Position numbers and translations under genes: made by a program
Assembly (NCBI RefSeq): GCF_001194135.2
Contig: NC_068986.1
Coordinates: forward strand, 83,763,790 to 83,827,789
DNA length: 64,000 bases
DNA from: Octopus bimaculoides
Taxonomy: Eukaryota
Direction of reading: 5' to 3'
Notes under the pieces: model-generated
Database searches by the model: none
The model's input: only the letters and a program-made list of their open reading frames with translations
Told to the model about the DNA's origin: nothing
Part shown: piece after piece, positions 1 through 64,000 of the stretch
Position numbering within the stretch: the stretch's first letter is position 1
How the letters are laid out: each line of letters opens with the position of its first letter

Positions 1-1860
1 TGACCATGCATTCTTTTCTTTACCCATCTATTTTCAGTTTCATTCGTTTTCAATTTCTTGTTTAGTGCAATCTTTCATCGTACACAAGCCTGACCTTCCT
101 ACTTCTAATGTTAGTGGTTCCGTGGCATTTTTACATAGCATGCTATGTTGTTTTCTTCTGTTCTAATGCTGTGTTCACATTCAATAAGTCCTCTTCCCCC
201 TCTTTTTCTTGGTACATACAGTCTGTCTGTGTCACTTTTTGGGTGGAGTGACCCACATCTAGTTAGCAACTTCCTTGCCTTTCTGTCTAAGCTGTTTAGT
301 TCGTCTACTGTCCATGCAATTACCCCTGCTTCATATCTAAGGAGTGAAACCTCCCGGGTGTTAATGGCTTTGATCTTATTCCATCCATTTGATTTTGACT
401 TAAGGATCAGTCTCAGTCTGCGTAAGTACTGCACCTTAAATTTTTCTGTCATTTCTTTCTCCATTTATTTATCCATTTCCAAAATCCCCAAGTACTTATA
501 GCTCATCTCTTTTATCTGCTTCATAACCTCCCCTGACAGTATCGTTAGTCCATCCATACATTTGATTTTGCCTCTCTTCAATACTAACACACCACACTTT
601 CTCAGTCCGAACTCCATTCTGATATCAGCACTGAAGGTATACACTGTATCAATGAGGGAACTGACTTGGGCTTCATCTTTACCATAAAGTTTGAGGTCAT
701 CCATGAATAAGAAGTGGTTGACATTTTATTGGCAGCTTTTGAATACATACCCAGCTTTTGCTTTCCTCAGAATCAGTATCAGTGGTATCAAGCTCAGTAC
801 AAAGATCAGTGGGGACAGGCAGTCCCCTTGGAAGATGCCCCTCCTAATTTCTACTGTCCCTAAACTTCTTCTGTATGCTGTCAGGTCCGTCCTCCAATTT
901 GCCATACTTTTTCCAAGCAATCACTCAACATTTGATGCAATCCCAAACAGGTTCATACACTCCATAATCCAAGAATGTGCTGTCATATTGAATGCCTTAC
1001 GATAGTAAATCCATGACATGGCTAAGTTACTTTTCCTCCTCTTGTAGTCTCTGAGTACAGTTTTATCTATCAGGAGTTGATCCTTGGTACCTCTGCACTT
1101 ACGCTTGCAACCCTTCTGCTCATGTGGCAGGACTCCATTTTTTTCTAGATGTTCGTACATTGACTCTGCGAGTATTCCAGTCAATAACTTCCACATAAGT
1201 GGCCAACAGGATACCGGCCTGTAATTGTCTACCGCATTGCCTTTTTCGATGTTTTTCAGGCACAGCACTGCCCTACCCAATGTCAATCACTCTGGTGTTA
1301 CTTGGTCGGCATTTAACAAGGTGTTGAGTTGCGCAACTATTTGTGCATGACATTCACCATATCTTTTGATCCAGTAGCCTTGAANNNNNNNNNNNNNNNN
1401 NNNNNNNNNNNNNNNNNNNNNNNNNNNNNNNNNNNNNNNNNNNNNNNNNNNNNNNNNNNNNNNNNNNNNNNNNNNNNNNNNNNNNNNNNNNNNNNNNNNN
1501 NNNNNNNNNNNNNNNNNNNNNNNNNNNNNNNNNNNNNNNNNNNNNNNNNNNNNNNNNNNNNNNGATCTACTTTCAATTACCTATTCTGGTGGTAAACCTT
1601 CATTCTTTGGTCGTATCTTACCATCTTTGCTTTTTTTGCAATGAGGTGCTGTTTCAGTTCCTCCACTACTACTTTCAGGCCCTTTCTTTCAATATTATAC
1701 TTCCTTTTCAGCGCCCTGTATTTTTGTTTGCTTTTAAGCTCCCCTTTCTCTTTTTGGTCTAACACAGAGATTTCCTTTGAGAGTATGTCTGATCCCTGCC
1801 TGGATTCTTCTTTTCCACCATGGATCTTTTCTTTTGTCACTCCTATTGTCTCTTTTTCTT
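1..1860 (-). mobile_element. R4/Dong-clade non-LTR retrotransposon, frameshifted RT region (gap 1385-1563, 3' end outside window)
   Basis: Successive minus-strand ORFs give RT motifs in order: [96 protein letters not shown], and W-x-K-x-x-MHG at the window start. This motif set is typical of the R4/Dong clade. Confidence 0.9.
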
Positions 1861-1904
1861 GACATTGACACCCACAAAAAAAAAAAAGAAATTATTATTA
1901 TTGT

Positions 1905-2620
1905 TATTATTAAGGCTGCAAACTGGCAGAATGCTTAGTGATATTTTGTCCGTCATTACATTGAGTTCAAATTCCCGAGGTTGACATTGCCTTTCATCCT
2001 TTTGTGGTCGATAAATTAAGTACCAATGAAACACTTGGGTTGATGTCATCAACTAGTCCCCTTCCCCAAACTTTTAGGCTTTGTGCCTACAGTAGAAAGG
2101 ATCATCATCCTCCTCCTCCTCATCATCATTATTATTATTATTATTATTACTATTATTATTATTATTTATTATTTATTATTAAGGTGGTGGATTGGCTGAG
2201 TTGTTAGTTTTGGAGAAAATACCTTGCAATATTTGTTCTGGTTCTTTACATACATTGAGGCCACCTTTGCTATTCATCAATCCAACAAATACTAGTCAAG
2301 TACTAAAATCACTTTGACTATTTGCCACCCACATTGTTGGCCTTGTGCACATAATAGAAATAGTAATTATCATTAAAGAGAACACTTGACTGAGAGAATC
2401 ATTAGAGTGTCAGATAAAATGCCTTACAGTATTTCTCCTAGCTCTTTACCATTCTGAGTTCAAATACTGCCAAGTTCAACTTTGCCTTTCATCCCTCCAG
2501 AGTCAATAGAATAAAGTAGCAGTCAAGTACTGGGGTTGATATAATCAACTGTTGCCCTCTCCAAAAATTTCAGGATTTTGCATATATTAAGGAATAATTA
2601 TTATTGTTTGTAAAAAAAAA
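1905..2620 (+). mobile_element. Three head-to-tail copies of tRNA-derived SINE family A separated by (ATT)/(CAT) tracts
   Basis: Each has GGCAGAAT..TTAG (A-box-like), GAGTTCAAATT (B-box-like), GACTTTGCCTTTCATCC core and GGCCTTGTGC..AGAAA tail; units about 1911-2100, 2181-2365, 2385-2620. Confidence 0.75.
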
Positions 2621-2974
2621 AGATTATAGAGTATTGACATTTCAGTTGTCCTGTTTGATCCATTGTCCTACTTGGCATGAGTTTTGCTATTCATTTCCCT
2701 ATGGTCAATAGAATGTTTCAGCTATGTATTAGAGTTGACTGAAATGACTTCTTGTTTATTAAAAGAGTGAGTTCGCAAAAATAGTAGATTATTGAACAAA
2801 ATATTTGTTTAATTTTGACCCCTATAGTTTTAGTACTACTTGACTCACCTATATTTTTCATCCATTGTTTTGGATAAAAAATTAATACCTGTAATATACT
2901 GCAGTTGATTCGGTTAATTATACTTCTTTTCTAAGGTGATTTAGTTAAGAATAGAACAAATAGATTTAAGTATG

Positions 2975-3160
2975 TGTAGTGTATAATTTTGTCTTTGTAT
3001 ATTCTGAGTTTTGATACCACTATTGGTCATCTTTATCTTTTATCCTTTAGGCTTGGGTAAAAAACAAGTACCTGAAATATACTCATAATATAAAGTTAAT
3101 TCAGTTGATGATACCCCTTCCATTGCTATATTTGGCCTTGTGCCAAGCTAAGAAACTATT
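2975..3160 (+). mobile_element. Degenerate SINE family A copy
   Basis: TTCTGAGTTTTGATACC..CTTTTATCCTTTAGG..AAGTACC..GGCCTTGTGCCAAG..AGAAACTATT. Confidence 0.55.
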
Positions 3161-3299
3161 ATTATTTGCATATTATATTATATATTTCTTGTCTTCTTGT
3201 CTTACAGTTTTCCAGCATCAGTAAACTAAATTTAGGTTACAAACTACATGGTACCTACAATTGATTACCTCTCCTGCTTCAACATTTGGCATTGTGTCT

Positions 3300-3500
3300 A
3301 CATCATTATCATCATTGTTATCATCATAAACATCACCATAATCATTACAATCACCATCATAATTACTATCACTGTAATCACATTATCATTATTACTCCCT
3401 ACAGCTGCCACCATCTTCATCAGTTTCTTTACATCTTTTATAGTTACTTCTACTTTCTTGCCAGGTTTTGAAATCATCATCATCATCATCATTATTATTT
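3300..3500. repeat. Degenerate (CAT/ATC/ATT)n microsatellite
   Basis: Direct reading; explains the Ile/His/Met-rich ORFs at 3248-3529. Confidence 0.85.
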
Positions 3501-3789
3501 ATCTGTTCCAGTTTTGTTTTGTCTTTTGAAATGTTTCAGTTGAGTGATTTTCCTTATGTCATCATATATCTGGATTAATTTCTGTCTTGCAAAACTTTTC
3601 AGAACACATTAATTTTTTTTTTTTTTTTACTTCTTTCTCTCTTTTTTTATATTCTCTTCCATCACTTTCTTCTTCCAAATCTCTTTCTGATGAGAAATGC
3701 AAACAGTTGAAATCAATGCGGTGTTACTGACACTTTCACTAAATATAAACAGAGTAACTTGGATGTGTGTGAAGTCTTGTCGAAGTTTT

Positions 3790-4000
3790 AAGGTCAAGGA
3801 CATGAAACATCATTGTTTTCCTCATCAGTGCTTTAATAATCTGGTTGATACTAGTATACTTGTAACTTTTCTCCCTAGAATTTCAGTTCTTTGGAATTCT
3901 CTCCCTATCCCCTCCCCCAACCACCACACACACACAACTAGCAACTTGAAGTTGCTCAAGAGGAACATATTAACCATGTCAGTGTCTTTGCATGGTCTTG
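3790..4000 (+). mobile_element. 3' end of an L2/CR1/Jockey-like LINE ORF2 (decayed)
   Basis: TFLPRISVLWNSLP...NLKLLKRNI resembles the conserved SFxPRTxxLWNxLP...LxxFKxxI C-terminus. Confidence 0.55.
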
Positions 4001-4189
4001 AAAGGTGATGTGCACAGCCCTTTTCTTCAGACCAACATAAAAAAGGAAAGGAAATTTGACTGGTTCCTCATTTTCCAGTTGCAAGGTATATGTGAGACAT
4101 TTTGTGGTTCTGTTCTCCATGGAGTCTGCTAAATGCTGTCATATGGAAGTATTTAGAAAAAATGTTACTTGCCTAAGTATAGAACTAAG

Positions 4190-4370
4190 TGTTGTTATTT
4201 AGCCCAGGTCAACCACCAATTGAGCAGACATGTGATCAAAGGCTTTACAACTATAACCATCCAGTCTTTTACTGGAGTATTGGAATACATTAGTAAATAG
4301 GTCCTTTCTTTTTAAGATGGTAGGGTGTTATTTGTGGAAGACATGGCTGCTATTTCAAATAGATTGTATG
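4190..4370 (+). repeat. Unclassified interspersed repeat family B
   Basis: TTTAGCCCAGGTCA..ATTGAGCAGAC..TGATCAAAGG..TACATT..TTTAAGATGGTAGGGTGT..GGCTGCTATTTC; about 18 copies in window. Confidence 0.7.
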
Positions 4371-5195
4371 GTCTCAGTCTTTATTTTTATTTCATTGTTA
4401 GGCTTTTCTGCTTCTCTTGTTTATTACAGACTTCACAATGCACATTTAGGTATGATTTATTGCTTAAGGTGTACATGTAGTAACACTCTGCTACCACTAC
4501 TGTATGTACTTCCCACCTCCATTCTTCCACGCAGATGTCTCTAATCAAAGTCAAATTTGTTTTGTATTTGAGCAGATTCATTCTCTGTGAGTTAATTAAA
4601 ATTTAGTCTGTGTACTATAACTATACTATCGACCAACTTGTTCTCAAAAACCTGTCATTTCCGTTTTCATTAAATAGTTTGTGTTAATTGGTTTTAAATC
4701 AACAACATATTGGCTTTGACAACATTTCATCCAATAGTTTTTAAATCCTGTGAAATAAACTTTGGTCTTTGTATGTTTTCTAATTAGAATTCTGCTTTAG
4801 GTTAAAAGGATATGCTGGGGAGGTTGTTTCTACAGTTGGCAAAAGTGGTTTTTGCTGATGGGGATTATAATTACATTTTGATCAGATGACTAATTACTAA
4901 TGACAGGTGTTGACAGGCAGGATTATTGATCCTATATTTATCATACTAAATGTTCCCACAAGTTATGGTATCTTAAGCCTAGTGTTTAGATCTGGTCTTT
5001 GTTGCTTAAGCAAATGGAACAGTGATTATTTTTCTTCCCCTGGATAGTACACTGGTCTCTCATAAGTAAGATTTTCTTGGAATTTTTGATAAACTGGGTT
5101 GATCAAGTTATCTGATATTAATTATCACCCAGAAATCTATTAAAGCATTAACAACAGAAGATATGAAGTCAAAGGTTCTAATGGAGCAGCATTTT

Positions 5196-5421
5196 TTACC
5201 CTTTTGTTACCATATTTGTGTTGATGTACGCTGCCTTTGTTACAATTACTTTTAAAAAGATTGAATTTAGTAAAATTATTTGGGTCATTTTAAGTTGGTA
5301 TTTGGAACATATATTAGGATGAAATTTTGATGGAAAGTTTTTATTTTGATCATTTTAAAACTAGAAGTTCATATCATAGAACCAGGGGTGGTCTCATGTG
5401 GTTTGGTATCAAAAAGGTTTA
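5196..5421. mobile_element. piggyBac-like MITE (degenerate)
   Basis: Ends TTACCCTTTTGTTACC and GGTATCAAAAAGGTTTA are imperfect inverted repeats resembling TTAACCCTT...AAGGGTTAA. Confidence 0.45.
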
Positions 5422-6609
5422 TGTGGAACCATATTATGAATAGAATGCAAATTGCTCTTCCAAACTTGCCCAAGGCATAGTTACCAAGCTCTAGTTCTTC
5501 CTCATAAGTTTCAGTATCAAGTTAATTCAAGTTGAAGCCAATCTACCACTTCAGCTTGAATTGCAACTTTGAAACTCTGTTGGAGAAACAGCAGCAACAA
5601 CAACAACAACTGCAACAACAATAGCAACAGCAACAACAGCACAAAACCACATTACAATTTTGTAATCTGCCATTTGTAATCTGTAAGCTTCATTATTCTA
5701 CATGATTCAGTCAACCTTACTGAAAATTTATAAGACTTCACAGATGTTAGATTAGTATTGAGGTTCCTATAGCTGAATTTAGCCTCACTAATTTTTAGCA
5801 ATTTCTCATGGGGGCCTCACATTATAAGATTGCCAAAATTGGATCTCAAAGACTATGATTTCCTTTGCAAGGTATGAAAATACTTCAGCTCTGACCAACT
5901 AGCTAAGCAGCTGAAGTAATGCCCACATTAGAATACATCTCCTATCTCTAAGGCAGTGTTACTGAACTCTCATTGAAGTAGTTTCCATATTTGAGATAGT
6001 GTTATTGCTTTATATGCAAAAATATCTTACTTCATTCAAAAATGTGATTACCCAGCTGATTGACAAAAGCTCACTCACCAAATGACTATAACCACTGACC
6101 CATAAATCAACAATATCTTCTTTCTGATTCTTGTAACATAACCACAATGTCTTCAGCTTCTCTAAACTAGCAAGCTGTATACCATTTGATTCTCCTCTTG
6201 CCATGCCTTACTGTATTTCACCCACCAAACTTTGCACTAAACATGTTTTTCTTCTTCATCCTTCTACCCTAGAACTGCAGTCATCTTGAATATCTATCTT
6301 TCTAACACTTGATCTACAACCATCAACCAACAGTAGTTCAAGCTGAACATCAACTCCACTGAATTCACCAATTTGAGAGAGCTTGTATCGAACATAGGCA
6401 TTGTGCCACCTCCTCTAAAAAGAGAAAAGAAAAATGTTTAACCCTTGCCCCCAAAATTGTTCTCAGAACTATCCTATTTATGATCATTAAAAAAAGATTT
6501 AAGTTAAGATTATGTAAGAAGCATAAAATTTACCCCAGTACTATAAATTGATGAATGGTGTAAATATGAGAATAAATCAGTTAATTTATTACAGTGTATA
6601 TCTTCTCAT

Positions 6610-7225
6610 TATTGTTGTTGTTTGACTCTAGGGCATCTCTGATCATGCAGGCCTGTTATCAAAATGTTCTAGCTATGATCATCCTGTCCCTTTTTTTTCC
6701 AGATATAATTGTATCTAGGACTACATTATCTGTATGCTTTTCCATTTTTAAAACAGTAGAGTTTGATCTTGAGGAATATTTGACTGTGATGTCTAACAAA
6801 CCAAGTAGTGCCTTAGAGATTCTCTTGATAGTTTGAATGTGTGGGTGTGAAGTATCAATTGAGAGTGATGAAAATGGAGTTAGAGGTATTGTTGTTGTTG
6901 TCACTGCTACTGTTGTTGTTGTAGTCATTGCTGATTGAGCAGACCTATATTCAAAGGTATTTCAACTGTCGCCTTTCTATTTTATTATTTTTCAAACATA
7001 GTATATGTAGGACTGTGTTATATAATATCTTATCCTTTTGTGAAAACAATAGAGTGTGATCTGAAGGAGAATTGGCTGCTAGTTCTAGCAACTAGCAGCT
7101 CTGCAGAATTTCACTTGGTGGCTTGAATGTGGTAATGTTTAATGTGGGGTGTGAAAGTGTTAATGATGATTTAAGGGTGGTATTGTTTAACTCTAGATCA
7201 GTCCTGATTAAGCAAACCTATAATG
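6610..7225 (+). repeat. Cluster of family B copies (about 6610-6810, 6930-7110, 7185-7225)
   Basis: Repeated GAGCAGACCT, GACTACATTATC, GGCTGCTA.TTCTAGC motifs. Confidence 0.65.
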
Positions 7226-7233
7226 AATACTGT

Positions 7234-7261
<28 letters not shown>

Positions 7262-7265
<4 letters not shown>

Positions 7266-8400
7266 ATGAACTTATTGTATACAGTGCTCAGGTGCACTAC
7301 AACTCATCAGAAAAAGTAACCAAAGCTGAATGAACAGTACATAGAATATGTACAGGAAGTGAACAGTGAATAAGTCTGAAAAAGAAAACAAGGAAGAAGA
7401 AACAAGTGGGGTGGTGAGGCAACAGGTGCACTGTTGGCGAATTTCAGGAAGCATGGAAGTTTTGAAGGATGTAATATCTCAACAACCAACAACTAATGGA
7501 GGTAGTTTATTCAGCAATTCTGAGCATGAAAAGGTGTTTCTGAAAGTCATAGGTGCTGTGTTATTTTTCTTTTGTAAGCATGTCCGTCAGTGTTAGATGT
7601 ATGGAATTCAAAAATACCCAAGATTGTTGTTGGAAAGATGGTGGATAATCTTGTGGATGTCCTCCAAGTCAATTGCCAGACATTCAGAGTATGGTAGATA
7701 CTTGATGGCAGGTATTTGTCTGGTTGCAAGTTTCTGAACAATTTCCATGAGACTGATATGGTGAACAAGGTAGGAGTTCCACACTGATGATGCAAACTCT
7801 AAGTGTGGATGTACCATAGTCATATACTGTTTTAAATAGATAGCGGAGATCGGCTGACAAAGGTCTTACTGAATAATGCTAAGACACCCTTAGCCTTCTT
7901 GACAACTTTAGAGATGTGGTTTGTCCAATGCAGATCACTGTTGACAATAATACCCAGGTTACATTCACTAACAAACTTCTTAAGATTGGTGTTGTTGAGG
8001 AATTATGTAAAAGCTGGGTTTTTCCTCTCAAAGTGCATGGTGATGCACTTGTCCACAGCTAGCTTGAGTTGCTAGTTAGTAATCCATTGCTGCATTATGT
8101 CCAGGTTTGATTGCAGGAAAGATCTATAATGTATAGGATCTGTTCTTTTTATCTCAAGGTTCAGCTTGATGTCATCTACATATTTCAACACTGTAACTTT
8201 CTTCAAGTTGGCATATGTGCCATAAATATATGCCAAACAACAGATTCCAATTAATTATATAACAAACAATAGATCTATGTGGTACACCAGACACCATCTC
8301 ATAGAGTGAAAAATGATGTCCTGGGACCATGACGACCTCTTTTCAACCAAGAATGAGGGACTTCAACCAGTTATAGAGATCATCTTTCACACCCATTGCA
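7262..8400 (-). mobile_element. CR1-clade LINE, 5'-truncated, RT C-terminal part plus 3' UTR
   Basis: Minus strand: GVP region (8281-8300), YVDDI (8168-8185), LGIIV, HPHLEFASSVWNSYL..EIVQKLATRQIPAIKYLPYSECL, GHAYK, SFKTSMLPEIRQ; ends AATAAGTTCAT then (TA)n. Confidence 0.85.
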
Positions 8401-9879
8401 GAGAGTTTTGTCATGAGTCATTTGTGTGGTTCAGAATTGAATGTCATTTTATTTCTCCAAACAGGATTTCTAGGACAACATTATCTAAAGTCTCCATCCT
8501 TTTCTAACACAGAGGGTTATGATCCAAGGTGGGATTTGACTGCTATTTATTGTAGGTCATACAACCTACATCATTTAGCAGTGACTCCTTGTTGATTTGT
8601 AATTGTGTCTACTTTAGTGTAGATGTGGCAGAATTAAGAAAATGATGGTAAATTATTAATTTATTTGTACTTTTTGTTGTAAGTAGAGATTATGAATAGG
8701 TACATGTATAATAAATCACAGCAAAGTGGACTGAGTCAGTAAAAGTCAGTATCTTAGCTATATACACAATGTATTACTAGCAATTGTTGACTGTTAAATA
8801 AATGTTGACTCTTAAATAATTGATGAATAATTTTCTAATTTCATAATACTTCTACTCAGTTTGTTGTCATTATACAAGTCTACATATCAAGCTATGAAGA
8901 TGATTTATTTGCTTTAATTATTTATATAGTTGGATACCGTTAATTGTTTATATAGTTGAATGTCCTTTCAACCATTAACCAGTTAGTGATGAATCAGGAG
9001 TATTACCTGTGCTTTTTATTTTTAAATCAAGAAAATGGGAGCAGGCACAGAGCTAAGCACATTGACATTTGTAAGATTTGAACTTATGATTGTGTCTGAT
9101 GTCCAGCACCTTAACATCACATCTGTTATGACAACACAACATATGTGATTTTTAAATTGTTTAAATCATATTAAAGTGTTTAAATTTCTAAATTGTTTTG
9201 AAGTGTCTGTTTTAATGTACTACTGTATTTTAACTTCTTGAAATTTTGAAAATATACCATAAATTTATGTGAGTTTTAAATATTTTGAAGAGTGTTAGTG
9301 TTAAAGTTTTCACAGAATAAATAAGTGAAAGAAAACTGTTTTGTATTCATGTTTACATTAATTGTATCTCTGCTGGGTCTCTTCCTGCATTCTTACAATG
9401 AAAGTTGGGGTAATTAATTTTTATATAATAAATATTTTTACATTATTACTCTCAGGATATTAAAGGTAAAGTTGAATTAGGTAGGATTTGGCAAGAGAAT
9501 TATATAGGTATGTACTCGAGATAATGTTAAAATATATAGGTTCTGTATTTTTCCTTTTTAAAAATTGGTTTCATTTTGACTTGGTAACAAGACCATTTTA
9601 AGCGTAAGTGGTGTATTACCCTAATATATTATTTTTAGTATTTAATCAACTTGGTAGAATCCAGGTTGAGAACATACAGCAACAAAACTAAATTCTACTA
9701 TCTATACTGATTCACTCTTCCTCAGGAACATTATATCATAGTCATACTATAGCAGAAAGTACATGTCAACTCAGAACACTTATATTTCATGAAACTGAGA
9801 TTTACAGTTTAAAAGTATGGGTGGCTTTGTTTTCTAAACTGTAAAAGTACAGATTAGTGAGTAGAATTTCCAATTTGCT

Positions 9880-9925
9880 AAAATAGCAGACTTGAATGTA
9901 CTAATATCTTCAAGTCTGCTATTTT
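9880..9925. other. Perfect 17-bp inverted repeat with 12-nt loop
   Basis: AAAATAGCAGACTTGAA (9880-9896) / TTCAAGTCTGCTATTTT (9909-9925). Confidence 0.9.
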
Positions 9926-10509
9926 TATCACCAAGCTGTTTTCTTTATCTCCAACTTGATGGTCTCTTCTGAAATACATACTGATCAATGGCCACTGGAA
10001 ACTGCTTAACCCATTAATGTAAAATATTCCAAAACAAGGACACTCACAAAATTATGCAAAGCACAGTTGTTATTTTTCTATTTATACACCGTTCACATAT
10101 TAACTTTTCCTTATGAATTTGGACTATTTAAATAACCATCCTTTTATGACTTTTATATATATAATGTTTAGTTTTCTTGCTATTAAGTTGTAATTAGTTG
10201 TAAAATGGAAAATTAAACATTTTGCATTAATGGGCCAATTTAAGTTAGAAATCAAATCTTTTACTATCCCCTTCATCACTAATAACAATGTTCCAATGGA
10301 ATGGCACATTCTGAATAGAATATAAGCTGCTCCATGAAATTTGCTCAAGGTATAATCCTCAAGGCAAAATTATCTCCAGAAGTTTCAAATCTCAAGTCAG
10401 TTCAAGTTGAAGCCATTTTACCACTTCATTTTGAACTGTAAACATTAAACTTCTGTTGAAACAACCACAGCAACAATAATAACAGCAGCAAGGGAATAAG
10501 CCAAAGCAG

Positions 10510-10695
10510 TTGCGCAGTCTTTAAGAAATAGCAGCCAAATTTATTTATATCCTATCATTTTAAGCAAGAAGAACATATTGGAAAAAATAGTCCTTAGTAT
10601 ACTATGCTTGGAAATTAGACAAGTTGATCATGGTTGAACACATTTGATCTTGAGTTTGCTCAATCGGAGTTTATCTGAGGTTAAACAACAATAAT
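10510..10695 (-). repeat. Family B copy
   Basis: GAAATAGCAGCCAAAT..TTGCTCAATC..GGTTAAACAAC (reverse complement of family B). Confidence 0.65.
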
Positions 10696-11029
10696 TGCAG
10701 CAGCAGTAATATAAGCAGTAAGGAAATCTCAAAAAGTCAACAATTTTTAAATATAAATCTAAAATCTAAAAGAATCACTGAAGATCCCCAGAATCTAGAA
10801 ACTGAAAAAATTCACCACTGTTTTAAAGTCCCCCACCCCACCACAAATCGGATGATTGTATTGCTCCCTTTGTATGCTCTTAAAATTTTAGAAAATCCAT
10901 CCTTAAGTTTTTCTAAAGGCTTCTCCAGAAAATTTTTATGAATTGCAGTATGGATTTTGATCACTAAACTCAACTACCAATAACGTCAAGTGGATACTGA
11001 CCACAAAATAGCATCAAAGTGGATACTGA

Positions 11030-11143
11030 CCTGCAAGACATAGTAACCAAATCTCTTGAATCACAGTATAAATCAGAAGGACACATTGGATAATGTAGTC
11101 CTACATAAATAAGAGGGGATGGTTATGGTTGGAATGCCTTTGA
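11030..11143 (-). repeat. Family B copy abutting the Gypsy fragment
   Basis: GGACACATTGGATAATGTAGTCC..GGATGGTTATGGTTGGAATGCCTTTGA. Confidence 0.65.
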
Positions 11144-12010
11144 AATACCAATTGTGGCCTGAGATGGATAGTCTGTGGCCCATGTTACATATAGACTACG
11201 CTGGAGCAGTGGATGGCACATACTACTTATCATTGTTGATAGCTTTAACAAGTGGTTGGAAGTATGTAGGTGCTGTCAACCTACCTTGAAGGCAACAGTA
11301 AAGTTCCTGCAGTAACATTTTGCTCGATATGGTGTTGTGAACACCATAGTATTGGGCAATGGAATACAATTTACAGGATATGAGTTCAAGAAATTCTGCA
11401 AAATGCATGCAATCAAGCACGTTTACCCCGTCCTACTACCCAAGGTAAATAAGCAAGCAGAATGATTTGTAAATACTTTCAAACAAGTGCTACAAAAAAG
11501 AAGGAATGAGTTAGGAAATGATGAAGTGCTAACTAAATTCTTAAGGGTGTACAGAATAATGTCCGATCTGAATACCAGTTCAGGTGTATCACCTGTAGAG
11601 CTAATGTTCACTAAATAGATTAAATCCATCTTCAACAAATTGTTGGTAAAGGAAAAATGTATAGAGAAAACACAAAAAATTCAACTAAACATTTTGATGT
11701 TGGAGACAAAGTCCATTTCAAAGTATACAAGAATGGTAAAGAGAGTTGGCAGGATGGTGTAGTGACTAAAAGAATTGGAAACATGATGTATTTAATAAAG
11801 GGCTAACAATGGGTGCATAAACGATACCTAAATCAATTAAAAACCAGACATACAGAAGAAAGGAAGGAAATTATAATGGAAGTGTTTTACGACATGCTTG
11901 ATGTGCCAGCACTGATAGAGATTGAGCCCAGAAGGAGCAATCACAGAAAACGTAAACAGACTGAACATTTAGAAATAATTCCTAAGCAGAAAAGGTACTG
12001 AACTCCCTAG
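11143..12010 (+). mobile_element. Ty3/Gypsy (Mag/K02A2.6-like) integrase region, pseudogenised
   Basis: Manual translation: WPEMDSLWPMLHIDYAGAVDGTYYLIIVDSFNKWLEV; FARYGVVNTIVLGNGIQFTGYEFKKFC (second catalytic D lost); QAE*FVNTFK; SSGVSPVELMF; DVGDKV..WQDGVVTKRIGNMMY..HKRYLNQLK. Confidence 0.9.
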
Positions 12011-12037
12011 GGTAGCAAAATCTCAGAAAGGCAGAGA

Positions 12038-12086
12038 TGTTGGAAAGAAAATAATAATAATAATAAAATAAATTTTGTTTCCTACA
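12038..12086 (+). repeat. 49-bp mini-LTR-like unit (TGT...ACA) preceded by a purine tract
   Basis: TGTTGGAAA (12038) vs TTTCCTACA (12078-12086), 8/9 inverted match; preceded by AAAATCTCAGAAAGGCAGAGA. Confidence 0.5.
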
Positions 12087-12111
12087 GAAGTCGAAATCTC
12101 AGGAGAGATGG

Positions 12112-12344
12112 TGTGGTGAGAGTCATGACACTCTCTGCAAGAATAGACTTGACCAAACAACTATAAATACTAGTGGTCTGAGTGGAGGAGAGTAGGCGTT
12201 AATCACAGGAAGTCATAAGATGTCATTTTGGTAGTTTGTCAGAATATCGTTTGTTAGTTCATGTATAGTTTGTTGTTACCCTGCTTCGTTATATGTTTTA
12301 TTGTTACTATACGGTTACAGCGTAAAAAAAGTATCGTCATAACA
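12112..12344 (+). mobile_element. Gypsy LTR (233 bp) with upstream PPT and downstream PBS-like TGGTGA
   Basis: PPT-like AGGAGAGATGG 12101-12111; TGT start, ACA end; TATAAAT at about 12162; ATTGGTGATAC follows at 12345. Confidence 0.7.
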
Positions 12345-12964
12345 ATTGGTGATACAACAGAAAGTCATTTAAGCAAACTAATAGGGTGTGCATTAAATAC
12401 ACAGTGTTCCATCAGCCTACAACAATGAACTATACCTCCTTCATGGTAACTATTCTGCCTACTAAGAAGGGAGTAAATATTGTTATTGCAAATGATGATT
12501 TCTCTCTCTCTCTTTTTTTATTTTCATTTACATTTGAAAAACATGACTTTTAAAGGTCGTTGCTTATCTTTGATTAATAGTATTAAACAGATATGAGAAA
12601 AAAACATTCTCTGGGTAGACACTGGTCTGTTTTAGCTAACATTAACATTCCCAGATGACGTGAATGGACCCTATTCTTGATATCACTCTTAACTAAGGCA
12701 TGTAACATTTACTCTACTCAACAAAAATGCAATAAAGTTTTGGTAAGGTGGGAAATGTTATTTAGAGGTGAAAGCAGCACTCACGATATTTGTAGATCAT
12801 CCCAGACAGATAAAATTCATGTGGATGATGTTAGCTTGGACTTTTGTAGGTCAAATAGTTGCAAGAAAATCACCAGTGGGGTGAAGTTCATGGAAGGACT
12901 AGGAAATGTTTAGTGTAAGGTCTAAGAGTTGAAATTAAGGGTGTTGGAAGGGTAAGAGACAGGT

Positions 12965-13180
12965 AGTTGTTTTGTTGTTTTGGTTTAGCCCCTGGTCAGT
13001 TTTGTCTGTATAGACCTATGATCAAAAGTTTTCCCACTATGACCATCCAATTTCATCTTTCAAACATTATGTGCCCCAGGCTATATTCCTAATGTGACCT
13101 TTTTTAAGATGATAGGGTATGACTTGCGGGAAATATTGTATCTATTTCTAGCTGGTCAACTGCCATGTAACAACTCCTGT
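12965..13180 (+). repeat. Family B copy
   Basis: TTTAGCCCCTGGTCAG..AGACCTATGATCAAAAG..TGACCATCC..AAGATGATAGGGTATGACTTG..TATTTCTAGC. Confidence 0.7.
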
Positions 13181-14019
13181 ATACTAGTGGGCCTGTGCAG
13201 AGAGGATATAGAACCTGCAGTGAATTTGGTCTTGTGAATGAGCTGGTAGTTCACTACTATTCTCACTTCCTCAATTTATTTCCATTAGAAGTCAAGAGCA
13301 GCCTTGAGACTCCACATTCTTCATCTTTTTGGCTAATTTCTTTCTCCTATCTTTGTTTTCTTTCACTTCCTTTCCCTCCTCCACCAACACAGTCACCACC
13401 ACCATAGTTGTCTTTACTGTCTTCACATATATTTTCTCACCACATGTAACATGTTAGAGAAGACTATTATTTAACTATGGTACTAATGGCAGCTTATAAA
13501 AATTCCTACAGAAACTGACTGAAGGATAGTTGTGAAAGTTGAATTTTATTTCAAGTATTTACTTGCAAGCTTCATTCTATTACTTCCACTGCACAAATGC
13601 AACAGCTGCACTTAAACCAAGAGCTGATTTCTATGGCAGGCATAAAAATTTGGCTGCAGTTCAATGTCTAGATATCTTCTTCAGAGAAATTTCAGAGTTT
13701 GTAGAGCATTGAGCAAGATGTTTGTTCTATTTAGTTATGGTCCATAATGTTCCAAGTTCAAACCTCACTGTGACCAACTCTACCTTTCAGTTTTTTTAGA
13801 TATATAAAATAGAGTACTAGTCAAGTACTAGTGTTAATTTAATAATCCTATAGAATATCCAAATTGTGAATGGAGGTATTATAGGAACATGTATTATCAA
13901 CAGATGTTGATATATTATTATTATTACTATTACAATGTAACAATTCTGAACAATCATAAACTCTCCTGTTGTAGATAACAGATGATTTGTTTATAGTTAT
14001 CAAATGTGTTGTACATTAA

Positions 14020-14170
14020 TTAACTCACTTGCTCCATTAAATTGATATTACCTCTACTGGTGCACAGTGTGCCACATGTCAGATGTCGAAGTGACACAGA
14101 TCAATGTAAGATGAAGTGTTTTGCTCTAGAGCACAATGCACTGCCCAGTCTGGGAATCGAAAACAACAAT
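14020..14170 (-). mobile_element. CORE-like SINE family F fragment
   Basis: ATGAAGTGTTTTGCTCTAGAGCACAATGCACTGCCCAGTCTGGGAATCGAAA is the reverse complement of a B-box plus a TGTGTTCTTGAGCAAGACACTT-type core. Confidence 0.6.
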
Positions 14171-14524
14171 GCATCATGTTGTGGAATAGCCGGTATGGTA
14201 GACTGCTTGGACAAAATTTAAATACCATTTGGTGTTTAGTTCTATCACTCTAATCCCATAATGGTCAACTTCATTTTCTTTGGGTACATTGTATCTCCTG
14301 GGGCTAATTCACGTTACTTGAGCTATGAGCCTACACAAGAAATTATTACCCTGTACATGTAAGTGAAAGCAGGGTATTGTAATTACTCATCTTCGTTTGT
14401 GTGTTTGCAAAATTACTGGAAAATGTCTGAATGGATTTTCACCTAATTTGGCAAAAATACTTGGGTGAGTGGCTTGAAATGATGAAAATTTGGTTTGATA
14501 ATCTTCAAACAGACATAAATATAT

Positions 14525-14570
<46 letters not shown>

Positions 14571-14904
14571 GCGTGTGCATGCAGTGATGGGTTTGAGGGT
14601 TTTGTTTATTTACGAGTTGATTTCTTAATTTCACCAGAGTATAAACACCTATAATGGTGATACTTAAAAAAAAAGAAATGTGTTTTAAATTGAACTTACA
14701 AATTTCCCAATAAACAAATGGTCATATTATTTATATCCTACTACAAACTACAGTATGTTTGATTCACCTACTATCATTAAAAGATGTTGCTATGCAATAT
14801 TTTCTATAAGTATTTCATTTTGTTTACTTTCTTTTTCATATGAATTGACCCTCATCTGCATGTGTATAAACCTATGCACATAAATACGTATCAGTACATA
14901 CATA

Positions 14905-15275
14905 CATCATCATCATCATTTAGTGTCTATTGTCCATGCTGGCAAGCTGGAAGGCTGTACCAGGCCCCAGTCTGATTTGGGATGGTTTCTATGGCTAGAT
15001 GTCACTGGCACGAGTGCCATTTGCGCGACATCAGTATCTGCCATGACTGCAATTTTACTTGGCTTGATGGGTCTTCTTCTCAAGCATGACATAATGCCAA
15101 AGGTCTCAGTCATTGCCTCTGCATGGCCCAGCACTCAAAAGGAGCTTTTCATGTGCCACTGGCATCGGCCACTTTGCCTCCATGAGGCCCAATGCTTGGA
15201 AGGTGCATTTCATGTGCCACCAGCATGGGTGCCAGTTACGTGACACCAGCATCAGCCATGACTACAATTTCACTT
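14905..15275 (-). mobile_element. RTE LINE 3' UTR fragment (family D) with (ATG)n tail
   Basis: (CAT)n, TCCATGCTGGCA, CCAGTCTGATTTGG, GTGCCAC repeats; same family is joined to an RTE ORF at 50066-50990. Confidence 0.6.
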
Positions 15276-15489
15276 GATACATAGATATGTGGCTGTGATT
15301 TCTTAATTTCACCATTCTTAGGCTTCTAATGCTCTTTTAGTCAAACACTTACAAAGCTTAATTCAGTTCAATTAAAAAGCATGGGTAAGCAACGCATTGT
15401 AAGCTACACTATAATTTATGAAAAAATTTATCTGCGTGCAGGGTATGCATTGCCCCTCCGATGCTTTTTTTTCATTATTGCTGTTGTTA

Positions 15490-15650
15490 TATGGAAGTGG
15501 TTGTGTGATTAAAATGTTTGCTCTGTAACTACATGGACCGTGAGTTCAATCCTACTACACAACATCTTAAGCAAGTGTCTTCCACTATGGTCTTAGATTG
15601 ACCAGTACATTGTAAGTGGACAGAAACTATGCAGAAACCTGTTTGAACAC
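15490..15650 (+). mobile_element. tRNA-derived SINE family C head
   Basis: GTGGTTGTGTGATTAA, GAGTTCAATCC, GCAAGTGTCTTCCACTAT, GTAAGTGGA..CAGAAACT. Confidence 0.6.
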
Positions 15651-16515
15651 ACACAAACACACACATACACACACGTGTGTCTGTGTGTGGGCCTATATGT
15701 GTCTGTGTTTATGTTTACACTGATCTAAAACCAGTGTTATTTAAGATGGGTCACATTATATCCCATTACTGGTTTGACAAATATAGATCAATAAAATAAG
15801 TACCATATCATTTTTTGTTACATCAACACTTACCACCTGCCCATACTACACCACAAAGTGATGACAAACTGAGACTCAGCATCATCACCAATATCCTTTA
15901 CCATAACCCTTGCATTGCACTGCCCTAAGTATTGTGGTACAAGCTTTTGGGCAGATGTTTAACATTCCAGCTTGGTCTGCATTTTCTTTTCTTTTGTACT
16001 TTGTCCTACATTTTGAATGCTACACATATGGTTCTAATGTATCTTAGCTAGCAATGTTATTCCATGCATCAGTCAAGATTACCTGATGTTACTCTTTTTA
16101 TGGTCATGAGAAAAGTCCTTGTGCCTTCCAAGATGCAAAGATAAAATTTCTTGTTTTCTTACTCTTTGATAAGGGAATGAATCATAGTGCACCTTCCCTT
16201 GTCGCACAGCTAAAAGAAAGGTTGGGAATGCTTTCTCTACTTCTCATTTCAAACTTCATTCGTTCCTTCAGTGTGTGTGCATATCCATGTTAAGAGAGGT
16301 TAAAATATATTGTCATGCAACTTACAAATTAAGTCTTTAAAAAAATCAAGCATTATATTTCAAAAAAATATTTTTACATAATTTCATCTCCATTTTTGTT
16401 AACACAAAGTGTTAAGAAAAAGCCAATGGTGTTAAGAAAAAGACAAAACTGAACATTATCTAGCTAGCTACCTACCTATCTGTCTGTCACTCTCTCTAAT
16501 AATATAGACTCTTTT

Positions 16516-16545
16516 ACTCTCTCTCTCTCTCTCTCCCCCTCTCTC

Positions 16546-16579
<34 letters not shown>

Positions 16580-16611
16580 CCTCTCTCTCCCTCCCTCTCT
16601 CCCTCCCTCTC
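16516..16611. repeat. (CT)n/(CCCT)n microsatellite flanking gap 16612-16805
   Basis: Direct reading. Confidence 0.9.
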
Positions 16612-17046
16612 NNNNNNNNNNNNNNNNNNNNNNNNNNNNNNNNNNNNNNNNNNNNNNNNNNNNNNNNNNNNNNNNNNNNNNNNNNNNNNNNNNNNNNNNN
16701 NNNNNNNNNNNNNNNNNNNNNNNNNNNNNNNNNNNNNNNNNNNNNNNNNNNNNNNNNNNNNNNNNNNNNNNNNNNNNNNNNNNNNNNNNNNNNNNNNNNN
16801 NNNNNAGAATAATTAATAATAATAATAATAACAACAACAACAACAATCACAATAATGATAATAATGTTGGTTTTGCTGTTATTCAACTAGTAGTTATGAT
16901 TCTGTGTGATAATAATGATCAGCGTCATCATCATCATAAAGTTATTCATATCTTTAAAGTTATTCAGTGTCACTTGGAAAATAATAAATTTCAAGCAATA
17001 TGAAAAATTAATTTAAATTTTCATTTTCATTGATGGGCGGAATATG

Positions 17047-17085
<39 letters not shown>

Positions 17086-17519
17086 GAAAACTGCTTTTGT
17101 GCAGATATACCAAGTTTGCATGAAAATAGATAAAAAGTATAGAGCTTACAAGACAAAACATAATAAATAAATAAATATATAAATAAATTACAAAATGAAA
17201 TTTTCAGTGAAACATTCCAAAAATTTGATATGATTATGAAATATTTTTTGATTATTTCTTATTTTTTACTTTTTGAAAAGAAAATAATGTTTCAAAGTTC
17301 TTGCTTTTGATTGACTATAGCAGAACTGACTTACCAACAGAATATGCCGTGTGTGTGTGTGTGTCTCTGTGTGAGTGTGTGTGTGTGTATCTGTGTGTGT
17401 GTGTGTGTATATGTGTGCATGTGTGAAAAATCATTTGAGACTGTGTTTGTATTTTCCTTTCCATTTACTGGGTTTGGAGAAAGGAACAGTGCCCTTGTCC
17501 TTTGTAGGTCCTCTGAAAC

Positions 17520-17920
17520 CTGTGAGCTTGATGCTGTTAACGATCTGTTTAATCTGTGGCTGGTCAAGGCCTGCAAGAAAGACGGGAGAAGATTCCAGAA
17601 GAAAGCAGGAGAAGATTCCAGAGGGTTGATGAACTGGGTAGAAAAGACTTGGCACAGTGGCTAGTGTGGAGCTGAGGTGGTGTAGATACACCAAGGATGA
17701 CAAGTAGTGGATAGACAAGTGGGTAGGGGGTACCTGAATGGAGTAGGTATAACATCAGCCTGCTGCAAAGAATAGTGGCCATCATAGTAAGAATAGAAAA
17801 AACAGAGGCAACTGTATGCATGTGAACCAAAGGTTGTGTGCTTATATTTCTTTTACTGGTTCTAACTATTGGATTGTGACCATACTGGTGCTCTGTCTTC
17901 AAGAGCCTTTTAATCAGTCA
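17520..17920 (-). mobile_element. 3' end of an L2/CR1/Jockey-like LINE ORF2 (decayed)
   Basis: HTSHCAKSFLPSSSTLWNLL and PVFLAGLDQPQIKQIVNSIKL in overlapping minus frames. Confidence 0.6.
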
Positions 17921-18269
17921 TACAAACCCCAGTATCTATTTCAGTTTGGTGTTTATTTTTAATTTTTATTTATCAAAGGGTTAAAATTTTCCTTTTGAGT
18001 CATAAAAACAAAACACAACTTGATGCTGTGGTTCACACTAGTATATTAAAACACACTGAGCTAACAAAGGCACCTGTTAGAGGCACCCAAGTCTCCCTCA
18101 TATCAAACCCAACCTCTTAAATATGCAAAGACACTTTGGACAATTTGATCCTAGATATATACCCCCAAAACATTGAGGTGGTCATGGTTGAAATCCTTTT
18201 GATCATTGACTTGCTCATTCAAGGTTGAATTAGAGATAGAAACCAACACGTGCATATAAAAATATCAAC

Positions 18270-18425
18270 AGATCTTCGCACAGTTTCTGTCTATCAAATC
18301 CTATATACAAAGTATTGGTGAACTAGAGGTTAAGTAGTAAACACTTGCCTCCAGTGCCATGCTGTGGGATTGAACTTAGAATCACATGAGTGAAAAAGAA
18401 ATTCTTAACCACATGGCTATATCTG
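18270..18425 (-). mobile_element. SINE family C head
   Basis: GTTTCTGTCTATCAAATCC..ACACTTGCC..GGATTGAAC..TTAACCACATGGCTAT. Confidence 0.6.
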
Positions 18426-18494
18426 CATCTTGTACATATATTAAATTGCATTTGTGATTGCATTACTGTGGGTATATATACTTACATGCACACG

Positions 18495-18498
18495 CACG

Positions 18499-18578
<80 letters not shown>

Positions 18579-18610
18579 CACACACACACACACACACATA
18601 TGCACACACA
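18495..18610. repeat. (CA)n microsatellite
   Basis: Direct reading. Confidence 0.9.
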
Positions 18611-18740
18611 TATATAAGTACATTTGTAATAGTTTATAGGTGGCATTGTATGTGGGTATTCTCTCACAGTATTTGTGAATGTTACTGTCTGTGCATACTT
18701 GTATAATTTTTTTATGTGTGGTATGTGTGTGTCCTGCATT

Positions 18741-18783
<43 letters not shown>

Positions 18784-19374
18784 TATACTACTGTTGGCTT
18801 ATTCTTTTAACTATGTGCATTTTTCTGTGTGTGTAATATAATTAGATTTGTGTGTATTTGTGTATGTGCCTCACCTATATCTGTGACATTGCTGTCAGTG
18901 TATGTATGTTTGTATGTACATATGTATGATTGCGTGTCATATATCATACTGAAATGCAGGCATAAAGTATATAAGACAGTGGAAGCTGTGTGTATGTATG
19001 TGTTGAGGATAGTGGGTTGGTGGTGGTGGCCTGTGCAGGAAGATCATTTAAGCGGTTTGACACTTCTCTATCATGTCTTCCTCACCTTTTGCTGTAGCTT
19101 CCCTATTTACTTTGACCATTTTTCAAATATCAACAGCTTTAGCATGACAATTTCAAGTGGTACCACCACCGTCCATACCACAGCTCTTTATTTAAATAGA
19201 AGGTGACTGTCTCCACTGTGCAAGCTGCAATCTTGATGAAATATCTCTTCTTTAAGGCCGTGTTAGATACACAGACAGATGTATAGATAAACAAACAAAC
19301 AGCCTGCACGCTTTCAGGCTTCTTGTGACATTTGTTATTTTGCAAATTCAATTTCTTTTTCCTTTATATTCTGT

Positions 19375-19560
19375 GCAGGCATGATTAGGTACCAGCAGGG
19401 CTGTGTATTCATAAAGTTTGCTTCACAACCACATGGTTTTGGGATTAGTGCCATTGCATGGAACTTTCAACAAGTGTCTTCTACTGTAGCCTCAGGTTCA
19501 ACAATGTCTTGTGAGTAGAATTAGAATTGGTAGACAGAAACTAAAAGGAAGTCACTATAT
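19375..19560 (+). mobile_element. SINE family C head
   Basis: GGCTGTGT..CAACCACATGGTT..CAAGTGTCTTCTACTGTAGCCTC..TTGTGAGT..TTGGTAGACAGAAACT. Confidence 0.7.
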
Positions 19561-20282
19561 ATAGATACATGTGTGTGTGTTTAGAGATGTTTATATGTAT
19601 CGGTCTGTCTGTCTGTGGATGTGTGTAGACGTATGTATGCATGCATGAATGTTGTTTCTATATGGTTTCATTAGCACCACTTGAGCAAAGCAATAAACAA
19701 AGTTCCCATACTTTCAGTGGCTTAATGTTCTCTCTACTTTTCAACATTCTTTACCTATCTATATCTGTCTATCCCTGTCAATCCTTCTTTCTTTCTCACT
19801 ATGTGTGTCTATACCTGTCTGTCTTTCTCCACATTTAAAAAATGTTTATCTTTATTTTCCAACTTATTTTACTGTTATTCTTATTTTTCTTATTCATTTT
19901 CCCTATCTTTTCATCTCTCTTCTTCCAATTCTTCAACACCTTTTCTTTTTCACATCCATCAAGATCATGAACATTGCCAATCAGTCTTAATTCCATGTAA
20001 GTAGTTCTACCACTACCATCACCACCAAATATGAAGATTTGTAAATGTATTACTGAATTATTCTTGTACCATAATGCACTAAAGGAGGCATGGCAACCAA
20101 CGGAAATTACCTAGAGAGGTCAGCCACATGGAAAATAGCTGGTAAATAACAAAAACACCTAATGTGGCATGCAAGAAAATTTTAACTGGGGTTTTTCTGC
20201 TTGCACTAACTTATTTTAGTCATGTAGTAAGTAGAGAGACAGAGAGAGAGAGGTGGAGTGGGGAGGGAGAGAGAGAGAGAGG

Positions 20283-20330
<48 letters not shown>

Positions 20331-20479
20331 TATGTAATTGTACTACTGCATTATGCACTCCTTAGGCAAGGAAAATCTAAATGTTTCAGAAAAATTCAAC
20401 TTGGAATAATTACCATTTCACTACATATTATCATTTCACATGTAAGGGTGTAGAAGTTGGCCACACCACTGTTCAGTCA

Positions 20480-20990
20480 GTTTTACTACATAGCTGTTCT
20501 TTACAACTGTTCTACATTGCTGTTCTGCATAACTGTTCTGTTTAACTGTTATATAAAGCCTTACTACATGATTGCATAGTTGTTCTATATAATTGTTGAG
20601 CATGTTTGGCATAACTGTTTACAAAACTGTTCTGCATAAATAACTATCCAACATAAATGTTATGCATAGCTGCTGCATAACTATGTGAACCAATGAGAGA
20701 CCTTCTATGCAGCCTCTCAATCTGGTAGAAATAGCAACTAAATCTTCCTCATATTATTTCTTACAATTTATGGAAAGGCAAACACATTTGCTAATGTAAT
20801 TCTAAATGCTCCTAAAAAAGATGGGATGGTTATGGTTGGAATACCTTTGGTGACAGGTCTGCTCAATCAAAGTTGTCTTGAGATTAAACAACATAACTGT
20901 TCTGTGTGTGTGTATTATATAGTTGTTCAACATAATCATTCCACATAAATATTCATTCAGCATAACAGTTCTGTATAATTGTTTCAGTCA
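20480..20990. repeat. Degenerate CATAACTGTTCT(G/A) minisatellite interrupted by a family B copy (about 20700-20890, minus)
   Basis: Repeated ATAACTGTTCT/ATAGCTGTTCT units on both sides of family B motifs. Confidence 0.6.
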
Positions 20991-21168
20991 ACTTTGTCAC
21001 TCATGTCCTTCTCCATGCAGTACTATTGTAATTGGATGATACCATTCTTTCTAATGAGATTTATAGGGAATTGGAAGTTCAGTAGCTTATATTATATCAA
21101 TGTTTTCAAGGCAAAAGCTGTACATTATTTACAATTGATGGATATTTGTCCTCATCTTGTTTGTTGTT

Positions 21169-21214
21169 AACACAATGTTTCGGCTGATATACCCTGCAGC
21201 CTTCATCAGGTGTC
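21169..21214 (-). ncRNA. Minimal type I hammerhead ribozyme motif (one stem III mismatch)
   Basis: Reverse complement: GACAC CTGATGA A GGCTG cagggtatat CAGCC GAAA CATT GTGTT. Confidence 0.75.
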
Positions 21215-21339
21215 TTTAGGAAATTTCGAACCTGGGTTCTCATTCCTAAAGTATTTTTCAATGATGCTGCTGCTGCTGCTGCTACTGTTGCTGTTGCTGT
21301 TGTTGTTGTTGTTGTTGTTATTATTATTATTATTCTGGT

Positions 21340-21411
21340 CACTGCCTAGAATCAAACTCGGAATCTTGGGGTTAGTAGCCCGCGCTCTTAACCACTATGC
21401 CATATGCCCGT
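21340..21411 (-). promoter_or_regulatory. tRNA-derived Pol III internal promoter (A and B boxes) of copy 1
   Basis: Minus strand TGGCATAGTGGTTAAG (A box) and GAGTTTGATTC (B box), anticodon-arm-like GGG CTACTAA CCC; mirrored on plus strand at 21412-21478. Confidence 0.75.
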
Positions 21412-21569
21412 GGGCATAGTGGTTAAGAGCATGGGCTACTAACCCCAAGATTCCAAGTTCGATTCTAGGCAGTGACCTGAATAATAATAATGATGATAAT
21501 AATAATAATAATAACAACAGCATCGAAAAATACCTTAGGAATGAAAGCCCAGGTTCAAAATTTCCCAAA

Positions 21570-21616
21570 GACACCTGATGAAGGCTGGAGGGTATATCAG
21601 CCGAAAAGGTTGTGTT
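21570..21616 (+). ncRNA. Minimal type I hammerhead ribozyme motif (stem III altered)
   Basis: GACAC CTGATGA A GGCTG gagggtatat CAGCC GAAA AGGTT GTGTT. Confidence 0.7.
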
Positions 21617-22247
21617 AACAACAAACAAGATGAGGACAAATATCCGTCAATTGTAAATAATGTAAATAATGTACATAATTCCTCATCTCTTAAATATAGA
21701 ACTGCAAAAGCTGTAGTTTTAAGCTATGATATAGACAAGCAAAAATAAATAGATAATGCTTATTTCTGTAACTATCTGGGGTATAATACAATTACCAAAT
21801 GTTTGTTGATTTGCAGTGTCCAGTTAAAGCCATATAAAGTGTATATTGTTGAAAAAGATGAACTTGACAACGTTAACCTAGATACACTATAGATACATTA
21901 CACAGGCCAACAAAGGAACCATAGATGATCACTGAACCTGATAAACATGTCAGCAAAATCTCCTTCAGGTCAGATTCTACTATCTTAAATAAGTAATGAA
22001 CACATTAGATTAATGTATCCTAAAAAGACAGTATGGCTACAACTGAAATACCTTTGTTCATTAGTTTGTTCATTCAGGTTTTAATTAAACAACAATAAAA
22101 CCATAGATACACTATATTAAAATAAAGAGTAATTGCTCAATCATTCAACTACGGTAGTAGTTGAATAATATTCTTAAGGCCACAATTTACTCACAGGCAG
22201 CATCTTCAGAGCTTTGTCGCTAATTCAGTTCTAAACTGAATTGAAAA

Positions 22248-22481
22248 CTCTTTTACTCTTTTACTTGTTTCAGTCATTTGACTGCGGCCATGCTGGAGCA
22301 CCGCCTTTAGTCGAGCAAATCGACCCCAGGACTTATTCTTTGGATGCCTAGTACTTATTCTATCGGTCTCTTTTGCCGAACCGCTAAGTTACGGGGACGT
22401 AAACACACCCCCATCGGTTGTCAAGCGATGTTGGGGGGGGGGGACACAGACATAAACATACACACACACATACATATATAT
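22248..22481 (-). mobile_element. Young SINE family C 3' half with (GTAAAAGA)n tail; rest lost in gap 22482-22836
   Basis: CTCTTTTACTCTTTTACTTGTTTCAGTCATTTGACTGCGGCCATGCTGGAGCACCGCC...; near-identical to 63637-63840. Confidence 0.85.
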
Positions 22482-24044
22482 NNNNNNNNNNNNNNNNNNN
22501 NNNNNNNNNNNNNNNNNNNNNNNNNNNNNNNNNNNNNNNNNNNNNNNNNNNNNNNNNNNNNNNNNNNNNNNNNNNNNNNNNNNNNNNNNNNNNNNNNNNN
22601 NNNNNNNNNNNNNNNNNNNNNNNNNNNNNNNNNNNNNNNNNNNNNNNNNNNNNNNNNNNNNNNNNNNNNNNNNNNNNNNNNNNNNNNNNNNNNNNNNNNN
22701 NNNNNNNNNNNNNNNNNNNNNNNNNNNNNNNNNNNNNNNNNNNNNNNNNNNNNNNNNNNNNNNNNNNNNNNNNNNNNNNNNNNNNNNNNNNNNNNNNNNN
22801 NNNNNNNNNNNNNNNNNNNNNNNNNNNNNNNNNNNNTTTTATTTTAAAAGTAAAATATATTTATCTTAGCATCAATGATAGAAGAAAGCATGAACAATTT
22901 CATAGTTTTGTTCCCATGCAACAAAAATTTGTATCAAAAAAGTTGTGAGGTAAAATATCATGAAAAAAAATATAAGGTAAAAAATTGGATTTAAGTATAA
23001 TTAACTTTTTTATTTTAAAAGGAAACTATATCTTAATTAAGCTTAAATGATAGAGCTCAATTCGAGGAATTTCATAGTATCAATCTCATGCAATGAAGTT
23101 TTAAAAGAAAAAAGTTATCAGTGTTTCTCAAATTTGAGGGTGATAATATAGTTCTATACTTTTTATGAATATAGTTCTATAAGGGACTATTAACATATGT
23201 CACCAGCATCATTGAGGAAGGAAAAAATTATCAATGACACCACTAATTTACAATTAGTTTAATTACGTCATCTGTATTAATTAATGCAATTATATCATAA
23301 AAATCAAAAAAATTAAAATATTTAGCAATTTTGGTAATAGCCTAACCATTTTGGCAATCCTTCGTTTTAATTTGAAGGCATGTGCATGCAGCTCTGCTGT
23401 TACCTTACGGCATTTGGTAAATTCTGTAAGAAATTAATTTTTATGAATGGAAATGTACACTTGGTTTGAAGTCAGCATAAAATGAAAGAAAGAGGATATG
23501 GATGTGTGCTTGTTGTGGGGGGGGGGGGAGACAGAAAGTGTGTGCTGTGTTTGTATGTGAGAGAGAGAGAGAGAGTGACAGCGTACAACTTTTATTTATT
23601 TTTTCTCACATCTTTTTTCAGTGAATTTGTGAGTGGTTGACACAGAGAGAGAGAGAGAGATAGTGTAAATTTTACTTAGCTACTTATACATACATGCAAA
23701 AAAAAAAATTGTCATGAAAACCCACACCTTCACTCAGTGACTGACTTTTTTTCTTTCCCTCACACGCACACATATAAAAAACATGTATACATATGTATTT
23801 ATGCATGTACGTGCATACAACAGATAATGAGTGTATGTGACTGTGTGCATGTGTTACTGACCCTGGCCATTTTACACATACATGACAACACCTCTCTCTC
23901 TCTCTCTTTCAGTCAATCACTCACACACTCACTCACTAAAATAGGGGAAATGAGAAAAACTAAATCAATAAAAAAATTTACTCTTTCACTCTCTCCCTTT
24001 CTCTCTCTCTCACAGAGCAAGACACACCTCTCTTTCTTTGACAG

Positions 24045-24079
<35 letters not shown>

Positions 24080-24185
24080 AATCACTCACACACTCACTCA
24101 AAAACGATGCAAGGAAAAAAAAAAAATGTATGCTATCACTCTCTCTCTCTCTCCCTCACACACACATACACAACAACACACACCG

Positions 24186-24220
<35 letters not shown>

Positions 24221-24342
24221 TACTCACATGCATGCACATCACACATTTGAAATTTATTATTCAATTTTCAATAAGGTAAAATCTTAAATTATTAATTGGC
24301 ACATTTTTAATTAGCATAATTGCATAGTCTGGAAAAAACATG

Positions 24343-25429
24343 GATTACATGGGAAAATGTGAGCAAGAGGAATAATATTCTTAAGATTATAAACCTGGAA
24401 AAGTACGGGACAAGTTATTATACTTGGAAAAGTTCAGGACAACTTATTACATCTGGTAAAGTACAGAACAAGACAATTTTTACTTAAAATATTGCAGCTA
24501 AGGATAAAATTTGAATATCAAAAATTATTTGATTTTAATTTACAAAGTAACATTATAATTAAAAAAGTACCATCATTTTGTTAAAATATTGACACACTAG
24601 AATACTTAAAAAATGAGAGCCAGAAGTACCAATATAGCTAAAGTTTTATGCAAAGCAGAATAGTATATATGGTAGGCAAATTCATTATGTAAAATATAGG
24701 CATTGGGTCAAAACTAAAAATGTGAAGACTTGGCAATAACTCAAGCAAATTTTACTGTGAATTTGTTGTTATAGGTAGATTTTACTGTAATATATAACTA
24801 GTTTTTTTATTATTCTATTTATTGTACTAACTNNNNNNNNNNAGTTTTATGCAAAGCAGAATAGTATATATGGTAGGCAAATTCATTATGTAAAATATAG
24901 GCATTGGGTCAAAACTAAAAATGTGAAGACTTGGCAATAACTCAAGCAAATTTTACTGTGAATTTGTTGTTATAGGTAGATTTTACTGTAATATATAACT
25001 AGTTTTTTTATTATTCTATTTATTGTACTAACTAATTATGTACTACTATTATTTTTTATAACCTATTTTCAAATTTCTAATTATTAATTAATAATTTAAA
25101 AAATGCATTTTTTTTAAAGTGCAAAAATATTTTAATCAAGTTATTTTTAATTTTTAATAGAAGTAACAAGTAATAAAAAATAGAAGTAATAACTTGTAAT
25201 AAAATTTTTAGTTTTAATAAAAGCTAATATTTTCTAAATCTAAACATTTTATTTGAAATTTTATCCTCTTCTGCAATATTTTAAGTACAAATTTCTTTGT
25301 TCTGTACTTTACCAGATGTAATAACTTGTCCTGAACTTTTCCAAGTGTAATAACTTGTCCTGTACTTTTCCAGGTTTATAATCTGAAGAATATTACTTTT
25401 CTTGCTCGCATTTTCCCATGTAATAAGTC
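24343..25429. mobile_element. Foldback/MITE with about 170-bp TIRs containing 29-bp subrepeats
   Basis: 24344-24514 is the reverse complement of 25252-25424; three TGG(A/T)AAAGT(A/T)C..GACAA.TTATTA units per arm; candidate TSD CATG. Confidence 0.8.
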
Positions 25430-25639
25430 CATGGATTATCTAACTTCCCATTATCACTACTTTTTATACTTCCCACACAGACATTTAAGCTTTGTAGTGA
25501 GAGATAGTGCTTATTTTTCATGCAATTTTACTGAGATAAGAAAGAGTGCTGCATTTAGCCTCAAAACAATACAACATAATTACTAATATTTCAGCTAGAC
25601 TGCTGTTTTACAAAGTTGTGATAATGGATTATGTAGTGA

Positions 25640-25960
25640 TTATGGTAAGAAATGAACCAAGCATGCTCTGCTGGATATGTAATGTTAGCATAAATGAATG
25701 ATGGGGTATAGATGAACTGAGAGAAAAACTGGGTACAAGGAAAATGAGATGAAATGTGCAAGAGAGAAGACTGCTCTGTTATGAACCTGGTGCATATGAA
25801 GGATAAGAGTTGGGTAAAGAAGTGCTAAACAATTTAAATGGCAGGAACCTGCAGACATGAGGAGAAATTATGACAGCTGATCTTAGGAGGTTGAACCCCA
25901 AAAAGGAGATGACAGAGGATTGCAATGATTATGGAAAAACAAATGTATCATGATGGTAAT
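25640..25960 (+). mobile_element. RTE LINE ORF C-terminal fragment
   Basis: VRNEPSMLCWICNVS, DELREKLG, VQERRLL, SWVKKC, DLRRLN. Confidence 0.7.
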
Positions 25961-26839
25961 GATGAGGAAGCAGCATTATGTGTAATATAAATTTTCCATT
26001 GACAAGATACACTGCTCATTTCCATCACACATTTTTAGTTTTATAACAGGGGAGAAATTTAGCTGAATTTCTTCATTATTCCACTATATCATTACAGTGC
26101 AAAAGTTAGAACTCAGAAACCTGTGAAAACCTGACCTAAAGAATGTGCAGACAACAGCATCTGCCTATGCACATTAAAGTCTGTGGTACTTTTGCCACTT
26201 GGATCATCTTGTTTTCTCATCAGTGTTTAGTTTGTCTTCAAATTAGTTTCTTAAGAGAGAGGAATGGGGGACAAAGAAAGAGAAAGAGATAAAGAGTTGG
26301 GAATGTAAGTGAATACCTGTAATGTTTCATGTCACCACAATAAGTTTGGGCAGTGTCTACTCATGGACTTTGAAGTTATATATATATATATGTATGTGCA
26401 TGTGCACATGTGTGTGTGTGCATGCATGTGTGAATGAGTGAGTAAGTGTGTGTGTGTGTATATATAAATATATANNNNNNNNNNNNNNNNNNNNNNNNNN
26501 NNNNNNNNNNNNNNNNNNNNNNNNNNNNNNNNNNNNNNNNNNNNNNNNNNNNNNNNNNNNNNNNNNNNNNNNNNNNNNNNNNNNNNNNNNNNNNNNNNNN
26601 NNNNNNNNNNNNNNNNNNNNNNNNNNNNNNNNNNNNNNNNNNNNNNNNNNNNNNNNNNNNNNNNNNNNNNNNNNNNNNNNNNNNNNNNNNNNNNNNNNNN
26701 NNNNNNNNNNNNNNNNNNNNNNNNNNNNNNNNNNNNNNNNNNNNNNNNNNNNNNNNNNNNNNNNNNNNNNNNNNNNNNNNNNNNNNNNNNNNNNNNNNNN
26801 NNNNNNNNNNNNNNNNNNNNNNNNNNNNNNNNNNNNNNN

Positions 26840-26911
<72 letters not shown>

Positions 26912-27074
26912 TGACAAACTGTTTCTTCAGAATGTTATGATATTGGTCGATGTTAATGATGTTCTTTTAATTTCCTCCAGAAGTTTCTTGCCAAAATATG
27001 TAGACACAACTGTAATGATAGACTTTGTATGAAATATTTTTTTACATATTTATAAAAAAATAATTTGCTCCTTG

Positions 27075-27185
27075 GGTAAGTATGTCAGGCCAACCAATGC
27101 TTTGTGAGTGAATCTGGGAGATGGAAAATGTGTAGAAGCCCATCATATGTATATGTGGATGTGTCTGTGTTTGTCCTCCACCACT
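27075..27185 (+). mobile_element. SINE family C fragment
   Basis: GGCCAACCAATGCTTTGTGAGTGAATCTGGGAGATGGAAAATGTGTAGAAGCCCATC. Confidence 0.6.
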
Positions 27186-28973
27186 GCTATGTATATATTT
27201 GTGTGAGTTTAAGTACAACACTTGTTTTCAAATGACCTCGTTTGGTACTACAGGCCTTGTGCAAGAAGGATGAATGTCAACTTATAAACTTTAGGGACTA
27301 TTTTATCATTTGGCTGATTCTCTTTTTGCTTCCTAATGAATAGGCATATATTCAACATCAGGGCAAGGCCAAGAGTCTGAGCTAGTACCTGAGTGGTTTT
27401 GATAACTGGATTTATCACTTGTCATATTTTGTAGTGAAAATATTTATCATAGATAGTTGTATTTAAATTCAAATGGGTTTTAACTTAGGTGTTTATTGAA
27501 ATAACTGGAAACCTTGTTGGGTAAAGTTTGTTTCAAAAGTTTTAGTGTTAATTTTAGGTAAACACAGGACACATGGCACCTTCAAGAGTGAGTTTGGAAT
27601 TTATTTGTGCAAATTCTCAAATAATGCTGGAAATCTACATCCTGCTGTTATTGGAGACGATATTGTATTGATTTCATAAGTGTGATAACAGTGATAATGA
27701 TGATAGTACTTTTTTGGGGATAAGAAATTTTCAACCTGTGATTTCAATTGCTTCAGTCAGTGTTCCTTTTTTTTCTCCTGCTGTCATTTTGTATTGACAT
27801 CTTTATTATCATTCTGCAAGAGTTATTTTGCGATTGTAATATTTAATGCTCTATCTGTTGAGAAATATGATCTATATAGCAGACAGATTATCAAGGCATG
27901 GTGGATAGTTATTAGAAACTTAAGTCAAGCTTATTAAAAATGCTGGTGAACATATTGTATTTCTCTAGCGTTTCCTATAAAAACAAACTAAATAAATAAA
28001 AAAAAAAGCTATGGATTCTGGCTTCAAATTTTATTTGAAGTAAAGTGTTCATTTTGAAACTTGTTTTCATTTAAAAGTGTGTGTGTGTGTGTGTGTATGA
28101 TTTTATATTTGAAGAATGCTGGTCATACATTCACTAGCAGTATCAACCAAAAAACCAGTTGTTTTGGTTAATAATTTTGTTTTTCGGTTGCTAGTTCATA
28201 AATCTCTCATTTGGCAATTCTGTCTGGTTGGTGGGAATTGGTTGTCTGCCTTAATATTTTTACTGCGAATATTCTTGCCATTTTTTACATTAGCTTCAAC
28301 TAAAGCTTTCTCTCAGTCTTCAATCACAATTGGAATGATGCCTTTATACTGGCCTTCTTCTATTCTTGAAGCTTGCATAGAAAAAACAACAAAATACTAA
28401 CGACTTAATTGTTGTAAATATTCTGTTGTTCCTTTCACATATTATCTACTACCATTATAGAAGTGTTTGAGTTAAACAAATGGATAATTAACCTTCTGTA
28501 TTGTTACATGTATCTGGTTAACTGACTACACATTACTGTCATGCTGATTTAGCGTTCACTGTTGGGAAGGAAAACTGTAATATACCATACCTATTGGGAT
28601 AAACCATTTGAAATATGGAGAAACTGGAAGCTACCAGAACTCAAATTCAACTTTGAGAGAAAGTAAATTCCAAAATGCCATCATTCTGACTCAACATTGT
28701 CAGTAGCAATTCTAAAATACCACAGTTTAATCACCAGTACTATCATAATTCTCACTATCCATAGTAACTAGACTGTTCTTGTACACATGGCAACTGCCAC
28801 TAACAACATTGGTGGTGTGTGGTCATTCATCATTGCCAACACTTCCCCCACCTCTGCAAATTGAGCAGTTGTGAGGGTGAGCGGGAGCTTCTAAAGAACC
28901 ACCACCATTATCCACTTTTATTGTAAAGCTCCTAGTTCTCATTTGCCTTCTCTGCCTCTCCCTTCTTTGTCTA

Positions 28974-29005
<32 letters not shown>

Positions 29006-29239
29006 TCTCCAGCATGGCACTATACCACCATAACTGTCACTCTCCATATTGCCACTACTGTTGTTCCATCATTATTCATCATCATCATTACCATCTCATC
29101 ATCATCGTTATCAATCATGAAGAAGCAAAATAAAAATAAGGACATCCTTAGAGTAAATGATAATATTTTAGTTAGTGTTGGTTTGAAATAGAAGTAATTC
29201 AGAGGGGCAAAAGAAAAAAAAAAAGAAGAAATGAAACAA

Positions 29240-29500
29240 GATTTATCAGTTTCAATTGCTTGCATGGGTTGGATAGATTTTTTTCAGCACAGTATCTTGC
29301 CACTCATTACAGTCCTTTATCATCTCCTTCATGAGATTTAGCCTCTTGAAATCACTCTTCACCATTTCCAATGTCTTCCTCAGTCTTTCTCTTCCTCAGG
29401 TTCCTTCCACTTCAATTACACAGAAGCTCTTTACTCAACTGTCATCCTCCATATGCATCACATGCCCATGCTAGCAGAGTTGCTCTTATTTCCAATTTTT
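29240..29500 (-). mobile_element. RTE LINE ORF C-terminal fragment
   Basis: LKEKLEIR, VIEVEGT, GRERLRKTLEMVKSDFKRLNLMKEMIKDCNEWQD, CCCATGCAAGCA tail motif. Confidence 0.7.
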
Positions 29501-29521
29501 CTTTCAGCTTACATACATCCC

Positions 29522-29625
<104 letters not shown>

Positions 29626-29860
29626 CCTCTCTTTGAAGACATCAGCTGTAGTCAGACCATCTGGTAAAAAAAAGACCAAACAAACAAAAAAAAAAACAGG
29701 CCTCGTGCCATCATTGTGCTTTTACAACTCCATCAAGAATCAGGTACTTCATAACATATATATGTGCGTGTGTGGGTGTCCTTCATTTCCAATCATCCAT
29801 TGTTTATCGAAAAATTTAATTCATGCTAATGGTTGTAATGAAGATTTCATAAAACAAAGG

Positions 29861-29906
29861 AAACTTGCCTTGTAAAACTTGCCTTGTAAAACTTGCCTTG
29901 TAAAAC
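29861..29906. repeat. 14-bp tandem repeat x3
   Basis: AAACTTGCCTTGTA three times plus AAAC. Confidence 0.95.
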
Positions 29907-30639
29907 AGATTGCCTATCCAATTCCAACAAATGCATGATCTTAACGCAAGACATTTTCCTCTAAGTGAGCATTTATACTTATATGCAGCAAACAAATCCC
30001 AACATTTCAAGTCTTCCCATTTTCTTTTCTAACAAAATCACAGATCAAATATGAACAAAAAAAGCAAATATATCTCTTAAAAAAATTTCAAGTGAATAAG
30101 CTGAAACAACACATTAAAAAAATACATTCTTCAGCAACTAAATCATGCTCTCATACTCAAGCATATAGACAATTCTATACACACATAGATATAGGTGCAT
30201 AACTTTACTGTCACTCGTATGCAAGCAATCAATCTGTTATTTTAGCTACTCTGATACAATGTTGTTCATTTTATCATGACACATTGACTGGACTAACACA
30301 ACCATGGCTTTTGACAATAATTATATTGTCATGTGGCTTAAAACATGAACATAACATGCAATTGTTATTCATATTGACTGGGCTAACATAGCCATGACTC
30401 TTGAAATCTAGACACAGTTACCCTTCATGTAGTTATATGACTCTAATACATGGACATCAAGGAGAACTAAGTTTTATACCTGACTTCATGAACAACTGCA
30501 ACCAATCAAACAGCACCCTAACTGATGGCAATTTGAGCCATAATTTTTCCATAAAAAGGAGTAAATTTGCAAACTCTGGTCACTCAAAACAATTATGTTA
30601 ATGTGAATAAATCTTCTTAAAGACTCTCAGTGTATTTTC

Positions 30640-31020
30640 AACTGCGTTCTTGTGGCCATTTGGTGGTTAACTAACTATTAAGCAGTTGTTGCATAGTTGA
30701 CTCTCTTGTTATGGTTTGAGCAATCTAAGGCTTTCCATTGCTTTCATTGGATCTGATAGACAGCTGTATCTCAAGAGTCAATCTGTTCACAATTCAATCT
30801 TTCAAAACAAACCAAGTCATAATGATCTAATGAGGGAGCTTCTATATGGCCATTTGATGCACTGGAAATAGAATCAGTATATCTTTTAATTCACACCCTT
30901 AAAAAGAAAAAAAAAAAAGGAGGATACATTGATAAAAGAAAAAAGTAAAACAAAAGTGTGGTCATAATAGGAATGTATGTCTTTGATAATTGGCTTGCTC
31001 AATGTGGATAATGTTTTATA
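30640..31020 (+). repeat. Diverged direct repeat, copy 1 (copy 2 at about 33064-33470)
   Basis: Shared TTTGGTGGTTAACTAA, TTCAATCTTTCA, CTAATGAGGGAG.TTCTATATGGCCATTTGAT.CACTGGAAAT, CTTTTAATTCACAC.CTTAAAAAGA. Confidence 0.8.
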
Positions 31021-31068
31021 TATCTGCTCATGTGAAAAAAAAAAGTAAAAAAGACAATTTCTTCTGTC

Positions 31069-31115
<47 letters not shown>

Positions 31116-31841
31116 CTGTTTGCACAAACACACACACACACAAATAATTAGTAATAATGTGTATAGCTTATTGAGATAATTCAAAAAACATTTTGGAGAT
31201 AATTTGAAATATAATATAAGGTATATATCTTTTTGATAAACATGGAATTTTGGCCTTGCTGTCAAAAATGGGAGTGGTTACACCATAGACTTTTTTTTTT
31301 ATCATCCCATGGCCAGAAGTGAGACAAATTTCATTAGTTTCTAGTTTTCATAGATTCTCATCAGAGAAAGGATATCCATCTTCTGCCCTCAGAAATATTA
31401 TTTACATGATGACCAAGGGATGAAGTAGATAAAATTTTGCCCTTTGCAAGGTATGGATTATGACACCCTGAAATGGTTAAGTGGGAGGATGGTGAAAGAA
31501 TGAAAGTGTAATGAAGTCTCGTGACCTAAATAGATAGTTTAGCTGTGTCCCAGCAGTTTGTATACACTATAAATAGATATAAGCCACTTATGTTGTTGTG
31601 GACTGAAGGGTATTCTTTCTCTTATGAAGATCTAAGAAAACTAGAAACTAATCACATCTATCTCATTTTTTCTGCTCAAATATATTAGAAAGAAGCATGA
31701 TGCAATCACTTCCTTAATTTTAGTAAAGCTAAAATTTGTATGTTCATCTGTTCATCAATATGGTATGTTTTACATTTTATTTGAAATCTCTCGCACACAC
31801 TTAGAAATGTTCATTTTGTCATTGATTTATTGATTTATCTG

Positions 31842-31887
<46 letters not shown>

Positions 31888-33063
31888 ACACAAAAAGCAT
31901 TTACTATAGAGAATATGTTGTTAATGTGGAATGTGTATCATCTTATTTACTCTTTTTGACAAGTTTAAAATAATCTATCTATTTAGGTCACAAGACTTCA
32001 TTACACCATCATCCCCGTCCTCATCCTCTCATTTAAATAGTTCATGCTGCAAATGTCCATAACTCTTGAAGAGTGAAATTTTATCTACTTTATCCCTTTG
32101 TCATGGTGAAAACATCATCCATGACATTTCTTAGTACTTTTCCCTCATATTTCTTGCCTCTCTCATTAACTATGCCAACCACACCCTGAGTCATTAAGTG
32201 ATGTATAATACAGTCTATCATTCTGCTAGGAATAGCAGCCAAATCTCCTCAAATTGTGCCTCCACCATCTCAAAAATCAAAGGGAAAGCACACTTTAAGA
32301 TCAGTTGCTAACTGCTGGAATGTTTTTAATCATAAACCTGCTCAACCTGGATCTAAGCAACTATATCAAACACAAGTTAATGTGGGAACCCCTGTGTAGT
32401 CACTCTCCCTTTTAGAAATCGCAGTCAAATTTCAATCAGCACAATGTTTAATTAGTTTCATCTAATGAGCTGTCTTTAAACTTGAATAAAATCTTAAGGC
32501 AGATCATAAGCTTCGATAAAAATATTTCCCTTTTTAAATCTACAGTTACTTTTTTCTCTCTCACATCATTGTCATCATCATTATCATCATCAACATCATC
32601 ATCATCATCATCTCCATCATCATCATCATGCCTCTTACTTCACACCTGTTTCACCAACACAATAACATTGTTACTAACATTACTACTATAAAAGACAAAA
32701 CACTAAAAGCAGCAGCACCAGCACCACCAGAATCATTAGAGCAGCAGAAAAAGTGCCTTTCAGTATTCCTTTCTGGCCCTTTATGTTCAAGGTTCTATTT
32801 TCACCAAGGGAGAATTTTCATCCTTTTAGGGTTGATAAAATAAAGTACCAGTTAAGTACTGGGGTCAGTGTAACCGACTAATCCCCTTCCCTCAATACTG
32901 CTGGCCTTATGCCTAAATCAGAAACCGTTATGATATGGTTAAAATATTATAAAGAAGCTTGCCAATAATGGTCATTAACAAATATAGATATCTGGAGATT
33001 TGGAAAAATTTCTTAAAACGTAAAATCTATGGGCTGTTAATCATTCTTTCTTCATATAATAAA

Positions 33064-33470
33064 AACTGTGTTGTTGCGGTCTTTTGGTGGTTAACTAATT
33101 ACTAAGCGGTAATTGCATATCTGACCTTCCTGTTGTTATGATCTGTGAAGTCTTAGGCTTCTTACTACTTCCATTTTGATCTAATGGACAGTTGTGTTTG
33201 AAGAATTGAGCATCCCTGCAATTTATTTTCTGTTTTCAATCTTTCAGAACAAATCCAACTGTGAGACTAATGAGGGAGTTTCTATATGGCCATTTGATCC
33301 ACTGGAAATGGCATCAATATCTCTTTTAATTCACACTCTTAAAAAGACAAAAAAAACCCACTTTGAATATAACATTGTTTGAAAAAAAAAAACAAAAACA
33401 GTTGCATGGTTATAACTTGAATGTTTGTCTTTGATACTAGATCTGCTTGATGTGAATAATAATTTATTAT
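33064..33470 (+). repeat. Diverged direct repeat, copy 2
   Basis: Colinear similarity to 30640-31020. Confidence 0.8.
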
Positions 33471-33757
33471 TTATTATTTAGCAGAGAGGCAGTTTAGTTT
33501 GAACTTCTACATACTGGTCATTGCTAGGAGAGAACATTTGGGCAGGGCAATGCAGTTTCAGAGAGTAACTATTAGGTAAAGTGTGCTTAGAAACAAGGTT
33601 TGTAAGATGTGACACAGGAGATGACAAGAGTAAGAATGGTGGTGTATTAAAGTAAGATTGGTACAAGAAGTATTGTAGTAGACTAGACAAAGAGAAAATA
33701 CAATGCATCATTAGATTAGCTAACTTTAGGTTAGTTAAAATATGTTAGCGATATATT

Positions 33758-34107
33758 TCAACTTCTAAAAGCAAATTCACTGCAGTTACCATGGAGCAAA
33801 AAAGTTCACTCTTATGATTAAAGGTGTATAAATTTCTCCTGACCTGGCAGTCCAATAGTGCAACTCAGTCAATGTTGTTGACTGTAGTTTAGTTAAAGCT
33901 ACAGATTTAAATCTACATATTTAAATCTACCCAGAGGTACCTCTTTTCAATATTTCCCATTCATAGTGGCTGAGGAGCTTGAAACACTGCATTTGAGAAT
34001 CCTATAGAGGGAAATATGGGGCAGATATGGTGTTTCTACACCTTTTACCATAAGAAAGAATTTTTTTCTCTACAGTAACTGCAGTGAATTTACCTTTAGA
34101 AGTTGAG
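33758..34107. mobile_element. MITE-like element, about 350 bp with 75-bp TIRs
   Basis: TCAACTTCTAAAAGCAAATTCACTGCAGTTAC... vs ...GTAACTGCAGTGAATTTACCTTTAGAAGTTGA. Confidence 0.7.
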
Positions 34108-34154
34108 ACACTCATACTACTGAACCATTACATTAATACTTGTACCATGTTCCT

Positions 34155-34330
34155 TTGTTGTTTAACCCCAGATCAGCTCTGAATGAGAAGACCTATGATC
34201 AAAAATATTTCTAGCAAAATCACCCTAATCTTTGCATATATATCTAGAACTACATTATCCAATAAGTGTCCTTCCATTTGAAAAGTGGTAGGCTATGATT
34301 TTAGAGATTTCCACTGCTACTTCTAGCTAG
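34155..34330 (+). repeat. Family B copy
   Basis: TGTTTAACCCCAGATCAGC..AGACCTATGATCAAAA..TCTAGAACTACATTATCCAAT..CTGCTACTTCTAGC. Confidence 0.7.
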
Positions 34331-34769
34331 TTGAGTTAGAATGTATTTGTCCACTCATTAGCTTAAGTTTTAGCATGCATACTAGTGCCCTCACCCCAAT
34401 CTCAACTCAGACAAGTGAACAGTACAATAATGTAAGACAAATTTTTGCCTTGTAGAATTGAAATAGTTTCTAGTTCTAAAGAGAAAAAAACTATAGATTT
34501 AAGTATAATGTTTATATTAATACTATTCCACTGTTCTGCCAGGAATGATCTAGATCCTCAATGGATGCTGTTTCTTTTGCCAACTTCTATCAAGTACAAT
34601 GAAGGTGTACCATATATCTTGTTAATTATAGATTTTGTATGGTATTTTTTCCCCTCATACCTTTCAAAACTGATAATTCCTAGGATTACTACTCTTCACA
34701 AAGTAACATTTTAAGTGCAAGCATCACTGAAAAAGAAGATTCATTCAAGATTCTCAGCCATAGTCTCTT

Positions 34770-34930
34770 GCTTGAAGGCACCAGCATCAATTAATTGTAC
34801 TGGTATTATATTTTGTTGACCCCTGAAAGATGAAAAGCAAAGTTGACCACAGCAGGATTTGAACTCAGAATGAAAAAACTCATAATTAAATACCATAGTG
34901 CATTTTGTCCAAGTTCTAATGATTCTACCA
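34770..34930 (-). mobile_element. SINE family A fragment
   Basis: GACCCCTGAAAGATGAAAAGCAAAGTTGACC..ATTTGAACTCAGAAT..CATTTTGTCC..GATTCTACCA. Confidence 0.7.
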
Positions 34931-35339
34931 ATAAACCGACTTGCTGGAATCTTTTTTCTTCCATACCTCTTAAATAAATGTCTGGTAGATCTTGTCTTGA
35001 AGAAGCTGAACTTCATATATCAAAATTTATTCAGTTTTCCAACCTATTGGTTATTCAAAAATCAGGTTATTGACCTTTGCAAGGCTGTTTTTTTTTTTGA
35101 CTGATATTTTTGCCATTCCTTAATAATAATAATAATAACACCAGTCACTCTTGTGATAAATAAGTACATTAATAATAATATCATCAACATCATCAGTTAA
35201 CAGACAAAGACATATTGCGTAAAAGGTGTCTACAAACAGTTCCTTCTCATTTACATCATTATTATCATCATTACAGTGATCTAGATATTTCAGCCAGTGC
35301 ATCAGCCTCAAAGCATACTGGCCCATCATCAAAGATGGC

Positions 35340-36290
35340 ATCCCAACACTACCATGGAGTGGGTATTGGTAGCAAATGGATTTCCTGACCAGTAGGCCCT
35401 CTCTCTTCCATAAGGGATGTGTTCTGCTGGTCTAGTTTTGTCAAATGTTTCTTGAGATGAAGTACAGTGGTCAGGTGGTTGTATACTACTGAGGCATTGT
35501 ATGAATTTGCTAATTACAGTTGACTTTCCATGGGCAGCTTCCTCTTTGCTCATTTCCGGATGTCATTTTACCACTCTGATTGCAAATTCTTAGACTTCAA
35601 GTATCTTTACCAAACCCTTGGTCCAGTGACAGAAATCACTACTGGCCAACATGAACTTGCAAGCCCACCAGCTTGTTCCTGTTTATGTGTGCACCTGTAC
35701 ATACCTGGTACTCTTTCAATATAGTGTTGATTACTTCTGTATCTGAAACTTTCATGCTTTCTTGTTTTAGCACGTTCTAGTTCAGAGAATGCAGTCTTTA
35801 TATTTCCATGAAAGAAATGATCAAGGGCAATTCTCATGGCTAGCAAGTCATTTGCAATATTTCTTCTATACCTTTTTAAAGCTAGTCCCTCTTCCACTTA
35901 GTTGTTCTCTCTGTAGTTATCACTGCTAAAGCTAACAGTCACTTCCCTGTTGTTGGTGATGGCTTCCATCAATTCCACTAAACTAGTACACTAAAACTGA
36001 TCCTTGAAATCTTTTCATTTTCATAAGGATGCATTCATTTCCCAGTATCCGAGTCCTTGTCTATTTGTCTTTTCTAAGATGACTGTGAAGTTCACAAATT
36101 TGTGGTGTGAGTAACCAGCTGCTTCAAACTGTCTCTTGTTAATTTGTCTCCTGTTGTGGAGGTTGTTGTGTCTACTGCTGTTGTTATGATTGCAGGCCTG
36201 TTGCCTAGCTAAGTTATTGGTCACACTTTTCTTCAGAATTGTTAAAATTAGTGCTTCCAAATATTTGAGATTTAGTGGGAGTTAGCTCAG
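35340..36290 (-). mobile_element. Tx1/L1-like LINE ORF2 fragment (endonuclease end to pre-RT linker)
   Basis: GYSHHKFV..RQGLGYWEMNASL matches SDHK...GPGYWKLNxSL; later MSKEEAAHGKSTV and KTRPAEHIPY resemble the LSxEExxxCExPIT and KSPGxDGIPY boxes. Confidence 0.55.
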
Positions 36291-36600
36291 TATAGTTTAA
36301 TACCTGCCCTCACTTCCTTTTGGACAGCTGTTAGATCATAAGCCATTTGAACTCTTTTGTGCTATCCATGGCCACTTACTTATCCAAGGGCTCAGCTAGA
36401 TTTGCATTTGTTTTGTCTTGTATTTTATTGTCACCGGAAGGATGAAAAGCAAAGTTAACCACAGCAACATTTGAACTCAGAATGTAAAAGTTCATTACTA
36501 AATTCAATAGTATAGTTCTATATTTAAGAGATGAGGAATTACGTACATTATTTACATTATTTACATTTGATGGATATTTGTCCTCATCTTGTTTGTTGTT

Positions 36601-36643
36601 AACGTGTTTCGGCTGATATACCCTCCAGCCTTCATCAGGTGTC
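36601..36643 (-). ncRNA. Hammerhead motif (3' stem I strand deleted)
   Basis: Reverse complement GACAC CTGATGA A GGCTG gagggtatat CAGCC GAAA CACGTT. Confidence 0.65.
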
Positions 36644-36851
36644 TTGGGGAAATTTCAAACCTGGGTTCTCATTCCTAAGGTTTATAAGCCCTAGAATTCA
36701 CTCCATAATTGCCCACGGGCATATGGTGTAGTGGTTAAGAGCATGGGCCACTAACCCCAAGATTCTGAGTTCGATAAAAATAATGATAATAATAATGATA
36801 ATAATAATAATAATAACATTGAAAAATACCTTAGATTTGAAATTTCCCCAA

Positions 36852-36897
36852 GACACCTGATGACGGCTAGAGGGTATATCAGCTGAAACATTGTGTT
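36852..36897 (+). ncRNA. Hammerhead motif (stem II substitutions)
   Basis: GACAC CTGATGA C GGCTA gagggtatat CAGCT GAAA CATT GTGTT. Confidence 0.65.
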
Positions 36898-36984
36898 ACC
36901 AACAAACAAGATGAGGACAAATATCTGTCAAATGTAAATAATGTAAATTCAGTAGGGTATTTTGTCTGACACTCTAATGGTTCT

Positions 36985-37025
<41 letters not shown>

Positions 37026-38647
37026 TTCACTCTCCCCTCCCCTCTCCTTCTCTTTCCCCCTCACCTCCCCTCTCTCCCCATCCCATCTCTCCCCATCCCA
37101 TCTCTCTCCCTCCCCTCTCCTCTCATGTATGTATGAACATGCACACTCACACACACACACACACACACATACACACACACACACACAAGCATATAGCTTA
37201 TATCACCTCTCTAATTTCTTCATTTTCAGCTGTATTGTGCAAGATTGTGTAATCTTCTAGTGTATTATTTCGTTTCTCATGACAATTAAATATACTGTTA
37301 TCAGTTGAAATATATCACGTTGCTATGGATATCTAGTATCCTAAATCTTAATTGGATTAACTTAAAGAAAACTGTCTTGTCTTCCATTGTAATTATTAAA
37401 TTAATTTCTTGCTGAAAAATCTTGTTGGAAGTAAGATTTTAATGAGTATAGAAAATATGTAGGGCAACAAACTTGTGGTTTTCAAAGGAGATCACGTCAT
37501 GAGAGTTGTAATAATTAGCTAAGTGAATTGCATGCAGAGTTACAGATCAAAAGGTTGATTGTTCTTATTTTGTCACTGACACAATACTGTGTTTTATGGC
37601 TAAGATATTTAATGCTCACTAGTTCAGTTCATCTAGTTTTAAATAACTTGTTCTAAGTTGTTGTTTAGACCTGATCATAAGCATTTCAGGATTCACTACT
37701 TTACCAATGTAACAGTCAAGGAGCTGGCAAATCCTTGTGAGAAACCAGAGTGAAGAATTAAGAGGTTACTATTGAGGCAGATACATTTGTTGTCTAGTAG
37801 AAAAGTTTTAGATCAATTTCAAAGAAACCAATATATAAGGCAATAAGAATGGTGAATATTAAAACTCAACAAGAGGCTTCCTGCAAATTCAGGCTATAGC
37901 TCTATTATGGTTGTCATGCAAACATCATAAGTACATTTTTATAACTTGAGCAAACCATAATTAATTTCTTTTCCTTTCTTCCTCTGTACGTTTATTTCTA
38001 ATTGAAAGAAATTAATGTGATACAGTTGTTTTCTTATATACATTCAATTGAAAATTCACAGCTGAGAAATTACTGGTATAGTGTCTTCAGCAGATAAAAA
38101 AGAACTAGACTTCTTCACTTACTAAACAAATTGGGTTCTAGTTTTCTTCAGCCATTATGCTCTTTTCTTAGGTAAAGAATACCTTATGTACTCTATTTGA
38201 ATTGCAATCTTGGGCAGTAGATTTCATTCATTGCTTGATTTAACCCCACCACCTAGCTATAGGTACCTTTAGCAGTGTCCACTCTTACAAGCATTTGGGC
38301 CATGTCTCTGGTCTGCAAATAGCTTCCCCCGCCATTCATGGAGACCTTGTAAGGGTCCTTGTATTAAAAAGTAAGGTTTAACAGGTGATTAATGCATAAA
38401 GTTTTCAAAACTGAACATGCTTTGTGGTCAGTAGTCTTATTAGACATTCAAGAGTCTAAGAGAATCTAAGTAACCAATCTATGGATCAATGCAGTTTAGA
38501 TTGCCTTAGTGACAGCAAGTGTTTATACTCTTGTCTCTTGAATCATTTGCATGGCTGGAAGGGAAATTGTAATACTTGAGCAACTGCACTGAGATCACCA
38601 GGTGAATATGTATTCAATGACATAGAGTGTGATTGTGTGTGTGTGTT

Positions 38648-38732
<85 letters not shown>

Positions 38733-40082
38733 ATTTTAGAATATTTAACCAGTGCTAAAGGCATCACTGTATGTCCAGTTACTTAACATTGTTCATAAGC
38801 ATTTTCAGAGAATGCCCCTCCCTCCTACCTCTGATTCCTTGATGACTGTTGTTATTTAATATTGGATGGAACATACAGAGGGTACTGAATTAGCTGTTTG
38901 GTGGAGTGCTAAGGCTAAACACTTCAAAATATTTAGTTTCATCACTTTATGTTCTGAATTCAAGTATTATTGAACCACACGATGTTTATATGCCAACATA
39001 GGAAATCGATATTGATGGCTAACAATGAAATAAAGTTATATCTTTATACTTGTAATGCTTCAGGTGATATCCACTCATCTTTAAGAGTTGTAGTTGTTTA
39101 GTTTCAGGTAACCCTGAACAAGCATGTTTATGACCAAAAGCACTTCAGCGATGAATATCGCATCTTTTTCTCAGATACAGTGTATCTAAAACTACCTTAT
39201 CTAATATACATTCAAAGATGGCAGATGATTTGAGGAAGAATTGACTGCTGTTATTAGAATTTCTTATGACCCTATAGAGGTTCCCTCAGTTACCCAAGAC
39301 TTTTTCCATTTTCATCATCATCATCATCATCACCACCACCACCACCACCACCACCACCACCACCACCACCNNNNNNNNNNNNNNNNNNNNNNNNNNNNNN
39401 NNNNNNNNNNNNNNNNNNNNNNNNNNNNNNNNNNNNNNNNNNNNNNNNNNNNNNNNNNNNNNNNNNNNNNNNNNNNNNNNNNNNNNNNNNNNNNNNNNNN
39501 NNNNNNNNNNNNNNNNNNNNNNNNNNNNNNNNNNNNNNNNNNNNNNNNNNNNNNNNNNNNNNNNNNNNNNNNNNNNNNNNNNNNNNNNNNNNNNNNNNNN
39601 NNNNNNNNNNNNNNNNNNNNNNNNNNNNNNNNNNNNNNNNNNNNNNNNNNNNNNNNNNNNNNNNNNNNNNNNNNNNNNNNNNNNNNNNNNNNNNNNNNNN
39701 NNNNNNNNNNNNNNNNNNNNNNNNNNNNNNNNNNNNNNNNNNNNNNNNNNNNNNNNNNNNNNNNNNNNNNNNNNNNNNNNNNNNNNNNNNNNNNNNNNNN
39801 NNNNNNNNNNNNNNNNNNNNNNNNNNNNNNNNNNNNNNNNNNNNNNNNNNNNNNNNNNNNNNNNNNNNNNNNNNNNNNNNNNNNNNNNNNNNNNNNNNNN
39901 NNNNNNNNNNNNNNNNNNNNNNNNNNNNNNNNNNNNNNNNNNNNNNNNNNNNNNNNNNNNNNNNNNNNNNNNNNNNNNNNNNNNNNNNNNNNNNNNNNNN
40001 NNNNNNNNNNNNNNNNNNNNNNNNNNNNNNNNNNNNNNNNNNNNNNNNNNNNNNNNNNNNNNNNNNNNNNNNNNNNNNNNNN

Positions 40083-40118
<36 letters not shown>

Positions 40119-40529
40119 GTTCAGTAAAGTTTTATAGTGACTTCAATCTATTACACATTAGAACATTTCTGTAGTTGATACCATTATTATCTGTTGTCTT
40201 AATATGATGATAGTACAAGGAAGAAGTATTTTGCTGTTATATAATATCTCAAATGTGTTATACTGAAATGTTCATGTTACAGCTTTTGATTTCACGACCA
40301 CTTTAGGTGATGAATTCATTCACCTTTCAGAATGACAAATGACAAGTTTTCCCTTCTCGTTTAACCCATACACCTCACAAAACTCACAAGCACATACACT
40401 CACACATATACATAAGCACACATGCATGCATGCACACACACACACACACACACGCACACACATGCATGCACGCACACACATGCACGCACACACATGCACA
40501 CACGCACAATTCATTGTTTAAAACATACT

Positions 40530-40690
40530 TAGGCGCAGGCATAGCTGTGTGGTCAAGGTGTTTACTTGCAACCATGTAGTTTTGTGTTTGCTCTCATTGT
40601 ATGACATCCTGTTCAAGTGTCTTCTGCCATAGTCTTGCACCAACCAAAGCCTTGTGAGTGGATTTTGGGAGCTATGGAAGCCTGTCAGAT
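40530..40690 (+). mobile_element. SINE family C head
   Basis: AGGCGCAGGCATAGCTGTGTGGT..CAAGTGTCTTCTGCCATAG..CCAAAGCCTTGTGAGTGGATTT. Confidence 0.7.
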
Positions 40691-41099
40691 GAACCATCCC
40701 TGTTGATAGGTGGTTAATTCCATGCTTGGTTTAACACCACCCATCACCTAACTCTTAGCTGCCTTTATTGGAGTCGACTCTGTCTTAGAGTGGTATGATT
40801 CTTTGATTGATGTCCCCAGTGTTTCAGAGGCTCCCAAAAGGTTTATGGGTGCTGAATCATCTGATTTAGCCACATGCATACACACTCAAAGAAAAAAAGA
40901 AAAAAAATCTTCACAGTATGAAAGAACATTTTGGAAGTGTTGCTTTTATATCATGATTTAAAAATTCCAAAGAGAAAATTAATCAATGTTTGACATTTTA
41001 ATGTTGTTTTTCTCTATTGCTACTTATGACATTCTACCAACAACTTAAAACACTTTTAAAGGCCATGCTTATAAAACAGAAGTGATGTTCACTCAAGTT

Positions 41100-41320
41100 A
41101 TTGTTATTTAACCCCCGAGTCCGCTAGAATTGAGCAGATCTGTGATGAAAGCATTTGTACAATGACTACATGACTATCCTTTCTTTCTTTTATTTTTTCA
41201 AGCAGACTGTATCTAGAACTATATCATTCAATATGTCCTTCCTTCTTTAAGAAAACAGAATGGGATTTGAGAGAGATTTAGCAGCAATTTCTTACAGGTT
41301 GGGCATAGAGGCCCCCTTAC
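41100..41320 (+). repeat. Family B copy (another at about 41760-41935)
   Basis: TTTAACCCCCGAGTC..ATTGAGCAGATCTGTGATGAAAG..TATCTAGAACTA..GGATTTGAGAGAGATTTAGCAGCAATTTC. Confidence 0.7.
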
Positions 41321-42199
41321 ATAGTACAATTTATAATGATTGGTTTCTGGGCATAAAAAGAAGTAAATCCTGCAATACATTGTTTTATAGAGGTTTCAGT
41401 AGAAGAACCAACCATATAGATACCACATCCCTCTTCACTTAATATTCATGAAAGTAATTCAAATCTGCATTTCAAGTTAACAAAACTCTGTCAACAAACA
41501 TTGGTCCTTTTGCTGTTAGTGAGGGTTGTTTTTACGGTGTGAACAAGACACATTGTTGAGGATGGAATGTTAGTGGTTAGATCCTATGATTACCTTCCGA
41601 ACTGATCAGCTATCATTATACAAAGAGGTCCACTAGTTTCTACTAAGTTAAAAATTTTATAGGTATTTGAATTAATGATAATCTATGTATACAGATGTTT
41701 TCCTTTTAGCAGGCTCTGTAACTTTAGACAGAAGCAATAATTGCAGTATATTTGGATGTGTTGCTATCAGGGCAGCTCTGATTGAGTAGATCTATGATCA
41801 AATACATTGCAAGCATGACCATCACATCTTGTTTCCAGACATAGTATCATCTTCTAAGAGTACATTATCCAATGACCTTCCTTTTCCGAGATGATTTGAA
41901 GGATATTTGGCTGCTATTTCTAGCATGTCCAGCAGGGCAACTTTTTTCAAGAAATAGGCCACATGAAACATGGCTCATCATCAGATAGGCTGTACTGCTA
42001 AAAAAATTAAAGGTAACTTTTTGTCAGGCATGTCATGCAATAAATCTCATGGGCTGCAGGTTGCCCATGACTGGCTAAAGACTAGTGAAGAATTGGAAAG
42101 AACAGTTATATATAGTATTATATAAACCTTACATTAATCATATAAGCATTATACTACTCACCAGAGTGTATCTTTTAAACATTATGTCACAATATAAAC

Positions 42200-42380
42200 A
42201 AATATATTTATAATGTAAACAATATCTCTGTGATATAAGCCATATCTTTGTGGTATAAACAGTATCTCCTTTGTATACACAATATCTCCATGGTAGAAAC
42301 AATATCTCTATGATATAAACAATATCTCTATGGTATAAACTATATCTCTGTGATATAAACATTTCTGTGGTATAATCAAA
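42200..42380. repeat. About 20-21-bp minisatellite (TATAAACAATATCTCTGTGG), decaying to about 42700
   Basis: Direct reading of at least 7 units. Confidence 0.8.
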
Positions 42381-44477
42381 GTCACAATCAGCTCTTTCTA
42401 GTGTAAACAGCTCTGTAGCACAGCCTTTTTTTCCTATTGTAAACAGCTCACTGTGGTAGAAGCAAATATATATGATATTACAGATCACTTTAATATAAAC
42501 AACTCTCTACACTGTGAACACCTTTCTTTCTCTTTCTCTCCCTCCCTCTTTCCCCCCTCTCTCTCATAAACAGAACTGTGGTATAAAAATAGTAATCTAT
42601 GGTGGAAACAATTTCTATCGTATAAGTAGTCTTTGTTCTATAAACAGGATCTTTATTCCATAAACTGTTGCTGGGCTATAAATATGTCAGTAATATAAAC
42701 ATGTCTTGATTAGATACATCATATAGACATGAGTGTTTTTTTTTGTTGTTTTTTTTGGTGATATCTTGCCAATATAAATACTGTATCTTTAGTAAAATTG
42801 TCAATATTCTTAATGTACATTTATTTGTTTATTTAACTATTTTCTATCTGTTCCAGGATATAACATTTCTGGTCACCTGTAATACAAATACTTCGGATAA
42901 TCCAGTTAAAGCTAATCTGAACTGGTGATACTTCGATGATTGAGATAATAGTTGTAAGTATTTAGGTTCTTATACATATTGCTCTTTTTATATTGTTACT
43001 ATTGCTATTTCAGTTGTTGCTGTTATTTTTCACTTTTCACTTTTGATTGGGATTTATCATCAAAGGCACTCCTATGTTTTTAAAGATATTGGGGACTATC
43101 TTATCTAATTTCAGATTGTATCAATCATATTTCTATTAATGAACACTTTAATCTTTTTTTTTTCACCCACTATCCATCTCCACTCCATGCTCCACCCCCA
43201 CCTTGTTTTAGGTTCTCTTTATCTGCCCAGGCTCTGAACAGTCTGGTATAAAATATGATTTTGGTGTAACTTTTGTTCTAGCTTTTCATTGAACTTGGTA
43301 ATCCTAGTGGTACCTTTCTTTTGTTCAAAATGTGGGTGCTGTTGTTGACTCTCACGGGAGCTCTTCTACTTTTGACAGGTTTGTTTTTTTTAATTCCAAT
43401 CTATGCTCACATACCTTCCTCCCTGGACAAACCATGGCCAGGAAGTACTGGATAACATGACTGTCAGTAACAGAGGATCACTTACTAATTTTGCTGTTGT
43501 TATTGGTAATGATGGTGATGATAGTTCCATCATGATTCCAATTTACAGGTATGTATATTCTTGGAAAAAGATGGTTATAAAGGTTGTTGCTGGAGTTTCA
43601 GGTATAAGTCTATTAGTCAACCCCTTCCTAACAGAGACAACCAATCATTCAAATCCTGCTATAGTTGTTAAATGATGATGATGATAATCTACAAAGATGT
43701 TAGCTGACAAAAAGTACAAGATTGATGAATTATCATCATCATCATCATCATCATCATAGTTGCATGGTTGCATAGTAGAGTATGATTTGAAAGTGATTTA
43801 GTTGCTACTTATAGCAGGCTGAGCAACCATGTAGAGACTCTCTCATTGGCATGACAGCCATAATGGTTTCTTTCCAGTGTTGCAATAATTTTGACACTTA
43901 ACATTAGGAAATTATCACAAATGTAGATGACTTACTTTAATGAAACCATCAGCTATTTCCGGTGCACTAGTTGCTGTGTTTCTTTGAAATTTGTCTTAGG
44001 TGGCTGATTCAAAGTAATTTCAAAGTTAGCAGGGCAGAGGTAATGGGTGGTAGTACAACTTTGATGCAATTCTATAAAATGTGTTCTTCTTTGTAATGTA
44101 TTCATCTCTTTAATGCCTATAGCTTGAACTGAGCAGCTTGCAGTATTAATTATTAATGTATACTCTTTCACATAGACACACACACAAACACACACATTAT
44201 TGTGTGTGTGTATGCATGTGTGTGAAATGAATATATATGTATGTGTGTATACATATCACTATATTTATATGAATATATATATTTCATATTCATGTGTGTG
44301 TGTATGTGTGTGTGTGTTAATATATCTTAATTAGGTGAGGTGGTTGACATCTTTCACCTGAATTTTTAATATCTTAACATATAGATTTCTTCTTATCCAG
44401 TAGTTTTTAAGCAGCCTAACTATAATTATTGGAGGTTCTGAGATGGAAGATGTGAATCTAATGCAAGATCTTGGTGT

Positions 44478-44509
<32 letters not shown>

Positions 44510-45379
44510 NNNNNNNNNNNNNNNNNNNNNNNNNNNNNNNNNNNNNNNNNNNNNNNNNNNNNNNNNNNNNNNNNNNNNNNNNNNNNNNNNNCCACGTTGA
44601 TATTTTCTGTCACATATTTTTGGGATGCCTCATGTTGAGTTGCAAAATTCTAGTGTGATATTTGTGTAATAATGAAATCAAACCTGGAATGTGTGTGTGT
44701 GTTTATATTACAGAGACAGTATGTGTGAGAGAGAAATGGGAGAGAGAGAACATTGCAAACAATGAATGAAATAAATATGAAATGAAAAAATCATATAAAT
44801 AAAAGCTCGTTAAAAACTGTCTTGTACCGAACATTTGAATTTGTACACTTAAAATATTCTATAATAAAAGGAAGTTCAGAAAGTAAATTTTCCTGAAAAT
44901 TTCAATTTATAAAAAATCTCACTTGCTTAGTAAATATTTCTTTCAGTAATTTATCATAGTTGTAATATATCTGTGTTTCAAATTGATGCAATGCTTGCAT
45001 TGTTCAATTAAATGGAGCTACCTGAAATGGCTGCATTGCATTAATACCTTGACATCCTTGTTACTTGTTTGCTTTTTATTCACCTTACTTTGAGCCTTGC
45101 GGATAATACAGGACTGGCTTGGTGCATGAACTTAAGTACCTTATTCAACTAAATTTGAATTATTTACATGCATGCATGCATGCATACATACATACATATA
45201 AATAAATAAAGGATTGTGAAGTTAACTTAACAAAGACCAGAGTTCTAGTATGTAGGAAACCAGACAGGATGCTGATCCCTTCAGGAAAATGGTCTTCTTC
45301 AATATGTAGAAAAGGTGTTGTAGAAACTTCATTCAGTGTACCCGGTGCAAATTAAAGATGGTGCAATGGAATTGCATGA

Positions 45380-45540
45380 AGGTTTAACACACCAGCCTTC
45401 TGCACAGTTTTGATCTACCAAATCTCACTCACAATGTATTAGTTAATCTAAGGTTATACAAGAAGACACTTGTCTAGGATGTCTTGAAGTGTAGGTCAAC
45501 TCTGATGCTTATGCAAACTTCATAACCACACAGCCGTGTC
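45380..45540 (-). mobile_element. SINE family C head
   Basis: CTACCAAATCTCACTCACAATG..AGAAGACACTTGTC..AACCACACAGCC. Confidence 0.65.
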
Positions 45541-45543
45541 TAT

Positions 45544-45586
<43 letters not shown>

Positions 45587-48500
45587 TGTGCTAATATGTC
45601 TTAAAAATACTATGTATGATCATCCACAAACGTTTCACTGGTATCACCGGTAATTACATTTGTTGTACAGCTACACATTCTTCAATCTTTGTGCTTATGT
45701 GCACACATATTAACACACTGCATTTATTTAGAACAAATATCTTATGGTTGGCAACACCTCCTTGCAAAATCATTGTACCCTGAAGTGTCAGTGAAACATG
45801 TGTTTAGTTTTTATTTGTATTTGTTTTCACAACAATGTCTTGATCTCAGTGTCTGTGAAGATGATGATGATGATGATAGTATGAGCAATGTGGGTGTAGT
45901 TTAAGCAAGCTATTTACTCCTGTTCAGTGATGCTGTTGATGTAATCTGGAGAACAAGACTTTTGGGAAGAATACCAGATATTTAGACTGTTGAAATGATA
46001 AGTAATGCTATCTCTCACATGAAGAAATTTCAGAATAAAATACTGATATCTTATTTCTTCCTGACTTATATATTTGGATCTAGCATCATCATCGTAAGCA
46101 TCAATATGACCATCATTATCATTGTTACCTTCTTCATTACCACCACTACTTCACTGTAATCATCATCATTGTCTATGACTATTTCTAACATTATTTAACT
46201 AGAATCATTATCACATATCATCAGATTCAGGATCATCAGTAACAGCAACATCAGTAGTTTGATACCTGATTTCTTGTAATCAGTTTCGATAAACAAATTA
46301 TATTTACAAGCTATATCATTTCGAGTACCTCAATCCAGTAATGATCCAGACTAACTTTTTTGTCCTAAGATATTCCCTACCAACTGCTTTCATTTTCAGC
46401 AGGTGAACATTAACCACTACCTTTTTTCAACCCAGGTGATATCCTAATTAAACCTCTCAAATCATTTACCAAATTCCTTGTTGCACCTGCATCTGATTCT
46501 GCCGCAATTTGTTTCTTTAGAACCAGTGCGGGCCATCCATTTTAACTGTCCATATTTCACTACCACAATTAAGCACATGGTCATTGAATAATTCATATTT
46601 TAAAAAAAAGTAGAAAGAGAGAATGAAGTAGTAAAGTAATGCAGAACATTAACCAAACCATTTCAGTTTAGGATGATTAATTCAAATGATGCCCAATCCC
46701 AATATCTCCAGTTGTAATGCTTCCAAGATAGTGAAATCTGCTAAAGGCCTCCCAAAACAGGAAGGTGTTGTTAACAGGGAAGTGTGATAAGACCTACTAT
46801 CCATGTTGGAACCTTTGGGTTTTTTTACTATTTGTTTCGTCATTATTATACCCATGGAGGTGACAGTTTGGAAAACTCATTAGAACATGTAGCAATATTT
46901 GTTTCAGCTCTCTATATGTTGAGTTCAAATTCTTCCAAGGTTATATTTGCCTTTCATCCTTTTGAGTGTTAGCAAATAAAGACATCTTTTATAGACTATC
47001 AGACTAAATGACTTCTAGTTTTTAAATTTCTCCTCTTGTGTTATAAATTTCAAGCTTTGTTAGGTTTAATTTTACCTTTCATCTCTCTGTTGTCAATAAC
47101 AAATATATTACTGTTATCTAAGACACAGTTCAAATAACTTTACTTAACCCTTCTACAAAAATTACCATTGTGTCTACTCAAAAAAAAAAAAAAAAAAAAA
47201 AAAAAAATAATCCTTCAAATTTAGTTTCAATGACAATTTTTGTTTCTTTTATTTCAAGAAACTTAGCATTTGTGTATAGGGCAAACCTCTTTGAAACTAC
47301 ATATGTTATCATTCTATAAATCCTTTTCCACACAAGTATTCACATCATATTTGTCAGAGAGTTAACCTGTTCTTGGTTTCATGGACCAGAAGATGCTAGC
47401 AGTAGCTACTATATATAACTATAGTAACTACATGTGCTCTAATTGTGTTAGCCACTTTGTCAAGTTCATAGCTACTAGCTACTCTCATAAGTGTTAATTT
47501 ATTGATGACTCTTGTTATCAATAATTTAACAATTTCTATACCACAGCTGCTGGTTGTATTTATATAGCAGCTTTATTACATGTAACTAGTGTAGCTGTAA
47601 ATCATGTTGATAAATTAACCCTTGTCAAGTCTTGTCAAGTAAGTAAATGGGTCTCCAGCTGTTTCGATGATGATTATTCCAGTTGGTTAACTAACTGAAC
47701 TGCCACCTCATTAAATTATTGTGTAGATGGCTGAGTATTCCACAGATAACTGTAATTTTAATTCAATTCTTAGATAGAATCAGTATGGCAGTATGTAGAA
47801 AGGCTAGCCCTTAAAATTACATATACAGTCCATGACAGACTTTTATTTGCAAATCAAGGGTCAATACAAAGCTAAAGTAAATGTCATTTTAGATAGCAGG
47901 CAGCAACATTGAACCCAGGATTTCATGATTGCAAAGAGAACTTATCTACAGAGCTATGTTTGCATCCACAACTTGTATAGACACACAGCACATACTATAT
48001 TGAATATTATTTGTACTCTTCATTGTCTGTACTCACCAATATGTTATTGCATTTCAAATTTTTCTATTAACATCACATTTTATCTTTCACAGTCTCACTT
48101 CTCCCTTTTTCACTTTGAGAAGGCCCTTGTAGATTATAGACCATATGCAGTTTTGAAGTATTAGCAATGCACCTTCTTCTTTGCACACAAAAACACTGAT
48201 TGCAGCATTTATAATGTTTGTGAGACATATTGATTTGTTTTTGCTGAAGCTTAGCTTTTCAAATTTATAAAAGGTTTTGTAACATTATTTGATGTTCATC
48301 TATAAGATATTTGCAATTTAAGTGGGTTGAAATGACTTTAGCAGTAAACTAAACCTGGCTTAAAAACTTGACTCTCCAGTGGTGTAAATCATTATAAGTT
48401 TGTGTAATCAGTCAGTAAACTATATTGATTACAATTAACTGCTGGTTAACAAATGAACTAAGAAATCTTTCATGTGATAGCTTCATTTTCTTAAAATAGC

Positions 48501-48789
48501 AGGCAGACTCCTTCAAATTACACCTACTATCTTAAAAAAGAGGGCACATCAGACAATGTAGCTTTAGATATAGGGAAAAGATAGGATGATCATGACTATA
48601 TTGCATTGCCTTTGATAAGTTGGGACTGACCTAAGATTAAATAACAGCAACATCTGGTTGGCAGTCATAGCTATTACATGTATCAGCATTAAATCGTTTT
48701 ATCATTTAAAGTTAAGAGGGAAAAGCACAGAATATGTCAAAGAAAGAAAAGGAAAGCAATATGAATAAAATAATAATTTGTTTAACAAT

Positions 48790-49170
48790 ATTCTACATTG
48801 TAGTGAAACATAAGCATTGAATGTAGGTGTGAAAGCTGGAAACAAGGCACGAATATTCAGCTGAAAGTGTAATGTTAGTGTGATGAATGCTGAGCTTAGA
48901 GAAAAACTAAATATATAAATGGTCTAATGTTGTGTGCTGCAAAGAAGGTTGTGTTGGTATGGGAATGATATGTATGAAGAATGACAGCTGAATAAAAAAG
49001 TGCTAAGTGATCTGATGCATAGAAACCAACAGGCAAACTAAGGAAGACAACAGAAGTGATGAAACTGATTTCAGAATGTTGAGCCTCACAAGGGAAGTGA
49101 CAAGAGATCATCACCAAGAGGTATGATGTACTTGAGAAGACCTGTGCAAGAGTAAACCCTTTCAATACCA
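48790..49170 (+). mobile_element. RTE LINE ORF C-terminal fragment (decayed)
   Basis: LHCSET*ALNV, KCNVSV, ELREKLNI, LQRRLCWYG, DFRMLSLTREVTRD. Confidence 0.65.
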
Positions 49171-50065
49171 ACCTACATGAGACTACTTTTATTAAAGAGT
49201 TCATATTTCAATTTAAATCTCAATTGAAATCTCATTTTTATGATAAGAATGGTAAATTAACATTCCCCTACAAAAGAACTGAGATAAGGTTGCATGATCT
49301 GCTAGAAATAAAACCACAAAATATGATGGCCATGGCTAGCGTGCCTTCGATCATCAATTCTATCAGGACTGTCCTAAAGTTAAACAACAATAGCAACAAC
49401 ATCCCACAAACCAAAAAAGTAATGCTGTCTTCTAAATTCTTGATTACATCTTCTAAATTATTGATTATTTTGGAAATTGATTGAACCAAATAAATCTATT
49501 CTTGTCTGAGTAAGTCTTCAACAAATTAATTTTGGAATAAACAAGTCAGTGACAAAATCTCTACATTTGTTTCACATTCAAGAAACAGTTACTGTCTAGT
49601 TCTTGAATCACACTTAACCATCTTAAAAAACAAAACAAAGGGCTATATTCCATAATTTAGTCTGAGATAAACTATTTCTGAAAAGATGGAATAGTCATCA
49701 CTGGAGTACCTTTGATCATAGATCTGCTTGACTAGGGCTGACATGGAGGCTAAACAATATAACTCTAACACCAGTTATCAAATGCTATAGTAAGCTGCAA
49801 CATTTGATAACTATTATTAACTCTTAAGTCATGTCTATAAACATGTACAACTGTTGCCATTGCCCAGCTGTTGGAAACATTCAGCTGACCATTAAATTTT
49901 TTTCAGTATTCAATACAACTTTGAACAATGGGGTCATAGTATTCTTGGTATATCTGCAGTTGACGTCAGCTGTACATAATAGCTAAATACATATAAACTA
50001 TTGAAGCAGAATCTTCTGCTCATTGTTACCATTTAAAGAAGAGCTCAGATGTTGGAACTCTGAAA

Positions 50066-50990
50066 CATCATCATCATCATTTAACGTCCACTTTCCATGC
50101 TAGCATGGATTGGATGATTTGACTGAGGACTGGCGAAGCAGATAGTTGCACCAGGCTCCAATCTGATCTGGCAGTGCTTCTACAGCTGGATGCCCTTCCT
50201 AACGCCAGCCACTCCGAGAGTGTAGTGGGTGCTTTTACGAGCCACCGGCACGAGAGCCAGTCAGGCCATGCTCAAATGGTGTTTTTTACATGCCACCTGC
50301 ACGGAAGCCAGTCAGCTGCTCTGGCAGTGATCACACTCGGATGGTACTCTTAGTGCTCCACTGGCATGGGTGCCAGTCATCGAATTTGCGAATTTGATTT
50401 GATTTCAATTTCATTTGCTTCAACAGGACTTCACAAGCAGAGTTTAGTGTCCAATGAAGGAAAGGTACGTATAAGTGGGCTCTTACACCCCTGGCTAGGC
50501 CACAGGTTATGGTCTCACTTGGCTTGCTGTGTCTTCTCACGCATTGCATATTTCCAAAGGTTTCGATCACTAGTCGTTGCCCCGATGAGGCCTAATATTT
50601 GAAGGTTGTGCTTCACCACTTCATCCCAGGTCTTCCTGGGTCTACCTCTTCCACACGTTCCCTCAACCACTAGGGTGTGGCACTTTTTCACACAGCTATC
50701 CTCATCCATTCTCACCACATGACCATACCAGTGCAGTCGTCTCTCTTGCACACCACATCTGATGCTTCTTAGGTTCAACTTTTCTCTCAAGATACTTACA
50801 CTCTGTCTAGTATGCACACTGACATTACACATCCATCGGAGAATACTGGCTTCATTCCTTGCGAGCCTACACATGTCCTCAGTAGTCATGGCCCATGTTT
50901 CACTGCCATGTAGCATGGCTGTTCATATGCATGCATCATACAGTCTAACTTTTACTCTGAGTTAGAGGCCCTTTGTCACCAGCAGAGATA
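50066..50990 (-). mobile_element. RTE-clade LINE, 5'-truncated: ORF C-terminus (50515-50990), family D 3' UTR and (ATG)n tail
   Basis: MLHGSETWAMT..ERRLHWYGHVVRMDEDSCVKKC..EGTCGRGRPRKTWDEVV; contiguous UTR ending CCATGCTAGCATGGAAAGTGGACGTTAAATGATG. Confidence 0.9.
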
Positions 50991-51059
50991 AGATATAGAC
51001 AGATACAGAGAGAGAGACAGATATAGAGATAGATAGAGAAAGGAGGATAGAGAGATATA

Positions 51060-51300
51060 GATACATGTAATTGTTATGTCATTAACATTAGAAAACCAGA
51101 AGTAAATATTTTTTTAAACTTTCAAAGATGTGATCTAATATAAAAGTAATATTTTTTAATTTTTAGTGAAAAATTCAAATGAAGAGCTTAACATATGTCC
51201 GAGGTCAACTTATTCATGCATCATAAGTATGGAAGCAATCGGTGAAGCCGTTTTCACGTGAAAAGTGAATACACATACATCTCTATTTTATATATTAGAT
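51060..51300 (+). mobile_element. Possible non-autonomous Helitron/DINE-like 3' end
   Basis: AATCGGTGAAGCCGTTTT..GAATACACATACATCTCTATTTTTATATATTAGAT resembles DINE/Lep1-type termini. Confidence 0.4.
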
Positions 51301-52704
51301 GTGTGTGTATGTGGTGGTGGGGGGGGGGGCGTGTGTGTGTGCTTACATATGTATGCATGTATTTATGTGGATATATGTATAGATATGCCTAGGTAAATGT
51401 TTACTTTCTGCATTGAGCTAGAAACAAAGTTGTTCATTGACATTTCCTGTCAACAAAATTGTCTTCTAGTTCTACACTCCTGAAAACAAGTAAGCAGAAT
51501 GAAAGGGAAAATTTCTTATTTGGAAAACAGGTAAAGATTAGCAGCAGAAAAGGAATCCAGCTGTAAAATAATACCTCAATTAAAATGCATTTATCCAACT
51601 CTTGGAAAACAGATGTGAAACAAATGAGCAAATTTTAGATGTGTCTGTGTGCATTTGTGAATTTGCATGTATACATAAACAATTAAACGAGCACACACAC
51701 ACACACACACACACGCCCCCCCCCCATACACAGATAGAGAGAGAGAGAGAGGGAGCTTTATATATGCATGTGTTTATATACTTACTAAATTTTTATCATA
51801 GTGGACACTGATAATAACAAGCCTTTTAGGCATTCACTCAATGAACCAGAACTAATGTTAATTCCAAGAATAACTTTCTTATGCAATTCTATTATGTTTT
51901 ACAAAACTTTTATAAAAGTATAGGAGTGTTAATTTATGTGTATAGACTGTAAATTTATGTGTATAGGCCTTCCTGGTGAACATATTTATATGAATGACTC
52001 TGTATAACTGATATATAACTCTTGATAATTTTGTATGTGCAAAGGTATCTGTATATATATATATAAGCACACAAACACACATGTGTGTGCACACCTTTCT
52101 ACATACTGGCATTAATTCATACACACAACAACGTTAATATGCACCCTAAATATCCATAAAAGGGAAACAATACAATTTTCAGATACTTGCCAATCCCCAG
52201 AATGAACTATTTCGCATGAATTCACACTCCTTTTTTGATATTTCATATCATGAATTGTAATTACAGTTATCAACCCCATTAACCCAGACACATCTAACGT
52301 TCCTAATCTTATAAATGCCATAGTTGCAATCAGCCAAGGGTGAAGCTTAAGTAGACTGCCATTTTCTGTTATAATAAACATATCTGTCCACTCTACCCAT
52401 TGATTTTAACTTTTATATCAGATAATATTTGCACTATGTATATGTCATGATCGTTTTTATCATCATCATCAGACAAAATTTATTGAGGCAAATTTTCTGT
52501 AGCTAGATGACCTCCCTGTCACCAACCTTCACATGTTTCCAAGTAAAGGATATTTTTGCATGACCAGATATGTTTTACACAGAATATTGGAAACAACAGA
52601 CACTATTCGCATGTGATGGGGACACTTGTTTACAACTATCACTTGATGTCAAGGCAAGGAGACAGTGACACACAGACACACATGCTCCCTCATCTTTGTG
52701 TGTG

Positions 52705-53015
52705 TGTGCTTAGTGGTTTGATTATTTGGTTCATGATCATAATGTCATGAGTTCAATTCCCAGTGATACGTTGTGTCCTTCAGCAAGATGCTTTCCTGTT
52801 GCTCCAACCTATTCAGTAAGCTAAACATGAGTTATACCTATAATTCAAAGGGCCAGCCTTGTTGCATCCTGCATCACGCTGAACCCCTCAGACTATGTTA
52901 TGGGTACACATGTCGGTGGAGTACTCAGCCACCTGCATGTTAATTTCATGAGCTGGCTGTTGTTCAGTTGATCAGATCAACTTGAAACCTCATTGTTGTA
53001 ACCAATGAAGTGCCC
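52705..53015 (+). mobile_element. CORE-like SINE family F, near full length
   Basis: TAGTGGTT, GAGTTCAATTCCC, TGTGTCCTTCAGCAAGATGCTT, AAAGGGCCAGCCTTG, GGAGTACTCAGCCAC, TTGATCAGATCAAC. Confidence 0.7.
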
Positions 53016-53019
53016 AACC

Positions 53020-53285
53020 ATGGCTGTTGCCAGTACCGCCTGACTGGCCTTCGTAGGATTTTCGAGCGAGATCGTTGCCAGTGCCCCTGGACTGGCTCTT
53101 GTGCGGGTGGCACATGAAATACACCATTTTGAGCGTGGCTGTTGCCAGTACCGCCTGACTGGCCTTCGTGCGAGTGACACGTAAAAGCACCCACTACACT
53201 CTCTGAGTGGTTGGCGTTAGGAAGGGCATCCAGCTGTAGAAACTCTGCCAAATTAGATTGGAGCCTGGTGTTGCCATCCGGATTC
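53020..53285 (+). mobile_element. RTE 3' UTR fragment (family D) with internal tandem repeats
   Basis: TGGCTGTTGCCAGTACCGCCTGACTGGCC repeated; GGCGTTAGGAAGGGCATCCAGCTGTAGAAAC. Confidence 0.8.
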
Positions 53286-54167
53286 CTCTTTACTACTACG
53301 TATCTCGCTTTACCCCTCTCGTTCTTCCTCTGTTACTACTNNNNNNNNNNNNNNNNNNNNNNNNNNNNNNNNNNNNNNNNNNNNNNNNNNNNNNNNNNNN
53401 NNNNNNNNNNNNNNNNNNNNNNNNNNNNNNNNNNNNNNNNNNNNNNNNNNNNNNNNNNNNNNNNNNNNNNNNNNNNNNNNNNNNNNNNNNNNNNNNNNNN
53501 NNNNNNNNNNNNNNNNNNNNNNNNNNNNNNNNNNNNNNNNNNNNNNNNNNNNNNNNNNNNNNNNNNNNNNNNNNNNNNNNNNNNNNNNNNNNNNNNNNNN
53601 NNNNNNNNNNNNNNNNNNNNNNNNNNNNNNNNNNNNNNNNNNNNNNNNNNNNNNNNNNNNNNNNNNNNNNNNNNNNNNNNNNNNNNNNNNNNNNNNNNNN
53701 NNNNNNNNNNNNNNNNNNNNNNNNNNNNNNNNNNNNNNNNNNNNNNNNNNNNNNNNNNNNNNNNNNNNNNNNNNNNNNNNNNNNNNNNNNNNNNNNNNNN
53801 NNNNNNNNNNNNNNNNNNNNNNNNNNNNNNNNNNNNNNNNNNNNNNNNNNNNNNNNNNNNNNNNNNNNNNNNNNNNNNNNNNNNNNNNNNNNNNNNNNNN
53901 NNNNNNNNNNNNNNNNNNNNNNNNNNNNNNNNNNNNNNNNNNNNNNNNNNNNNNNNNNNNNNNNNNNNNNNNNNNNNNNNNNNNNNNNNNNNNNNNNNNN
54001 NNNNNNNNNNNNNNNNNNNNNNNNNNNNNNNNNNNNNNNNNNNNNNNNNNNNNNNNNNNNNNNNNNNNNNNNNNNNNNNNNNNNNNNNNNNNNNNNNNNN
54101 NNNNNNNNNNNNNNNNNNNNNNNNNNNNNNNNNNNNNNNNNNNNNNNNNNNNNNNNNNNNNNNNNNN

Positions 54168-54209
<42 letters not shown>

Positions 54210-54214
54210 TATAT

Positions 54215-54415
54215 CGTACCTGTGGCCAGTGCCTCCTGACTGGCTCCTGTTCTGGTGGCACATAAAATGCATCATCCGAACGTGGTCGATGCCAGTGCCC
54301 CCTGACTGGCCCCCATGCCAGTAGCATGTAAAAAGCACCATCTGAATGTGGTTGATGCCAGCTGCATTTGACTGGCTCCCATGACGGTGGCACGTAAAAA
54401 GCACCATTCAAATGG
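54215..54415 (+). mobile_element. Family D tandem-repeat segment
   Basis: GCCAGTGCC.CCTGACTGGC and GGCAC.TAAAAAGCACCAT units. Confidence 0.7.
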
Positions 54416-55500
54416 TGGAATTGTTCTAACAATTTAAAATGCCTTTCATAACAAGTCCATGTTTCACAAGAATGCAACAGAGATGGTAAGACAAATGATT
54501 TGTAAAGAGCCATCTTTGTATTGTTATATATTGTATGTTGCTGGCACCAAACGCGTGACTCCAAACCACCAAATGCTTTTGCTGCCCTTTGAATTTGCAG
54601 CTGTATTTCTGTATCAAGATTTCCATCCTTTTGTACAGAGCTTCCAAGGTGGATGAATGAATCGACAACCTCAAGTTACTTACCCTTAACAAAAATTTTA
54701 GGGGTTTACAAACAGCACCACATGCAGGTTGATGCAATACAACTTTTTTTTTTTCAAGTTGATGGTCAAGCCAAAATCCTCACAAGCTGAGTCAAATGCA
54801 GATACAAGAGATTGCAAACCTGTTTCAGAATGACTGACAAGATCTCAATCGTCAGCATATAAAAGTTCCCTAATGAGTGAAATAAAAACCTTCATTTTGA
54901 ATTTCAGTCTGGTCAGATTAAAAACATTCTCTGCTGTTCAATATTTTATGTAAATACTCTTCTCAGAGTTTTGAAAAGCATGTGACAACACAACAGCAAA
55001 GTATATTGCAAAGAGGGTGGGTACATCAAGGTTTTCTTGCTTTATTCCATTTTCCATGGCAAAAGATTCAGAGATCTTACCACCAAAGTTAACTCTAGCT
55101 TTCATATCTTGATGCAAAGCCCTAGTCATGTTTACAAATTTTTCTGGGCAACCTATTTTCCTTAGAATTAGCCACAGAGCTTTTTGATTAGCAGTATTGA
55201 ATGCTTTTCTCAAATCAACAAAGTAATGGTATAGAGCAAGATTCTGTTCAATGCACTTTTCTTGCAATTGTCTGATAGTAAAGATACAATCAGCTGTGCC
55301 CCTGGAGGAACGAAAACAACACGGAAACTCAGACACTATATTTGGTACTACGAAGGTATTTAAACGGTCTGACAAAATGCAGGCAAGTACCTTTTTAACC
55401 ACAGACAAAAGTGAAATCCCACGAAAATTACCACACAGACCCTTTGCCTCTGATTTATACAAGGAGACTAAAATGGCATCAATCCAGTTTTGAGACACTT
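54416..55500 (-). mobile_element. RTE-BovB-like LINE RT region, pseudogenised
   Basis: GNFRGISLLSVVKKVL, FRSSRGTADCIFTIRQLQEKCIEQN, FVDLRKAF, GCPEKFV, ENGIKQ..PTLFAIYF; later YKSFVLPSLLHSCETWTCYERHFKLLEQFH. Confidence 0.9.
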
Positions 55501-55946
55501 TCTCAGTTCTCCAACAGTGACAAATTAATATATTTAAGAGTTCATATATATATATATATATATAGGTTTTACAGTTTCATTCATATAGCTTGAGGTGCTA
55601 TATAATGAGATTGAACCCAAAACCATGTAGTTGAGAAGCAAACTGCTTGCCACACAACCATACCTGTGCTTCTATGTGTGTGTGTGTGTTTGCAGGCATA
55701 GTTGTGTAGTTAAGTTCACTTGCCAGTCACATAGTTTTTGGTGAGAGGATGAGCTTCTAGCTGTAAAACTCAATAATATATTTGACTAGCCCATGTTAGC
55801 ATGGAAAAACAATCATGAAAATGAACAAAGAAAAACAAGTGAAAAATATTGACATTCAGAGCTTGCAATTTGAATTCTTTATTCTAAGTGGCCCTGATCA
55901 TGTTCTTAAGCACTGTTGACCTCCAGAACTCCGTGTGTGTGTGTGT

Positions 55947-55981
<35 letters not shown>

Positions 55982-55992
55982 CACGTGCACGC

Positions 55993-56025
<33 letters not shown>

Positions 56026-56427
56026 GATTTTAACTATAAATTCTTTTGCCAAAAGAACTTAGTATTTTTAAATGATGACATTGTGTAATAGTTAGAGCAT
56101 TTAACTGCTGTCAGCATTAAATCCTATTGCCAACAAGTTAAATTTTTCAAATTGACTAGATGCCATCAGTCTGAAATAATGTCTATATATAACTCTGTTA
56201 ACTATTAAACTTGTTGAGCAATTAACCCTCACAAGTCCATGCTGACAGGCTTGATTACAATATAATCTACATAATTCATAGATTTAACTATAATCTATAT
56301 ATAGTTATGTAACTACAACTACAATCCTCTTGCTTATTAGTCGAAGAAGTAAAGGAAGTGCTGTGTATGACAGAATAGTGATTTAGGGCCATGTGATTTT
56401 CTTATAAATGAAAAATGTTGGTGTTGC

Positions 56428-56639
56428 CTGAAATACAGTTAACTAAAATGTTATGGTGTCTCATTTTCTTTTACATGAGTTAATAACTAAAAATAAATTT
56501 CTCATACACACATATATGCACACATACATACATATATATGTATGTGTGCATATATGTGTGTATGAGAAATTTATGTTTAGTTATCAGCTCATGTAAAAGA
56601 AAATGAGACATCATAACATCCTAATTAACTGTATTTCAG
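56428..56639. repeat. 212-bp near-perfect palindrome (foldback MITE or long hairpin)
   Basis: CTGAAATACAGTTAA..GTCTCATTTTCTTTTACATGAG..AAATTTCTCATACACACATATATGCACAC mirrored with few mismatches and a minimal loop. Confidence 0.9.
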
Positions 56640-56669
56640 TTATATGTTAATATATTGATGTTTTGTATA

Positions 56670-56934
56670 CAGGCAGGAGTATGGCTGTATGATTAAGAAG
56701 TGTGCTTGGATTAAGTTTCACTATTAAGTTTCACTATTATAACCCCGGGCCAGCCAAAACCTTGTGAGCAGATTTGGTTGACAGTAACTGAAAAAGTTTG
56801 TTGTGTGTTTGTGTTTGTGTGTGCACGTGCACCCCCCCCCCCTGCTTCCCTGCTGCTTCATAATTGGTGTTGATTTGTTTACATATCCATAACTTAGCAG
56901 TTCAGCAAAAGAGACCAATAGAATAATAGGTTTA

Positions 56935-56972
<38 letters not shown>

Positions 56973-57050
56973 CACAGGGGTCAATTTCTTCGGCTAAATC
57001 CATCAAGGCGTTCCTCCAGCATGGCTGCAGTTCAGTCAAAAGAGATAAAA
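56670..57050 (+). mobile_element. SINE family C copy with internal poly(A) expansion (56935-56971)
   Basis: Head GGCAGGAGTATGGCTGT, CCTTGTGAG..TTTGGTTGACAG; tail GGGGTCAATTT..CTCCAGCATGGCTGCAG..AAAAGAGATAAAAGA. Confidence 0.7.
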
Positions 57051-58137
57051 GATACAGTTTGCACTGTGGCACATTACAGGTTCATCACTTGTCAAATGGA
57101 AATCTAAACAATTTCAGCACCTTCTAAGTATATTGATCTCTCTAACATTTGTGCTACCAGAGAATGAATGGGTTCTTTCAGATGACGGTATCACATGCTT
57201 TTTTTCTCTTTCTGTTACCTATGTAGCCACGTCTCCAAACTAAAGGTAGCTGTTGCTACTCCAGCCATGGTTTACTACTTATTTTTATTTACTGAGGATT
57301 TGTTGTTTGCTATCAGCTTTGGCCTTTCTTTCCCTCATATGACCCTGCTGTAACCTTGTTAAATAAATTATTATTTGCTTCCTTCTGCAGTTCACAAATC
57401 CCTGATCTGCTGTCTTACCATGCAGGACATCATGAATCTAACTACAAAACCATAATATCCCATCTCAAGAAGCACCATGCACTACCACTCACATATTCCC
57501 TGAATCCATCACACACACACACATAAGTGTATATGCATATATGTATATATGTGTGTGTATATATATATATATAATTATCTATTCTATAGGTTTCTGTGCA
57601 CAGATACTGGATTAGTGCATGCAGAATAGTTTCATCACTCTACTGCCATCTACAACAGCTGTCAGGTCAAAGATTTCTGAAAGTTGTTCATAGTCCCAGA
57701 GATGGAAGTCCTCCAGAATAGACTGTTCAGTTGATCTTTGTTAATCTTAAAGTTTCTTTGAAAACACTGTCATTTTTGCCCACCACTATAGAATGCAAGG
57801 TTCATGTACCACCAACTGTGTTACCATATTGGTAGAGAGATTGTAGGTACTTGTCAACCTTAAAGAAATTTCTATAAAGCTAATCATTAATTTTAGTATA
57901 AGTTAGATATATAGAAGAATTAGAGAAAAATATATAGTTAAACCAAAATAATGTAATATATTTGATTCTGTTATGTGGCCTCTATAACAGAAATGTCAGT
58001 AGTAAAAGTTCTTAATTATGTACATAAATTAGAACTTTTTAATAATTCAGACAGACCAATGTTTGAGATTGTTTTGCAACATGTACGTTTCAGATTATAA
58101 TGCACCAAATACTGAAACTTGATTTAAGTAAATAATA

Positions 58138-58930
58138 ATCCTTTCTATTAAAGGCACAATGCCAAAAATTTTGCAGGAGGGGACTAGTCAATTACGTTAA
58201 CCTCAGTGTTTCATCATCATCATCATCATCATCATTGTTTAACGTCTGCCTTCCATGCTAGCATGGGTTGGACGATTTGACTGAGGACTGGTGAAACCGG
58301 ATGGCAACACCAGGCTCCAATCTAATTTGGCAGAGTTTCTACAGCTGGATGCCTTTCCTAACGCCAACCACTCAGAGAGTGTAGTGGGTGCTCTTACATG
58401 TCACCCGCACGAAGGCCAGTCAGGCGGTACTGGCAACGGCCACGCTCGAAATGGTGTCTTTTATGTGCCACCCGCACAAAAGCTAGTCCAGGGGCACTGG
58501 CAACGATCTCGCTCGAAAACCCTACGAAGGCCAGTCAGGCGGCACTGGCAACGGTCTTAATTTATTGATCCTGAAAGGATGATAGGCAAAGTCAATCTTG
58601 GCAGAATTTGAACTCAGAATGTAAAAACAGATGAAATGCTGCTAAGCATTTTGCTCAATGTACTAGGGATTCTGCCAGCTTGTCTCCTTTAACCAAACAA
58701 TAATAGTTCTTACTAATATAGGCACAAGGCCTGAAATATTTCATGGACCCCATTGCTTAACTGGTACTTATTTTATCATCATTGAAAGGATGAAAGACAA
58801 AGTCAACCTTGGTGAACTTTGAACTCAGAATGTAAGAACAGATGAACTGCTATTAAGATTTTGGCCAGTATGTTAATGAATCTGCCAGCTCACCACCTTA
58901 ATAAAAACAATAATAATAATAAAAATAATG

Positions 58931-58986
<56 letters not shown>

Positions 58987-59201
58987 CATTCCTACTACAG
59001 GCATAAGGTCTGAAATTGTAGGGGAGAGAGAGCTAGTTGATTACATTGACTCCCAGTGTGTAACTGCTACTTATTTCATCTACCCTGAAAGGATGAAAAG
59101 CAAAGTTGACCTTAGCGGAATTTGAACTTAGAATGTAAAGATAAATGAAATGCCACTAAGTATTTTGTTTGAAATGCTGATGATTCTGCCAACTCTCCAC
59201 C

Positions 59202-59250
<49 letters not shown>

Positions 59251-59682
59251 TAATCCTTTCTATTATTGTCACAAAGTCTGAAATTTTGGGAAAGAGGCAA
59301 GTTGATTACATCAACCCAATGCTCAGCTGGTACTTATTTTATCTCAAAAAGGATGAAGGGTAAAGTTGACCTTAGCCGCATTTGAACTCTAAAGATGGAC
59401 ATAATGCCATGAAATATTTTGTTCAGAACTACCTGCTAGCTCACCACATTAATAATATTAATAATAGTAATCCTTTCTACTATAGGCACATGACCTGCAA
59501 TTTTGATGGGAGAGACTAGTCAATTATATCAACCCCAAGACTGAACTGGTACATAATTTATTGACCCTGAAAGGATGAATGGCAAAGTAGACATTGGCAG
59601 AAACTGAACTTAGAATGTAAAACTGGAAGAAATGCTACCAAGCATTTTGCCCAGTGTACTAATGACTCTGGTAGCTCACTCG
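58138..59682 (-). mobile_element. Array of five head-to-tail SINE family A copies with (AAT)n spacers
   Basis: Units about 58138-58690 (split), 58705-58900, 58987-59203, 59253-59450, 59468-59682, each TCCTTTCTA.TATAGGCAC..GAAAGGATGAA..AAAGT.GACC..TTTGAACT..CTGCCAGCTC. Confidence 0.85.
58212..58556 (-). mobile_element. RTE 3' UTR (family D) inserted in the first array unit
   Basis: (CAT)n GTTTAACGTCTGCCTTCCATGCTAGCATGGG...; SINE A sequence resumes at 58557. Confidence 0.85.
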
Positions 59683-60885
59683 CAATACCAGGCAGTGGCT
59701 CTCATGGCTTCTGATCCTAACTGAATGGAAGTGTTACCATGTATATGTTTTGCCTTAGTGTAAAAGATGGGCTACAGCAAATATCATGCTCAATACCACA
59801 GATTTGCTTCTCAGTTGCTTGCCCATAACCAGTAATCATGTCCCTTAGTGGTTGATGATATGTGCAGCTCTGATCATGAGCAGAAGTGTTGGAGAAGATC
59901 AGTGGTGGCTTGTAGATAAAATTAGTGGGGGTGCTGCTTCAGAAAATTTTTAGCTGTTTTAATATTGTGTAAAAGGAAACAAACATATAAAAAGAAAATT
60001 TATGCATTAACTTGATCGGTTTGTGTTTTAGCCACTGCCGGGTAGTGTGTTTAATTTGTTTACTGAACACCACTGCGAATTCCCCCTTGTTTTTCAAAAC
60101 CCCCTTAAATCACAAAATAAGGTGGGGAAATGTGCCCTATTTTTCAAATCCTTGCAGCAACACTGAAGCTGGAAACAGGATAATAATTTAATTTTATACT
60201 TTATCACATTCAAGAATACAAACACAATTTTAAGCACAATACACGCAGAATCAAAAAGAAACACTACCTTTCATCAGCACACTGGGATTAGCACTGCATG
60301 AACAACAATGCTCTCTCTCCCTAGCATGAAGCTTTCTATCTTGGACATGTGAGCATGTGCACAACAGTCAAACACCATGTCGCTGGAACTGTGAAGCGCA
60401 CAGTTCTATACAAAGATTTTTGTATTTTTTGCATAAACTAGAGGTTGGCTACTGACATTAAGCTTAAGGATTATATAATGTACAAGTATAAAGAAAGAAT
60501 TAAAGAAAAAAGGATATGTTTAATGTCATCGATAGTATCGAGTGGAAATAGTGGGTACTGCAGTGCCTATACAGGAGCCACCACTAGAGGAGATCATCAT
60601 TGCAATGTGTTAAGAGGGATTCTTTGGGGTTTCAAAACATGGGTGTTTTATTCATCATCCTTAATCCTTATTCTGGGACTTTTTGAGTGAGATGGACTAC
60701 TACATCTGAAGAAAATTCTAACTGGGCCCCACTTGCAAGGTCATGCATTGTTTATCTTGATATGAAATACCATGTTGTGTACATATGGTTGTGATGCATG
60801 AGCCTGGTGTACTCTTATCAGGCAGATAGACATGATGGGTATACTGGGCTTTGTATATTTATACCCCAGCATCACTTTGATGGTG
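59683..60885. repeat. Interspersed repeat (family G) interrupted by a hAT MITE
   Basis: CCAGGCAGTGGCTCTCATGGCTTCTGATC..GAGCAGAAGTG resumes as CATCAT..GTGTTAAGAGGGATTCTTTGGGGTTT..GAAGAAAATTCTAACTGGGCCCCAC; continuity across the MITE is recalled from the family consensus. Confidence 0.55.
59900..60586. mobile_element. hAT-type non-autonomous DNA transposon (687 bp)
   Basis: TIR (C/T)AGTGGTGGCT at both ends; 8-bp TSD GAGAAGAT (59892-59899) / GAGGAGAT (60587-60594). Confidence 0.75.
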
Positions 60886-62207
60886 TGTGCTGCTCTCTTA
60901 CTCAGTAATAAGAGGAGACACATAGGACAGAAAGTCACTGAAGAGGGAAGATTAAATAAATAATGCATGTGTTTAATTAACAAGAGATGACCATCCCCAA
61001 GTATAACAATATGTTTCAACACGTTTTCACATCAAAAATCTTGCAAAACAAGTACGTATATGTATATATGATACCATTTCTAGAAATTGTGAACTTGTAC
61101 AAAATTGCTGGACTTGTACTAACTTGGAAACATTATCTTTTAGAAATCCTTATGAAAATGTAAGAAATCATTATTGACTTGTCAGTAAAATATAAAAAAT
61201 ATATTTTCTTGACTAGAGATAGAATTGAAACAGCTATTGTCTAGCCTTAAACATGTGCAACTAAAACTAATATAACAGTTTTAAAAGAATGCCATGGAAC
61301 AGTTTTCAATGCAGTGCTCAAATTTGGAGGAGTATGTGAATTGTTAGAATTAGAGAGAGAGAGAGAGAGAAAGAGAGAGGAGAGTGGTGGTGGTGATGAA
61401 TGCTGTGAAATTGACTTGCACTAGATTCACGAAGCACTGTTTTTTGTGTAGACATGATTAATGTATGTTAACCCTGCTAGAAACATTATACAGTGTGTGG
61501 TAACTTATTATTTGTGGATACTTACTTAACTATTTCTCTTACAGCTTCTATTTCTCATGTAAATTCAGTCACACTATGTTATCTTTGCTATTACTACTAC
61601 ATTTTCTAGTTAAGTAATTTATGTCTGAATGTCAAGTAGTAGCTGAGGCTGTGTTCTATCCATGTGCGTGCTTGCATATGCTTTTATGTATATGTGTGTG
61701 TATATTCCTAGATATTACATTGCTTAATAACTGTATTGTGTCTTCCCTGCACATATTCACTGTCTGTATGTATCAAAGCCAATCTCATCCTTATTTTTCA
61801 ATTCTTTCAACGATGCCATTAGTAAACTGCTTGTATCAGTTTGAAATCACTCCTTGAAACATTCTCCTATATACTATATATAATTCAAAAGAATTAACAA
61901 AATATATATTATTTCATAGGCCTTATTTTTTCCTGACCTAATTTGAAATTTAACTCATTAAACTACTATGTCACCATGATCTTGTTATTCCTATTGAATA
62001 AGGTAGGTACATTTATGAAATCCTAACCCTTAAGATAATAGATTTAAACTTCATTCCTTTTTCCGTTCTTTTCTCTCTCATACAAGTATTGAAAGAGAAC
62101 AGTTGGAGAAAGAAAAATTTTACATTGATAACAACAAATATCTTAATATTTTGATAACTCATACAGATGCAGCCTAGTTTTGCCATTTACTATGTAGTTG
62201 ATTAAGA

Positions 62208-62519
62208 TTAAGCAGTCCCTTGTAGCTGTTTTCTGTACATAATTCTGGTGAGATTCAAGTTTTGCTTCTTTTGTGACTTCTGTTTTCTGGACAAGCTTTC
62301 TTCCATTGTTCTCATTTCTACTCTTCTCCTACCTAATATTGTGCCTTTCACAAGACCATCAGATAAGGCAGTCAGTACAGCCTGCTGCCTGGTTAAAACC
62401 CCAGCAAGATGTGGAGAATTAGTTGATTGATCAGACAGCCAGTATTCTCCTAGGATTTTTTTCCATGCTTCTTCCTTAAAATTCTTTTTTCCTTCTTTTT
62501 TCCTTCTTTTGTCTCCCAT
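62208..62519 (-). mobile_element. Possible decayed RTE C-terminal fragment (103-aa open frame)
   Basis: EAWKKILGEYW and DGLVKGTILGRRR loosely resemble RTE W.RRILGISW and DGLEK.II.G..EGRRRRGR. Confidence 0.35.
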
Positions 62520-62670
62520 TAAATTGCTAGTAACTTGGCACTCAGTCTCTCCACTGCACTTTTGATAGTTTTTCTGCAGATGAAATCCGAGATAACTATT
62601 TCAAAAGTTATACTATATATAAACCCCCCACCACACACACACACACACACGCACGCACACACGCACGCAC

Positions 62671-62712
<42 letters not shown>

Positions 62713-63509
62713 TGGTAGTTAATAGAGCAAATCAACAATAGTTATATTTGTGTTCAAACCTTGTAGTACTCTAAAGAAAGGTGTCTTGTAGGTAAATATA
62801 ATTAAATAAATGTCTAGGCATGTGTTGGTGTTGGCTTTGGAGGTCTCTTTGAGAATAACCATCAATTACTCAAGTCTATAAATACTACTGCTATTTTTCA
62901 GGTTCAGGAATTAGCATTTGGAAAATCATCCAGTAGTACTACATTTTCAGCAAATATAGCTGGCTCATACTGAAATAGAAAACAGATGCAAAAATATATA
63001 TTACAAGATGTTTTTTCTTCAAAACAATATGTGGTATAGCTGTATATTTTTGGCATTAAGAGCCCATGACACATTTTCAATTCCCAGTAGAACAGCTTCC
63101 TTTAATGCGAAGTTCCTTTAGGAAATACACAAGTAAATCTACTTCTTTAGCCCCAATTTGAACTATTATGCACAAGTATGTGCTTCTTTATACACACACA
63201 CACATGCATGTGTGTATGTCTGGTCTGATTAAGAATTTCATTATTTATAACCTGGTCTTGTCAGCATACACTCAAGATGATTTGCAGCTTTAATCAGACT
63301 AGAATTAACAGCATTAAGCTAAGGTATTACACTGCTGACTGCAACGAGTTGGCCTTATTCAAAAAATATTAGATCATTGACTGCTGAAGATGCTTATGCA
63401 TGGAGAATTATAATAAGAAACATGTCTAATGGGAGCTGTGAGACAACAATGAACCAGTAGAACATCCAGAATATGACAACTGGAGAGGAAGAGAACTTCA
63501 CTAGCATTT

Positions 63510-63620
63510 GGTAGCACCCATTTTAGCTGAGTAGATTTGAGCAATATAAAATAAAGTACCATGCTCAATGACTTCGTCATGCTACTCAATCCGTGAATCA
63601 AACCCGTGGCCTTATGACCA
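63510..63620 (-). mobile_element. CORE-like SINE fragment
   Basis: CACCCATTTTAGCTGAGTAGATTTGAGCAATATAAAATAAAGTACCATGCTCAA..GAATCAAACCC. Confidence 0.55.
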
Positions 63621-63636
63621 TTTCCCCTCTTATATA

Positions 63637-64000
63637 CTCTTTTACTTGTTTCAGTAATTTGACTGCGGCCGTGCTGGAGCACCGCCTTTAGTCGAACAAA
63701 TCAACCCCAGGACTTATTCTTTGTAAGCCTAATACTTATTCTATCAGTCTCTTTTGCCGAACCGCTAAGTTACGGGGACGTAAACACACCAGCATCGGTT
63801 GTCAAGCGATGGTGGGGGGACAAACACAGATACACAAACACACATACACATATATATATATACATATATACGACGGGCTTCTTTCAGTTTCCGTCTACCA
63901 AATCCACTCACAAGGCTTTGGTCGGCCCGAGGCTATAGTAGAAGACACTTGCCCAAGGTGCCACGCAGTGGGACTGAACCCAGAACCATGTGGTTGGTAA
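63637..64000 (-). mobile_element. Young SINE family C (CORE-like core), head runs off the window end
   Basis: CpG-rich tail as at 22248, (TA/CA) linker, then ACGACGGGCTTCTTTCAGTTTCCGTCTACCAAATCCACTCACAAGG..GACACTTGCCCAAGGTGCC..GGGACTGAACCC (reverse B box). Confidence 0.85.

What the first reader, a model, noticed from the sequence alone, without database searches (positions are those of the whole stretch)
21123..21703. tRNA-promoter plus hammerhead-ribozyme retroelement: candidate Penelope-dependent SINE/retrozyme
Seen: a 580-bp non-coding element whose arms each read tRNA-like head (A box TGGCRTAGTGG, B box GAGTTCGATTC), trinucleotide tract, GACAC-CTGATGA-A-GGCTG..CAGCC-GAAA-..TT-GTGTT hammerhead, then an AT-rich tail. 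The arms are head-to-head and flanked by a 12-bp direct repeat. Known: Penelope-like elements (PLEs) carry minimal type I hammerheads in pseudo-LTRs and often insert with an inverted partial copy; Schistosoma Sm-alpha is a precedent for a tRNA-SINE with a hammerhead. Inference: a Pol III-transcribed, self-cleaving, non-autonomous element using PLE RT and GIY-YIG endonuclease. I do not know of this being described in cephalopods but cannot confirm novelty.
Basis: partly seen in the sequence, partly recalled or inferred. Interest (0 to 1): 0.9.

Follow-up and report, generated by a model that had tools for sequence, protein, structure and literature searches.

The report
Octopus tRNA-headed SINE with Penelope-type hammerhead
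This is a real short non-coding mobile element, probably from an octopus, that joins a tRNA-like head to a Penelope-type minimal hammerhead module and inserts as a head-to-head double copy; it is a new example of a known kind of genomic parasite.

Summary
Window 21123-21703 is a head-to-head inverted dimer flanked by a perfect 12-bp target-site duplication (TSD). Each arm reads tRNA-like head, trinucleotide tract, body, minimal type I hammerhead (HHR) and AT-rich tail.

A second, independent insertion lies at 36511-36943. It has its own 12-bp TSD, and a paralogous unfilled site at 34780-34990 shows it is an insertion.

Both loci show three marks described for Penelope-like elements (PLEs): an inverted adjacent copy, a 41-44-bp tail extension on one arm only, and a short TSD.

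The HHR has the PLE "min-HHR" traits: a 5-bp helix I, an extra base between A9 and G10.1, a G10.1-C11.1 pair, and no helix III. Rfam's hammerhead models do not detect it. The window copies have lost the ACGU palindrome needed for dimeric cleavage, which relatives keep.

Relatives include a solo monomer with head and HHR linked, and a homologous HHR-tail module in tandem 129-nt units, beside an arm with A/B-box-like motifs, in an unidentified genome.

Not shown: Pol III transcription, self-cleavage, or any partner PLE. The retrozyme label does not fit these copies. It is a new member of a known kind, and arm-specific features inherited across insertions remain unexplained.

The parts
21111..21122 (.). 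Left target-site duplication of locus 1 (GCAAAAGCTGTA)
   Evidence: Perfect 12-bp direct repeat with 21704-21715
21123..21409 (-). Short-tail arm of locus 1. Parts: tail 21123-21168, hammerhead 21169-21214, body about 21215-21263, (AAT/AAC/AGC)n tract about 21264-21336, and complete tRNA-like head 21337-21409 (GGGCATATGGCATAGTGG...CAGTGACC).
   Evidence: Sequence, arm alignment, inverted-repeat blocks
21169..21214 (-). Minimal type I hammerhead, left arm: GACAC CUGAUGA A GGCUG-loop-CAGCC GAAA CA UU GUGUU
   Evidence: Descriptor hit; core pattern
21337..21409 (-). tRNA-like head with an exact A box (TGGCATAGTGG, 21392-21402) and a B-box-like GAGTTTGATTC
   Evidence: tRNA model 12 bits, E=3.6, aligned over model positions 8-63
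21410..21411 (.). 2-nt spacer (GT) between the two heads. Locus 2 has the same spacer (AC on its + strand).
21412..21703 (+). Long-tail arm of locus 1. Parts: head 21412-21477 (lacks 7 nt, GGGCATA^GTGG), trinucleotide tract 21478-21522, body 21523-21569, hammerhead 21570-21616, shared tail 21617-21662, and extension 21663-21703.
21570..21616 (+). Minimal type I hammerhead, right arm. It reads GAAA AGG UU at the helix III position.
   Evidence: Descriptor hit; core pattern
21663..21703 (+). 41-nt tail extension present on one arm only. It supplies the 3' half of a 9-bp stem, AGAUGAGGA/UCCUCAUCU.
   Evidence: Arm alignment; folds; PLE 'tail' described in PMC8557442 and PMC3846280
21704..21715 (.). 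Right target-site duplication of locus 1
36499..36510 (.). Left target-site duplication of locus 2 (TAAATTCAATAG)
36511..36714 (-). Long-tail arm of locus 2. Parts: 44-nt extension 36511-36554; hammerhead about 36601-36643, with a 3-nt deletion in the 3' strand of helix I; rearranged and deleted head GGGCAATTATGGAGTGAATTCTAGGGC; no trinucleotide tract.
36717..36943 (+). Short-tail arm of locus 2. It has a complete head start (GGGCATATGGTGTAGTGG...), an (AAT)n tract, and a hammerhead at 36852-36897 with G.U at 10.1-11.1 and A.C at 10.5-11.5. It ends ...TGTAAATAATG, like the short arm of locus 1.
36944..36955 (.). Right target-site duplication of locus 2 (TAAATTCAGTAG, 11/12 identical to the left copy)
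34780..34990 (+). Paralogous copy of the repeat into which locus 2 inserted. It has one copy of the target (TAAATACCATAG) and continuous sequence matching both flanks of locus 2, so it serves as an unfilled site.
   Evidence: Self-BLAST; three-way alignment

Best explanation
This is a family of short non-autonomous retroelements, probably in an Octopus genome. Its monomer is about 300 nt and has five modules:
1. a tRNA-derived head with A and B boxes;
2. a variable trinucleotide tract;
3. a short body;
4. a Penelope-type minimal type I hammerhead;
5. a tail of about 90 nt whose last 41 nt close a stem-loop.

The most likely mechanism is as follows.
- The head gives Pol III transcription of the monomer (inferred).
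- The 3' module is derived from, or mimics, the pseudo-LTR of a hammerhead-bearing, endonuclease-containing Penelope-like element (PLE). It is recognised in trans by that element's reverse transcriptase and GIY-YIG endonuclease (inferred from architecture).
- Integration at a staggered break gives an 8-12-bp target-site duplication (shown).
- Integration often produces an inverted second copy joined head-to-head, with the 41-nt tail extension kept at one end only (shown in two window loci and three outside loci).

The hammerhead is inherited from the PLE module. The family's commonest state has an ACGU palindrome at 15.1-16.1, which would allow cleavage as a dimer. The window copies have lost it through CpG decay and are probably dead copies. 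JC distance between the arms of one locus is 0.073; read against the published Octopus vulgaris repeat dating, that suggests roughly 10 million years, which is my extrapolation.
For: Mobility:
- Exact TSDs bound whole dimers.
- An unfilled paralogous site exists for locus 2.
- Independent insertions with other TSDs and flanks occur in outside data: L004 and L003.

PLE-type architecture:
- An inverted adjacent copy is present in window loci 1 and 2 and in L001, L004 and L003.
- One arm only carries the tail extension: 41 nt in locus 1 and 44 nt in locus 2, and about 35 nt in L003. This matches the 30-40-bp 'tail' and inverted copy described for PLEs (PMC8557442; PMC3846280).
- L003 also has a partial tandem of 2.7 units of 129 nt.

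Hammerhead:
- The descriptor gives 2 hits against 0.005 expected.
- The core pattern gives 4 hits against 0 expected.
- It has the unpaired base between A9 and G10.1, the G10.1-C11.1 pair, a short helix I and no helix III. These are the traits listed for PLE min-HHRs (PMC4209133).
- Helix II shows one compensatory change: U-A in the octopus family, C-G in the related family, and U.G in one copy. That pair is never unpaired.
- Positions 15.2/16.2 read CG in 7 of 15 aligned members.

Head-hammerhead linkage: seen in three window arms and in the solo monomer L010.

Possible partners exist: Octopus genomes hold Penelope families, 30 of them recently active in O. vulgaris (PMC13282606). Vertebrate hammerhead repeats have been traced to PLE pseudo-LTRs (bioRxiv 10.64898/2026.07.22.740005).
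Against: - No PLE gene is in the window, and none was found near the relatives. The L003 RT is LINE/RTE-like. The key prediction, a PLE sharing the 3' module, is therefore untested.
- Rfam hammerhead models give no hit even at E<=10.
- The tRNA model scores only 12-16 bits, and ARAGORN finds nothing.
- Overall covariation is no better than column shuffles.
- The absence of a Pol III terminator in the sense strand is not significant, with P 0.4-0.7 per arm.
- PLE min-HHRs cleave poorly in vitro even when intact (PMC4209133).
- Arm-specific features are inherited between independent insertions. A simple model in which each insertion copies one monomer RNA twice does not explain this.
Confidence: 0.7

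Rival explanations
1. It is an ordinary LINE-dependent tRNA-derived SINE. The hammerhead-like string is an inert relic or coincidence, and the inverted dimers arise from twin priming or from one copy inserting beside another.
For: SINEs make up 11.6% of the O. vulgaris genome and are its second most abundant TE order after LINEs (PMC13282606; PMC8967140). LINE RT fragments are present in the window. Rfam sees no hammerhead.
Against: - One TSD bounds the whole dimer and none bounds the single arms.
- The same junction and the same arm asymmetry recur in independent insertions.
- Twin priming inverts a segment and does not duplicate it.
- There is no poly(A) or simple-repeat 3' end.
- No other sequence in the window shares the tail.
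- The hammerhead core with its PLE-specific extra base is conserved in a diverged family, with one compensatory pair.
Confidence: 0.1
2. It is a foldback or MITE-like DNA transposon whose long inverted arms happen to derive from a SINE. The whole palindrome moves by cut-and-paste or a similar DNA route.
For: The composite is bounded by one TSD. Its centre and its arm-specific head rearrangement are inherited as a unit in independent insertions.
Against: - The very ends are not inverted repeats, because one end carries 41-44 extra bases.
- TSD length varies from 8 to 12 bp.
- Solo full-length monomers exist (L010). So do 5'-truncated arms (L001; L007) and partial tandems (L003). These are marks of reverse transcription.
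- Both arms of locus 1 share derived substitutions, as expected if one template was copied twice.
Confidence: 0.05
3. It is a true non-LTR retrozyme. Tandem copies are transcribed, the hammerheads cut out unit-length RNA, the RNA is circularised, and the circle is the template for reverse transcription.
For: A homologous hammerhead-tail module forms 129-nt head-to-tail units in L003 and in many ORF-level relatives. Animal retrozymes have been linked to PLEs.
Against: In the window the two hammerheads of each locus are on opposite strands, and there is no tandem copy. One transcript therefore carries only one sense ribozyme and cannot release a unit. The insertions have defined 5' (head) and 3' (tail) ends rather than permuted ends.
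Confidence: 0.08

Closest known systems
Sm-alpha SINE-like element of Schistosoma mansoni (Ferbeyre et al. 1998, as cited in PMC4209133 and PMC4918200)
   Same: It is a short, non-coding, dispersed repeat that combines a tRNA-related sequence with a type I hammerhead (PMC4918200).
   Different: Sm-alpha carries a canonical hammerhead, with helix III and loop contacts. The octopus element carries the PLE-type minimal form. Head-to-head dimers with a one-sided tail were not reported for Sm-alpha in the papers I read.
Minimal hammerheads in pseudo-LTRs of Penelope-like elements (Cervera & de la Pena 2014, PMC4209133)
   Same: Shared traits are a short helix I, a long helix II, an unpaired base between 9 and 10.1, a G10.1-C11.1 pair, no helix III, a palindromic 15.2-16.2 in the family's commonest state, and pairs of motifs 100-700 bp apart on opposite strands.
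   Different: Here the motif sits behind a tRNA-like head in a 300-nt element with no ORF. The window copies have C,A at 15.2/16.2.
Non-autonomous PLE derivatives: pLTR-flanked captured sequences in Adineta vaga (PMC3846280), and MRC1 and other non-autonomous Chlamys elements (PMC8557442)
   Same: They have no RT or EN of their own. They show an inverted or tandem pLTR arrangement, a one-sided 31-40-bp tail and 8-10-bp TSDs, and are mobilised in trans.
   Different: Those elements have no tRNA-like Pol III head. Chlamys and Naiad elements mostly lack canonical hammerheads.
Animal non-LTR retrozymes (Cervera & de la Pena 2020, PMC7229834; Li et al. 2026 preprint)
   Same: They are hammerhead-bearing, non-coding and proposed to depend on PLEs. 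The related family in L003 forms 129-nt tandem units.
   Different: The octopus copies are not tandem, have defined ends and a promoter-like head, and cannot yield circles by double self-cleavage.
LINE-dependent tRNA SINEs of octopus (tRNA-Core and tRNA-Deu classes in repeat annotations)
   Same: They share a tRNA-derived head, small size and high abundance in octopus genomes.
   Different: The 3' end here has no LINE-type tail or A-run. The insertion architecture is PLE-like.

Membership tests
PLE-type minimal hammerhead (min-HHR, Cervera & de la Pena 2014) | Catalytic boxes CUGANGA and GAAA in type I order | tested here: met
   Intact in all four window copies. GAAA is nearly invariant across 15 family members.
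PLE-type minimal hammerhead (min-HHR, Cervera & de la Pena 2014) | Short open helix I (4-5 bp), and a helix II of 5 bp or more closed by G10.1-C11.1 | tested here: met
   GACAC/GUGUU and GGCUG/CAGCC in 1L and 1R. 2R has G.U plus one mismatch, and 2L has a deletion in helix I. One compensatory pair in helix II.
PLE-type minimal hammerhead (min-HHR, Cervera & de la Pena 2014) | One unpaired nucleotide between A9 and G10.1 | tested here: met
   A in three window copies and C in one. A in the related group B family.
PLE-type minimal hammerhead (min-HHR, Cervera & de la Pena 2014) | No helix III, with palindromic 15.2-16.2 so that two copies can pair | tested here: inconclusive
   The window copies read A-CA-U (three copies) or A-AGG-U (one copy), which are not palindromic. 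The commonest state in 15 aligned members is A-CG-U (7 CG, 2 UG, 6 other), the pattern expected from CpG decay.
PLE-type minimal hammerhead (min-HHR, Cervera & de la Pena 2014) | Self-cleavage, as dimers | not testable with these tools
   Needs in vitro transcription of monomer and dimer constructs.
Canonical type I hammerhead (Rfam Hammerhead_1 and related models) | Score at or above the family gathering threshold | tested here: not met
   No hammerhead hit at the gathering threshold or at E<=10 on 801 nt and on 75 nt. The relatives also gave none.
tRNA-derived SINE | 5' head with Pol III A and B boxes at tRNA-like spacing | tested here: met
   A box exact in 1L. B box AGTTCGATTC or GAGTTTGATTC lies 43-44 nt downstream. 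Each box alone is not rare: 0.67 and 0.28 are expected per window.
tRNA-derived SINE | Cloverleaf homology to a tRNA | tested here: inconclusive
   The tRNA model gives 16.3 and 12 bits against a 29-bit threshold, aligned over model positions 8/9-63 with D, anticodon and T arms. ARAGORN finds none.
tRNA-derived SINE | 3' end shared with a partner LINE, or an A-rich or simple-repeat tail | tested here: not met
   The element ends ...TCTCTTAAATATAGAACT(ATA) with no A-run. No LINE fragment in the window shares the tail.
tRNA-derived SINE | Transcription by RNA polymerase III | not testable with these tools
   There is no TTTT in the sense strand, but the chance of that is 0.4-0.7 per arm.
Penelope-like element insertion (EN+ PLEs) | Inverted copy adjacent to the direct copy, head-to-head | tested here: met
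   Window loci 1 and 2, L001, L004 and L003. Described for PLEs.
Penelope-like element insertion (EN+ PLEs) | 30-40-bp tail extension at one end only | tested here: met
   41 nt in locus 1, 44 nt in locus 2 and about 35 nt in L003. L001 has it on both arms.
Penelope-like element insertion (EN+ PLEs) | Short target-site duplication around the whole complex | tested here: met
   12, 12, 10-12 and 8 bp. A. vaga PLEs have 8-10 bp.
Penelope-like element insertion (EN+ PLEs) | ORF with PLE reverse transcriptase and GIY-YIG endonuclease | tested here: not met
   There is no ORF in the element. The ten candidate window ORFs scanned against Pfam gave only two LINE-like RVT_1 fragments. It can therefore only be a non-autonomous dependant.
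Penelope-like element insertion (EN+ PLEs) | 3' module shared with an autonomous PLE of the same genome | not testable with these tools
   Octopus genomic DNA could not be reached: searches gave 0 hits, and searches were not on record.
Non-LTR retrozyme | Direct tandem repeats, each with a hammerhead, so that unit-length RNA is released | tested here: not met
   The hammerheads of one locus are on opposite strands. The feature is met only in the related family in L003.
MITE / foldback DNA transposon | Inverted repeats at the very termini and a TSD of fixed length | tested here: not met
   One terminus has 41-44 unmatched bases. The TSD is 8-12 bp.

The most novel reading that the evidence does not exclude
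In this reading the inverted dimer is not a by-product of integration. It is itself the heritable unit.

The template RNA would span the head-to-head junction, starting inside one arm in antisense and running through the other arm to the long tail. Reverse transcription would then fold back and self-prime to rebuild the outer part of the first arm.

This would explain three observations:
- the 2-nt spacer and the arm-specific head rearrangement are inherited between independent insertions;
- both arms of one insertion nevertheless share new substitutions;
- the short arm always ends at the same base.

That base coincides with an ACATT initiator-like motif 28 nt downstream of TATATTTAA on the antisense strand of the tail extension. 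This fits the antisense-template, self-priming idea that Arkhipova et al. 2013 raised for PLEs.

A 300-nt element would then be a tractable model for the unsolved PLE transposition cycle.
Probability: 0.2. Interest if true: 0.8.

Novelty: new member of a known kind. Interest (0 to 1): 0.55.

Why it matters
SINEs are one of the largest repeat classes in octopus genomes, and published annotations file most of them as unclassified or as LINE-type tRNA SINEs. If part of them depends on Penelope-like elements, the pairing of autonomous and parasitic elements in cephalopods needs revising.

Inverted dimers of this kind would also be a ready source of long double-stranded RNA in transcripts.

More generally, a 300-nt element reproduces the odd PLE insertion structure: an inverted copy, a one-sided tail and partial tandems. 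It is therefore a compact system for working out how PLEs integrate and what their hammerheads do. Both questions are stated to be open in the PLE literature.

The same hammerhead-tail module sits behind a different head, one with A/B-box-like motifs only, in another genome. This suggests that capture of Pol III-type heads by PLE terminal modules is recurrent.

Tried and rejected
**Searches that found nothing**
- Rfam at gathering and at permissive thresholds on the window, on the arms and on relatives gave no hammerhead and only sub-threshold tRNA.
- ARAGORN found no tRNA.
- Exact-pattern scans of viral, prokaryotic-genome and metagenome collections with a 23-26-nt tail motif gave 0 hits.
- A full-text search for sequence strings of the element gave only an irrelevant hit.
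- A word-indexed protein search with the sense-frame peptide found one Octopus bimaculoides spurious protein, which has no DNA on record.
- The antisense-frame peptide found nothing.
- A window LINE ORF is not on record either, so the host genome could not be reached directly.

**What worked instead**
- A profile of sense-frame translations searched against all representatives gave 185 hits. Contig look-ups for those hits supplied the related loci.
- Two long hits, P0017 and P0037, are unrelated repeat proteins.

**Ideas tested and not supported**
- Lack of a Pol III terminator as evidence for Pol III transcription is not significant.
- Overall covariation support for the hammerhead is not above shuffles.
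- A second A-box match at 17650 is an isolated chance match.
- Folding z-scores of the 3' module are unremarkable, at -1.4 and -0.2.
- The RT next to the related locus L003 is LINE/RTE-like, not a PLE.
- The organism behind the ENA and NCBI contigs of the related family could not be named.

**Models considered and set aside**
- Simple snap-back of a full cDNA cannot make the one-sided tail.
- A transcript from the antisense TATA/ACATT alone cannot regenerate the tail extension.
Full report
**1.

Window 21123-21703 is a head-to-head inverted dimer. Its arms are 86-95% complementary in three ungapped blocks. It is bounded exactly by a perfect 12-bp direct repeat, GCAAAAGCTGTA, at 21111-21122 and 21704-21715.

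Each arm reads, from the centre outwards:
- a tRNA-like head;
- an (AAT/AAC/AGC)n tract;
- a short body;
- the string GACAC-CUGAUGA-A-GGCUG..CAGCC-GAAA-..UU-GUGUU;
- an AT-rich tail.

A descriptor for a minimal type I hammerhead finds these two sites and nothing else in 64 kb, against 0.005 hits per shuffled window.

The quoted A and B boxes are consensus forms. The A box is exact only in the left arm, and the B box has one departure in each arm.

**2. A second insertion proves mobility**

BLAST of one arm against the window found a second locus at 36511-36943 in the opposite orientation. It is again a head-to-head dimer.

It is flanked by TAAATTCAATAG and TAAATTCAGTAG. It sits inside a copy of another repeat. 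A paralogue of that repeat at 34780-34990 has the 12-bp target once and runs on into sequence homologous to the far flank. That paralogue is an unfilled site, so the whole dimer is one insertion with a 12-bp target-site duplication.

The 32-nt hammerhead core occurs four times in the window, once per arm, against none in shuffles.

**3. The two arms are not equivalent, and both loci show the same asymmetry**

- One arm, the "short-tail" arm, has a complete head (GGGCATATGG...) and ends at ...TGTAAATAATG next to the duplication.
- The other arm, the "long-tail" arm, runs 41 nt (locus 1) or 44 nt (locus 2) further, to ...TCTCTTAAATATAGAACT(ATA).
- The extension supplies the 3' half of a 9-bp stem, AGAUGAGGA/UCCUCAUCU. 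The short arm therefore stops inside the loop of that stem.
- In both loci the two heads are separated by the same two bases, GCCC-GT/AC-GGGC.

**4. The architecture matches Penelope-like elements (PLEs)**

Three features are described for PLEs:
- an inverted copy adjacent to the direct one;
- a 30-40-bp (31 bp in Adineta) "tail" optionally present at one end only;
- TSDs of 8-10 bp.

These are reported in PMC8557442 and PMC3846280. Craig et al. [quoted passage not shown] Twin priming would invert a segment rather than duplicate it, which is my own knowledge of L1 biology.

**5. The hammerhead is of the PLE type**

Cervera and de la Pena (PMC4209133) list the traits of PLE min-HHRs:
- helix I of 4-5 bp;
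- a long helix II;
- an unpaired base between positions 9 and 10.1;
- a conserved G10.1-C11.1 pair;
- no helix III;
- a palindromic 15.2-16.2 that allows dimers;
- in Schistosoma, pairs of motifs 100-700 bp apart on opposite strands.

The octopus motif has all of these except one. Three window copies read A-CA-U and one reads A-AGG-U where a palindrome is expected.

An alignment of 15 family members from inside and outside the window shows CG at that position in 7, UG in 2 and other states in 6. This is the pattern of a decaying CpG. The ancestral element therefore had the ACGU palindrome, and the window copies have lost it.

Helix II has one compensatory change: U-A in the octopus family, C-G in the related family and U.G in one copy, with that pair never unpaired. 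Overall covariation is otherwise no better than shuffles.

Rfam's hammerhead models do not detect the motif at any threshold. That is expected for a ribozyme without helix III, but it means membership rests on the descriptor and on the literature criteria.

**6. The head is tRNA-like only at the level usual for SINEs**

- A and B boxes lie 43-44 nt apart.
- The tRNA model aligns over positions 8-63 with D, anticodon (loop CUACUAA) and T arms.
- The scores are 12-16 bits against a 29-bit threshold.
- ARAGORN finds nothing.

Pol III transcription is therefore an inference. The sense strand has no TTTT, but that is not significant.

**7. Relatives outside the window**

Direct DNA and word-indexed protein searches failed. 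They did yield one spurious Octopus bimaculoides protein, A0A0L8FV75, that is 81% identical to the sense-frame translation. This is the only pointer to the host.

A profile of sense-frame translations searched against 1.84 billion representative proteins gave 185 hits. The contigs behind them could be fetched.

*Group A* is the octopus type. It comes from Logan assemblies of runs SRR11869384-94.
- L010 is a solo full-length monomer with head, AT-rich tract, body, hammerhead (GAAACGUU) and long tail. Head and hammerhead are therefore linked outside the window.
- L004 is an independent dimer with TSD ATAAATAGTA and the same short/long-tail asymmetry.
- L001 is a dimer of two 5'-truncated arms, both with long tails.
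- L007 is a 5'-truncated solo copy.

*Group B* comes from ENA ERZ21867824 and NCBI GCA_052426985.1. The organism is unknown. The family shares no other repeats with the window.
- It gave more than 2,800 ORF-level hits.
- In L003, an 8-bp TSD (CTTAAAAA) bounds two parts. One is an inverted arm with a different head (A/B-box-like motifs only), a body, a hammerhead and a short tail. The other is a direct array of 2.7 tandem 129-nt hammerhead-tail units that ends in a one-sided extension of about 35 nt.
- Its hammerhead and the next 30 nt are 80% identical to the octopus module.
- The same terminal module has thus been joined to two different heads with Pol III-type box motifs, and in group B it also forms retrozyme-like tandems.

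**8. How it most likely works**

Shown:
- it is a non-coding mobile element;
- it makes 8-12-bp TSDs;
- it exists as monomers, truncated copies, inverted dimers and (in group B) partial tandems;
- it carries a PLE-type hammerhead.

Inferred:
- the head drives Pol III transcription;
- the 3' module is a PLE pseudo-LTR derivative, read in trans by a PLE reverse transcriptase and GIY-YIG endonuclease;
- the inverted copy and the one-sided tail arise during that enzyme's unusual integration.

Octopus genomes do contain Penelope families, 30 of them recently active in O. vulgaris. Vertebrate hammerhead repeats have just been traced to PLE pseudo-LTRs.

Not shown: any partner PLE, any cleavage, or any transcript. 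I put this explanation at 0.7.

**9. An unexplained point**

The long-tail arms of window locus 2 and of L004 share a rearranged, partly deleted head. It reads GGGCAATTATGGAGTGAAT in locus 2 and cGGtAATTATGGAtTGAAc in L004, with three indels shared against the standard head. Their short-tail arms begin with the standard head, and their flanks and TSDs differ. The centre of the dimer is therefore inherited as a unit.

Yet both arms of locus 1 share two derived transversions in the body and tail (AAAGACAC, TCAATTG). These are absent from all other copies, so the outer parts of the two arms come from one template.

One model fits both facts: a template RNA that spans the junction, combined with fold-back copying of the outer part. 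This recalls the self-priming, antisense-template proposal of Arkhipova et al. 2013.

On the antisense strand of the tail extension, TATATTTAA lies 28 nt upstream of ACATT. The short arm ends at that very position. I could not test this and give the model 0.2.

**10. Rivals**

- *LINE-dependent SINE with an inert motif (0.1).* It is contradicted by the single TSD around the dimer, the recurring asymmetry, the lack of a LINE-type tail and the conservation of PLE-specific ribozyme traits.
- *Foldback or MITE DNA transposon (0.05).* It would explain inheritance of the composite. It does not explain unmatched termini, variable TSDs, solo monomers, 5' truncations or tandems.
- *True circle-forming retrozyme (0.08).* It does not fit copies whose two ribozymes are on opposite strands.

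**11. Novelty**

The kind is known:
- a tRNA-related SINE with a hammerhead (Sm-alpha);
- PLE min-HHRs dispersed in thousands of copies;
- non-autonomous PLE derivatives;
- PLE-derived retrozymes.

I found no paper that mentions hammerheads in cephalopod repeats. Only five held papers contain both "hammerhead ribozyme" and "octopus", and none links the two. Recent octopus repeat annotations do not mention it either. I could not consult Repbase or Dfam.

I rate it a new member of a known kind. The added value is a very compact display of the PLE insertion signature.

Noticed in passing
window 34780-34990 and 36392-36511 plus 36944-37010: Two copies of another dispersed repeat, about 82% identical. 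One of them is the target of the locus 2 insertion. The family was not identified.
   Followed up: partly
window 921-1286 (-), 54938-55498 (-), 50515-50916 (-): LINE-type reverse transcriptase fragments (RVT_1 E=5.6e-05 and 1.1e-12) and an ORF at 50515-50916 that looks like a LINE C-terminal region by eye but gave no Pfam hit. None looks like a PLE.
   Followed up: partly
window 24642-24832 and 24843-25033: A 191-bp direct duplication at 100% identity, 10 bp apart. It could be a very recent tandem duplication or an assembly artefact.
   Followed up: no
window 56428-56639: A 212-bp near-perfect palindrome (92%) centred on a (CA/TA)n tract. It is unrelated in sequence to the element studied.
   Followed up: no
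window 53026-53285 vs 58552-58293, and 50066-50339, 54222-54407, 58224-58515: Several copies, direct and inverted and 76-95% identical, of another short repeat whose translation carries the motif GAFHVPPAWEPV. It is probably another abundant SINE-like family.
   Followed up: no
window, runs of N near 16.5-16.8 kb, 22.4-22.9 kb, 26.4-26.9 kb, 39.3-40.1 kb, 53.3-54.2 kb: There are 2,724 N in all. The gaps are flanked by microsatellites, as in a short-read scaffold. Repeats next to the gaps may be incomplete.
   Followed up: no
window 21663-21703 (antisense strand); L003 10345-10379: On the antisense strand of the one-sided tail extension, TATATTTAA lies 28 nt upstream of ACATT, and the short arm ends at that position. 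The related family has TAAATTT about 34 nt upstream of TCATT. This may be an antisense core promoter or may be chance in AT-rich DNA.
   Followed up: partly
window 21095-21122 (- strand), window 36944-36975, L003 9695-9712 (- strand): A run of four or more T lies 0-19 nt beyond the outer end of the short-tail arm in three of four dimers examined. It could serve as a Pol III terminator, but the sample is too small to judge.
   Followed up: no
L003 9-93 (+): A third, more diverged hammerhead-tail variant (CTGATGA-A-AGTTG...CGGTC-GAAACGTT) lies at the edge of the fetched ENA locus, about 2 kb upstream of a LINE-like RT ORF.
   Followed up: no
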